A stretch of 64,000 nucleotides of DNA from Octopus vulgaris (lineage: Eukaryota), in contig OX597819.1 of assembly GCA_951406725.2 (NCBI GenBank), positions 92,690,001 through 92,754,000 on the forward strand, written 5' to 3'. Positions 1 to 64,000 of the stretch are shown here, piece after piece. The notes under the pieces were generated by a model. The model worked only from the letters and a program-made list of their open reading frames with translations, did not search any database and was not told the DNA's origin. Each line of letters starts with the position of its first letter. Positions within the stretch are counted from its first letter, which is position 1. Both the position numbers and the translations under genes were made by a program.

Positions 1-203
1 TCTTTCGCATCATCTCCTCCTCCTCCTCCCCTCCACCTCCCCAATATCATCTGTAACGTCATCAGCTGCATGAATGAGAGCAGTAGTACAGACGACTTTT
101 GTTCTTATGTTCTTATTCTTACAATCTGTCCAAAGGAAATCCTTACAAACTCAGTCACTATAAAACGCGGAAGGAGAACAGTTTCATACGATATCAGTCA
201 CTA

Positions 204-649
204 AGGCAGCGAGCTGGCAGAAACGTTAGCACGCCGGGCGAAATGCTAAGCAGTATTTCGTCTGCTGTTACGTGTTGAGTTCAAATTCCACTGAGGTCGA
301 CTTTGCCTTTCATCCTTTCGGGGTCGATTAAATGAGTACCAGTTACGTGCAAAAGAGTTTTCGTAACCGCAGATGTCGGCTTTTTACACTTATGCACTTC
401 AGGCCACTTTTAAAAGCTGTTCCTCACAACAAGGTAATATGAACCTTTAAGCGGACATGCGCAATCAACATGCAGTTTGGACCATGGAATAGCTGTTTAT
501 GGTCACAGTTGCCATTTAGTGGTGGTTACATTTGCAGCTAAGGCACACCCTCTACATGTTCTCACTATTCTTCATAATCGACTTAATCCGTTTGCCTGTC
601 CTTGTTTGTCCTCTCTGTGTTTAGCCCCTTGTGGGTAGTAAAGAAATAG
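204..649 (+). mobile_element. tRNA-derived SINE (Nin/Deu-domain type), interrupted by a ~230 bp insert at 347-574
   Basis: GGCAGCGAGCTGGCAGAAACGTTAGCAC head, GAGTTCAAATTCC B-box-like motif, GGTCGACTTTGCCTTTCATCCTTTCGGGGTCGAT core; near-identical copies at 4108 and 17400. Confidence 0.85.
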
Positions 650-812
650 GTATTTCGTCGGTCTTTACGTTCTGAGCTCAAATTCCGCCGTGGAGGATTT
701 TACCTTTCATTCTTTCGAGTTCGATAAGATAAGCACCAATGAGGCATTAGAGTCGATGCAAATGTCTAGTCCCCTTCCTCAAATTTCAGGGCTTGTATCC
801 ATAGTAGAAAGG
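650..812 (+). mobile_element. 5'-truncated degenerate Nin/Deu-type SINE
   Basis: TATTTCGTC...TTCTGAGCTCAAATTCCGCC...CCTTTCATTCTTTCGAG similar to the adjacent copy. Confidence 0.65.
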
Positions 813-1278
813 ACATTAAATCAGATATTCCAAATTAAGTAAAATATTCTGTTGACGCTTTCGGGATCAAATCTTCTTGAAAAATGAATTTGCAGTTACT
901 TGCACTCCAACGCTGTTTTATAATTAAGAACTAGAATTAAATACAAAACTATAAGATGAAAAGATTTGAAAATAAATCGGCAAAGCCAAAAATCAATCAA
1001 TTTAGTACATCGATATTTACATCTATCTTTCATCTTTTAGTTGTTTCAGTTTTTGGAATGCGTCCAGGCTTCAATCCCGCCTTAACGGGTTTTAGTCCAT
1101 TAAGTAGACATCCGTATATATTTATTGAAGTCTGGTGTATATTCTAAGGGCATCTTCTGTAGTACCGCGAAACAAACCAGCACCGATTATCCAACACGGG
1201 TGGGTGGGGTAAAAATGTAGACACAAAGACACGCACACGTCAACGCTTGCACACATCACACATATGTCTATGTATGTA

Positions 1279-3411
1279 TGTTTTATATCCTGGTGTTGGA
1301 TAAATAATTTAACGAAGCAGGGGGAAAGAAAGTATTCATACAACGCATTACGATTATTGTTACACGAGGTTAACCGCTCTCTACCAACGGCCCATAGCGA
1401 ACTGATTTCTAATCGATTGCTCACAGCACTTTATGTTATAGCAGTATGTCGGTCCACTTTACTCACATGGAGGAGACAGCATAGAATTAGTCTCCCCTAA
1501 CTTCTCTTTTGAGAATTCAGCTCCGCTCAGATTTTGATATCTCTTACGCTTAGGGTTCGATTCCAGTGTTTCCGTTCTTTTCCGTTTTCAGGTGCTAGAA
1601 CGCGTAGTTTCAAATTGTTTTGGTGTTGGTACCTCAAACGTGTCGTATAATACTTTCATGTGGATTTCATTTCTCGCGACTGTTTTCTCAGTGAATGTTT
1701 TTCAAGTTGGTTAATATGCCTTTTATGTTCGACATTTTTCCTTTTACCAGGAATGATATTCTTTCAAGTTGTTTAATAATTACACACTCCACCCATCTTT
1801 CTTAACTATATAGATAGGTTTAAAAAAAACTTTGTCGCCTAACATGAAGAATTTTGAAGTATATTTATTGTTCGCCATTTTTTCTATTTTTAAGCGGTAT
1901 CAACTTATCAAAAACGGATCTAATCTTTCTAGCAAATATCAGTTCTGCGGGTGACATTCCAGACGGGGTATTCGGATTAGTTGTTACTCGGTATACTCTT
2001 AGAAAATGTTGAAGTGCAAGGTCGTCCATTACCTCATTGTTAGCCTTTTTTAATGCCCTCTAGAAAGTGTCAATAAAACGCTCCGCTTGACCATTTGACC
2101 TAGGAAAATACGGTGGAGTGGTGATATGTTCGGTAACGAACATTTTACAAAATTTTCTGAACTCGTCTGAAGTAAATTGAGTTCCATTATCAGATACAAT
2201 GGTATCAGTAATACCCTATCTGACGAACAATTCGTGCAAAAGAGTTTTCGTAACCGCAGATGTCGGCTTTTTACACTTATGCACTTCAGGCCACTTTTAA
2301 AAGCTGTTCACCACAACAAGATAATATGAACCTTTAAGCGGACCTGCGCAATCAACATGCAGTTTGGATCATGGAATAGCTGTTTATGGTCACAGTTGCC
2401 ATTAATGGTGGTTACATTTGCAGCTAAGCACACCCTCTACAAGTTCTCACTATTCTTCAGTGTCACGGTCCATTGTTGGCAATATACATAACTTCTCATT
2501 CACGATTTCATTCTCAAAATTTTATTTAGCTGAATACACGTCATTGATTGGTTGAAATTACCGAAATACGACAACATAAACGTGAAATAACTTCCTAAGT
2601 ATAAGGTTTTCTCAAAAAACGCTAAGAGTAAAAGATGTTCTTTATGACACATTCTACCAGTATCCGAAGTTTGAAAGTGTTTAGTTACAAAAAATTATTT
2701 TTTAAATCTGTCGGTCAAAAGGTAAAGATCCCAAAAATGACCTCCGGGGTAGGTATCGGATAGTGGAATATTTTAAGATATTCGCTTAAACCAGTGGGAA
2801 AGTCAGCGCACATACTGATTTAAGTGTTGGTCCTGTTCTAATTTTGTTAATATCCGGTAATGTATATCTGCATCTTGGTTTGCAGTTAACACTTGAACGA
2901 AAATTAGACATTTGAACATGTCCAAGGTTAAATAATTTAATTTCAATTTTCGACACTCTCTGTTAACAACCCTAGCATAGGTGACGAAATCTCCATAATC
3001 TTGGACGGCTGCTCTTGTTGCTGGTATAGTTGCTGCCGTCGCTAATGTAGTTGCTGTTGTATTTGCTGTTGTTGATGTTGTTGTTGCAACTGCACCACAG
3101 AGGCCAACAAGTTCTTCATGTGAAAAGATTTGCTCTTTGGTTTCGTACTAAAAAAAATTCTAGACGTCCGACTCAAGCTTTGAACAACTCGTTGCCACTT
3201 TTATATCCTGGTGTTGGATAAATAGCTTAACTAAGTAGTGGGGAGAAAGTATTCGTAAGTCGCACTACGATTACTGCTCCACGTTGTTAACCGCTCTCTG
3301 CTACGCCCCACAGTGAACTGCATCCTAATCAATTGCTCACGGCAGTTAATTTTTTAGCAATGTGTCAGTCCACTTTAGTCACATGGGGGTAGTCGGAATA
3401 CTTCACCAACA
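1279..3411 (-). mobile_element. Internally deleted Ty3/Gypsy LTR retrotransposon with both LTRs
   Basis: Diverged direct repeats ~1279-1490 and ~3198-3411; on the minus strand a TG start, PBS-like TGGCAACGAG after the 5' LTR, purine tract AGAAGTTAGGGGAGA before the 3' LTR and a CA end; gag-like and integrase remnants inside. Confidence 0.85.
1880..2460 (-). pseudogene. Gypsy integrase core (rve) remnant
   Basis: Manual translation: LHVDCAGP...IVSDNGTQFTSDEFRKFC...TPPYFPRSNGQAERFIDTF*RAL...FLRVYRVTTNPNTPSGMSPAELIFARKIRS, with stops. Confidence 0.9.
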
Positions 3412-3469
3412 GTATGTATATATGTATGTAATATATATGGATGTGTGCGTGTATCCAAATAAAAAGATG

Positions 3470-3738
3470 AATTAAATAGAGAGATACTATTGACAAGCCA
3501 ATAATTTATTTATATTATGTTACATGATATACTATGAATATGATATAACATAATATTATATAACAAACAATTATTTAAAAAAAAGACATAAAGGGTCAAC
3601 AAATTATCAGAAAATATATGTAAGTCGAAACAATTAGTTGGCCTTTTATGGGTTTTAAAATAATTGTTTATGTTACATAATATTATGTTGCATTATAATA
3701 AATTATTGGTTTTGTCAATAGTGTCTCTCTATTTAATT
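3470..3738. repeat. Degenerate palindromic (fold-back) insert next to microsatellite
   Basis: AATTAAATAGAGAGATACTATTGACAAGCCAATAATTTATT mirrored by AATAAATTATTGGTTTTGTCAATAGTGTCTCTCTATTTAATT; GAAACAATTAGTT near the centre. Confidence 0.7.
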
Positions 3739-3861
3739 TATTTTCGTAATTGCATTATACCAATATTTATATGGTATCCAACTGATGTACCAGTGAACTG
3801 TATGTTTAACACACCCCTTTGAAAGATTTATTTTCCTCAGTTTGTTACTATATATATACAA

Positions 3862-3903
<42 letters not shown>

Positions 3904-4107
3904 ACACAAACCCTTTAGGGTATAAGATTGCAATACTTGAAATTAAAAGGCATACGCTTGTTCACAGAAACATTACTTGAGGGCAAAGATGCAGAAGAAA
4001 CTTGATTCATATCTGTCATTTGTGTTTTAAACCCTGTCAGTCAGCGGCTGGTCTTAGAAGTCACCTGAGGGCTCATCAATGGAGGGATTATGCTGTGTGA
4101 TGGTGTG

Positions 4108-4329
4108 GGCAGAAACGTTAGCATACCGGGCGAAATGCTTAGTGGTATTTTGTCTGCCGTTACGTTCTGAGTTCAAATTCCGCCGAGGTCGACTTTACCT
4201 TTCATCCTTTAGGGGTCGATTAAATAAGTACCAGTTACGCACTGGGGTCGATATAATCGACTTAATCTGTTTGTCTGTCGTTGTTTGTCCCTTCTGTGTT
4301 TAGCCCCTTGTGGGTAGTAAAGAAATAGG
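4108..4329 (+). mobile_element. Nin/Deu-type tRNA SINE
   Basis: Same head, core and tail as 204-649 and 17400-17632. Confidence 0.85.
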
Positions 4330-4373
4330 TGTGGGTTGATGGGATGGTATCTGTCAAGATGAAGCAATCATAC

Positions 4374-4404
<31 letters not shown>

Positions 4405-4495
4405 CAGAGAGAGAGACAGAGAGAGAGACAGAGAGAGAGAGAGACAGAGTCAGACAGAGAGACCGAAAAAGAGACAGCGAGATGGAGTGAGAGTA

Positions 4496-4534
<39 letters not shown>

Positions 4535-4943
4535 TTTAAGTTAGAGGCGTTCAAAACCTCTAAGGGATGGTTTAATCCAAAGGCTTCCTCCATTTACTAC
4601 GAACTTTCTATAACTTAAGTCCAAAAGACACATAAATACTTTACTGAGTAATACTGGACTGAGTAATCCGGATAGAGTTAGCCTCCTTTCAACCATGAAT
4701 TAGAGTTAACCCACTCTATTTATACCACCGGTGAAAAGTCTAGCCACAATGAACACGTGTAAAATATGCGCCTACTTAAACTTGGGACTACAGATCATAA
4801 TAACGTCCATCCTACATCCACTTTGCAGCAGAATTGTCAACTAAGAATTCTACTATAATGTAAGATTCACCATTCTTTGTCTTTACTCTCGTTACCAATG
4901 TATTTCTATGTCTTTCGCTCTTCTCACCTCTACACATGATTCT

Positions 4944-4997
4944 GCATTCTGATGATGTCTACCACCACAACTGGTAAACAGAAACGATCGTAAATCT
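4944..4997 (+). ncRNA. Minimal type I hammerhead ribozyme motif
   Basis: CTGATGA 4949-4955; stem II TGT.TACCA/TGGTA.ACA; GAAAC-GATC-GTA 4981-4992; stem I weak (ATT/AAT); lies in a ~570 bp insert between (TA)n and (TATC)n. Confidence 0.65.
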
Positions 4998-5105
4998 ACT
5001 ATTACTACCACTGTTCTTTATCAATTAATTAAATTAATGGCTTACAAACGCAAACGACTAACTTCTTCCTGTTATTTTTCCTCCATTTCTCCTTGCATAT
5101 ATCTG

Positions 5106-5194
<89 letters not shown>

Positions 5195-5293
5195 GACGCT
5201 TGTCCAAGTTGGCGCGCATTACGACTGAATTCATAACGCCTTGACTGCAAAGTGAGTTGCTTAGCTACACACAACCATGCTTGCGCTTATAGC

Positions 5294-5399
5294 AAAATAT
5301 GGAACGCTTTACGAAATTGCGGGCTATCCTTGAGCAGGGACCATGTTAATCTTCTCTGTTTCATTCCAATTTTAGGATATATCCTGGCGAAGCAAGTAC
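5294..5399 (-). pseudogene. U6: Full-length U6 snRNA pseudogene
   Basis: Reverse complement aligns end to end with U6 (GTACTTGCTTCG...ACAGAGAAGATT...CCATATTTT); ACAGAGA intact, AGC triad changed to AAC, many substitutions. Confidence 0.9.
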
Positions 5400-5589
5400 A
5401 AATGTCCGCCCATTCATACATTTATTACATACATACAAACATATGTACAAATATTAAATGTAAAAGTATGTATGTATATACATGTATATGCATACATATA
5501 TATATATATATGTATATATGTGTGTGTGTGTTATGCATATATATATATGTGTGTGTATGCATATATATATGTGTGTGTATGGTATTTTT

Positions 5590-6230
5590 TATTCCCTCAG
5601 TCTGGGGTGTTTCACATCACCTCTGTATGTGTTTTTGTCACAGCTGTTGGCCCGTTTTGTATACAAGGGAGTTTGATTCCGCTGCCCTCGTCTGCACCTC
5701 ATTAGGCTGTTGGTTCTTCCAGTATTGTGTGTGTGTGTATGTGGGTGGATGTCTGGTTTTGTTTTGAAAACATCTACTTCCACTTTATGTAGATTTCTTA
5801 GTTTTTGTGGCAGGGCATTGAAGAGCTGTCGGCCTTTGAGCCCTAGACTACTGCAGTACCTGGTTCTGAATTTAGATGGAGTGGATGGTATCTTTTGTAC
5901 AATACAATGGTGGCCACTTCTGGCATGCATTTGTATAGCACTCAATGCCCACATTAGGTACTAGCCCTTCTAGAATTTCCCATATGTAGATTATTGCCTA
6001 TCTCTAACGCCTTAGCTGCGGGGAGTAAAGTTGCAATCTTCTCAGCATATCCCTGTAACTCATCCACTGCACTGTTTCCATTTTTTAGTGTAGTGGTGTT
6101 GAACTGCTTCAAGCTCCGCTGTTAGTTTGGCACTATGTGGTGACCATAATTGGGAGCTGCAATCCAAGCAGCTGAAAACAAATGTTCCTTGGCATCTTGT
6201 CTTGAAGTTCCTTGGCCTCTTGTCTTGAAG
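5590..6230 (-). mobile_element. CR1/L2-group LINE 3' fragment
   Basis: SSQLWSPH..LEAVQHHYTK, IIYIWEILEG, GRQLFNALPQKLRNL..VDVFKTK are typical C-terminal ORF2 motifs; frameshifted. Confidence 0.75.
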
Positions 6231-7809
6231 AATCTCTCTCTCACTCTCTCTCTCTCTCTCTCTCTCTCTTATATACATATACACATGTATAGTTGAAATT
6301 TACAGACAAGCTGAAGACAAAGACAGGTGTATTGGTTTGAAGCTCGGCGAGGAGAGAAAAGAAGGATTTCATGAAAACATAACAAACGGATAATTTGACT
6401 AAATCATAACACAATGAAAATTAATATCTAGTTCCTCATCAGCCAACGTCCAAGAGATCATAACAGTTTCGCGCTGTTATCGTTGAGACCATTCCTTACT
6501 GGATGTGCCAGTTGTAAAGAACCACTTGAAATAGCTAACTAATGGACAGGAAAATGACGAAAACAAACAAGACAAACTGAAATAATTAAAATAATTGTAC
6601 ATATACGACAAAAACAAAAACAGCTGTATAGCTACCAGCCAGAAGAATATGGGTAACCCAAAATAAAATGAAAATGTCCTAAAGGACTGGAGACAAGAGA
6701 ATGACAGAAGGAAGGATGATGTATACAAACCGTGGAGGAAGAGGTTGAAAGAGCACAAAAAAGCATCACCGGCCTTGATGTCGGCAAAGCAAACAAGAAT
6801 GTCACAGGCTTAGATGGTTACGGCTCACAAGTAGTGGGAGGAGAATGAAAGAATCGTGGAGGGCAGGGAGAAGAAACGTAGGAGAGTAATCGGGATGGAA
6901 AGAGAGAAAGCAGAGATAGAGAGAGAGGGTGAAAGTCAGAGAGACATAGAGATGAAGGAAAAAGAGTGGCAAAGAAAAGAAAAGTGTCAGATTTGAGAAA
7001 CGTACACAAAATATTCCAAGAATATTTTTGTGACTGGGGAAAAAGTATAAGGAGTGTGTTGCGTTGCATAAATAACATTTCAAGGATTTCATACAGACAT
7101 AAGAAAGGGAAAATTTAAGTAGAACAAGCGGAAATTTTGACGATATACACACGTATATATATTATAAAAGAGAATCGAATCTCCGTCTATCTGTCAGTGA
7201 CAACTTCTATGTGAAGGAGGAGATGAGGAGGAATCGAAATATACGTCACAAGGTATATGTACAAGAAGGCGAGCAGACAACGTTGTTGTTGAGAGATAAA
7301 TACAGTGACAAAGAGAAAGAGAGAGAGGGAAGGAGGAAGTTCGAGTGTGTATGATGGATAGATAGACAAATAGATTGATAAATAGATAGTGTTGTCACCA
7401 AAGTAACTAACAAGTTTTGATTAAAAAATGCAGGAATTTTAAGTGTAAGCCTGTCAACACAATACAACACAGATAACATATCTATCTTTTTGGTTATTTC
7501 TGTATGTGTGTGTGTGTGTATGTGTGTGTGTGTGTGTGTGTGTATTTCTGCATGATAATGTGTTTCTGTATGTCTTTCAACATATAGAGAACGCAACACA
7601 GAAATTAAAATAACTTCGATATAATAGCAAGATGTTGTTGTTGTTGTTGTTGTTGTTGAGGGAGAGAGAAAGAGAGATAGATAGATAGAAAGAAAGAGAG
7701 TGAGTGAGAGTGTGTGTGCGTGTGTGTGTCTATGTGAAAGAGAGAAATACAGTGAAAGAGAGAGAAAAAGAGATTGAGAGTGTGTGTATGTGCATGTGTA
7801 TGTGTGTAT

Positions 7810-7848
<39 letters not shown>

Positions 7849-8102
7849 TGTGACAGATAGAAATGAAATTTTGCTTCAAGAAAAACGAGCGGGTTGTTGC
7901 TGAGCATATCAATGTGATCAATAGTATAGGCTTCTGCTGAAGGTTCATCTTGAGTAGGTCGTTACCCGGCAGTGTAGCGATGGATGGGGTTTAGTAGATA
8001 TATTTTATGTATACACTCATGTCACACACACACATGCACTCTCCCTCTCTCTTACTTTCTCTCCCTCTCTCGTACGCACACACAAACACACACATATATA
8101 CT

Positions 8103-8336
8103 CTTTACTCTGTATTACTCTTTTACTTGTTTCAGTCATTTGACTGCGGCCATGCTAAAGCACAACCTTTAGTCGAGCAAATCGACCCCAGGACTTATTC
8201 TTTGTAAGCCTAGTACTTATTCTATCGGTCTCTTTGGCCGAACCGGTAAGTTACTGGTACGTAACACACCAGCATCGGTTGCCAAGCGATGTTGGGGGGA
8301 GAATACAGAAACACAAGAACACACACATACACACGC

Positions 8337-8369
<33 letters not shown>

Positions 8370-8834
8370 TACACACACATAAATATATATATATATATAT
8401 ATATATTATATTAAATTAGAGATAAAACCACTATTAGGCAAATCAAACAATGAAAAACATAAGCCAATACATAAAATTAATTTAATTTATATTATTTTAA
8501 ATATATATCAAATATTAAAAGTTTAATAAAAGGTAAAGAGTAAAACTCTACGATCGTTTCATGGCTGTACCAATTCGAATAACAATAATTTAAATTCAAT
8601 TAATAATTCGAGTTATGGTTACATTAAATCTTCAGGTTAATTGAAATATTTAAAAAATAATCAGAAATATTTAAACAATATTTTTACGATATAAATAATA
8701 TAATAATTTTACTTATATTAAACTATATTATCAAACTAGAAACATAAAACTTAACAATTATGATTATATCAAAATCAACTATAATGTTAAATATTAATTT
8801 TAATTTAAAAGGTAGGAAACCCACCAATAATCTA

Positions 8835-8867
<33 letters not shown>

Positions 8868-9032
8868 TACGACGGGCCTCTTTCATTTTCCGTCTACAAA
8901 TCCACTCACAAGGCTTTGGTCGGCCCGAGGCCATAGTAGAAGACACTTGCCCAACGTGCCACGCAGTGGGGCTGAACCCGGAACCATGTGGTTCGTAAGG
9001 AAACTACTTAGCACACAGCCACTACTACAGGC
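8103..9032 (-). mobile_element. Octopus OR/OK-like tRNA SINE with internal microsatellite and a nested insert at ~8412-8835
   Basis: Head ..GTGGCTGTGTG..GGTTCAGCCCCACTGCGTGGCAC.TTGGGCAAGTG at 9032-8870; 3' body and tail at 8320-8103; many copies in the window. Confidence 0.85.
8543..8642 (-). ncRNA. Hammerhead motif with long AT-rich stem II
   Basis: Minus strand CTGAAGA (8635-8629) ... GAAAC-GATC-GTA (8560-8549); stem II hairpin includes TCGAAT/ATTCGA; stem I weak. Confidence 0.6.
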
Positions 9033-9384
9033 ACACATATTGCTTGGCACAAAAGTAAATTTCACATTATAAATCTCACTTATAACACTTAATATCATTT
9101 TTGTAACGCAAATTAAATTAAGTTGATTATTAAATATTTTTTATATTAATTTCCGGTTTTTCTTTAGCTTTTTCATAACTTTTTGCTTTTCACTTGCACG
9201 CAAAAATGCCAGAGGATAATGTTTCCCATATTTCTTCACCGATTTCTGTATGCAATAAATAACCTGTCTTAAGTGCATCTCTTTCACTTTCTCTGTTGAT
9301 TACGGAATACTATTCGATTTACATCATTGTTCGTGCAAAAAAACATAGTCCACGTGAAAATTTCAGTGAAAGATATACATAGAT

Positions 9385-9548
9385 AGGCGCAGAAGTGGCT
9401 GTGTGGTAAGTAGCGTGCTTACAAACCACATGGTCCCGGGTTCAGTCCCACTGCATTGCACCTTGGGCAAGGGTCTTCTACTATAGCCTCGGGCCGACCA
9501 AAGCCTTATGAGTGGATTAGTTAGACGGAAACTGGAAGACGCCCGTCG

Positions 9549-9596
<48 letters not shown>

Positions 9597-9815
9597 TGTG
9601 TGTATATGTTTGTGTCTGTTTGTCCCCCCAGCATCGCTTGACAAGCGATGCAGGTGTATTTACGTCCCCGTAACTTAGCAGTTCGGCCAAATAAACCGAT
9701 AGAATAAGTACTAGGCTTACAAAAAATAAGCTCTAGGGTCATTTTGCTCGACTATAAAGGCGATGCTCCAGCATGGCCACAGTGACATGACTGAAACAAG
9801 TAAAAGAGTAAAGAG
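9385..9815 (+). mobile_element. OR/OK-like tRNA SINE, near full length
   Basis: AGGCGCAGAAGTGGCTGTGTGGTAAG head, ACCTTGGGCAAG CORE-like motif, internal (TA)n, GAAACAAGTAAAAGAGT tail. Confidence 0.9.
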
Positions 9816-11139
9816 TATATATACATTTAGATATATATATATGTGTTGGTGTGTAATCAAGAACCTTCAGATTCCTAAGTTACACCTTTAAGATATGTGA
9901 ATGAATTTTATACCTGAAGGAAGATATGTCAACTTTTGAACATTACAAATCAGTCACCGACAAGAGCATTCTCTACCTAAACGGAGTAGAGTAATGTTAA
10001 AAAGCGTTGCAGAGAAATGGTATGTATTGATAAAAAAAGAAAAAGAAAGAAAAAAAGAAATGCAGATACTTGTAACAAGAACACGAATATAATCCACATG
10101 CTAACGCGAAAACAAATCCTACCTAGGAAACTAAACACGAAATAACAACTTATTCGCTTAAGATGCTTAAATATAAGAGAGAATGTAAAGTAGTTAAACA
10201 AACTTTGCTGAAAGCATTTTCACATTCATATCGCTACTAGGGGAAGTCAAATTTTTGTAGCGCTTTCACCAAAACTTTCTTTAGGATGAGCGTGCTGCCT
10301 TCAGCGCTCGCGTGTTAAAAGGTCTTACTCTTGTGATTCCGTATCCGAGGTTTGACCTTGATGACTTTAGTTTTCATTTATGTGTTACAGAGCAAACATG
10401 GTTATGAATGTGCAGATAATACTCGAAAATGCAAGCTACTGCTGAACAAGCCATAAAACACCAGCCGTACACGATCCTCCTTTGACTATAAATTGATTGT
10501 AGAATGTCGACTTAGGAAAATTCACAGGGAAACCAAACACATTTAGTAGCTACAATAATCCATTTTATTTACTCCACACCTAGATATCCTACACCTTGTT
10601 GACAAAGAAGAGATGAATGTTTTACGTTCAATTGGAGGGAACAAGCACTAATGGATAGCATTATTTTTCAACAGAATAATAAACAATAATTATCTATAAC
10701 AGTTTTAGGTAAACAATTATATCATTTATTCATATCGGTCTAATCTCACTGTCATATGACACATTCGATGAAGAAAACGTTTTGTGTTACTCCTTGTTTG
10801 ATCACCACGTGAGGTCAATACATTGGTCAATAGATGGACATTGACCAATCAATTTGTGCTTTAACGGATAGCATTTTGAGCCACATTCCTACTTAAAAAC
10901 AAACTACTTCAATAACGGCCAGAATAGACATAATTAGCGACACGATTCCATAAATTATACGCTTTTAAAATCTCATGTGAAACCGGTAAAGTGTATTCCT
11001 TTATTTTAAGATATAATTAAATTCTAAATTCTAATATATTCTGTCCATTATCAGCTTAATTTCTTCTATCTCTCCACTTGTTAGGATTCATAACAATTTA
11101 CATATACATACACAATTAGGTTCGCCTAAACGTATATGA

Positions 11140-11660
11140 AGACGATCGGGTATCACTTTTACATTTTGTTGATTCTGAGGTGGCATGTTAGGCCAATTTT
11201 AGTATGAAAGCCCCTGTCACAATTGGAGAATATTATAGCAGAGACAGTACCTATTGAGAGCATTCACTCCCGTGCAAGCTGCTTCTTTCAGCTTCTCTGA
11301 TCATAACAAATTCAAAGCATTATACCTTTGAGTATACGACAAGACGCCAATGGGAATGTTCCAGAGGAAGGTGATCCCGAGTTGAGTGATCCAAGTTACA
11401 CGTTTGCACTGTGAGACCGATACTCGTGACATACATCACTTTTAAACTGCCTTTTAAGAAATTCACATCTTCGAGCAGCCTCGCTCTAAACACACCCTCT
11501 TCATTGAACACACCATTTGCCATTAGAAAGATCGGGACAACATACGTGTTGCTGAATCTGTGTGGTGCTGATTTCTGGGCCGACCACCACCCAATAATAA
11601 CCAAGTGCAATAAAGAAGGGGCAGCTGATCCCAAGGCAAATGAACGAAATTTGCCTTGAA
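11140..11660 (-). mobile_element. RTE-clade LINE 3' fragment
   Basis: Terminal NCDRGFHTKIGLTCHLR resembles the RTE C-terminal zinc-knuckle motif; degraded upstream. Confidence 0.6.
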
Positions 11661-11920
11661 CCTAAGTTAACTTAGATCCAAGGATAAACATTCTGTGGTT
11701 GAAGATACACTAACCCGCGCTCGCACTCTCTCTCTCTCTCTCACACACACACATATATCCTGTGCCATATAATGTATATATTGATAAAAATATATATATG
11801 TGTGTATGCATCTATGTATGTATATATATATATATATGTAAGTATTTATGTATGTATGTATGTATGTATGTATGTATGTATGTATGTATGTATGTATGTA
11901 TGTATGTATGCATATATATA

Positions 11921-12070
11921 TTGGTAAAAGCGTTAAGATAACAAAAGAAAGAAAGAGACCTCAATATTATGTAAATAGAGGAAATTTATCGGTGTTGTGT
12001 ATTTCCACGTCGGCATCCGAAACTCAGAGTTTTATCTTGGCTATTGAATAATTGTCACATATTATTTTAC
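11921..12070. mobile_element. Short head-to-head fragment of the Naiad-like pLTR family
   Basis: 11921-11990 matches 15355-15421; 11991-12065 matches 16508-16582 in the opposite sense, including CATCCGAAACTCAGAGTT; flanked by (TA)n. Confidence 0.75.
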
Positions 12071-12723
12071 ATATATATATATATATAATAGAAAATACAC
12101 ATTGTGTACAGGACATCAACGAGTGAAAAATACGTAAACGCACGAGAGAAAAGTTCAGGACAAAATAGCAAAAGAAGATAATTCCTCATCAGTTGTTGGA
12201 CTGTTTATTACTCCTAGTTCGTGCTTTTAACGACAATACAGGGAAACGTCATAAGACAGCAGCATCCAGAAATTTTAGAAATATAAAATTTAAAAGAGAG
12301 TTAGAGCTTCGAACGAACAAACAACCACTGAGAGGACGTACAGAATAAGCAATCAACGAAGACAAGCATCAAGGGCCATTAGGGTATTGGGTAATACCTA
12401 AGTGAAGTTTTTCAAGGAAATAGAACAATTAGAAGAGAAGAAAATGGTAGAATAGAATATCTAGAAGAGAAGAAAATAGAAGAAAATATCGGAAGTGGAG
12501 AAAAATTACATCCAACCCAATGAATATCTAGTCCAGAAAAGACAGGGGCAAGAAAAATAGCCTTTAATCACGTGTGAGTAACAGAGGCTGGTGATGTCCT
12601 GTACGCAATGTGTATTTCTTATTTTATTTATCTATAATCGAATGCCATTCAGCCTTGACCACAATAAATTTTTACATATATATAAGTGTGTGTGTGTATG
12701 TATGTATGCATGTATGTATGTAC

Positions 12724-12771
<48 letters not shown>

Positions 12772-12839
12772 GTAGTTATGTATATATATATATATATATG
12801 TATATTATACGTGTCTCTTTTTCTTTCTCTGTCTCTCAG

Positions 12840-12886
<47 letters not shown>

Positions 12887-13517
12887 GTATTTATATATTT
12901 ACAAATATGTATATACAAACACACATATACACTCACACACGTATTGACGTATCGACCAGACTATCGGTTGCTGTTGAACACCACTGGTCACATTGTGCTT
13001 CCTCGTGTTGTTGTAGCTTTCAAATGGCGCCACGCCGCTGGTTAAGCCGACAGAACAACATTAACCCTAAATACTTACACAGAGACATACACACATGCAT
13101 GCATACATACATACATACATACGTACATACATACATACATACATACATACATACTTACATAAAAGCGCAATATGTAGGTGCGTGTGTGCTTGTGTTTGTA
13201 TGTATTTATGTATGGAAAATATGTATGTATATACAAAGACACATACATAAAACTGGCCTTTTGAAACTGTCTCAATAAATAGCAGGTGGTACGAAAGATG
13301 TATGTAGTTTCAAAGAGCAATGAATATTGATGGCGGGCAAAATTATATATAACAGTAAAACCAACGCCTCAGGACTAGATATTGATAGTATTGAAGGATA
13401 AATCTCGTGTGTAAAAATCACTTTGGTGTATGTTTTACCTGAACTATAACCGTTTGGACCGCGGTCCTGCTGGGCTACAGCCATGAAGGGTTTAGTCGAA
13501 CAAATCGAAGCCAGTAC

Positions 13518-13548
<31 letters not shown>

Positions 13549-14325
13549 CTTAATTACTCTTTTACTTGTTTCAGTCATTTTACTGCAGCCATGCTGGAGC
13601 ACCGCCTTTAAAATTGTGTATAGAAAGAAAGCAAAGACTGGCCAAATAATAAGACGAGAAAAATATGTCGATAGAGATTACGTAGAGAAGACAAATTTTT
13701 CCTGGTGCCAAAATTAATAACGTGTCGGCAAGTATGGGACCAGTACGTGGCCGGTCGTCTTGTTAAAAATAACAACGAATTTCCGTTAAATCACAACTTA
13801 AAGTTAAAAAATAAAAAAAAGATAAAGGATCCATTTTCAATGTTTTGCTGGGTGCTCCTAAAATCCGAATGGTCAACGTGGGAAATTCATTTTATAATAA
13901 ATCTGCTCAGTCAGAGCTAAACAACAATAGCAGCACCGACTACAACAAAGAACCCCCATAATCAGCAACTAAAATTATGCAATAACGATGGAAGAATTTT
14001 ATACATTAGTAAAAGACACGGGTGGTAGGAAAGAAGTTTTGCATATTCTGCCATTTTTCTAGCTCAAGGAATACAATAGCACTAAGCTAACAGCTCCTAT
14101 TATATCTATTTCAACATTTTCTTCTCGACACACCAATATTTTTCTAAAGCTCTTTCTTTCCAAACATTAGCGAAGCTCTATTAAGTCTACATCTATAGAC
14201 ACAAGACTCCACATACGAGAAACCAATCTTTTTCTTTATCATTCTATATACAGTGTGTGTGTGTGTCTGTGTGTGTGTTTATAAATATATATACATGTAT
14301 GTATATATATATATATATATATATA

Positions 14326-15116
14326 GCAATAATAATTCTCTAAAAGAGATATAGACAGTAACTGCTCGATAACATAAGGGACTGAAGCCATCTGAATATG
14401 GCTAGGGACAGGGCAGGGTGGTGGGGGTGTTACTGTTGCATTTAGCCCCAGGCGAACATCGACGTCACCAGAAAGGCTAGACACCGTCACGGTGTCCTTA
14501 TCCTGCAAAGGGAGGTAATTCCCCGATGAAGCGGAAACCACACACGGACCATGGTTTCAAGGTGTATTGCCTATCGTCGGCGTGTGGTAGGCTTCCGCTT
14601 CATCGGGGAATTACCTCCCTTTGCAGGATAAGGACACCGTGACGGTGTCGAGCCTTTCTGGTGACGTCGATGTTCGCCTGGGGCTAAATGCAACAGTAAC
14701 ACCCCCACCACCCTGCCCTGTCCCTAGCCATATTCAGATGGCTTTAGTCCCTTATGTTATCGAGCAGTTACTGTCTATATCTCTTTTAGAGAATTATTAT
14801 TGCTTTCGAACAGATTTTCGAAATCAGCAAATGTATTTTGCTTGAAAATCTATATGTGAAAATCCTGCAGAGTGAGAATTCGTCGAGGAAGCGGAAGCCT
14901 ACCACACGCCGACGATAGGCAATACACCTTGAAACCATGGTCCGTGTGTGGTTTCCGCTTCATCGGGGAATTACCTCCCTTTGCAGGATAAGGACACCGT
15001 GACGGTGTCTAGCCTTTCTGGTGACGTCGATGTTCGCCTGGGGCTAAATGCAACAGTAACACTCCCACCACCCTGCCCTGTCCCTAGCCATATTCAGATG
15101 GCTTTAGTCCCTTATG

Positions 15117-15120
<4 letters not shown>
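14326..15120. mobile_element. Hammerhead-containing 360-bp tandem unit preceded by an inverted copy (retrozyme/pLTR-like)
   Basis: Inverted copy 14326-14600; direct copies offset by 360 bp (14593-14760 and 14953-15120); (TA)n on both sides. Confidence 0.85.
14903..14948 (+). ncRNA. Type I hammerhead motif, CCGACGA core variant
   Basis: CACACG-CCGACGA-tAGGcaatacaCCTt-GAAAC-CATG-GTC-CGTGTG; stem I extends via GAAGCGGAA/TTCCGCTTC; mirror copy on the minus strand at ~14540-14586. Confidence 0.7.
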
Positions 15121-15155
<35 letters not shown>

Positions 15156-15288
15156 CACTCACATATATACTTATATATAAACTTACTTAATCCATACACT
15201 TTACTGGTGGTGAAAGAATAGAAGATAATAAATACTGTTTCTTTCTCTTTCTCTCTCTTCTTCTCTCACTGTCTGTCTGTCTGTCTGC

Positions 15289-15340
<52 letters not shown>

Positions 15341-15354
15341 ATATATATATATAT

Positions 15355-16060
15355 GATAAAACGGTAAGATAACAAAAGAAAGAAAGATACCTCAATATTA
15401 TGTAAATAGAGGAAATTTATCTATACAATAATATGTTACTTTACTCGGTAGTCAAGATAAAACTCTGAGTTTCAGATGCCGAAGTGGAAATCCACAACAC
15501 CATCTCTTCGGTTATCTGGCTATTTGAAAACACTATTGAAAAAATACCGTTAAATAAAGGGAAATTACTGTGTTATAACTCTGCTTGCCTGCGTACTTAT
15601 ACATCGCTCGCATTTTTCGTCATAAAAATTATATAAAAATACATAAAAAATAAAAAAAATATATAAAAATATATAAAAATCTTCTTGGGATATAACATAG
15701 AAAGCATGTTCTATCTGTTTTCTTTAGGGGACCAAAAACGTAACAGAAATTTAGTCACATTTGGGCATGATCCGAAAAGTTCTGTCCTTGTATTTAGACA
15801 TGTAGTAGGGTCTAAGCTGCTTTTCCAGATAAGCCATCTCTCCATGTCGCATAGACCGCACCTTCCACTGCCGTTGGTATAGGGCTTACATCTGGCTAAA
15901 ATCTTCCAATGTATGTTATAATCGACACCTTTATCTCTTAAAGACCAAATATGATTAGATAATTGTGTCGCTTTTCTTTTGTTCCAGTGCCTAAAGCTCA
16001 AAGTGTGGTTATTGAACCTGGCCTTGAAATTACCCTCTGTAAGGCCCACGTATTTCTTCA
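15355..16060 (-). mobile_element. 5'-truncated Penelope-like element (Naiad-like): GIY-YIG C-terminus plus 3' UTR/pLTR with hammerhead
   Basis: KKYVGLTEGNFKARFNNH..SF..TQLSNHIW..W.IL..C.LC..E..I..LN.R.EL...C (16060-15711); hammerhead-like motif at ~15455-15515; ends in (TA)n. Confidence 0.85.
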
Positions 16061-16108
16061 TCGAAACGGTTAGTAAGGAGAGACACAAATAAGTAAGAAG
16101 AAAACAAA

Positions 16109-16153
16109 GGACCACTGATGCGGTCACAGGAGTGTGACGAAAGAACTCTGGCC
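16109..16153 (+). ncRNA. Degenerate hammerhead-like motif
   Basis: GGACCA-CTGATGcg-GTCAC aggagt GTGAC-GAAAG-aa-CTC-TGGCC. Confidence 0.4.
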
Positions 16154-16359
16154 GAAATAAGATTAAGATTAATGTAAAAAATAAATAACACTGAAGCAAA
16201 GTAACACCAAATATATAGTACGTGTGTTTTTATTTTATTGGCTAAACTGGCAAAATGACCATTCCGAAATACAACAATATCTGTTTCAACACACGACTTC
16301 ACATAAAAAATCTTGCACAACAAATATTTAAACGTATATATATATATATATATATATAT

Positions 16360-16657
16360 GTAAATGTAATATGTGATAATTATTCGGTAGCCATGATAAA
16401 ACTCCGAGTTTGCGATGTCGAGGTGGAAATCCACGCCACCATCTCTTCAGTTATCTGGCCATCGAAAAAATGCTGCATTTTTCCGATGGCCGGATAACTG
16501 AAGAGATGGTGGTGTAGATTTCCACCTCGGCATCCGAAACTCGGAGTTTTATCATGGCTACCGAATAATTATCACATATTACATTTACAGATAAATTGCT
16601 CTATTTACATAATATCGAGGTCGCTTTCTCTCTTTTGTTGTCTTACCATTTTTATCA

Positions 16658-16659
<2 letters not shown>
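16360..16659. mobile_element. Palindromic pLTR-derived element with hammerheads on both arms
   Basis: Inverted repeat 16360-16588 centred at ~16473; plus-strand GATAA-CTGAAGA(16498)-GATG..CATC-c-GAAAC-TCGGA-GTT-TTATC; left-arm copy has GAAA changed to CAAA. Confidence 0.85.
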
Positions 16660-16689
<30 letters not shown>

Positions 16690-17312
16690 AAGAAACACAT
16701 ATAAACAAATAATGTAACGTATACTGAATGTTAAAACGAACGGGAGACACACAGAAGGTCCGCAATTGTTCATCAGTTATCAACCAAGTGATGTTGTTCT
16801 GTTTCGCACCTTTAACGATTAGGCCGAGTGCTACCCAATCGGCTGTGCCTGCCAAAAAAAAAAAAAGAAAATGCGGCGAATTAGGTACAAGAGTAATGAG
16901 AACAAAACAAAACAGATAAAATGACACAAAGTGAGATTTAGGACAAGGACGAACAGGCAAACAAAATACGGCCTTGGGAGCAAGGACACGTGAATAGTGG
17001 GTAACACCTCGAAAATGTCTTGAAGGATGGACAACGGAAAGAAAGAGAATTTGGGACTGGTCGGCTTAGGAACCAGTCTAAGAAAGAAAGAATAAGAGCA
17101 ACTGGCCACTGTTCACGTGACAGCAGCAGGCAAAGAAGAAGGACAGCAGGGACAGAGAGCGACATAAATATAGGGAAGGGGATGAAAGGCGAGGAGAAAA
17201 GCTAGGAATACAAGAGAGTGAGAGAGAGAAAGAAAAGGAGTAAGTAGATAGGCTAGAATAGAAGAGAAAGGGTGAGAGAAACAGAAGGGAAAAGAATGAA
17301 GGCAAGAGAGAG

Positions 17313-17375
<63 letters not shown>

Positions 17376-17399
17376 CACAACGGTATATAAAAAACTTAA

Positions 17400-17632
17400 G
17401 GCGGCGAGCTGGCAGAAACGTTAGCACGCCGGATGAAATGCTTAGTGGTATTTCGTCTGTCGTTACGTTGTGAGTTCAAATTCCGCCGAGGTTAACTTTG
17501 CCTTTCATCCTTTCGGGGTCGATAAATTAAGTACCAGTTCCGCACTGTGATCGATGTAATCGACATAATACCTATGTCTGTCCTTGTTTGTCCCCTCTAT
17601 GTTTAGCGCCTTGTGGGTAATAAAGAAATAGG
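17400..17632 (+). mobile_element. Nin/Deu-type tRNA SINE with target-site duplication
   Basis: Full copy; GGTATATAAAAAACTT repeated on both sides (17382-17397 and 17631-17646). Confidence 0.9.
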
Positions 17633-18046
17633 TATATAAAAAACTTGTTAATACAAATTCGGTATGTGTTGCGTTCCATTACTTGATAAATAAAAAAAAA
17701 TGTATAAACAAACGACGTAATGTACATATATATATAAATATATAACATTCACTCTAGCTATTTATCTACCGGTCTCTTATTTTATAGGTATGTGTATATG
17801 CATGTGCTGCAACTCGTATGTTTGTTTATGCACACTTGTATTTTTTTTTCGCTATTATTGTTTAGAATATGTTCTAGGTGTGAAGGGGGTATCCCATCCA
17901 AACTGCTTATAACCGTGTTCTAATGACGGAGGGAATGTACAGAAATCAGACGGAATTCTATGTAGAGATGTAAAAACAGAAACATCAGAAAGAAAAGATT
18001 CTTATGAACGGTTATAAAATAAGAACTTGATACAATTGCATTAATT

Positions 18047-18209
18047 GGCAGGAGTGGCTGTGTGGTAAGTAGCTTGTTTACCAACCACATGGTTCCGGGT
18101 TCAGTCCCACTGCGTGGCATCTTGGGCAAGTGTCTTCTGCTATAGCCTCGGGCCAACCAAAGCCTTGTGAGTGGATTTGGTAGACGGAAACTGGAAGAAG
18201 CCTGTCGTA

Positions 18210-18262
<53 letters not shown>

Positions 18263-18490
18263 ATATGTTTGTGTGCCTGTGTTTATCCCCCTAGCATTGC
18301 TTGACAACCGATGCTGGTGTGTTTACGTCCCCGTCACTTAGCAGTTCGGCAAAAGAGACCGATAGAATAAGTACTGGGCTTACAAAAGAATAAGTCCCGG
18401 GGTCGAGTTGCTCGATTAAAGGCGGTGCTCAGCATCGATTAAAGGTGGTGCTCTAGCATGGCCGCAGTCAAAAGAGAGAGAGAGACTGGA
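18047..18490 (+). mobile_element. OR/OK-like tRNA SINE
   Basis: Same head, body and internal microsatellite as 9385-9815. Confidence 0.9.
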
Positions 18491-18495
18491 AACAA

Positions 18496-18856
18496 AGGCT
18501 AGAAAGATAAATTAATTCATAGTGAACTAAACAACGTCTTTGGATAGTTTTCGTAAACAAGTAGTCTTAGTAAACATGCTATTTTAGCTTCACCGTGAGA
18601 AGTCAAAAATGGATCTACGCTGTAAGTTTAATCTCTGCATCAGTAAAAGAGTAATACAAGTAAGCAAAGCAAAGTAGTGAGGGAAGGAAGAGAGAGAGAA
18701 AAGGAAACAGAAGGCTAAAAAGATAAATTAATTCATAGTGAACTAAACAACGTCTTTGGATTCGTAAACAAGTAGTCTTAGTAAACATGCTATTTTAGCT
18801 TCACGGTGAGAAGTCAAAAAAATGGATCTACGCTGTAAGTTTAATCTCTGCATCAG
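18496..18856 (+). repeat. Local direct duplication (~148 bp x2)
   Basis: AAGGCTA.AAAGATAAATTAATTCATAGTG...CTCTGCATCAG at 18496-18643 and 18711-18856. Confidence 0.85.
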
Positions 18857-19059
18857 CAGAAAAAATATCGGCCTATAAAGTTCTTAGTGTTGTTAGGTCA
18901 GAGAAAGAATAACCAAATTATGTACACAGATATACAAGTAACTTATAGTTGCATATATATCGTGTATGAAAAAATACATTTTAGCTAAATTAGTCCGTCT
19001 AATTTACAGAAAAGTGCATATATTGACATGAATTAAATCGTTAATACGTAAATGAGTCT

Positions 19060-19144
19060 TCTTGTTGTTGTTGTTGTTGTTGTTGTTGTTCTTCTTCTTC
19101 TTCTTGTTGTTGTTGTTGTTCTTCTTCTTCTTCTTCTTCTTCTT

Positions 19145-19203
<59 letters not shown>

Positions 19204-19235
19204 CATTATTATTATTATTATTATTATCATTAACA
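19060..19235. repeat. Compound trinucleotide microsatellite (TTG/TTC/TTA)
   Basis: Direct reading. Confidence 0.95.
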
Positions 19236-19242
19236 TCATTAA

Positions 19243-19452
19243 AGCAGTGAGCTGACAGAACCGTTAGCACGCCAGGTATTTCCTTAGCAGTATTTCGTCT
19301 GCCGTTACGTTCTGAGTCCAAATTTCGCTGCGGTCGACTTTGTCTTTCATTCTTTCAGGGTCGATAAATTAAGTAAGAGTTGTGTACTGGAGTCGGTGTA
19401 ATCGACTTATCCCCTCCCCAAAATTTCAGGTCTTGTAGCTATAGCAGAAAGG
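19243..19452 (+). mobile_element. Nin/Deu-type SINE (older subfamily)
   Basis: GAGCTGACAGAACCGTTAGCAC...GGTCGACTTTGTCTTTCATTCTTTCAGGGTCGATAAATT, followed by a (CAT)n tail. Confidence 0.8.
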
Positions 19453-19681
19453 ATCATCATCATCATCATCATCATCTTCCTTCAAATTTTCTTCCGTTTC
19501 TCGCCGAGTGTTTTCCGTACACCTCGGGCAGAGAGGCTCATTGTATGCATTCCCAGATTACACACGCAAATTCACATGTAAAATATGTATTTAAAAAATT
19601 AATGAATAAATAAATTCATGGATGGATGTTGTTTTCACAGCGATAGTTTAGCTCTTGTGGGTACATAGCCGTTCCAGTTAA

Positions 19682-19732
<51 letters not shown>

Positions 19733-19747
19733 CATTATTATTATCAT

Positions 19748-20187
19748 GCGCAGAGTGGCTGTGTTAGCACGCAGGGTGAAACGCTTGCTAAACAACCACA
19801 TGGTTCTGGGTTCAAATCCACTGCGTGGCATCTTGGGCATCATTCTTCTGCTATAGCCCCGGGCCGACCAATGCCTGGTGAGTGGATTTGGTAGACGGAA
19901 ACTGAAAACAAGCCCGTCGTATATATGTATATATATATATATATGTATGTGTGTGTTTGTGTGTCTGTGTTTGTCCCCCTAGCATTGTTTTCCGACAACC
20001 GATGCTGGTGTCATTATATGCATCCCCAGTCACTTACGCGGTTCGGCAAAAGAGACCGATAGAATAAGTACTGGGCTTACAATAGAATAAGTCTTGGGGT
20101 GGATTTGCTCACAGCGATAGTGCTCTTCTCAGTACATGAGCCGTTCCAGTCAACATGACTGAAACAAGTAGGGATGTAAAGAGTAAA
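19748..20187 (+). mobile_element. OR/OK-like tRNA SINE
   Basis: Similarity to 9385-9815. Confidence 0.85.
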
Positions 20188-20209
20188 GGTTTATTATTAT
20201 TATTATTAT

Positions 20210-20311
<102 letters not shown>

Positions 20312-21483
20312 TAGTAGTAGTAGCAGTGACTGGTGTTGGCGGCGGCGGCTGTAATGATAGTTGTATTGGTAGCAGTAGCGATAGCAGCCGCAATATCAGC
20401 AGCAACAGTAGTAATTTTAGTGGTAATATTAGTAAGGCAGCTATCTCGCGGATTTGCGAGACTGTCTGGAAAAATTAGTTCTGGCCCTTTACATCCCGAA
20501 GTTAAATCTTTCCCTTAGAAAGCAGCTGACTCCCTCTTTTTAAATGTGATGTGTTTAATACGGGGATTGTTGTCCCTGTTCCTGTTGTAGCAGATAAGAA
20601 ACGCATCAAAGAAAGACCGAAGAAAAATGACGGTGGCTGAAAAAAAAGAAGCTGTTACGTCAGGTTTTGTCAGGTGAGTTGTAAACATATTGTGAAAGGA
20701 AATGGGTCGGACAGTGAAGTTGAGATACATTTGAATTTATTGTCTTTGGGGAATGGCAAACATAATTGACAAACGTGTAATTTTATTGCATGCAAACTTC
20801 ACAATGGAAATGACCGCAATTCAAACTATATCGGGATGGGTCAATTTTCATATTTAAGAAAGATTTTACCTAATGATAGTACGACAGTCCAAACAGCTAG
20901 GATTGGCAGGCAATTAGACAGTTGCCGTGTTTAGCAGTAAACATTGGAACAATGCCATGTCAACATCTGGAAAATTATTTGAAGCATATCAATTCGACAA
21001 TTGGAAAAGGACAAAAATCCGGTTGTATGTCCGGATATCAATTTTAGAAGACTAGTGAACAGTATATTTGGCTTAAACTTAACATGACATTTTGCATATA
21101 TACTTAAACTAATGTCATGTAGTCTAGCAGTGAGACTTTTGTGTTTGCGATACTAAAGATCAGATCTTATGCTGTATTCTTCAGTAAGTTCATAATCATT
21201 TCAACTTGCCCCGGTTCACTCAGCTGAGAACATGAGTGATTTATCTATTTTTCATGCAGCTTTTCCTCTCCCCAGATTTCATCTATCGGCTTTCCGCTGC
21301 GTGAGAAGATTGAGTGTTTCCCTATATCTGATTGCAGCTATATGGTCACCAGAAACAATTACGAAAATACAGTACAAGATGCAACCAAAGATACTCGCTT
21401 TCAAATGAAGGCTTTTGTCGTTTATGCTACTAAACTGATAATATATATTAGTTCGACACAGTAGTGAAAATGGAAAATTAAGT

Positions 21484-21852
21484 AGGCGTAGGAGTGGCTG
21501 TGTGGTAAGTAGCTTGCTTGCCAACCACATGGTTCCGAGTTCAGTTCCACGGCGTGGCACCTTGGACAAGTGTCTTCTACTATAGCCTCGGGCCGACCAA
21601 AGCCTTGTGAGTGGATTAGGTAGACGGAAACTGAAAGAAGCCCGTCGTATATATGTATATATATGTATGTGTATGTATATGTTTGTGTGTGTGTTTTTGT
21701 CCCCCCCCCCCCAACATCACTTGACAACCGATGCTGGTGTGTTTACGTCCCCGTAACTTAGCGGTTCGGCAAAAGAGAGCGATAGAATAAGTACTAGACA
21801 TACAAAGAATAAGTACTAGGGTCAATTTGCTCGACTGAAACAAGTAAAGAGA
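21484..21852 (+). mobile_element. OR/OK-like tRNA SINE
   Basis: Similarity to 9385-9815. Confidence 0.9.
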
Positions 21853-22935
21853 GAAAGTATTCTCCATGCGATGTTGAATATTCGAGCCTGTTTACATTAC
21901 ATGGTGAACATTATAACTAAGCTGAAGTGCATAATTAATTACCACATAAATTAGAAATATACAACAAAGCGAGAATACGGTAGACTACTTATGACTAACG
22001 CTGCAATATGCCCATTACCATCTCAACTTAAGCAACTTATACGCTGGATACTGCAGGGTGTTATAATTTACCGCTGTATTATTTTAGAAGCATTAAATGT
22101 TTCATTGCCTTTCAGTTCGGAGCTCGATTTCCTTTGCAGAAAACAGTTTAACAGCGAAAGACTAATGTTGTTGATCTTCAATACCTTAACAGCTGCTTTC
22201 AACAGATTACATGAGCATGCCACGACAGAGAATGTTTGGCATATTTGGATGCTGCAACTACTATACAGACGTACTTTTAAACTTCATCCAAAAATAAACA
22301 ATCATTCAACGCAATGTGTTCTGTTGTTGCATCATTTACCATATTAGAGTTCTTCAGCTTCTAAGCATACACATTATGACCTAATCAACAAACCGTACAG
22401 ACTCTGATCGATCGACCCAGTTTTCTTATTGCTAACCCTGTTGTTCTTACGAAGATACACCACACATCTTTTTATTCACCATGCTGCAATTTCCTTCTGT
22501 CTGTCACACACTTGTTTTCTAGCCTAGTATTTGTCACCAACACAAAGTAAGTTTTGAAGCTGCACTTAAAATGTTGCGACTTACCCAGGTGAGGTAAAAT
22601 ATAGGCAGCAGACCACATGACAGAGAATAAGGGGAAAACAAAGTGGAAGTGAGACGGCTGTAACTTAGATAATAAAAACAGAGATAGGAGAAGAAAGGAG
22701 GGACAACGGAGGAGTTGAGGGGAAAGAAGAATAGAGGTGCAGTGGTGGCCAACGACAGGTACTAACGTAGAGACAGGGTTCATTACAAATAGTTATAAAG
22801 ATATAAGAATGGAAAACGTTTCAAAAACAGGAAACGAACAGTCTTTCAACCGAATGATGTGCTTCAAAAGTAGTCAAAGAATCAAAATCAATTAACGAAA
22901 CACAGAAGTATATATGTACACCCGTACAACAAAAG

Positions 22936-23011
<76 letters not shown>

Positions 23012-23226
23012 ACACACACATATATATGTAAGAACAGAATGGATGAAGTAGAGCAGGAGCATACAAGAGGATGGAAAGTGTCCTGCACATGTCATAAATG
23101 TGTGACGAATGATTTCCGGACAATGGACATGAGTTAAAATAAGATCGATAATGAACGAGTGAAGAACGAATATATAGTGCGTATGTTTATTTGTCAAAAA
23201 AATAAACAGCGACCGTCCCGAACTAT

Positions 23227-23272
<46 letters not shown>

Positions 23273-23321
23273 AGAGAGAGAGAGAAAGAGAGAGAGAGAA
23301 GCAGACAGACAGACAGACAGG

Positions 23322-23399
<78 letters not shown>

Positions 23400-23673
23400 T
23401 GCATGTAAATAAGGATATACTAATCGTTGTTTTCCGCAAGTCATATCCTTTCTATTATAGGTACAATGCTTGAAATTTTCTTGGCAGTGGGGTTAGTCGA
23501 TTACATCTGTTCCACAGCTCAAACTGCGATAGGATGGGAAGCAGAGTCGACCTCCACTGAATTTGAACTCTGAACTCAGAACGGAAACACGGACAAAATT
23601 CTGCTAAGTATTCTGTCAGTCGTTGCTAATGACTTTGCTAGCTATATATAAAAACCAGTTAACATTAAGCGAC

Positions 23674-24190
23674 TACCGTAAATCCTCGAATATAATCCGC
23701 ATTTTTTCCCAAAATTTAAAGGTCAAAATCCCTAGTATATACTATATATGAGGTTAAAAAATGTAAATTATTTTCTAAGCAATGTCCGAGACTCTATTTG
23801 CTGTCCGGCAATGTTTATTCAGATGCATTTTGTGATGTCGGGTGCGAAAATACCTTACGCTAAGCCTGAAAGCAATGAAGTCATAAAAGAATCATCCGTA
23901 ATTTGCAATAAGCAACATTTATTAAACGTTATTACTGTTATTACTGTTATTTCTTTATTCTCTGCAAACAAAATGCACAAAAAAGCTGCATGTTTGCATT
24001 ATGATATATATATACAATAATAATAAAGGACGTTACCGTATACAGTTTTACAAACCAAGGACGTTATATAGACCTCCTTGACTCAAGTTAGAGAAAGGGT
24101 GTGTATTATACACAAGGTTTAGGTTTTTCAGAAGCACAGCCCCCTAAATTTCCCTGCGTATTATACTCAAGGGTGGACTATACTCGAGGA
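23674..24190. mobile_element. Non-autonomous DNA transposon (pogo/Tc1-like MITE)
   Basis: Terminal inverted repeats TACCGTAAATCCTCGAATATAATCCGC / GTGGACTATACTCGAGGA (right end truncated). Confidence 0.65.
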
Positions 24191-24415
24191 AATAGTAGAC
24201 TATATAAATATTAGGCTTTTACGTGGAAATCTTATCAGTGACTTTGAATGGCGAACAAGCAGGAACTGGGAACTCACTCACAAACATTTCCTTGTACGAT
24301 TAGTAATACATATATACGTACAGGCAGACAGACAGATAGACATCCACACCGACAGACATACATATAAATAAATATGTATATTTATAATATATAATATAAC
24401 GTATTATACTATACT

Positions 24416-24458
<43 letters not shown>

Positions 24459-24525
24459 TATATACGTTGTACATAATGTACATAAACATTTATATATATA
24501 TATTATATATATATATATATATGTA

Positions 24526-24615
<90 letters not shown>

Positions 24616-24774
24616 TTTAATTATTCACTGCAGCCCTTTGCTTCAGGAGTCTATTAGCGCGCCGGAACCAAGACATTTGAAATTTTATTCCCGATGTAAT
24701 CAGTAAGACTAAGCACGTGTCTGTCTTGACACAGAGAGCTGGGGTTAGTCTTGCGGTTTGCATCTCGAGGACCG

Positions 24775-24850
24775 AATGTACTGAAGAAGTCACGGACACT
24801 TGAATTATGCAAGTAATTCTTTTGTTAAGACCGAAACCGAGGTATGCATT
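24775..24850 (+). ncRNA. Type I hammerhead ribozyme motif, canonical core
   Basis: AATGTA-CTGAAGA-aGTC...GACc-GAAAC-CGAG-GTA-TGCATT; 6-bp stem I; lies in a ~400 bp insert (24615-25008) with (TA)n on both sides. Confidence 0.8.
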
Positions 24851-25007
24851 TAAGTCTGTTTTTTATTTAATTTTTCATATGTCCTGTCCGCCAAATTTGG
24901 TTCTGGTGTTCGCTGAATTCTTCCTCTAGAGAATTTCCCTTGTAGTTTGATCGTTTATGATCTATTTCTAGCATTCTGGCCGGCTACCTAGCAGGCCAGC
25001 CCTGCCA

Positions 25008-25076
<69 letters not shown>

Positions 25077-25548
25077 TATATGTATGTACTGCTCATAATA
25101 CACTTCCTATCATAACATATATCAAATTCCTAATTCTTGATACCATATTACAACGTATCTTTGTAAGTAGGACATGATCTGATAAGGATATTAAAGCTAG
25201 AACATAATGTTCTAACATTAAGATAACTACTTCACAAATTTTTCAACATGCCTCATCTTCCGATCAATACATGAAAACATCGTCTAATATCAAATTTGGA
25301 AATAGTCATTTTGTTTTATTGATAGACTACCCTAAAGCGAAATCAATCCTCCAATTTGGTTTTATCATGAAGTAAATTTGATTTAGCTCCTATCATAATC
25401 CGAATGATCCGATTTAGAAAAGGTACATTACACACACACACGCACACACAAACACACACACGCACACACACACGCACAAACACGCACGCACGTTACCATA
25501 CCACCACCACTACCACCACCACCACCACCACCACCACCTAGATACATA

Positions 25549-25583
<35 letters not shown>

Positions 25584-25609
25584 GCAAACAGGGATGTGAG
25601 TATATATAT

Positions 25610-25670
<61 letters not shown>

Positions 25671-25775
25671 TAAATACAAGCGTGTGTGCATATATATACA
25701 TACATGGATATATAGATACATATATATATATATTATATATATATACATACATACATACATACATACATACATACA

Positions 25776-25811
<36 letters not shown>

Positions 25812-26380
25812 TATATTTATATATATATAAAGTTAAAGCAATCGAAAGCTGAAGCTGTCATTAAAACAAGACTAATGTTTCATAAAAATTCAATATATAA
25901 TATTTGAGCCTTTATAATAATTCTGTTGGTGATTTACTTGTTTAGATTCGTATATTCTTCTGGTGTATGGTTCAGTCATATTTTGAGCCGCTCGCTAGTT
26001 TTTCAGGATTTTGTTTCTGTGTTTTGCAGAATACGTTTTGTCATTTATTTATGTGCAGTGGATTATCAATTTAACACGAATGAAAAAAAAAAAATTTTCG
26101 ATCGTTTAGCATCTAATTCTCGGCAACAAATTGTGAGACATTTTGCTGTATATACCAGAATCGATAATAATAGATAAGCTTTCGAAATATCTCTCAATTC
26201 TTTTTTTACCGACTACAAGCAGTAACTTGTTGAGGAAAACTCTGCGTGAAGTGCCACCATTTTACAACGAGAGGAAAGTTGCTATGATACGAAAATATTT
26301 GTGACGTCCCCACCTCACTCCCTAGAATCGTAGAAGTATTGACAACGGTTTTGTATATGTGTGTGTATGTGTATATAAAC

Positions 26381-26417
<37 letters not shown>

Positions 26418-26483
26418 TATCTATATATCTCTCTATGTATATGTATATATATATATGTACATATCTATATATATCTCTATGTT

Positions 26484-26531
<48 letters not shown>

Positions 26532-28779
26532 TATCTATATATCTCTCTATGTATATGTATATATATATATATTGTTTTATTTATGTATATATGTATGTAT
26601 GTGTGTATATTTTTCGCGAATTTATTCTAACAAATTTGAAGCCATAGTGCTGTTTCGCCATTGGTAGAGATTTGTTTGCTGGGGTTAAATTGGAGTAGTT
26701 TTAGATGTAAGGATTCCATGCTGCTGCCACTAAGCTATTCATTTCTTATTTATTCTAGTTGATTTTTTGCTCTTGTTTAAAAGATTGTTTTTCCATCTAA
26801 CGCTGATTTGAGTATGCTCTTGACGTGTCGTTTATGAGCATACTTAATCATCTTGGGAGAGATGCATTCGTTCAACCTATGTAATTCTTCATCGTTATTG
26901 TAAAAAGACGATGAACATGACAAAAGTTGAGAAAATTGGAATTCAGAACAAAGAGTGCCAATCCAAATTATAAAGTAAGTCTAGTCCAACGTTTTCGTAC
27001 CCTTTCCATTTTATTAATTATTTACTTTTACTAAGAGAAACCCATAGTTTAGAGAATGTGCCTTACAATTCAGTATTATATATTAAGTCATGTATAGGTT
27101 TAACGTTTTGTTGTCAGTGTAAAAGCCAAAGCCATCGCTGCTGGTTAGCTCGTAGGGATAAGGAACTAAATTTTGTATAACACTTAGCTTTACCTTTTAA
27201 TATTTCTTCTATTTTCCATTCTATGTTGTAAATCTTTTGATATATAAGTAGTTCTTCGTAGCCAAAAGAAAAATCAGTCGAATTCCTTCTTGAACATTAC
27301 TGCTGCATATTTTATCAAGATCAGCACGGGCAACCTTTTTTAAGAAGCGCGCCGTATGAGCTGCACTACTAATAAAATTGAAGGTAATTTCTCGTATGGC
27401 AAACCATTCAGAAGATTCTGCATATCGCCTGCTGCCCAAAGGCCTCAGGTTTCCCATGTAAAATCAAGATTATGGAATAAATGGGTAATGACTAGAGTAT
27501 GAAAAGTACAGTAAGAAAATTCGAGTTTCTTTTATTAAAACGTCACAGTTCAGTTTTACTCGAATAATGATCCATTTTTAGCATAGACACATGACCTGAA
27601 AAAATTCAAGTTGGGGGTATATTCGAGCGAATTGGTCCAGTTTAACTAGACTGATTCCTATTTTATTGACTGCAGAACAATTAATAAGAGTAACTTTCGG
27701 AGTGATTCGGACCCAGAATTCAACGATATATAAAGAAATACGTGATGCCTTTAGTCCGACAATTTGTTTCTAACAATCTTTTTAACGATTAACTTATACA
27801 TTAATAGTATTTGTCTGCTAGAGGTTATAAACCAAATAAGAAAACTCACTCTATCGTATAAGCGAAATGAAACAGAGTTTAGATCTTTATATCCTAATCT
27901 ACGATGCTTAATATATATTATACTGTGAAGATGATTTCATTAAATGTTCAGTTATTCTGTATACATTTATCAAGAACATCTAATCATTACACAACTGATT
28001 TCTTCTTGCACTATTTTTACCTTCTCGATATTATTCCATTATATTGTCTTTAGTTATTTGTTTCTTTTCCAATATTTCTTTTCCTTGCATCTTTCCCAGT
28101 TTATAATTGCTTTATACACTTTTCATCTATGCAGCTTTTTTTCAAGTAACTCATCGGTTTCCGGAAAGTAACTTGCTACAATGTCGACAAATTGTATTAT
28201 GGAGAATACATGAGTTTCCGACAAGGACAAGACCATATATATTTAAAAGATGGAAAAGATTTACTTTCGTTGTATTTTATTGTTTCATGGACTGCAGATT
28301 AGCAGAATAGTTAAGCGTGGGACAAAATACCTTGCATGTTTTCTTCCGGCCCAGTATGTTAAAACTTCAAAACTCACCAAGGTCAACTTTTCTTTTTATC
28401 CTTTCAGAGCTGATAAGATTATTCTTTTAGTCAAAAATTGAAGTCTATGGTATCAACAAACAAACCTTCTGCATCAAAATTTTCGTGTTTTGTGTTTTGC
28501 TAGAAATTATTCTGCACTAATGACAAAGTGGGGCAAATGGAATCGGATTAAGTCTACCTTTGATTATGGTAACATATAATGTAGAACTCAATTAATAAAA
28601 CTACAAAGACTTAACATCAATGAACTGCACTATTTTGAAGGTCTATAGTTCTTTGTTATCACCGAACTATACCTAACATATGTTTTTTTTTTTCACGTAT
28701 CTAAAATATATAAAATCGATATAAATAAGTTTGTATCTTTATTTGTAAATGTAATAAATAAACATCAAAGAATGTAACA

Positions 28780-29930
28780 AATATTTTTGAGGCATTTTCC
28801 TGTAGAACAACAGTTGTGAAGTTAATAATGAAAGACGATATCAGGAAAGAACATTTCCTGTGGATAAGGAGAATGCCAAAGACAAATTCAATTTTATAAA
28901 TACCAGCATTCCCATAAACTTGGGGGTCATATCCATCATCAACTACAACACCAGAACAATCAAATGGACAAAAGAAGACCTTGAGAATATAAATATATAA
29001 AAAAACGGAAATTGCTAGCAAACTACAAGGCCTTATATCCACAGGCAGATGTTGACATACTGTATTTCACAGAACAGATGAATAGTGTAGACAGGAAGAA
29101 GCAGTGAGGAAGTATGTTGCTGTCAGTGAAGAGATGTTTTTGATAGCTTTAAGAAGAGATCTGTTAGCTGAAGGAATAGAAAAAAATGCAAAGCCCTCTG
29201 AGTCAGAAAGCAACGTACAAACAGAAAACTTTATAGGGAAAGTGTTTTTCAATGTACCGAAAGCTATCAACATCACAAGACATTTCAATGATTAAAGAAG
29301 GGAGCGTTAATGAAAGCAATAGACAGTTTGATTCTAGCTCCTCAGGATCAATCAATCAGCGCAAAATTCACCAGGTAGGAGTTAAGAAAGACATCTCGGC
29401 TGAATATAGAAGATGTGGTGAAAGAGAAGAAATGTTTGTGAATATAGTACCTGATTGTATCATACCTGATTGTATCATACCTGATCAGAGGGTCTATAAG
29501 AAATAGGAAGTCGACAAAGATGTTATAATCATACATTGGCGAACCTGTAAAAAAATATGGATTTGAACACATGGGAAAATGGTATGACCATAAAATAGAA
29601 CACATCCTTGAAAATGATCGTAAAGTTATTAAGAGGTATGAAATTTCAAATGGACAATCAAATAACATTTTGATCCCCAGATATTGTTTTACTCAATCAA
29701 AATGAAAGAGTATGCTGCTTAATCGATGTTGCTTGCCTGTTTGGGATAGGCATGGCAAACAAAGAGCACGAGAAAAAAAAATAGCGTGACCTAAAAATCA
29801 GATATTGCCGTCAAGTTATAATTATCCTATTTATAATAGGTGGCTTAAAAACAGTTACACGAAATTTTAATGGTTGATTGAAGACGACGAATATCGGGAT
29901 GAATTTCCTGAATCAACAAAAACCTTGTTT
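28780..29930 (+). mobile_element. R4/Dong-like RLE-type LINE fragment
   Basis: WTKEDL, YPQADVD, RRCGEREE (zinc-knuckle remnant), IHWRTCKKYGF..KWYDH, PDIVL..LIDVA restriction-like endonuclease motifs across frameshifts. Confidence 0.7.
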
Positions 29931-30799
29931 CTTATATGACACAGTAACTATTATAACGAAAGTACAAGCTTTATACAAACATTTCTTACTGATTATAGAA
30001 AATGGACTAGCTTTATGCAAACATTTCTTATTGATTATGAAAAATGGAACATTAACATGGATGATAACAGAAGGGCCATGCTAATATAGAAGGAAAAGAA
30101 AAGGGAATGAAAATTCAGTAATTATAGAGCAATTGATACTGACGATTACTCTGGAAATTATAAAGTTGTTTATAGCAGATGAAGTGTATAGATTTCTTGT
30201 GAAGTGGAGTCTATCATCAGGGATGCCGAAAGACATCAAAGGGAACTGCTGATCTATTGTATATTAATAGCCTGATACTAAATGAGCTACGAATAAGAAA
30301 GAAGTTAACTGTTGGGTGAATATATAAAAGAAGGTCCCATACTGCAGGTTCTTGGAGTCTTTCAGAACGCTCGGGGTCAATGAGAAGATAGACAGTTTTT
30401 ATCTTATCTTTATATAGGAAAATAACGAAAAATCTCTACTGGAATACCTTCATTGCTTTCTTAATACTTACCCCATAAAAGCAAATGGAAATGCAGAGGA
30501 AAGAAGTGCAAATTCTTCCACGGGAAAAGAAACAAATGTTTTCTAAAAACAAGAAAATAATTACGCGACACAAGAAATTATGATTTACATTTATATATAC
30601 TCTTCTATTCACTTAAATTGTTTACGTAATTTTTTTTACCTATCATGAGTGTAAAACGGCTGACACCTCCGAGTACACTACGTTGAATTAAGATGCTGAA
30701 GAAAACCACTAGACTGAATTTAAAATTGTTGAAATGGTTAGCAGATAGCAAACGGTAGATGTGTGTAAGACTTAAAGCTTGGCAATATCAACGATTAGA

Positions 30800-31260
30800 A
30801 CCATCAATTAAAATAAGGTACAAAATAAAAGCTGTTACCATGACGACTGCTTTGTTATCAGGAAACATGGGAGGAATAAATCTTTGGAAAAATGTTAAAC
30901 ATGCCTGTTTAGACTACGCAATGCAACACAAGGTATTATTTAGCCAACTATGAAGGATAAACCAAGAAACATCGTCAGGCACAAGGAAACAAATGGCAAT
31001 GCATTCGCAGCTATTAGAAGCTCGTTTGATAAATTCAAACAGTGTAGCTGTAAGTATAGACAGCAAGGCAGCTAATGTAATTTCTAATGTTATTAAGAGT
31101 ATCATCAATCGTGGAAATTACCCTACTGAAAATGTATTCAATGTAGATGCATCAGCCTGTTCTAGAAAAGATTACTATAGAGCACTTTCATCTCTTAACA
31201 AGAAAAAAACAAACTTCTCTTGATACAAGGTCGGCAAACACTGCCTAACTTCATTCTTAA
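30800..31260 (+). pseudogene. pogo/Tigger transposase relic
   Basis: II.RGNYPTENVFNVD motif, then RTFIS- and K..L-like segments. Confidence 0.5.
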
Positions 31261-31530
31261 TTTCATCATAGATTTAGATTAGTCTGTGTAATATATTGAT
31301 TAGGGTTTTCTAGAAATATTAAGCCATTAAGAAAGAAACGAGATATTTCAGTCTTCTCCCGAATGTTATCTCATTTGTATTCATATTACTGTTAAAAAAG
31401 CGCTTGCCAAACTAGAATCTTTGTTTATGTTATATTAACCCCGTATACCGCTCTTTCCTTTAACCCTGCAACGTATCTTGAGTGCTAATCGAGATACATA
31501 CATCCCCGCACATGTTTGTACATATATATA

Positions 31531-31566
<36 letters not shown>

Positions 31567-32224
31567 TGTATGTATGTATGTATGTATGTATGTATATGTA
31601 TATATTACAGAAAATAAAGTAAATTTCGAACGTGTGATAGCTATGAAAACAGCCTAGAAAATTGGGTACATATCCCTATAAGACGGAAAAAAAAATTGCC
31701 ACCAAGCGGCTGCGGAGAGAGCCATTCCTGTTCCTCACAAATACCCATTGATTGATGTGTACCAGTAAGACAAGCTGACCCTGACAGCATGTTCTGTCTA
31801 TTATAAGGTTAAATAATAACTTTTGGAAAGTGAGACCACTTTTATTAGACAAACTTAGAAGCTATCTCGCGTTCGAAATTTACTTTATTTTCTGTAAAAT
31901 ACCAACCCACTCACCGCTTCTACTTTTGTGTGTAGGTATGTATATATATGTGTGTGTGTGCCTGCGTATGTGTGTGTATGTATATATATATATGTGTATG
32001 TATATATATATATATGTGTATGTATGTATGAATGTATTTATGTATGTATATGTGGTGGGGCGGCAGTGCAAGAAGCGAAAGAATGCGTTGGAAAGTTAGA
32101 AAGGTCGGCATGAAGTAATAAAAACATTTGAGGTAAGTGATCAGAAGAGTTTTTGAAGACAGAAAAGTTATATAAAATCGAAAAAGAAACTGTAAGAAAG
32201 GGAGGGATAGATAGATAGATAGAT

Positions 32225-32268
<44 letters not shown>

Positions 32269-34299
32269 GAAGACAGAGATAAAGAAAGGAAAAAGAGAGA
32301 GATAAATGGAGTGATAAAGAGGGAATATGGGAAGAGATAAAGAGAGTGAAATCATTGAAAGGAATAAATTGAAGAGAGATGCGAAGTAAGACAAAATCAT
32401 TGATGAGGTAGAAGGGGAAGGGCTAGACTGGGTGGAAACATATGAGGGAGAGGTGGTCTGTCGCCGCCACTAGAATGAATACATTCATGACTTGAATAAA
32501 CAGAAAGAACGAAACAATAGTTTCAAACAACCGATTTGTAATTTATATCAATTCAGTAATATCCAAACGTTTGTAATGAAAATACAAATATTAATGCTGT
32601 TAGGTAGTCATTAAACGTTGTTAGCTGCCTCATCAATTGACAATGCAAAACGGAATTTGACCTCGGCCCAAACTGAAGACAATGTTCTCATGCAGAATTT
32701 ATCAGAAATATTGCAAACAGTTATAATCAGATATTATGGCGGTGATTTGCATTATTAATGGCTGAACTACAGTGTCTCGCCGAAAGAGAAGGTTTTAGAA
32801 AAGGATTTGGGTTTAATTAGCCTTTATAATAGTGGGCGAGTCTCGATAAACAATTTCAGCATTGTTTCGATCGCTGAAGAATTAAATATTCCGATGTACC
32901 TTTATTAATATTCACATAATATCCTATTCAAATCTAAACAACATATTTTACGCAAAAAATATTAGCAAATCCCCTGTGTCAAGATTGAAATAGTTGAGAC
33001 AGCAAATGAAAAGCTTTGATTTCAGTTGAGAAATCTTCATTTAGTCTATTTACTTAATCAGTTATCGACGTCAGTGGCAGCAAGCCAAATGGGCCATTAA
33101 TTGATTGTCTTTCTTCTAGCTGTTTGAACTTGGCTCACAGTTTTGATATATACTAATTTGATTGCTGTAGCTTTTAACGACCTCAAAAAATATCAGTGTC
33201 GGTTCTAATTAGTGCATTAGTCATACAAGAGAATACTGGCGTCAGTTGACCACTTTGAAACAGTTTTAACTTGATGACACTGTTGACACAAGAGTCACTG
33301 CATTAATTCCATACATTGACCATCCTAAATTATTACCTCCTCGCTGCACAATTCAAATGGTTGCTCAGATTGTCAGATAGCATGCATAGTACAATATTAA
33401 TTCATTTCCGAATAACAATAAGCCCTGACTCATATAACCAAAATATGCATCAACTTAGTTTTTATATTTCTTATAGTAGTGGCTATAACCGAAACGGTAC
33501 ACTACTTCATGGGGCGGACTACTATATCCGTTTCTTTCCTGCGTTCAAATCTCACTCGGTTTAGCTTTTTCGTATTCCTTCGATTCAGACAATAAAATTC
33601 TCACGATAAACTTGCTTCCAGCGAATCACCTATATGCCTATACCACAAGAAAAAATTTTCTTTCAAGGGAATTCCTTATTTTGCTACTATGATTAAAGAT
33701 GTAATTCTTTGTCATCGTTTTTATTTTCGTTGTTGTAGTTATCGATACTCGTGTTAAGTAGAATATTCTAGCTGTAGAAATGTGTTATTATCTGTACTGT
33801 ATTATCCTTAATATAGTATTGTGCTCAATTTAACAAGTATCACCGATACAATGGTATCGGCTCAGCTGACTCTTAATTGAAGGTAAACCCATCTTAATTC
33901 AAATAGTCTTATCCCTGATCAAAGTGAATACTTGCACTTACTAGAAAGATTTAAATAAGAACAACGCAAAGAAATAAAGCGGGTGGAGATTTTTAAAAGC
34001 CAGTTACTGTTCACTGCAAGGATCATTCCACTGTTCATTTGACATGATTTTCTAATAGGTTTGTGAAACTATAAAGACTGTAATACGTTACTCTATTGCC
34101 AACATTTCGTCACAAATATTTATACCTGTGTGCTATTTATTATTTCTATTTATTGGAGCATTCGCTAATGGATCACAGGTAACAACAACGGTTGTATTTT
34201 GGTTGGTATAATCGTAAACACAGACTCAATGCCAACGTGTAACAGTCTGGTGCTGTTTGGTAAACATTGGCGTTATCGTTGAATTATATTGCATATAAA

Positions 34300-35750
34300 T
34301 TAAAAGGCCCCCCTTTCCATTTATATTATTAAGTTTCTCTGTGGAAGTTCCAGGCTTCAACATTAAGAAATTTCTCAAACAACACTCATATGTATACATA
34401 TCCTCTTCAGAGTTATTGGATAAATTTCCAGAAATAAAATACATAGGAGTACTAGATTCATGATATAATACGAGAAAATTATGGTCAATAAAACTGAATT
34501 AACAATACCGTTTTATAGATGAATTAGCATTTTTCTTTAAAACATCAAACGGTTTTTGAATACCAGACATCTTTTGTCCAAGGTATGAAAAAATCCTCAT
34601 ACAGTTTCTTCACTGTCGAAAATTTGATAAAAACGAGTTTCTCTTCATCATTACCATATTTATTTTCTTTTTGCATTGCCAATTTAAATTTTCTTTAGTC
34701 GTAAAATCTTAATGGGAGACAATTTCGTTCATTCACATCTTCACTAGTGACCTACAAATCGAAATAATTCATAAGCTGTAGAGTTTCCTTCTTTAAAATA
34801 TGGTTTTTAAACAGTCATGACGTTTTATATTGTTCATTCTCTTTTCTCATTCTAAGGGCTCCACTATTATTGATAGCATTACAAATAGTTTAAACTTTTC
34901 AAAACTCATTTGGATTAGGCTTATCTCCCTTATCACTCGCTTTGGTAGTCATTCTTTGATCCATTGGCTGAATATTTCTTTTGCTATTTAGAAGCATATA
35001 TATCACTTTAATTTCAGAATAAATTATGCAATACTGGTGGTATTATCTACTTCTAGCAATGTCTTAAATGGTAAATTATTCTTGGCACAATATTCTTTAA
35101 TTGCAGCAAGAAAATTAAACATTAAAACAATCTTGAAACATAACTGTAGAAACCCAATACATTACATTTTATTTTTTGATTTCTAAATGACTGATATCGT
35201 ACCTATAAACTACGCTTTCAAACTTGCACGATTTTCAGCATGTTACAATAATAACATCGGATCCAGTTTAATGCCACCAGATATATTGTAATAAACAAGT
35301 AGTGTCAGTTTTCCCTAACCGCTTTATATTCGAATACATTTTCCTCTTTAGCAGATATGTTCTTCCAGAAATATGCTGATCAATACATCCCCCTTCAACA
35401 AATGCTTCTTTACTTATACTTGCTATCTTCTTTATCAGTTTAAGATTATGCAAACAGTACTTTCTTGAACTTTTCAAACTATCCTTTGCTTGCGTGAAAT
35501 TCTGGACTAGCTGTAGTTGTTCTTCTGTATGTTTCTTCAAATCTGCTTATAAATGATAGCCTTATCTTGAATTATAGTAAGATTCATAACCACATTAGTC
35601 ATTGAATGAACTCCCTGCTTTCAATGGGATTTTCATTTTTCTGTCATTATACCCTGTTTTCTTCTGTTTGACACACAACACTCGCCGTCATATTTCCTGC
35701 ATTTTAATTTAGTTTTCATCGTTTATAACTAAAAAAAAACAAAACATTTC
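34300..35750 (-). mobile_element. Highly degraded LINE RT-region relic
   Basis: KGDKPNPNEF resembles KGDxxxPxNYR; otherwise weak. Confidence 0.3.
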
Positions 35751-35824
35751 GTTGGCTAATTCTCGAATTCCTCTTTACTGAAGATTGAAATTAGTTACCA
35801 ATTACTTTCAGAACAGTTAATATT

Positions 35825-36222
35825 CTCTCTTTCACTTGTTTCAGTCATTTGACTACGGCCATGCTGGAGCACCGCCTTTAGTCGATCATATCGGTCCAGG
35901 ACTTATTCTTTGGAAGTCTAGTACTTACTCTGTCGATCCCTTTTGCCGAACCGCTAAGTTACGAGGACGTAAACACACCAGCATCGGTTGTCAAACAATG
36001 TTGGGGGACAAACACAGACACAAAAAAACACACACACATATATATACATATATATATACAACGGGCTTCTTTCAGTTTCCGTCTACCAAATCCACTCACA
36101 CGGCTTTGGTCGGCCCGAGGCTATTGTAGAAGACACTTTCCCAAGGTGTCACGCAGTGGGACTCGACCCGGAACTATATGGTTGGTAAGCAAGCGACTTA
36201 CAACACAGTCACGCCTGCGCCT
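35825..36222 (-). mobile_element. OR/OK-like tRNA SINE
   Basis: Reverse-complement similarity to 9385-9815. Confidence 0.85.
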
Positions 36223-36984
36223 ATTATCCATATTTCACTCAGTTGATTTGTTTCCTGCAGTCTAAACTTCGTTACACTTAAAATATCTCTGACATAGGCA
36301 CAAGGTCACAATTTTGAATGAAAGAAAAACAAATTATATCAACTCAAGAAAATAACTTGCATTTTATTTTATCGAAGGTGGCAGAATGAAATGTAATATC
36401 ACCCGCAACGGGATTTGAACTCGGAAAGTAATATATAGGAGAAATATATAGAAAAGCCCTAGAAATGCACCTTTTGTATAATGGCGACATGTTGAAAATA
36501 ACTGACCCGGTATCGGTTCGTTTACAACGATAAATTAGCAGTAAATTGTCTTCGTGATCATCATGCTCGCCATTGATTTTCGATCGCCAGTAACAATATC
36601 TTGCGTGGGCACATGATTTTATGAATTTTCATCAATAAGCAATTTTATTCTATTTTCGTAAATAAACGATTCTTTTCTGGCCTGTTTCCGACAAAGCTGG
36701 AATAGATCAAAGCAATGTTTGCATTCAATATATAATTACTAGCTTCTCATGACATTGTGCCCTTTCAAAAAATTAGGTGGGGAGAATGAAGAAAAAAATT
36801 TACATTTCATATACCAAATGCTGTTCAGTCACAAATGTGTGAATGTCCGAAATTTTAGGATAGATAAATTACATTAGGGCACTCCGAAAATCCGAGAAAC
36901 ACGCAGCTCGAACAGAAAATCTCAAGAATTACTACTGTATGTGTGTATGAGAAAGAGAGGGTGGAAGAGAAGGAATGCTTATTC

Positions 36985-37307
36985 TTTTATTCCTTTATTT
37001 GTTTCAGTCATTTGACTGCGGCCATGTTGGAGCACCACCTTTAGTCGCACAAATCGACTCCAGGACTTACGAGGATATCAACACACCAACATTAGATGTC
37101 AAGCTATGGTGGAGGGGGGGGACAAACATAGACACACAAACACAAATACACACACACACACACATATACATATATATACGACGGGCTTCTTTCAGTTTCC
37201 GTCGGCCCGAGGTTATAGTAGAAGACACTCGGCCAATGTGCCACGCAGTGGAACTGATCCCAGAACTATGTGGTTGGGAAGTCAGCTTCTTACCATATAG
37301 TCACGCA
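36985..37307 (-). mobile_element. OR/OK-like SINE with internal deletions
   Basis: Reverse-complement similarity to other copies. Confidence 0.8.
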
Positions 37308-37887
37308 TAAGTGCGCGCGTGTGTGCGTGCGTGTGTGTGTGCGTGTGTGTGTGTGTGCATGTGTGAATGTATAGTGCTGTATATATGCATGCATCTGTGT
37401 GAATGTGTATTCATATAAGTATGTATGTTTGCTCCTTCGCGTGCGTGCTTGCACGCCAGTGTGTTGAAGTCAACGATTCAGTCATTCGATAGTCAGAATT
37501 TTTCACTAAGAGCAATCCTTCTGGCTTCGACTCTGATTGGTGATGTAGTGAAGCAATTTCATGCATACTAAAAAAGCCCAACCGCATGAAATGAATGCTC
37601 TTTTCTCCCATTTGTACGCACACGCGCGCGAGCACGCACACACATACGCGCAAATACACGCGCGCACACAAACATTCCCTATTTCAGCCTTCGCACATAC
37701 ACATGTGTATAGACGTATGTGTGTTTGTATATGTGCCTGTGCTTTTTTTTTATCGCGTGTGTGTGTAATACTTATCCGTTTTTACACGTGTTAATGAAGG
37801 GTTGAGAAACTTGCTTGCCTGGCATATAGCCATGGTTTCAGTTCCACAGTCTGGTATTTTCGCCAAATGTCTTCTACGATTTCTACA

Positions 37888-37918
<31 letters not shown>

Positions 37919-38042
37919 TGTGTGTGTGCGTGTATGCGTGCGTGTGCGTGCGTGGATAAACATGTGTGTATGAATAAATATAAATATATAGATATATATA
38001 CATATATACATACATGCATACACATACGTTCATCATATATAA

Positions 38043-38080
<38 letters not shown>

Positions 38081-38091
38081 TTATATATCAA

Positions 38092-38168
<77 letters not shown>

Positions 38169-38378
38169 ATCTATCTATCTACTTATCTTAGCATATAAGC
38201 AAAAATTTAGATTCGGATGAATATGGTACTTAAGTTGAGGCATTAGAATTTAGTACGGTACTATCCATACAATTTCAAAATAAGGTGATTAAGATCAAAA
38301 TAAGCAACAAAGATATCCAGAGGTAATGCAGTGCGATCGTTTCATGCAACTCCATTCAATATATAGATACATACATAC

Positions 38379-38447
<69 letters not shown>

Positions 38448-38469
38448 CACACACACATATATATATATT

Positions 38470-38577
<108 letters not shown>

Positions 38578-39209
38578 CATATACACAGAGATACACACAC
38601 ACAGAGAGATACGCACACCATATATGTATCTATGTGTATGTATGTTTGTGATTAACCCTCAGCATAGGATCACAACTGGTGTTGTTTGTTTACTTCCCAG
38701 TGTTTTAGCAGTGCAGTAAATGAAACCGAGGGAATAAGTAACATGTTTTAAATGTTGCACTGTAGTCGATTTATTCGACTAATATCCAGCATAGCAGTGC
38801 TCCAGCATAGTCGCAGTTCAATGGCTGTAAAAATAAACGATAAAAGACGTATTCATAATATAACAATTTTTATATTTATGTTAATAGTAATAAACATTAA
38901 AAAGCTGTACATTAATAGAAAAGAAATGATTTGAAGAACTGAATGCCTAATCTTAAATATTTAGTTTTCAACATTTTGGGGTTAGAATCTGTGTAGTTTG
39001 TAGTTCGACTCTGATTTTCATTATTGAAAGGTGTTCAAAATATGTATCTGTCAATTAATGAAGTTGGTATACAAAGTGTCCCAGAAAGACCTACACATGT
39101 GTAAAAGTCTTCCTAAAAGTATCGATTCAGGTAATATTTTGCATAAAATTTTGCAGATGTCTTTTGTTCATGTGTCTACTGTTTCGTTCGTCTATAATAA
39201 GTTTGTAAA

Positions 39210-39965
39210 CAAAACATGGCGTCGACCAGCTGGAGTGAGCAACAAGAACATTGCAAAACAATTGAATGTGTGTCATATACCAGTGTTTGATACCTGGAAA
39301 TGATACACGGAGTCCGCTACTGCTTCTAGCAAACCCTGGTGGGAAACGATCAATTCGTACCCAACAAACTGTTGAACCTATGAAGCAGTGAATGAACCGA
39401 AATCCCCGCAGGAGTGCAAGGTTATTTCGAAATCGTCAATGCGCAGGAGTTTTAAAGAGGATTTAAAGCTAACTATATACAAGAAACAATCCCGGCAGTT
39501 AATTTCAGCAGCTTCCAAAGAGGAACGTCTCGACAGGGGTAAAATCATCTCTGCTGAGATGAAATGTCTGACCCGACGAAAAGATCTACACTGTGGAGGC
39601 AGTTGCCAACAGGGAAAATGACAAGCCTTATGCACGTAATGCCGGAGACTTATGCCCGAAAGTAGTAGGATTCATTCACACCGTCTGAAGCCAGCTTCAT
39701 TCAAGATGTGGGCCGCAGTTACAGCTGATGGTTCAAAGTCTCCCTTGATCCTCACCAATGCTAGTGTCAAGATCAACAGTGAAGTTTATGTGGATGAGAA
39801 AGTGTTACCTTGTATCACAAAAACCTTTGTGACTGTTACATCTTTACTCCGATGCGCACATCCAATTTGGCATAGAGGTTGTGCAAAGAGCATTTCAGTG
39901 GCTTTTGGGACATGACGATATGGCCGCTCTCAAGTCCAGACACCAATCCCATGGACTTTGCTCGC
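39210..39965 (+). pseudogene. Tc1/mariner (maT-like) transposase relic
   Basis: IAKQLNV helix-turn-helix, DEKIYTVE, PASFKMWAAVTADGSKSPL, WPLSSPDTNPMDF; frameshifts and stops. Confidence 0.8.
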
Positions 39966-40888
39966 TACTATCCAAACGTACCAAATTTCATTATCCCACC
40001 TCAAGTGTATTTTGAATAATTAAGAAACATCAATGATTAAATATTTCTGGAACGACCAGCAATCGACTCTACTTTCCCCTTTAGATTTCTGCATCTGTGT
40101 CCGTATTAAAATTAGCAATGAAGGTGATTGATTTAACAAGAGCAGGAAGATGCCAGATTAAATGCCATTCAATATACAGTTATATATATTGAATGTTAGA
40201 CTGCAAATTCCAGCGGAGACTGAGATCGCCTTTCATCATTCTGGAGTCCATAATATAAAGTGGGGAGGTTACAATCGGCTACATACGCGCACAAAATGTA
40301 CGACCTTATTTCTAACGTATAAATCATATTCAGTTACGGCTCTTTATGTTCTGATTCTAAGTCTCACCGGGCGCGACGTTGTTATTTAAGCTTCTGAGGT
40401 CGATCAAACAAAGAACGATTAATATTAGAGCAATGTATAATTCTGTACATATTAGAGGTATTATACAGAAATCAGAATCATTAAAGGGAAATCAGAAATC
40501 AGAATCATTAAACAGAAATCAGGATCTTAGAATATCGGTAAAATTCTTTTCAGACCGAATCCAAGTTTCCTACACTATATTGCTTCCCTTCTTTCATGAC
40601 ATTGAGAAACGATAATTTACTCCATTTGTGAAGTCAAACACTCAGTCCTAACAATCACATGCCACATACCGGATTAGGAAATCAATTTCATTGATGTGTT
40701 TCATTTTTGTAATGTTGTGTTTTTGCTTTTAGTTGCGCTTGTTTATTTTGTCGCTCTTGTTGCTTCTCCTTTAGATGGTGTAATAGTGTAATAGTTTGCA
40801 ATGGGCGAAAGGTTCCGGCACATTTATTATATTCCGTTTGAACAATTCCACATCACACTGTTCCCACTATTGACTCCCGTTCGTAATC

Positions 40889-40984
<96 letters not shown>

Positions 40985-41040
40985 CTGTATGTATGTGTGT
41001 GTCTGCGTGGTTGTGTATATGTATGTATATATACACACAC

Positions 41041-41133
<93 letters not shown>

Positions 41134-41313
41134 AATATATGTGTATGTGCATGTGTGTGTATGTTTGTGCGTGTGATTCATGGATTTGCTTTTATCTCTG
41201 TATGCAAATGCAAAGCCAAAGGTCCAAATGCAAAATGTTTCCAATTTCTATTACCTCATAATTAATTTAAAAACATACATTCGCACACATGCATACGCGC
41301 ACACACACATATG

Positions 41314-41361
<48 letters not shown>

Positions 41362-41493
41362 CATTTATGTATATATATATATATAAATGTATAAAAATAC
41401 ATATATACACGTATGCATATATATTTACACACATTCAAAAATATGTATATATATGTGTGTGTATGCGTGTATATATGCATGCATGTATATATG

Positions 41494-41640
<147 letters not shown>

Positions 41641-42454
41641 GAGAGAAGAGAGTCAAATGTGTTTGACCATACATTACACGTCGATTAAGAGGTTCATTTC
41701 TAAAACGGAATAACTATTAGCTCGAAATGGTGAAAAGAAAAAAAATCTTTCCGATTTTATTTGCTAAATATGAATGAGTGTATGATGAAATCCAGTTCCT
41801 TTCCTTTCCACTGTCTTTACCCCATCATTTTTTCTATCACGCACTTTCTCCATCTCCCTCTCTATCACTTTTCTCTCTCACTCTTTTCTCCCCTGCCGAT
41901 TGATGCACACATATATATTTGCGTACATACATAGATGCATGTATATATCTATATATATGTTTCTACGTAGGTATAAAACATTTTTATATGAAATCACAAA
42001 ACTCAGTGAGCAAGCAATGGTTCTCTAAAGTTCCATTTATCTTTTAACAAATTGACTAAACAATTAAAAGTGCTGCCGTGTATCGAAGATATGATACATG
42101 ATAGAAATATATATATATATATATTAAAAAAAAAGATGTTTTCGCGCTATTTTCTAAATATTTACTACAGAAAGGAATGTGACAACATGTTTCTGTTTTT
42201 ATCGTTCTCCGTACAATGTGCTATTATGTCTCTATCTCTGCTTTTCTACATGAGAAAATGTTAATATAACGCACTGTGTTCACTTCATACGCTTCCATCA
42301 AGGATTTGTTGAGTTCAGTCCATTCACATTGGTGAATCCATGCAGAGATCATTTAAACAAATTGATATACACAAATACATACAGAAGTGCATACATATAA
42401 ATGCGTGTCTGTGAAAATATGTACGTATATATACATGTATGTGTATGTAAGTAT

Positions 42455-42494
<40 letters not shown>

Positions 42495-42535
42495 GTGTGT
42501 GTGTATATGTATATATGTATATATGTATATATGTA

Positions 42536-42643
<108 letters not shown>

Positions 42644-43859
42644 TGTGTGTGTACGTGTGTGTGTGTATTTGTGTATGTGAGTGTGTGTGTATGTAGCTAT
42701 CTGTGTGAATTTGTTTGCACTGCATTGAATAACACATCGGCTTCGCATTTAACCATTAACTTGTAGTGTAATGAACTCTGCTAAACGCTTGTATTATTTT
42801 GATGCACTTATAAAATAGAATTGCCACCCAAATCATAAATTTATTAGCTATTACCCTTTGCCTCTACTATTGCAATCATCACTATCAGTTAGTTCCCAAA
42901 CTCTTCTACGGTAAAAAAAAAAACTGGCATTGAATGTAACCATGAATCCTTACTGCCACGTTTATCCCTGGTTGTAAATTGCTATTTAGTGTGTATTTTT
43001 TTAGTGGGGAGGTGTGGGGGAGGGAGGCGGTGGGATGGAATCATTACAGGTAGCACTTTTCCAAGCCTCCTAATGCAATTTGCTTTCATTGCCCCCATTT
43101 TGGCATGACGTGACAGCCAGAAAAGCACGTTATGAAATATCTAATCTGTAAATCTCGAACATTTACAAGAATTGTATTGATTCGTTTCCCAAAGTAAAGT
43201 TGGAATACTCAGGTAAGTATAAAACAAACAAATAAAAAAATTATACCAGAAATGTATGCTGAAATTTTGGATCTCAAAAGCTGACGCACGTGTCATCACA
43301 CAAAACTTTTTTTATCTGAAAATATTAACTGCAAATTCTTCTGAATTTCCACCGAGAATCATAAAAAAAACCCCATGGAGTTTATGTTCATTGGCTTTGG
43401 ATTTCAAAAAGCGTGAATGTTTTTGCTGGATAATAATAATATTATTTGGCCACAATTTTCATTTACCCGGTGTGACGCGCGTGACAAAGATAGATGTGAT
43501 ATAAGTGACAAAAACTTCATATTAAAAACAATGCTGTATAGATATGGAAGAAACTGTGGCAAATATCGATAACTGGCTGAAAATAAACTATTTCAACATA
43601 CCTTTACAACTATATAGGGATTTTTCTGGATATTCTAAAAGTTTTTTGAAAACCTTTCATGAGAACGGTTCAGGTGTGGATTTTTAACCAAGAAGTTAGC
43701 GACGGTATTTTGGCTTTTGTGTTACGTTTTCATGTGGATCAAAGTGTGTTTCACAGAGTTACTATTTCTTGTTAATTAGAGATATGTATGTATAAAGTGT
43801 GAAACGCCATCAGTTCACCGTAATCTTTAAGTTCGAGAATAAGGCTTTTCTTATTCTTT

Positions 43860-44000
43860 TACCGTGAACTTATCTAAACTTCTCTTGCAGTGAACTGTAT
43901 TCGCAGTGAACATTCCTTTCGGTGAACTTGCCCTCTGGTAAACTAATGACGGTGAACTTTCCCAGCGGTGAAGTGATGACGGTAAACTTACCGCACATGG
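43860..44000 (+). repeat. ~15-bp minisatellite (GGTGAACT core), probably a DNA-transposon subterminal array
   Basis: About eight (C/G)GTGAAC(T)-type units at ~15-bp spacing. Confidence 0.6.
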
Positions 44001-44922
44001 TGTGAGACAGAGAGACAAATACCGGTATGATAATATCTTATACCAAAAATTCTTGATTTATTGATATTATCTCCGCCTCCTATATCATAATTAGCAAGTG
44101 GTAATTATAACCAGCTCCATTTGAGAAGCGGAGATAATCCCTTGATTCAAGATTACTCTATAATTGACTCCTATTAAGGAAATTAAGGACAGGTTTGTTG
44201 TCTACAGAAAAGTGAATAGTCGTGGACACGTGTTTTAGCTCAGTATCATCAATGAGCACGACACTTATTCTACTTTATCGTCAGTAACGAAAGCACTTAG
44301 TATTATACAAAACAGTAAAAACCATAATGGCTTCGGTAATTTTCATAATTTAAGCAAAAATGAGGTAAGAGAAATGACTTGAAGTGGCAAGTGGCATGTT
44401 TTTGATTAACATAGACAAACACTGATAAGTTAAATACATTACACTAAAAATTATTGGTTTATTGTAGTTATCTCTGCCTCTAGTCGATGTACCATAATTG
44501 TCAAATGGTAATTATGAGCAGCTCCGCTTTAGAAGGGGAAATAATTATGCATATTACCTAGGCTGTTACAGATTTTCTTCTGTCTTTGCACAAATTCTTT
44601 ACTGGAAATAAGGTAGGACAATTGTGAAGGTCATGAAGGCTATTGCGCCTCAAACAAATGTCCATGTCTGTCCTCTTGTCGCCAGGCAATAAACCTTTTG
44701 CTTTCTTTAATGGTATGTCAGTTATGGAGAAATTCCTGAATCTGGCAATTATCGCACTTTTTCAATTGGAGTTGGTCAGAATTACCATTTGGTATAATGA
44801 TATATCCTTTGGAAGTAGAAATGATTGTAATAAATAAACAATTATTGGCATAAGGTGTTTAACATAGCCATATTTTTCAATATTATTCAAATACACGCCA
44901 CCCGGTCATTTTTCTTAAATTC

Positions 44923-44997
<75 letters not shown>

Positions 44998-44998
<1 letters not shown>

Positions 44999-45537
44999 AT
45001 GAAATGGATAGATGAATTTTCTTGTTACGGATTATTCAAAAGTTTAACCGATACCTGGGTAGCAAAAATCACAGCAGAAAAAACACGGTTGGAGTTACGA
45101 CCATAGGGTGTCGCAACCGTGCGTTAGCGCAGATAATTGAAGTTTAATATATTAAGTGAATGGAAGAAATGGAGCTGAACGAAGATTCTACAGAATTCCT
45201 TTTATTACATTCTACACATGTTTCAAAGGCCACAAATTTCCAAATTCGGATTGAATAAGGATACCATTTTGCAGCTTTCTCTTCAGGAAAATCCAGGAAT
45301 TAAAATGTCCAAACAAAACAAAAGCGCAGCAAGCAATTCGAACAAAAACGCTCCCTTGGAGCCCATGGAGTGGCACAAACTGTCTCTCAATGTACGGATT
45401 TTCCTGAAGAGAAAGCTGCAAAATGGTATCCTTATTCTATCCGAATTTGGAAATTTGTGGCCTTTGAAACATGTGTAGAATGTAATAAAAGGAATTCTGT
45501 AGAATCTTCGTTCAGCTCCATTTCTTCCATTCACTTT
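44998..45537. mobile_element. Palindromic hammerhead element in (TA)n
   Basis: Arms 45154-45294 and 45396-45536 near-identical; TTC-CTGAAGA(45404)-long stem II-GAAAC-ATGT-GTA-GAA on the plus strand, mirror copy on the minus strand. Confidence 0.85.
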
Positions 45538-45558
45538 ATATATATATATATATATATA

Positions 45559-45825
45559 GTTAATCCAAACAAGAAAACAGAGAGACAACAACGCAAGGAT
45601 GTGGAACAAATAAAGTATTATTGGACGCTCAGGAAACATAGGAGAAGGAAAGATCCCGGGAAGGGAAGACAGAGGGAAAAAAATCGCTAGTGAATCAGAC
45701 GAGGTCACATACTAAAAGGCGAAAGTGGTGAAAGTAGATGAAAATGTTTTTAAAAAACAGGAGAGCTATATCAAAGAGGGAATGGTAAAGAAGGTGTGCG
45801 ATGATGACACGTGTGTGTGTGTGAG

Positions 45826-45858
<33 letters not shown>

Positions 45859-46710
45859 ATGGCGAACAACAGGCAGTAGCAGGCCAGTAGTAGAATTAAG
45901 GAGTGGTGCAGGTCAAAATGGCAGGTCAAAAACAGGGAGGTATGTGTGTGTGCGTGTATGTTAGTTGTGTGTGCGTGTATGTGTGCGTTTGTATGTGTGT
46001 GTGTGTGTGTGTGTGTGTAAGCGTAAATGGATGTATATGCGTGTATCTGTGGGGTTGTGAGTTTTTTCGCGCGTGTGCGTGCGTATGTGTGCGCATGTTT
46101 TGGTGTGCGTATGTATGTGTGTGTATGTATATGTGTCGGTGTGCATGTGAATTAGCGTGTCTTTGTACGTGTGTATGTGTGTGTGCGTGTATTGTATATA
46201 TATGTAAATGTGTGTGCGTGCGTGTGTAAGTGCGTGGGAGTGAATGTATGTATGTATGTGCGTGTGTGTACAAATGTAGGGGTTCATATGTGTGTTTATA
46301 TGTATATATGTGTGTATATATATGCATGCAAGGACACACTCCACAACTGAAAGACTGATGGAAAAAAACCTCTTCCGGTGCGGGCGCATGCGAATCCACA
46401 TGCACACACACGCACGCACCGACGTACGCCCGAAACAAAGCCAACCCCACAGGCATGTATGTATATATGTGTGCGCGCGTGTGCGCATGTATGTGCGCGC
46501 GTGTGCATGCGTGTGTGTATGTAGGTATGTGTGTGTGTATGATTGTATGTATGTGTGAGTGTGTATGTGTGCATGTCTGTATGTATGTATGTCTGTATAA
46601 GTGTATGTAAGTATGTGTGTGTATGTGTGTGTATGTATGTATGTGTGTATGTATGTATGTATGTATGTATGTATGTGTGTGTGTGTATGTGTGTATGTAT
46701 GTATGTATGT

Positions 46711-46750
<40 letters not shown>

Positions 46751-49100
46751 ATGTATGTGTGTGTGTGTGTATGTATGTATGTGTGCATGCGTGTATGTTT
46801 GTGTGTATGTATGTGTACATGCGTGTATGTGTGTATGTGTGTGTGTGTATGTATGTATGCATGCATGTGTGTATGTATGTGTGTGTATGCATGTGTGTAT
46901 GTATAATTGTATGTGCGTATGTGTGTGTGTGTATGTATGTGTGTATGTGTGTGTATGTATGTATGTGTGTATGTGTGTGTGTATATTTGTATGTGTGTAT
47001 GTATGTGTGTATGTATGTGTTTGTGTATGCGTATGTTTGTGTGTGTGTGTGTGTGTATGTATGTATGAATGAATGTATGTATGTATGTATGTGTGTGTGT
47101 GTATGTATGTGTGTGTGTGTGTGAATGTATGCGTGTGTGCGTGGGGTTTCCTCTGGAGTTGTGTGGGCGTAAAGTATGTATGTATGCGTGTGTGTGTGTA
47201 TGTATGCGTGTTTGCGTGTATGTGGGTGTGTATGTATGTATGTGTGTGTGTATGTATGTATGTATGTGTATGTCTGTATGTCTGTCTGTATGTATGTGTG
47301 TGTGTATGTGTGTGTGTGTATTTGTATGTGTATGTATGTATGAGTGTATGTGTGTATGTGTGTGTATGTATGTATGTATGTATGTATGTGTGTAAGTGTG
47401 TGTGTGTATGTATGTAGGTATGTATGTGTGCGCGCGTGCATGCATGCATGTATGTATGTATGTACACACACACACACACACACAACACACACACAAGCAC
47501 GCATATGGGGCTTGCGGCATCCCAGGCGCGCGCCAGGGCGCCCGCGCTTGAGCCCGCGGACCCACAAACACCCACAACAAAAAACCCATCGCCATCAATC
47601 CCTCAACTATAAAGCGTGCGCCTGGATACAAATATATGTATATGTGTGTGCATGCGTGTATGCGTGTGTGTATGTATGCATGTATGTGTGCATGCGTGTA
47701 TGTGTGCATGTGTGTGTGTGTATGTATGTATGTGTGTGTTTATGTGTGTATGTATATGTGTATGTGCGTATGTGTGTGTGAATGTATGTGTGTTTGTATG
47801 TATGTGTGTGTGTATGTGTGTATGTGTGTGTGTGTGTGTGTATGTGTGTATGTATGTATGTATGTGCGTATGTATGTATGTGTGTGTATGTGTATGTTTG
47901 TGTGTGTGTGTATGTATGTTTGTATGAATGAATGTGTGTGTGTATGTATGTGTGTACGTATGTATGTGCGTGGGTGTGTGTGTGGATGTATGCGTGTGTG
48001 CGTGGGGTTTCCTCTGGGGTTGTGTGGGCGTAATGTACATGCGCGTGACGTGCGTGTATGTGTCTGTGTGTCTCTACTATGTGTTTATAATGGTGTGCGT
48101 ATCTGTATGGGTATTGTTTGTTGGTGTGAGTGCACGGGCATGTGCGTGTGCGCGTGGGCGTGTTTGGGTGTGTGTGTAGGTGTGGAAGTATGTATGCGTA
48201 CAAGTGCGTGTAGGTTGTATGTGTGTGGTGTGTTGGAGGTAGGTGTGTTGGATGTAGTTATGTTGGGAGGGGGGTGTTCGTGGATACGTAGGTATGCGTG
48301 TGTGTGTTTCTGTATAAGGATTTTTAAAAAGGGGGGTGGGTGGAGAAAGAGAGGTGGAGCGCAGTCACTAAGAGGAGGGGGCTGTGTTGAGTCCGTGTGG
48401 GGTATTGGCTTGTAGAGTGCAGATGAAACGTTGCTCCAAGTGAAGCCTGGATTGTGGAAGACCGTTGTGTGGGGCGAGACCAAACACAGAGATGTCATCG
48501 GGGGAATGGCTGGCCGAGCGGAAGTGACGTGCGACGGGAGAAGAGGACCGTAGACGAATATCCCTTAGATGTTCGGCGAATCGGTCTGACAACCGGCGTC
48601 CCGTCTGTCCTATATACAGCATTCCGCAGAGGTTGCATCTAATACAGTATATGAGGCCAGACGAAGTCCACGTAAAAGAATGTCTGATACGTACAGTTCG
48701 CTGGATGGAACCGGTGACAGCAGTGGTGTTGATGATGAAGGGGCAGGTGTTGCAGCGGGATCTAGGGTACGGTAATGATCCGTGTGGGGCTGAGGGGGAA
48801 GAAGAGAGGGTGCTATGGACCAGGAGGTCGCGTAGATTCCGGGCTTGTTTGAAGGAGGGCAGGGGTGGGTTGGGAAAATGGCGCGGGTCGTGGGATCGAG
48901 CTGGAGGTGACGGAAGGCACGTAGTATCTTCCGACGAAGGGGTAGAGTAGAGGGGTGGAAAAGGAGGGGAAAGGGGGTGCGGTTGGGGGGGGTGAATGAA
49001 AGGAGAAAGGGCGGTGGTGCGGTCGATGCGACGGGCACGGGCGAGGGCATTTAAGACTAGTGTGGGTGGGTATCCTCGGTGCCTGAACAGGCGCGCCAGG
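45559..49100 (-). mobile_element. 5'-truncated Penelope-like element (Neptune-like) with microsatellite-expanded 3' region
   Basis: GIY-YIG remnant at 48368-49000, followed on the minus strand by CA-rich sequence, ending at (TA)n; element extent is inferred. Confidence 0.55.
48368..49000 (-). pseudogene. Penelope/Neptune GIY-YIG endonuclease and linker
   Basis: ARNLRDLLVHS..RCNTCP..SSGLIYCIRCNLCGMLYIGQTGRRLSDRFAEHLRDIR..PVARHF..LEQRFI..L...PHGLN. Confidence 0.9.
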
Positions 49101-49118
49101 TATTATATATATATATAT

Positions 49119-49370
49119 TTCGTTTTTGGATTTGGTTTGCAAGATTCTTTATATGAGTTCGTGTGTTGAAGCATATTCTGTTGTGTCTGGGGAGAGTCAT
49201 TCTCTTTTAGTGCCTTATCATTTAACACACTCGCCGGTAAAATTTCCACTTATTTCTTATTTTTATTTTCTAAAATTTTCGTTGCGTCTTGCAACCTATT
49301 CAATAGTCTTGACTCTGTCCGTTATTTACACTGCGTTCCCTTTTGTTTGTTTGTGCTCATGTGTGTGGGT

Positions 49371-49404
<34 letters not shown>

Positions 49405-49863
49405 CTATACATGCATGCATGCATGTATGTATGTGTTTGCATGTGTATGTATGTATATATGTGTGTGTATGCATATGTATGTATGTGTGTGCATCTGTAT
49501 GTACGTATCCTGCATATTTCCGTTCTTGCCTGTCCGTGTTTGTGTATTTTCTATGTATGTGTGTGTGAGCATGTGTTTGTATATGTATGCACCTCTGTCT
49601 CCTTACATACACATGCAAACACACACACATACATACATACGTACATGCATGCATGTATAGGCACACACACACACACTGACCCACACATATGCGCACAAAC
49701 AAACAAAAGGGAATGCAGTGTAAATAACGGACGGAGTCAAGACCATTGAAAAGGTTGCAACGAAAATTTTAGAAAATAAAAATAAGAAATAAGTGGAAAT
49801 TTTACCGGTGAATGTGTTAAATAATAAGGCACTAAAAGAGAACGACTCTCCCCAGACACAACA

Positions 49864-49869
<6 letters not shown>
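49119..49869. mobile_element. Palindromic element with variant minimal hammerhead-like motifs
   Basis: Arms 49173-~49450 and ~49610-49869; CTA-TTGAA(T/A)A-g-GTTGC aagac GCAAC-GAAAATTT-TAG reading outward. Confidence 0.75.
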
Positions 49870-50565
<696 letters not shown>

Positions 50566-51191
50566 ACAGGCATATTTGGTTACAGGACTTCACCAACGGT
50601 TCAAACAATATGAAATACGTAAACAACGAGAAAAAATGGAGAACAGGACAAGTAAACACAAAGAAAGGACCCTTCATCAGTTCTCGACTGTCTATCTACC
50701 TCTCATTTCGAGCATTCAACGACAGCATGACTCTTGAAAGACAGTTGCTCCCATGAATTCTAAAATAAAATTTAGGATTTATGGAGTATCAAAGTTGAGA
50801 ACAAAGCATGACAGTGGTCACATACAAGGAAAACGAACGAAAACAAACATAGAGGGTCGTTAGATCAGAACGAGAAGAAAATTAGTGAATGCTGCGAGAA
50901 ATATTCTGTTTCTATTGTTTTGAAAAGAGAAGATAGAAGAGAGAGAGGGAGAGAAAAAAAAACATCCGTTCTTTTGAATGTCCGTGCTGGAAAAGAAAGA
51001 TGGTCACGTGAGGAAAAGAAGGATGGACGATGGTCACGTGTGAGTCCTGAAAGAGAGAGAGAAAGAGGGAAGAGAGAGTCAGATAGAAAATGAAGGAGAA
51101 AGGGGAGAAAAGGGGAATTAGAGAAGGATGGAGAAAGAAAACAGGATAGAGAGATTCGCATGAATAAGGCGGAATTGGATGCGTTCAATTA

Positions 51192-51244
<53 letters not shown>

Positions 51245-51247
<3 letters not shown>

Positions 51248-51647
51248 CTTGTTACAGTCGTTAGACTGCAGTGATGCTGAGGCACCACTTTGAAACTTTT
51301 TTGATCAAATGTATCGACCTCAATACTTATTTCTTTAAATCTTGGTACTTATTCTATCGTTCTTTTCTGAAGAAGCGCTACATTACGGGGACTTAAACAT
51401 ACCAGCACCGGTTGTCAAGCTGTGGTAGAAGACAATCAGAGACAAAGACACACGCACTCATGCACATATATACATACGTGTATATACGATGAACGTCTTT
51501 TAGTTTCCGTCTACCAAATACAGTGACAAAGCTTTGGTTGGCTGGAGGCCATAGTTGAAGTCACCCGTCCAAAGTGCCACGCAGTGGGACTGAACCTGGA
51601 ATCATATGGTTGGGAAGCAAGCTTCTTACCACACACCCACGCCTGCG
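51245..51647 (-). mobile_element. Older OR/OK-like SINE
   Basis: Reverse-complement similarity to other copies. Confidence 0.75.
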
Positions 51648-51989
51648 ATATATTTATATGCATGTATGTGTGTATGTATGTACGAATGTATATATATATT
51701 TATGCATGCATGTATGTATGCATTTATATATTTCCAACACTGCTCCTTGGATTTCGTTTTATCTCTCGTGATTATCTCTACTTGTTTTCTCTGTCTTTAT
51801 ATCTGATTAGCTTCCTAGCTTTTCTCCCGCCCCATATTCGATATTTGTCACATGTAATTCCTCATACGCCTATATTAACCTTCCTGGTTAGCAGTCGTGT
51901 AGAATTTCATTGCCATTCCCATAGTTTCGAGTAGAAATTTAAATGAAAAACAGAAAATATTTTTCAAAGAATATTTCGAGTAGTAGTAG

Positions 51990-52760
51990 TTGGAGGAGGA
52001 GGAGGAAGAAGAGAGGAGGGGTGGAAGGGAGGGAAGAGAGGAGGGATGGATGGAAGGAAGATGGGAGAAAGGAGGAGGGGAAAGATGGAAGGGAGGAGGG
52101 GAGAAAAGATGGGAAGGATGAGGAGGGGATAGATGGGAGGAAGGAGGAGGGGGTAAAGTGGAGTTGATGTCGAAGAAAGAAAGTGAGTAGGAGAAGACAG
52201 TAGAGGAGGTAGTGGATGTAAAGGAAGAGGAGAGAGAGGAAATAAAGCAAGAGGAGGAGAGAAAGGGTGGAGGAGGAGGAGGAACAGAAGGAGGAAGATA
52301 GTAAAAAGAAATGAACATTTACAGAAAAAGAAGAAAAGGAGGAGGAGGGGGTTGAGGGAGGAGAAGAAGGAGAAGAAGAAGAAGAAGAAGAAGAAGAAGG
52401 GGAAGAAGAAGAAGAAGGAGAAGAGGAGGAGGAGGAGGAGGAGGAAGAGGAGGAATAAGAGGAAGAGGAGGAAAAAGAAGAGGAGGAGATGAATAATAAA
52501 GGAGGAGAAAGATGACGGGGAGAATAAGAAGGAAGAGGTGCAGGATGAAGATGTGAGATGGAAAGAAAGAAAGAAAGAAACGCGCAGAATGAATCAAAGG
52601 AAGAAAGAAAGAAAAATTAAAGAAAGAATGAAAGAAAGAAAGAAAAAAGACGCAGACAGAAAAAGGAAAGATGGAAAGAAAGGAAGGAAGGAAGAAACAA
52701 AGCTATAAAGATTTAAAGAAGTGAAATTAGAAGGGGAAAAAAAATAGTGGGAGTAGGAAA
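51990..52760. repeat. Purine-rich (GGA/GAA) low-complexity tract
   Basis: Direct reading. Confidence 0.9.
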
Positions 52761-53159
52761 GATGGAATCATCGTATTTTGCGAGTAAACGCAATCGTACG
52801 CTTCTTTCTCAGCTACAGAAAGCATCTGTTAACCTGCACGTGGCTGGCACATGGACCTGCGCGTGCTCCTAACGGCACAGTCTTCGGTGAGCTAGAAGAA
52901 GATGTCGACGGCGGTGGTAGTGTTGGTGGTGGTATTGGTGGCGTTGTTACGGCGGTGTTGGTGTTGATGGCTGAGGTGCGGAGTGTGAAATCTTTAGCAC
53001 GCGTACGCACGCACAGAATCCACGATTAAACAACAACTGTACCGTTTACCGCCTTCACTGCCGCCGTCACCCACCGCAGCCGCCTACATGCACATCCAAA
53101 ATTCAAGATCGGCATCTGATGTCGTTACTACAGTAACTTGTTGCGTGCTTCTGCCTAAT

Positions 53160-53211
53160 TACTACTAACTGTTGCTACTACCACTAAGTACTACTGCTGG
53201 TGCTGCTGCTG

Positions 53212-53258
<47 letters not shown>

Positions 53259-53292
53259 GCTACTACTACTATTACTACTACTACTAGTACTG

Positions 53293-53328
<36 letters not shown>

Positions 53329-53505
53329 TTACTACTACTATTACTACTGCTAGTACTACTGCTAGTACTACTACTACTACTATTACTACTACTACTAGTA
53401 CTGCTGCTGCTACTACTACTGCTGCTGCTGCTACAGCCGACGCTACTACTATTACCACCACCACCACTCCTCATCCCCCTCCTCCGCCTCCTACTACTAC
53501 TACTG

Positions 53506-53569
<64 letters not shown>

Positions 53570-53629
53570 TAAAGATAATAATAAAAATAAAGATAATAGT
53601 AATAGCGATACTGCTCCTGCTGCTGCTGG

Positions 53630-53668
<39 letters not shown>

Positions 53669-53680
53669 TTACTACCAGTT
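53160..53680. repeat. Compound trinucleotide microsatellite (CTA/CTG/ATA)
   Basis: Direct reading. Confidence 0.95.
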
Positions 53681-54158
53681 GTTGCTTTTTTTTACCGAAG
53701 ATTTTAGTATTTCTATGTAACTACTACGATGACGAAGCTTTGTCTGCGACGAGGGCGAAGACGATGACGACGACGTTGACGTCGGCAGCACCGTCGGCAG
53801 TTTCTCGATAATACCAACTGCTTCTTGGGAATTCCCTTCTCATCCCTTAACCACCTCCTTTTCCTTTTCTTTACCACATTCTCACTTAACCTATGGAACG
53901 CCTCGGCGCAGCCCTTCGCGAACCGCCACCAACACCACCCCCTCCACCACCGCCGCCGCCGCCGCCACTGCCACCACCTACACCACCACTACCACTAAAC
54001 TCGCCACCATCAACTCTAAACATTACAGCTGAGATTGTCAGAAAACTCAAACGCTTTCAAATTTGTGCAAACGTAAACGCATATATGCGTGTGTGTTTAT
54101 GCGTGCGCGTGTGTATATATGATAGATGAACGTATGTGTGTATATATATATATGTGTG

Positions 54159-54230
<72 letters not shown>

Positions 54231-54794
54231 GATGCATATATGTAGTGGCATGGTTGCATGTTAAGAAATTTCTATCTCAACCACATGGTTCCGGGTTCAG
54301 TCCCACTGCGTGGCACCTTGGGCATGTGTCTTCTACTATAGCCTCGGGTCAACCAAATCCTTGTGGGTGGATTTCGTACACAGACACTTAAAAGAGAGAG
54401 AACAAAGAATATTTTTTCGTAAATTGGCATAATGCTCAGTTTGATATATCATTAAGAGTTTGGCTTTAACTACAACTGAAAAATGTGATGCTGAAAACGC
54501 CTACCAAATGTTACTGGAAGTGGTTTCTCCTTGAGCGGGTGGATATAGATTAAAATAGGAAATGAGCAAAGGGAAAACAATTGGCATCACTCGTAAAACA
54601 ATTAATTTAATAGAGAGCATAAATATAGCTCAGAGTAATTATGACAAAAAGTTTCACAGCTCTTCCTGGCATAGACAAGCATGTGTTATGGTTCCATATA
54701 AGCTAAGTATACCGTCATCAGAGAGAAGAAAGTAAGAAAATATAGAAGTGAAAAGGCATCCCTAATTTAAGTAAAGAGTACTAATATCATCGAC

Positions 54795-55184
54795 TCTTTT
54801 ACTCTTTTCTCTTTTACTTGTTTTAGTCATTTAGTCGCGCAAATCGACCCCGGGACTTATTCTTTGTAAGCCCAGTACTTATTGTATCGGTCTCTTTTGC
54901 CGAACCGCTAAGTGACGGGAACGTAAACACACCAGCATCGGTTGTCAAACAATGCTAGGGGGACAAACAGACACACACACAAACACACACATACACACAT
55001 ATACATATATATACATATATACGACAGGCTTCTTTCAGTTTCCGTCTACCAAATCCACTCACAAGGCATTGGTCGGCCCGGGGCTATAGCAGAAGACACT
55101 TGCCCAAGATGCCACGCAGTGGGACTGAACCCGGAACCATGTGGTTGGTTAGCAAGCTACTTACCACACAGCCACTCCTGCGCC
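54795..55184 (-). mobile_element. OR/OK-like tRNA SINE
   Basis: Reverse-complement similarity to 9385-9815. Confidence 0.9.
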
Positions 55185-55669
55185 TGAGGATATTTTTTTC
55201 ATTTCTATATTTTCTTACTTCCTTCTCTCCGTTGGCGGTGTACTTAGCTTATGATCCACACGCTTGGGTATTCTAGAAATCGTTGTAAGAGACTATCTTT
55301 TTATCATAACTACTTTGTGATATGATTATATTCTGTATTTAAATTAAATGTGTTTCAAGTGATGCCGAATGATTTGCCTTTTCCTTTTCTATTTTAATAC
55401 ATATGCCCCAGCATGACCGCAGTCTAATGAATGAAACAAATAATACATATATATATTCTGTTTTATTTTTGGAACTCATTTCTCATCATACTCGCTGCAG
55501 CTTTACTTATTGATGATGATACGGGGTTGGAGTTTTCGCTGCTGAGGTTGATTTTTCCTTTTATGCTTTTGAGGTCGATAGAGAAGATATCCGTGAAGCA
55601 TTGGGTTCGATATAATTGCTCCATTTACTGAAACTTGCTGACTTTGAACCAAAGAATTATATACATATT

Positions 55670-55734
<65 letters not shown>

Positions 55735-56024
55735 GAAGGTGTGCTGATGAGTTTCTGACTTTAATGGTATCGTGAAAGGCCTGGATGGAGGTCCAACTTT
55801 TACAGTACTTAGAAAATCTGAAGAAAGTTGCAATATGCATATGAATATGAGTGGGAAATATGTTGAAGAAAATCATAATTAACTGGCCCTCTTGTACTTT
55901 TTAAACAAAGTCCAGGAAATTTTCAGCAGGCCCACGTGTATGTGTATGTACTTTAACCTGATGGTGCTTTGTTTTACTTGGAAGCAATATTACTGTATTG
56001 CACTATTTAATAATTTCTCTCTCT

Positions 56025-56090
<66 letters not shown>

Positions 56091-56108
56091 TGTGTGTGTG
56101 TTCATTTA

Positions 56109-56476
56109 TACGTAGTCTGATCAATAAGTATCCTGCCTGTTGCTATGTTAACGAAGCTGAAGTATGGAGAGTGAAACTGCTAGGCAAAGACTGACCTAGA
56201 ACTCTGCTTTGCATGCGCACTAAGTTTTAACGTTCTAACTCACTTCCACTGTTTACAGTAGTGCTTGGACGGAAGGTATGTAGCTTATGATCGTCGCATT
56301 GACCATGACAGGGAACGTTTAGCAGAGAATCTGCATCAAATTTTCTCAGAAGCTTGGCCATACCAGATCGGAGGTCTACGCAAAGCGTACAAAAGGTTTT
56401 CACAATTCTCGCCACGAACAAGATCTCGTGCAACTGAAACCCGAGCGTTTTTCTGGGCAGCTGAAAGCAGTTTTGG
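56109..56476 (+). mobile_element. Mariner 5' end with transposase N-terminus relic
   Basis: TACGTAGTCTGATCAATAAGT TIR-like start; QRICIKFSQKLGHT resembles the mariner N-terminus. Confidence 0.6.
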
Positions 56477-56971
56477 CATATATATGTATGTGTATATACA
56501 TGTATATATGTATATATATGTATATATATACATATATGTATATATATATATATTATATATATATAAACCAGCGCCACGAGACCATCGTTGTCTTTGTCTG
56601 CCGTAAAAGGCATTTTTTTCCAAATACGCCAGCTAAACTAAGTTGTACAGTCTTTAGTCGTAAGACACCCGCTGTTTTTGTCCTGTTATTACTATTATTG
56701 ATTGTTGTATTTATATTCGTGTGGCATCGTCCGTTTTTCTGTCCTTGTTTCGTATACATTCGATCCTTTTTCCAAGAAATCTAATGCTCGTAGCTTAGTT
56801 TTTCCTTGGGGCTGGCCGGATCGGAGCGATCTCAAGATTAATCAGCCGAAATTGCGAGGATGATCCGGTTCTTGACTGAAGATGGAAGGCTTCGAATGTC
56901 CCGTCCGTGTTTTTTGTATCGTCTTCTAAATGTTTTACCTTCTTGTCCCAGTTTGTATTTTTCTACATATA

Positions 56972-57011
<40 letters not shown>

Positions 57012-57181
57012 CACATGCATCCACACACACATACACGCACACACGCATACATAGTCAATTTAAAGAAATTGTCAATAAACGAATAAAACGGACAACATAA
57101 GGACGTGCATAAAAATCATATTAGCATGACGCTCGGTGAAAAGAAATCTCCAACGGCACAAATGTAGCCCCATTGCTGATT

Positions 57182-57288
<107 letters not shown>

Positions 57289-59000
57289 TGAAACTATCTA
57301 TTAGACTCATATGCACAACAAAATTGGACCTGGGAAAAATTAGCAAGTTTATACTAGATAGAATCATACCTAAAATCAGAAATAAAGTTAACCTCCTTCT
57401 ATGGAACTTTACGGGAGTGTAATTACATGGTTTAATGCTATTGTCGATAAAGAACACCCATTTTCATACAATTTGATATCTCCAGCTATTATGCATCCAT
57501 CTCACCTATTCTTCTAAATAAAGCATTAATATTTGCCCGTAATTTTGTCAACATTTCTAGGCCAGACATTGGTATAATATTAGCTGCAAGGAAGACTTTA
57601 ATAAACTTTAACAGACATAACTGGATTAGATCTGATTCAATGGATTGTTTTGACATAAATATGGGATCATCAGACTCGACTCAGGTAACTGATCTAGTAG
57701 GCTTATATCTCTTGTCCCAAATAAAAGATAGCTTCTCTAATTATCGGGTGGTGTATGTAGGGATTCCGCGCTCCTTGCTACTAACGGTTTATACAATCCG
57801 AGGGCTGTGAGGATTAAGAAATCCTTGAGAAGATTCCTCCTAGAATTTTTTAACCTTAATATAGTATATGATGCGAACACCAAAGTTATGAATTTCCTAG
57901 ATGTTATATTAAATCTTAATACTAAACTCTATTATCCATATCGGAAGCACTATCAACTAATACAATATATCAATGTTTCCTCAAATCATTCTAAAACTAC
58001 CGTTAATAGTTTGGTCACAGCTATATTGATAAGGTTCTCCAATCTTTCGGCTAATGAGGAAATATTTAATGCGAATGCACCCGTTTATAATCAAGCCTTA
58101 AAATTAAGTGGCTTTAGCAATCAAATTTACTATATACCCGATAGTAAACTTAAAACAAAAGTATCTAACAATAGTAACTCTAAATTAACACTGATACGTC
58201 ACTGGAAAATATAAGTAAAATTAAGCCCTCGGGTAATTATACTTATATTAGATATAATAAAATAGGTTCCAACAATAAAAAATAAATGCTGTGCTCAAGA
58301 ACATGATATATCAAAACTGTCTAAATCTAGGAAGCGTGAAGTAATTTGATTTGACCCATCCCATTCTCCCTTGCTGTTAAAAGTCTACATCCCAAGACAT
58401 AATTTTCCAAAACATCACAAATATTACGCAATATGCAATAAAACTTCTATAAAATTTTCTTATTCCTCAATGCCAAATTTAGGATCAATTATAGCATCCA
58501 TTAATAAGGACAAAATCAAATATCAAGCATTCAAAACATTTAACATTGATATGAAACCAAGTATAAATATTATAAGTATATTCGGAACCCATAATTCATA
58601 TAATTCAACATCAGATGAAAATAACTCCAATTCGTTGATAGCCTTGAATAAGTCCGCCCCCACCCCAAATTATAGATGAGTGCAACAATAAATTGGAAGA
58701 AACATGTAGTTGTAGGAAAAGCGATTTATGCCCGCTTGAAGGATTCTGCCGCCGCAAAAATGTAGTATATAAATGTACGGTAGTATCAGATAAGTATCAG
58801 GATAGAACATATAAAGGTAATGCTGTTGAGTTTAAAAGAAGATACTGAACGCATTTAAATTCATTTACTAACATTAAAAATAAAACTTCTACTACTCTAG
58901 CCTCATATATACATACTTTTAGGAATAATAACATTAATCATAAATGTTTTTGATCTATACTAGCAAACGCCCTCTCCTATAATACTATCAGTAACAATGC
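57289..59000 (+). mobile_element. Penelope-like element (Naiad-like) RT plus GIY-YIG, degraded
   Basis: FIQFDISSYY, FDINMGSSDSTQVTDLVGLYLL, NFLDVILNL..YYPYRK..YINVSSNH, FSYSSMPNL, CSCRKSDLCPLEGFC..VVYKCTV; frameshifts and stops. Confidence 0.85.
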
Positions 59001-61150
59001 CATATCGCGCCATGTTAGGCCTAAGATTTTGCAGAGGCATCTGAGATGGAACATTCTGAGGCACCTTTCCTGTCTGCTGTACAAGGTCCATGTTTCATAT
59101 CCATAGAAGAGTGTGCTGAGAACACATGCTTCATAAATCCTGATCTTTGTCTTGATGTCTAATCTCTTGTTCTTTCATACTCGTTTTGTCAGCCTTCCAA
59201 AAGTTGTTGCTGCCTTCCCTATCCTGGCGTTAATCTTATCCTCAAGTAAAGCATTACAGGAAATGATACACGCTAGTCAGTGGAACATATCCACTGTCAC
59301 AAGCTCTTTGTCATCAAGCTTGATATGGCCTTTCACTTCGCCCACCTAAGTGAGGAAGACTGTCTTCTTAACATTGATGATCAAACCGAAGGACTTGCAT
59401 ACTGATGATAGGTGGGCCATCATTTTTTGTAGAGTTAATTCACTGTGAGCAACAAGTGCCGCATCGTCGGCGAAGAGAAAGTCTCTTATTGTTGCTCTAT
59501 TGATCTTGGTCTTGGCCCGAAGTCTAGAAAGATCAAAGAGTGGCCTATCAGTTCTCCAACAAAAGTAGACATCTCCTGGTGATTCTTGGAATGCATACTG
59601 CAGCAATACAGCAAAGTAAATACTGAAAAGGATTGGTGTTAAGACACAACCTTGTTTTACTCCTCTGTTGATGTTGAAGCTATCTGATATTAAACCTTCA
59701 AACTGAATTATGGCCTTCATGTCATCATGGAACGAAACAATGAGCTGCGGCAGTATTGAGGGACAGCCACATTTTCCAAGCACCATGTACAGTCCTGATC
59801 TGCCGACTGTATCAAATGCCTTTTCTTCATATCGAAAAATGCTATATATAGTGGTAATTGCTGCTCCCGGCATTTTTCTTGTAGTTGACGAATGGAAAAG
59901 ATCATATCCATAGTTGACGGGTTAGATCTAAAACTGCACTGGCTCTCTGGTAGTACTCTTTCTGCTAGCTTCTGAAGTCGTTTCAGAATTATTCTCGCAA
60001 AAGCTTTTCCAGTGATGCTCAGAAGTGAGATGCTTCTGTAGTTATTGCAATCTCCCCTGTCCCCTTTATTTTTGTAGAGAGTGATGATCTTGGGATCTCT
60101 CATATACTGTGGAATTTTTACTTCCAGCCAACACGTCTTTAGTAACTTGTATAAATGTGGATGGAGGGCATCTTTGTTCTCTTTTAACACTTCAGCAGGT
60201 ATATTATCATTTCCAGGTGCTTTTCCGTTTGCAAGTTCATCGATTGCAGTGGAGAGTTCTTCCGTTGGTGGTATATCAAGTTCTGTCATTTCGCGGAGCT
60301 GAGGAATGGCCTCATCAAGCTATCAACATCTTGCACGTTTGTGTACAATTTAGAGTAATGTTCCACCGATCTTTCCATTTGTTCCTTCTTGTCCGTCAGT
60401 TGGTCACCTGTTGCAGACTTGAGAGGTGCCACTCTACTCACTGTTGGTCCGAAAACAACTCTAATCTTCTCATACCTTTTTCCTTGGGACACTGTTGATC
60501 ACATCCTGAAGTTCCTCGTAGAACTGATCTTTCCTCTCATTTTCTGCTGTTAGAATCAGGGCATAGGCACTAATGAGATGGGCCCTTCCAGTTTTAGCCC
60601 CCACTTCCATGATACTGATGCGCTCAGATATGCCTCGAAGAGTACTGATCTTCTTCAGCAATCTGTTGTGTACTGCGAACCACACACCATGGATTCTCTT
60701 CTCATCTTCCCCAAGATCATTTCAGAGGAATGTGTGATTTCTTTCCCTAATGGAACAAAGCCAGCAAGTCTTGTCTCTTGCAAAGTAATGATGTCTACAT
60801 TCAGCCGTGTGAGCTCCCTGTCAATGATTGCCGTTTTCCTTATGTCCGCTGTTTCCGGTTGTCATTGTTCTGACATTCTAGATCCCCAGTTTTAATGGGG
60901 TCAATTTCAATATTCTTCCTCTTTTGCCAGGTGCTGGGCTTAACGTCTGCTTTTCGGTTTTTGTCCTAGCTCCATATACACTTAGCAGTGGACAGACGTG
61001 GTGGATCAGCACCTTACTGACTGGGGACTACCCAGTTTAAGACGGATGGTAGCTGATCAGGTCCCACTTCACTAAATGAGGATGCCTTATAACCCGTAAT
61101 CCGCCACTCCCGTATTTTTTCCCTTGTCTCTTACAGCAAGGATGAAGTGT
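59001..61150 (-). mobile_element. RTE/BovB-like LINE (APE plus RT), 3'-truncated, with deletions
   Basis: DIITLQETRL, ISAYA, KDQFYEEL (APE); GKAPGND, KNKGDRGDCNNYRSISLLS, KAFDTV, GVKQGCVL, LFADDAAL (RT). Confidence 0.92.
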
Positions 61151-61159
61151 CTTCTCCAT

Positions 61160-61800
61160 GTGCTCTATTTTTGTTTTTGCAGCGTCCATCCAGAAATTCT
61201 AAGTCCTTGGCCAAGCTCTGAATGTATGGAGAAGATGCCTTACTCAATTTGCACGATCCCAGTTACGAAAAGACTGGATGTTATAATGTGATGTGAAAGT
61301 AAATCGAGTTATCGATCGCTTATAAAGATAATATGGACGCCGCTCGGTTTCGAAAGATTGACCGTTATGTAAACCTCATCGAGGAATGTGAAGACGCAGG
61401 CTGGAAATCGGAGCATTTTCCAATCGATGTCGGATGTAGAGGATTCATGGAACACAGTGTGAGTCAACTGTTGTTATCGTTAGACCTAACTCATCGTAAA
61501 ATAAATACCATCATGAACGATATCCAAACAACAGTGGAAAAGGCTTGCCAGTGGATTTGGTTAAAAAGAGAATATTGAGCTTTATTTGATATCCAGTTGA
61601 TCTAGCAAGCGAGGCCTCATAACAGTGAAGCGGGGTCGGTGCCGTCGGCAGGTAGGCCCTGAAACGGCGCGCATTCTCTCCTGATGACCCCATACACTTG
61701 CTGGCTTCCGGTATGCAGGGCTTTCGACTGGCAGCACTTGCATGTGTAAGTTGTTTGCAAAACATCAGAATGCCTGAATTGAAATAGCTTAATCCTTGAA
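61160..61800 (+). mobile_element. Hero/NeSL-like RLE LINE 3' end
   Basis: RKIDRYVNLIEECEDAGWKSEHFPIDVGCRGF...EKACQWIWLKR, followed by a GC-richer 3' UTR. Confidence 0.75.
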
Positions 61801-62639
61801 TCAAAACACAATTGGATTACGAATTCAGCTAGACAGATGTATCACAGTTAGTTTGTAAGACGTTGATTTATACTAACTGTTAAAACTTGGCACAAATCAT
61901 TGTAAAATGCTCTTCGTTCTCAACCAATCCAGTATGCTTCGCTGTAGATACATTACTGTTGAATTACAACAGAAGTGACACTTCTTAGCAATGACAATGC
62001 TGTAAATATGATAACTATTTCATTAACATACATTGCTGAGTTCATTCTCCTCTATTAGCTACTGGATAAAGATACATAAACTATAAATATGAGTTAAATC
62101 TGTATACGCAACGTAATGACGAAGCCATGAATGTGTCTCAAAGATTCAACATACGTTGCGGTTGAATATCTGCAGAACCACCTTTATCTATGAAAAGAAC
62201 GAATTATCGCATGGGAAACAGCAACCTATCATTGAAGCAATAAACAAAATCATACAAAATATTATTATAGCCAAAAGAATCTACTCTGCTTTTAAAGATG
62301 TGCAAGCAGAGCAGCAAGGTTAAGAACGTCTCATTGAAACAATATGGTTAAGGATTCAATCCAACTGTGGGCTAACGGAGACAAATATCTTTTCACAAAC
62401 CCTTAATTTAAGAAAAGTTTTGTGAGGGTACGTTGGTGGACAAAAACTCTAGGAATTTGACGAGGGGCGTCCTTGTATTAGCATGGTGGATCTAATCAGT
62501 TAAACACTTCCATGTGTTCGCTTGATGACTACACTGTTGCGAGTTACAGACCAAAACTCCGATAAGGAGGCAACTACCCACGTCAGGGCCTCTCAGAAGT
62601 TTTATGGTCTTTGAAAACGTTAAAGATTTGTTTCTTGGA

Positions 62640-63300
62640 AAATAATCTAAGAGGTTTATTTTTCACATCGTAAGTTTTGCAGAGAAAATAGGTACATGAA
62701 GATCTGAAGCCCTTTGGTTCATAGGCTATTCTCATCGGAGAGGAAGAAGTCTGGAATTTTGGAACTATGCAGTGGTGTCTTGCACAGGTTTTGAATAGAT
62801 ATGAATGCCAATTTGAGGGACCAGTTCCTCCAGAACGTTCCTGATATAGATCACTGCATATTACTACCTTTAATTAATCCATTGGAACAATACCTTGTGT
62901 ACCTTATTTTGCCTCTGCCAAAATTTACTTTTCAGCCAGTACCTTGGATATGTCTGCGTTTTGTCTACGATTTGAATTCATTTGCTGAATTTTTCTTTTG
63001 TATCATCGATTCTCTTTACTATTTTAAATGTTGATGACATTACATCTGTTGGCTGGAATGGTGGCCGTGATGAATTCACTCACGTTTTGTTGTATGTAAT
63101 TCTTTTTGTTATCTTCTGTTACACTAGTTAAGCAAAGTGTGGTGCCTTCATCACTATACCTACTATTTGCATTCAGTACACCAGTAGTCTGATTTGATAT
63201 TCCTGTTTCTATTCCCAAGTAGTGAATTACGAAGGAATTACGAATATATATGAATGAGAATATTCTGCTTCCTTCCTCTTCATCAAAATGTTCACCTTCT
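62640..63300 (-). mobile_element. CR1/L2-group LINE relic (same family as 5590-6230)
   Basis: YAVIYIRNVLEELVPQIGI..HHCIVPK resembles AIIYIWEILEG.VPNVGI..HHCIVQK. Confidence 0.55.
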
Positions 63301-63712
63301 GGAAATTATTGCGTTTTTGTCCTTTCCGATTAGATTTCTAATGCAAGGAGCAGTTCCTTATTAGCGTTTCGTTCCTGCAAATTTTAACCATTATATTTAC
63401 TACTTAGAAGCCACTGGCTGTATCGGGTCAATGAAGAAGATAATTAACTTAATAGATTTGTAAAGCAGAATATTGCCAGGGAATAACTAAAAACCATTTT
63501 CTATGCTAGGTTTTTACAGTAACGTATAAAAGAAACTAGAGTTAAATATTATAATATTAGAATATAAGATTACTTTTTATTTATATTTACTACTTACATC
63601 CTACTACATGAAATTTCAGCAACACGTTTTAAGAACATAATATATGAGAAAATATATATAGAAAAATATTATATTTATTTTAAAATTCCTGCTTAGAACC
63701 CACTGTATAAAT

Positions 63713-63957
63713 CAGCGGTTCTCAGCCGGTGTCCAGATAGCTCTTGGGGGTCAATATAAGATTTTGTGCTATAAATTGGTTATACTTTTACAATACACAA
63801 AATATTTTAATAATCTATTAAATACAATTCCTTATAATATTTAATTATAAGAAAATATAATTTTTTAAACATCGAATGGTTAGGTGAGTCCATCTGAGTA
63901 AAACACGAATCAAAGTGGTCCAAAGGTAAAAAGATGGTTGAGAAACGAGAAACACTG
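63713..63957. mobile_element. hAT (Charlie-like) MITE
   Basis: TIRs CAGCGGTTCTCAGCC / GGTTGAGAAAC..ACTG; imperfect 8-bp TSD GTATAAAT/ATGTAAAT. Confidence 0.6.
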
Positions 63958-64000
63958 ATGTAAATGTTTGTCTTTTATTTATAATTTTAACCTACGTCTC

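Follow-up and report, generated by a model that had tools for sequence, protein, structure and literature searches.

Introduction

Metazoan non-LTR retrozymes are described in the main text of PMC7229834 as ORF-less tandem units of 150-450 bp with a GC content under 50%, a type I hammerhead and a palindromic helix III. That PLEs move retrozymes has already been proposed, both in PMC7229834 and in bioRxiv 10.64898/2026.07.22.740005, and in the papers considered here the idea has so far been based on co-occurrence and homology. Catalysis of such predicted units is not a given, as eight of nine predicted Xenopus retrozyme dimers did not cleave (10.64898/2026.07.22.740005).

Insertions of EN+ PLEs consist of partial tandems, often with an adjacent inverted and 5′-truncated copy; one of their ends carries a tail of 30-40 bp, and they are biased towards (TA)n (PMC8557442). 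One inverted PLE junction (Pen2a_Av) has a 15-bp overlap and others have palindromes, which was read as self-priming (PMC3846280). In vitro, purified PLE protein cleaves both DNA strands, extends each of them and initiates at two sites within the RNA, the gap between these sites corresponding to the tail, and ribozyme mutants that are dead for cleavage still insert (PMC11167929). How the tandem and inverted ends of PLEs form and what the hammerhead contributes are stated as open questions in the text of PMC8557442 and PMC11167929.

Here, we analyze a 64,000-nucleotide stretch of the Octopus vulgaris genome (hereafter the window), in which positions 14326-15120 likely represent a single, recent insertion of a multi-copy 360-nt hammerhead repeat without an ORF, i.e., a non-LTR retrozyme. 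Judged by its sequence organization, the locus fits a retrozyme-type unit that was inserted with the standard PLE signature. Its specific, non-random detail is an inversion junction in helix I of the hammerhead, while its other features are of an already known kind.

Results

Layout of the insert

Positions 14326-15120 form a non-coding insert of ~800 bases that is flanked on both sides by (TA)n. The left target run lies at 14303-14325 (TRF array 14280-14325) and the right one at 15118-15150, which has 3 nt in common with the element end. A target site duplication would fall within (TA)n on either side. The direct arm (14593-15120, plus strand, 528 nt) starts +11 to +20 past the cut site of the upstream unit, ends at +178 and includes one full 360-nt unit (14761-15120, plus strand). 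An earlier note on this DNA had claimed a 360-bp direct repeat with an inverted copy upstream, and both were recovered. The direct repeat pairs 14590-14760 with 14950-15120 (98%), and this overlap of 171 nt at a spacing of 360 means that the direct part comprises only 1.47 units and not two full ones. The inverted arm (14326-14601, minus strand, 276 nt) spans the 5′ arm of helix I, the hammerhead and the sequence up to +221/222 past the cut site. It matches the direct arm at 98-99% (99% for 14325-14539/14590-14804 and 98% for 14369-14612/14877-15120), and 14528-14601 on the minus strand is identical to 14888-14961.

The two 3′ ends of the insert point outwards, both into (TA)n. Measured from the predicted cut site, the right end is at +178 nt and the left end at +221-222 nt, which leaves an extra 43-44 nt on the left. 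This tail (14326-14368, minus strand) occurs at the left end only and is an exact match to 14761-14803/4. The combination of a partial tandem, an inverted 5′-truncated copy, a one-sided tail and a (TA)n target fits the published signature of PLE insertions as far as the sequence can tell, and the inverted layout in itself is an ordinary PLE insertion pattern (PMC8557442, PMC3846280, PMC4209133). Every mark that these studies describe for PLE insertions is found at 14326-15120 except the ORF. The insert is not an autonomous PLE, because no ORF with RT plus GIY-YIG occurs in 14326-15120. A second locus of the 360-nt unit was not found within the 64-kb window.

The copies differ by only a few bases, as had been stated before: over the 159 nt common to all three unit copies there are three variable sites, two of them private. 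At the third site, the left arm (14479) and copy 2 (15010) have T and copy 1 (14650) has G, which is the majority base in all four runs compared below and makes up ~98% of the depth in run X1. These differences also bear on the origin of the inversion, for which a chimeric assembly, or a rearrangement that came later and had nothing to do with the insertion, is an extremely improbable source. Against it speak a private base in each arm, the offset of the two ends by a tail of PLE size, the continuation of both 3′ ends into (TA)n and the presence of similar head-to-head inserts elsewhere in the window.

Hammerhead motif

The type I hammerhead motif claimed earlier for 14903-14948 (plus strand) is borne out by our own descriptor and by its pairing; two of its features, U4C and a U-U in helix II, had not been mentioned. 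Helix I has 6 bp (14903-14908/14943-14948), helix II (14917-14919/14927-14929) has the U-U mismatch first and then three pairs, and helix III is an 8-nt palindrome (14934-14941), with the cut predicted after 14942 (14942/14943). Helix I opens into an internal loop, and helix II ends in a loop of 7 nt; the two may resemble known loop 1-loop 2 contact loops. With its 6-bp helix I, short helix II and palindromic helix III, the motif fits the canonical type I shape when set against the hammerheads of PMC4209133. The core begins at 14909 and reads CCGACGA. It is not intact at the conserved U4, where both copies have C instead (14910 in the plus-strand copy), and the motif departs from the canonical hammerhead at this position. 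Each arm has one hammerhead motif, and the minus-strand copy (14541-14586, core start 14580) is identical to the plus-strand copy.

Our hammerhead descriptor gave three matches in the window, namely both arms and one at 24781, and none in each of 20 block shuffles. The match at 24781 (plus strand) stands alone; it is hammerhead-like, its helix II region is long, and a (TA)n run lies at a distance of ~160 nt. Rfam reported no hammerhead at gathering score in the window or at E<=10 in 14200-15300. All 30 Rfam matches at E<=10 in the latter region were below the gathering score, the best of them being miRNA models that fit the inverted repeat or microsatellites.

At position 14910, the four runs compared list no variant, so that U4C appears to be the state of the family. 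U4C is a known, weaker natural hammerhead variant, which lowers activity in vitro yet still supports a viroid in vivo (PMC3088659). In the monomer, the hammerhead fold lies 8.8 kcal/mol above the minimum fold, and the double-hammerhead fold (-67.6) is about as stable as two minimum folds (-68.2), both calculated without tertiary terms. Because of these fold energies of monomer versus dimer, hammerhead activity is predicted mainly in dimers; the modeled ribozyme would be weak alone and would work, if at all, as a dimer.

The 360-nt unit as a repeat family

Part of the unit is present in 20 of the 24 listed runs (11 studies, six organism codes, one possibly the source sample). Contigs were compared for four of the 24 runs against one unit (14700-15059) with the likeness set at 85. 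Run X1 alone has 1,318 contigs on the unit with many variant bases (the contigs are short and copy number is not derivable from them), which is at odds with the single-copy locus considered as an outcome in the earlier note. Run X15 has a single 390-nt contig (360 + 30) that re-enters its own start; this is read as a closed loop in the 31-mer graph and is no evidence of an RNA circle. A single contig of 407 nt, more than one period, represents the unit in run X17, and run X2 has a 355-nt contig; none of the 24 runs is listed as RNA, and run X2, which is only guessed to be RNA, serves here as a contig, not as evidence of expression. The contigs of X15, X17 and X2 all bridge 14804/14805, which is where a PLE would continue into its ORF or where a truncated copy would begin. 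The 360-nt period is therefore a feature of the family, as single contigs bridge this point and cover the whole period.

The longest Met-started frame of the unit has 50 aa and its longest stop-free frame 90 aa. Its GC content is 46%, and 14761-15116 folds strongly (z -7.5 versus shuffles). Being ORF-less, 360 nt long and multi-copy, the unit supports the retrozyme-like character that had been assigned to it. The earlier note had also considered a unit that is always attached to a full PLE ORF. In its explicit form, this reading sees no more in the insert than the pLTR end of an autonomous PLE, with two truncated copies giving rise to the 360-nt period locally. All structural marks of the insert do belong to PLE ends, and opposite-strand hammerhead pairs 100-700 bp apart occur in truncated PLEs (PMC4209133). 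In addition, the summed X1 depth, a poor measure, is lower over 14808-14927 than in the rest of the unit, and the loose ends listed are only 11 of 76. However, the contigs of three runs bridge 14804/14805, two of them covering the whole period. Among the 11 of 76 loose ends listed, there is no long common extension ahead of the hammerhead, and in its helix sizes the motif is closer to the canonical retrozyme type than to the minimal type of PLEs (PMC4209133). We therefore regard the pLTR reading as very unlikely. A rarer, ORF-bearing relative of the unit may exist alongside, considering that 11 of 76 loose ends are listed and that the X1 contigs are short.

Summed X1 contig depth rises over 14928-14963, falls after ~14800 and is lower over 14808-14927 than elsewhere. 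This profile as a sign of copies that start near the cut site and end at the tail was dropped, since depth is no copy number. Exact-pattern scans of metagenome contigs, prokaryote genomes and viral contigs revealed no unit, and phages gave no match.

Inversion junction in helix I

The strand switch had been placed at about 14593-14601, within an extended stem I, and this position holds. The inverted 5′ arm is still followed at base 14592 and the 3′ arm at base 14602, which places the crossover within 14593-14601, a 9-nt microhomology common to both extended helix I arms. In the full unit, the 5′ arm of the extension spans 14877-14899 and the 3′ arm 14950-14972 (both plus strand), and the junction 9-mer corresponds to the match 14888-14896/14953-14961, the longest perfect inverted match in the unit. 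It is the outer part of the helix I extension, which has ~30 imperfect pairs overall.

Only 20 of 129,600 possible junction pairs (0.015%) fall inside a match of that length, and the same two stem arms form the best 30-nt cDNA-cDNA duplex of 7,260 segment pairs (~-22.5 kcal/mol). On both counts the position of the junction is not due to chance, in a comparison that was made once the junction was known and that covers one event. What this single locus shows is that the join used the best available complementarity. In most X1 copies base 14896 is G, which would leave 8 nt of perfect match. A single opposite-strand joint is listed (14795/14857, one X1 contig), and it lies away from the stem; stem joints could have been absorbed as mismatches at a likeness of 85. 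Among the other head-to-head inserts in the window with a recognisable hammerhead, none of three is joined in helix I. Neither an inversion junction in a hammerhead stem nor a cephalopod retrozyme was found in the main texts searched, which included few subscription journals.

It is intriguing to propose that the ribozyme of this family programs the insertion junction, with cleavage fixing one template 5′ end and the ~30-bp helix I extension acting as annealing site, a proposal that we consider doubtful at present. The run-off cDNA would then carry the complement of the second cDNA, which would have crossed an uncut hammerhead. If true, head-to-head junctions should pile up in helix I genome-wide, PLE hammerheads would help to close the insertion, and U4C would slow cleavage so that cut and uncut templates coexist.

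Proposed mechanism of insertion

We consider it probable that a PLE reverse transcriptase/endonuclease acted in trans and that two cDNAs from a multimeric RNA were joined head to head through the copied helix I arms. Briefly, a tandem array would be transcribed into multimeric RNA. The enzyme would cut both strands of the (TA)n run, and each 3′ end would prime reverse transcription, with internal start sites at +178 and +221/222 from the cut site giving rise to the one-sided tail. The right cDNA would grow to 528 nt and stop in the 3′ arm of helix I, either at a self-cleaved RNA end or where the enzyme stalls at the stem; both would fit, and a distance of 11-20 nt separates the end of the right arm from the upstream cut site. 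The left cDNA would end in the 5′ arm of helix I after 276 nt. Since two arms that are complementary in the RNA remain so when copied into cDNA, the two cDNA 3′ ends would anneal in the helix I arms, followed by trimming and fill-in. The hammerhead sites of the template would have been uncut or religated, because both cDNAs crossed an intact hammerhead.

The earlier note had proposed a circular or multimeric RNA as source. Of these two, one diagnostic base favors a heterogeneous multimer over a single circle: the sequence leans towards two different neighboring units of a multimer having been copied, as the simplest account of the T common to 14479 and 15010. Gene conversion between the inverted arms could mimic this one-base allele argument. 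A monomeric 360-nt circular RNA that was read 1.47 times by rolling-circle copying, with the join made as for two annealing cDNAs, would yield more than unit length and read-through of the cut site. Retrozymes of coral, mussel (350-390 nt) and axolotl accumulate as circles (PMC7229834), and the unit folds compactly (z -7.5). Yet a single circle should yield copies without initial differences, whereas copy 1 has the majority base G and copy 2 and the left arm the minority base T. A closed contig is equally expected from DNA tandems, and U4C together with the weak monomer fold makes efficient release of a monomer uncertain. A circular template thus appears quite unlikely.

An unlikely, if conceivable, alternative to the annealing of two cDNAs is a fold-back, in which the 3′ end of the right cDNA pairs with its own earlier 5′ arm (14888-14896) and self-primes the inverted arm, and later processing by the endonuclease makes the tail asymmetric. 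This alternative comes near to the template switch of the earlier note. The left arm should then equal copy 2, which the T shared by 14479 and 15010 fits. Self-priming has been proposed for palindromic PLE junctions (PMC3846280), and resolution by the endonuclease is offered as a source of the tail in PMC8557442. However, the right arm ends at +178, so that the extra 43-44 nt on the left need another step, and in vitro the tail is the gap between two start sites (PMC11167929). Fold-back from the left cDNA instead would run into the flank at 14804 and predicts the wrong allele.

Annealing of two cDNAs is preferred because it accounts for the tail of 43-44 nt on one side as well as for the allele pattern. 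The hairpin-guided template switch suggested in the earlier note is retained in so far as the join uses the ribozyme stem; a single-strand switch alone does not give both the tail and the allele pattern.

Other elements in the window

The window is very rich in microsatellites (155 TRF rows), with a recurring short interspersed repeat, and contains four other head-to-head inserts, which belong to other families. The insert at 16337-16670 represents a second family and lies between (TA)n runs, with the longer tail on the right; its junction is a perfect palindrome around 16474, ~20 nt before helix I of its hammerhead. The same second family forms the head-to-head insert at 11912-12085, which has its junction at 11990/11991, a right arm that begins inside helix II and no microhomology by eye. 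Helix I looks short (5 bp by eye) in the two inserts neighboring 14326-15120. The third, a 540-nt head-to-head insert between (TA)n runs at 49892-50431, includes a hammerhead-like motif (core 50047, minus strand) with U3-A8 core covariation, and its junction is a 15-nt duplication ~100 nt from the motif. At 45147-45543, inverted arms of 148 nt (98.6%) enclose a 101-nt spacer; no hammerhead passed our descriptors there.

GIY-YIG-bearing, PLE-like fragments are present in the same window. The one at 15340-16229 (minus strand) has a stop-free frame of 172 aa that matches GIY-YIG weakly (Pfam E 0.007, below the cut-off; Atlas lead 0.89), and this GIY-YIG-like frame is followed by a hammerhead-like end of another family that runs into (TA)n. 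This fragment may belong to the clade Neptune; no homology to the 360-nt unit was found in it. PLE-like coding fragments were further recognized at 48368-49102 (minus strand; weak GIY-YIG match, E 0.0008, below the cut-off) and, by eye, at 57741-58679 (plus strand; no significant Pfam match). A comparison of the unit with six element-end regions behind the PLE-like ORFs of the window gave no alignment above shuffle level, and no autonomous partner of the unit was found within the 64 kb. A broken LINE-type reverse transcriptase lies at 59346-60319 (minus strand) in two frames (RVT_1, E 5e-14 and 9e-10). The only Rfam match at gathering score in the window is a U6 snRNA copy, either a gene or a retrocopy, with several changes (5293-5399, minus strand, 83 bits), and no tRNA was detected in the 64-kb window.

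Comparison with known systems

The 360-nt unit shares with metazoan non-LTR retrozymes its length, its motif, the lack of an ORF, its GC content and its multi-copy nature. Mussel retrozyme units have 350-390 bp, close to the 360 nt found here, and in the axolotl HHR_Amex2 helix II starts from a U-U, as in the motif at 14903-14948 (PMC7229834). In contrast to described retrozymes, the octopus locus consists of only 1.47 direct units plus an inverted arm, has U4C and is known from sequence alone. The words 'inverted' and 'octopus' are absent from the main text of PMC7229834.

Li, Clavereau and Pollet (2026; 10.64898/2026.07.22.740005) arrived at the same view, in which retrozymes are mobilized by PLE machinery. 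They argue from co-occurrence and pLTR homology and name no mollusc in their text, whereas the evidence from this locus is an insertion signature; the words 'tail' and 'junction' are absent from their text. A retrozyme insert with the full PLE signature gives direct structural support to the mobilization of retrozymes by PLEs. Li et al. call a retrozyme active if it has two or more consecutive units with complete hammerheads, and the octopus insert has one complete motif per strand. This lowers its standing as an active source copy, not its membership in the family. The high-copy, polymorphic 360-nt family with its long helix I is well suited for a genome-wide test of twin priming versus fold-back and of circle versus multimer.

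Compared with EN+ PLEs, the insert has no RT-EN ORF, and its tail of 43-44 nt is slightly longer than the published 30-40 bp (PMC8557442). The junction match is here the helix I extension of the ribozyme itself, which was not found stated in the text of PMC8557442, PMC3846280 or PMC11167929. Hammerheads of PLEs occur as dual motifs 100-700 bp apart on opposite strands, depend on dimers and have low activity (PMC4209133); the octopus motif is alike, its need for a dimer and its weak activity being predicted. The minimal PLE hammerhead has a helix I of 4-5 bp and a helix II of 7-8 bp, as opposed to the 6-bp helix I and short helix II of the motif at 14903-14948, which, unlike PLE hammerheads, also lacks G10.1-C11.1 (PMC4209133).

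Finally, in twin priming of L1, both ends of the break are extended by reverse transcription and joined by microhomology (PMC11702581), which is the same as proposed here for the octopus insert. The inverted pieces of L1 are adjacent parts of one RNA (PMC11702581), whereas the arms of the octopus insert overlap by >200 nt and therefore need two templates or a repeated one.
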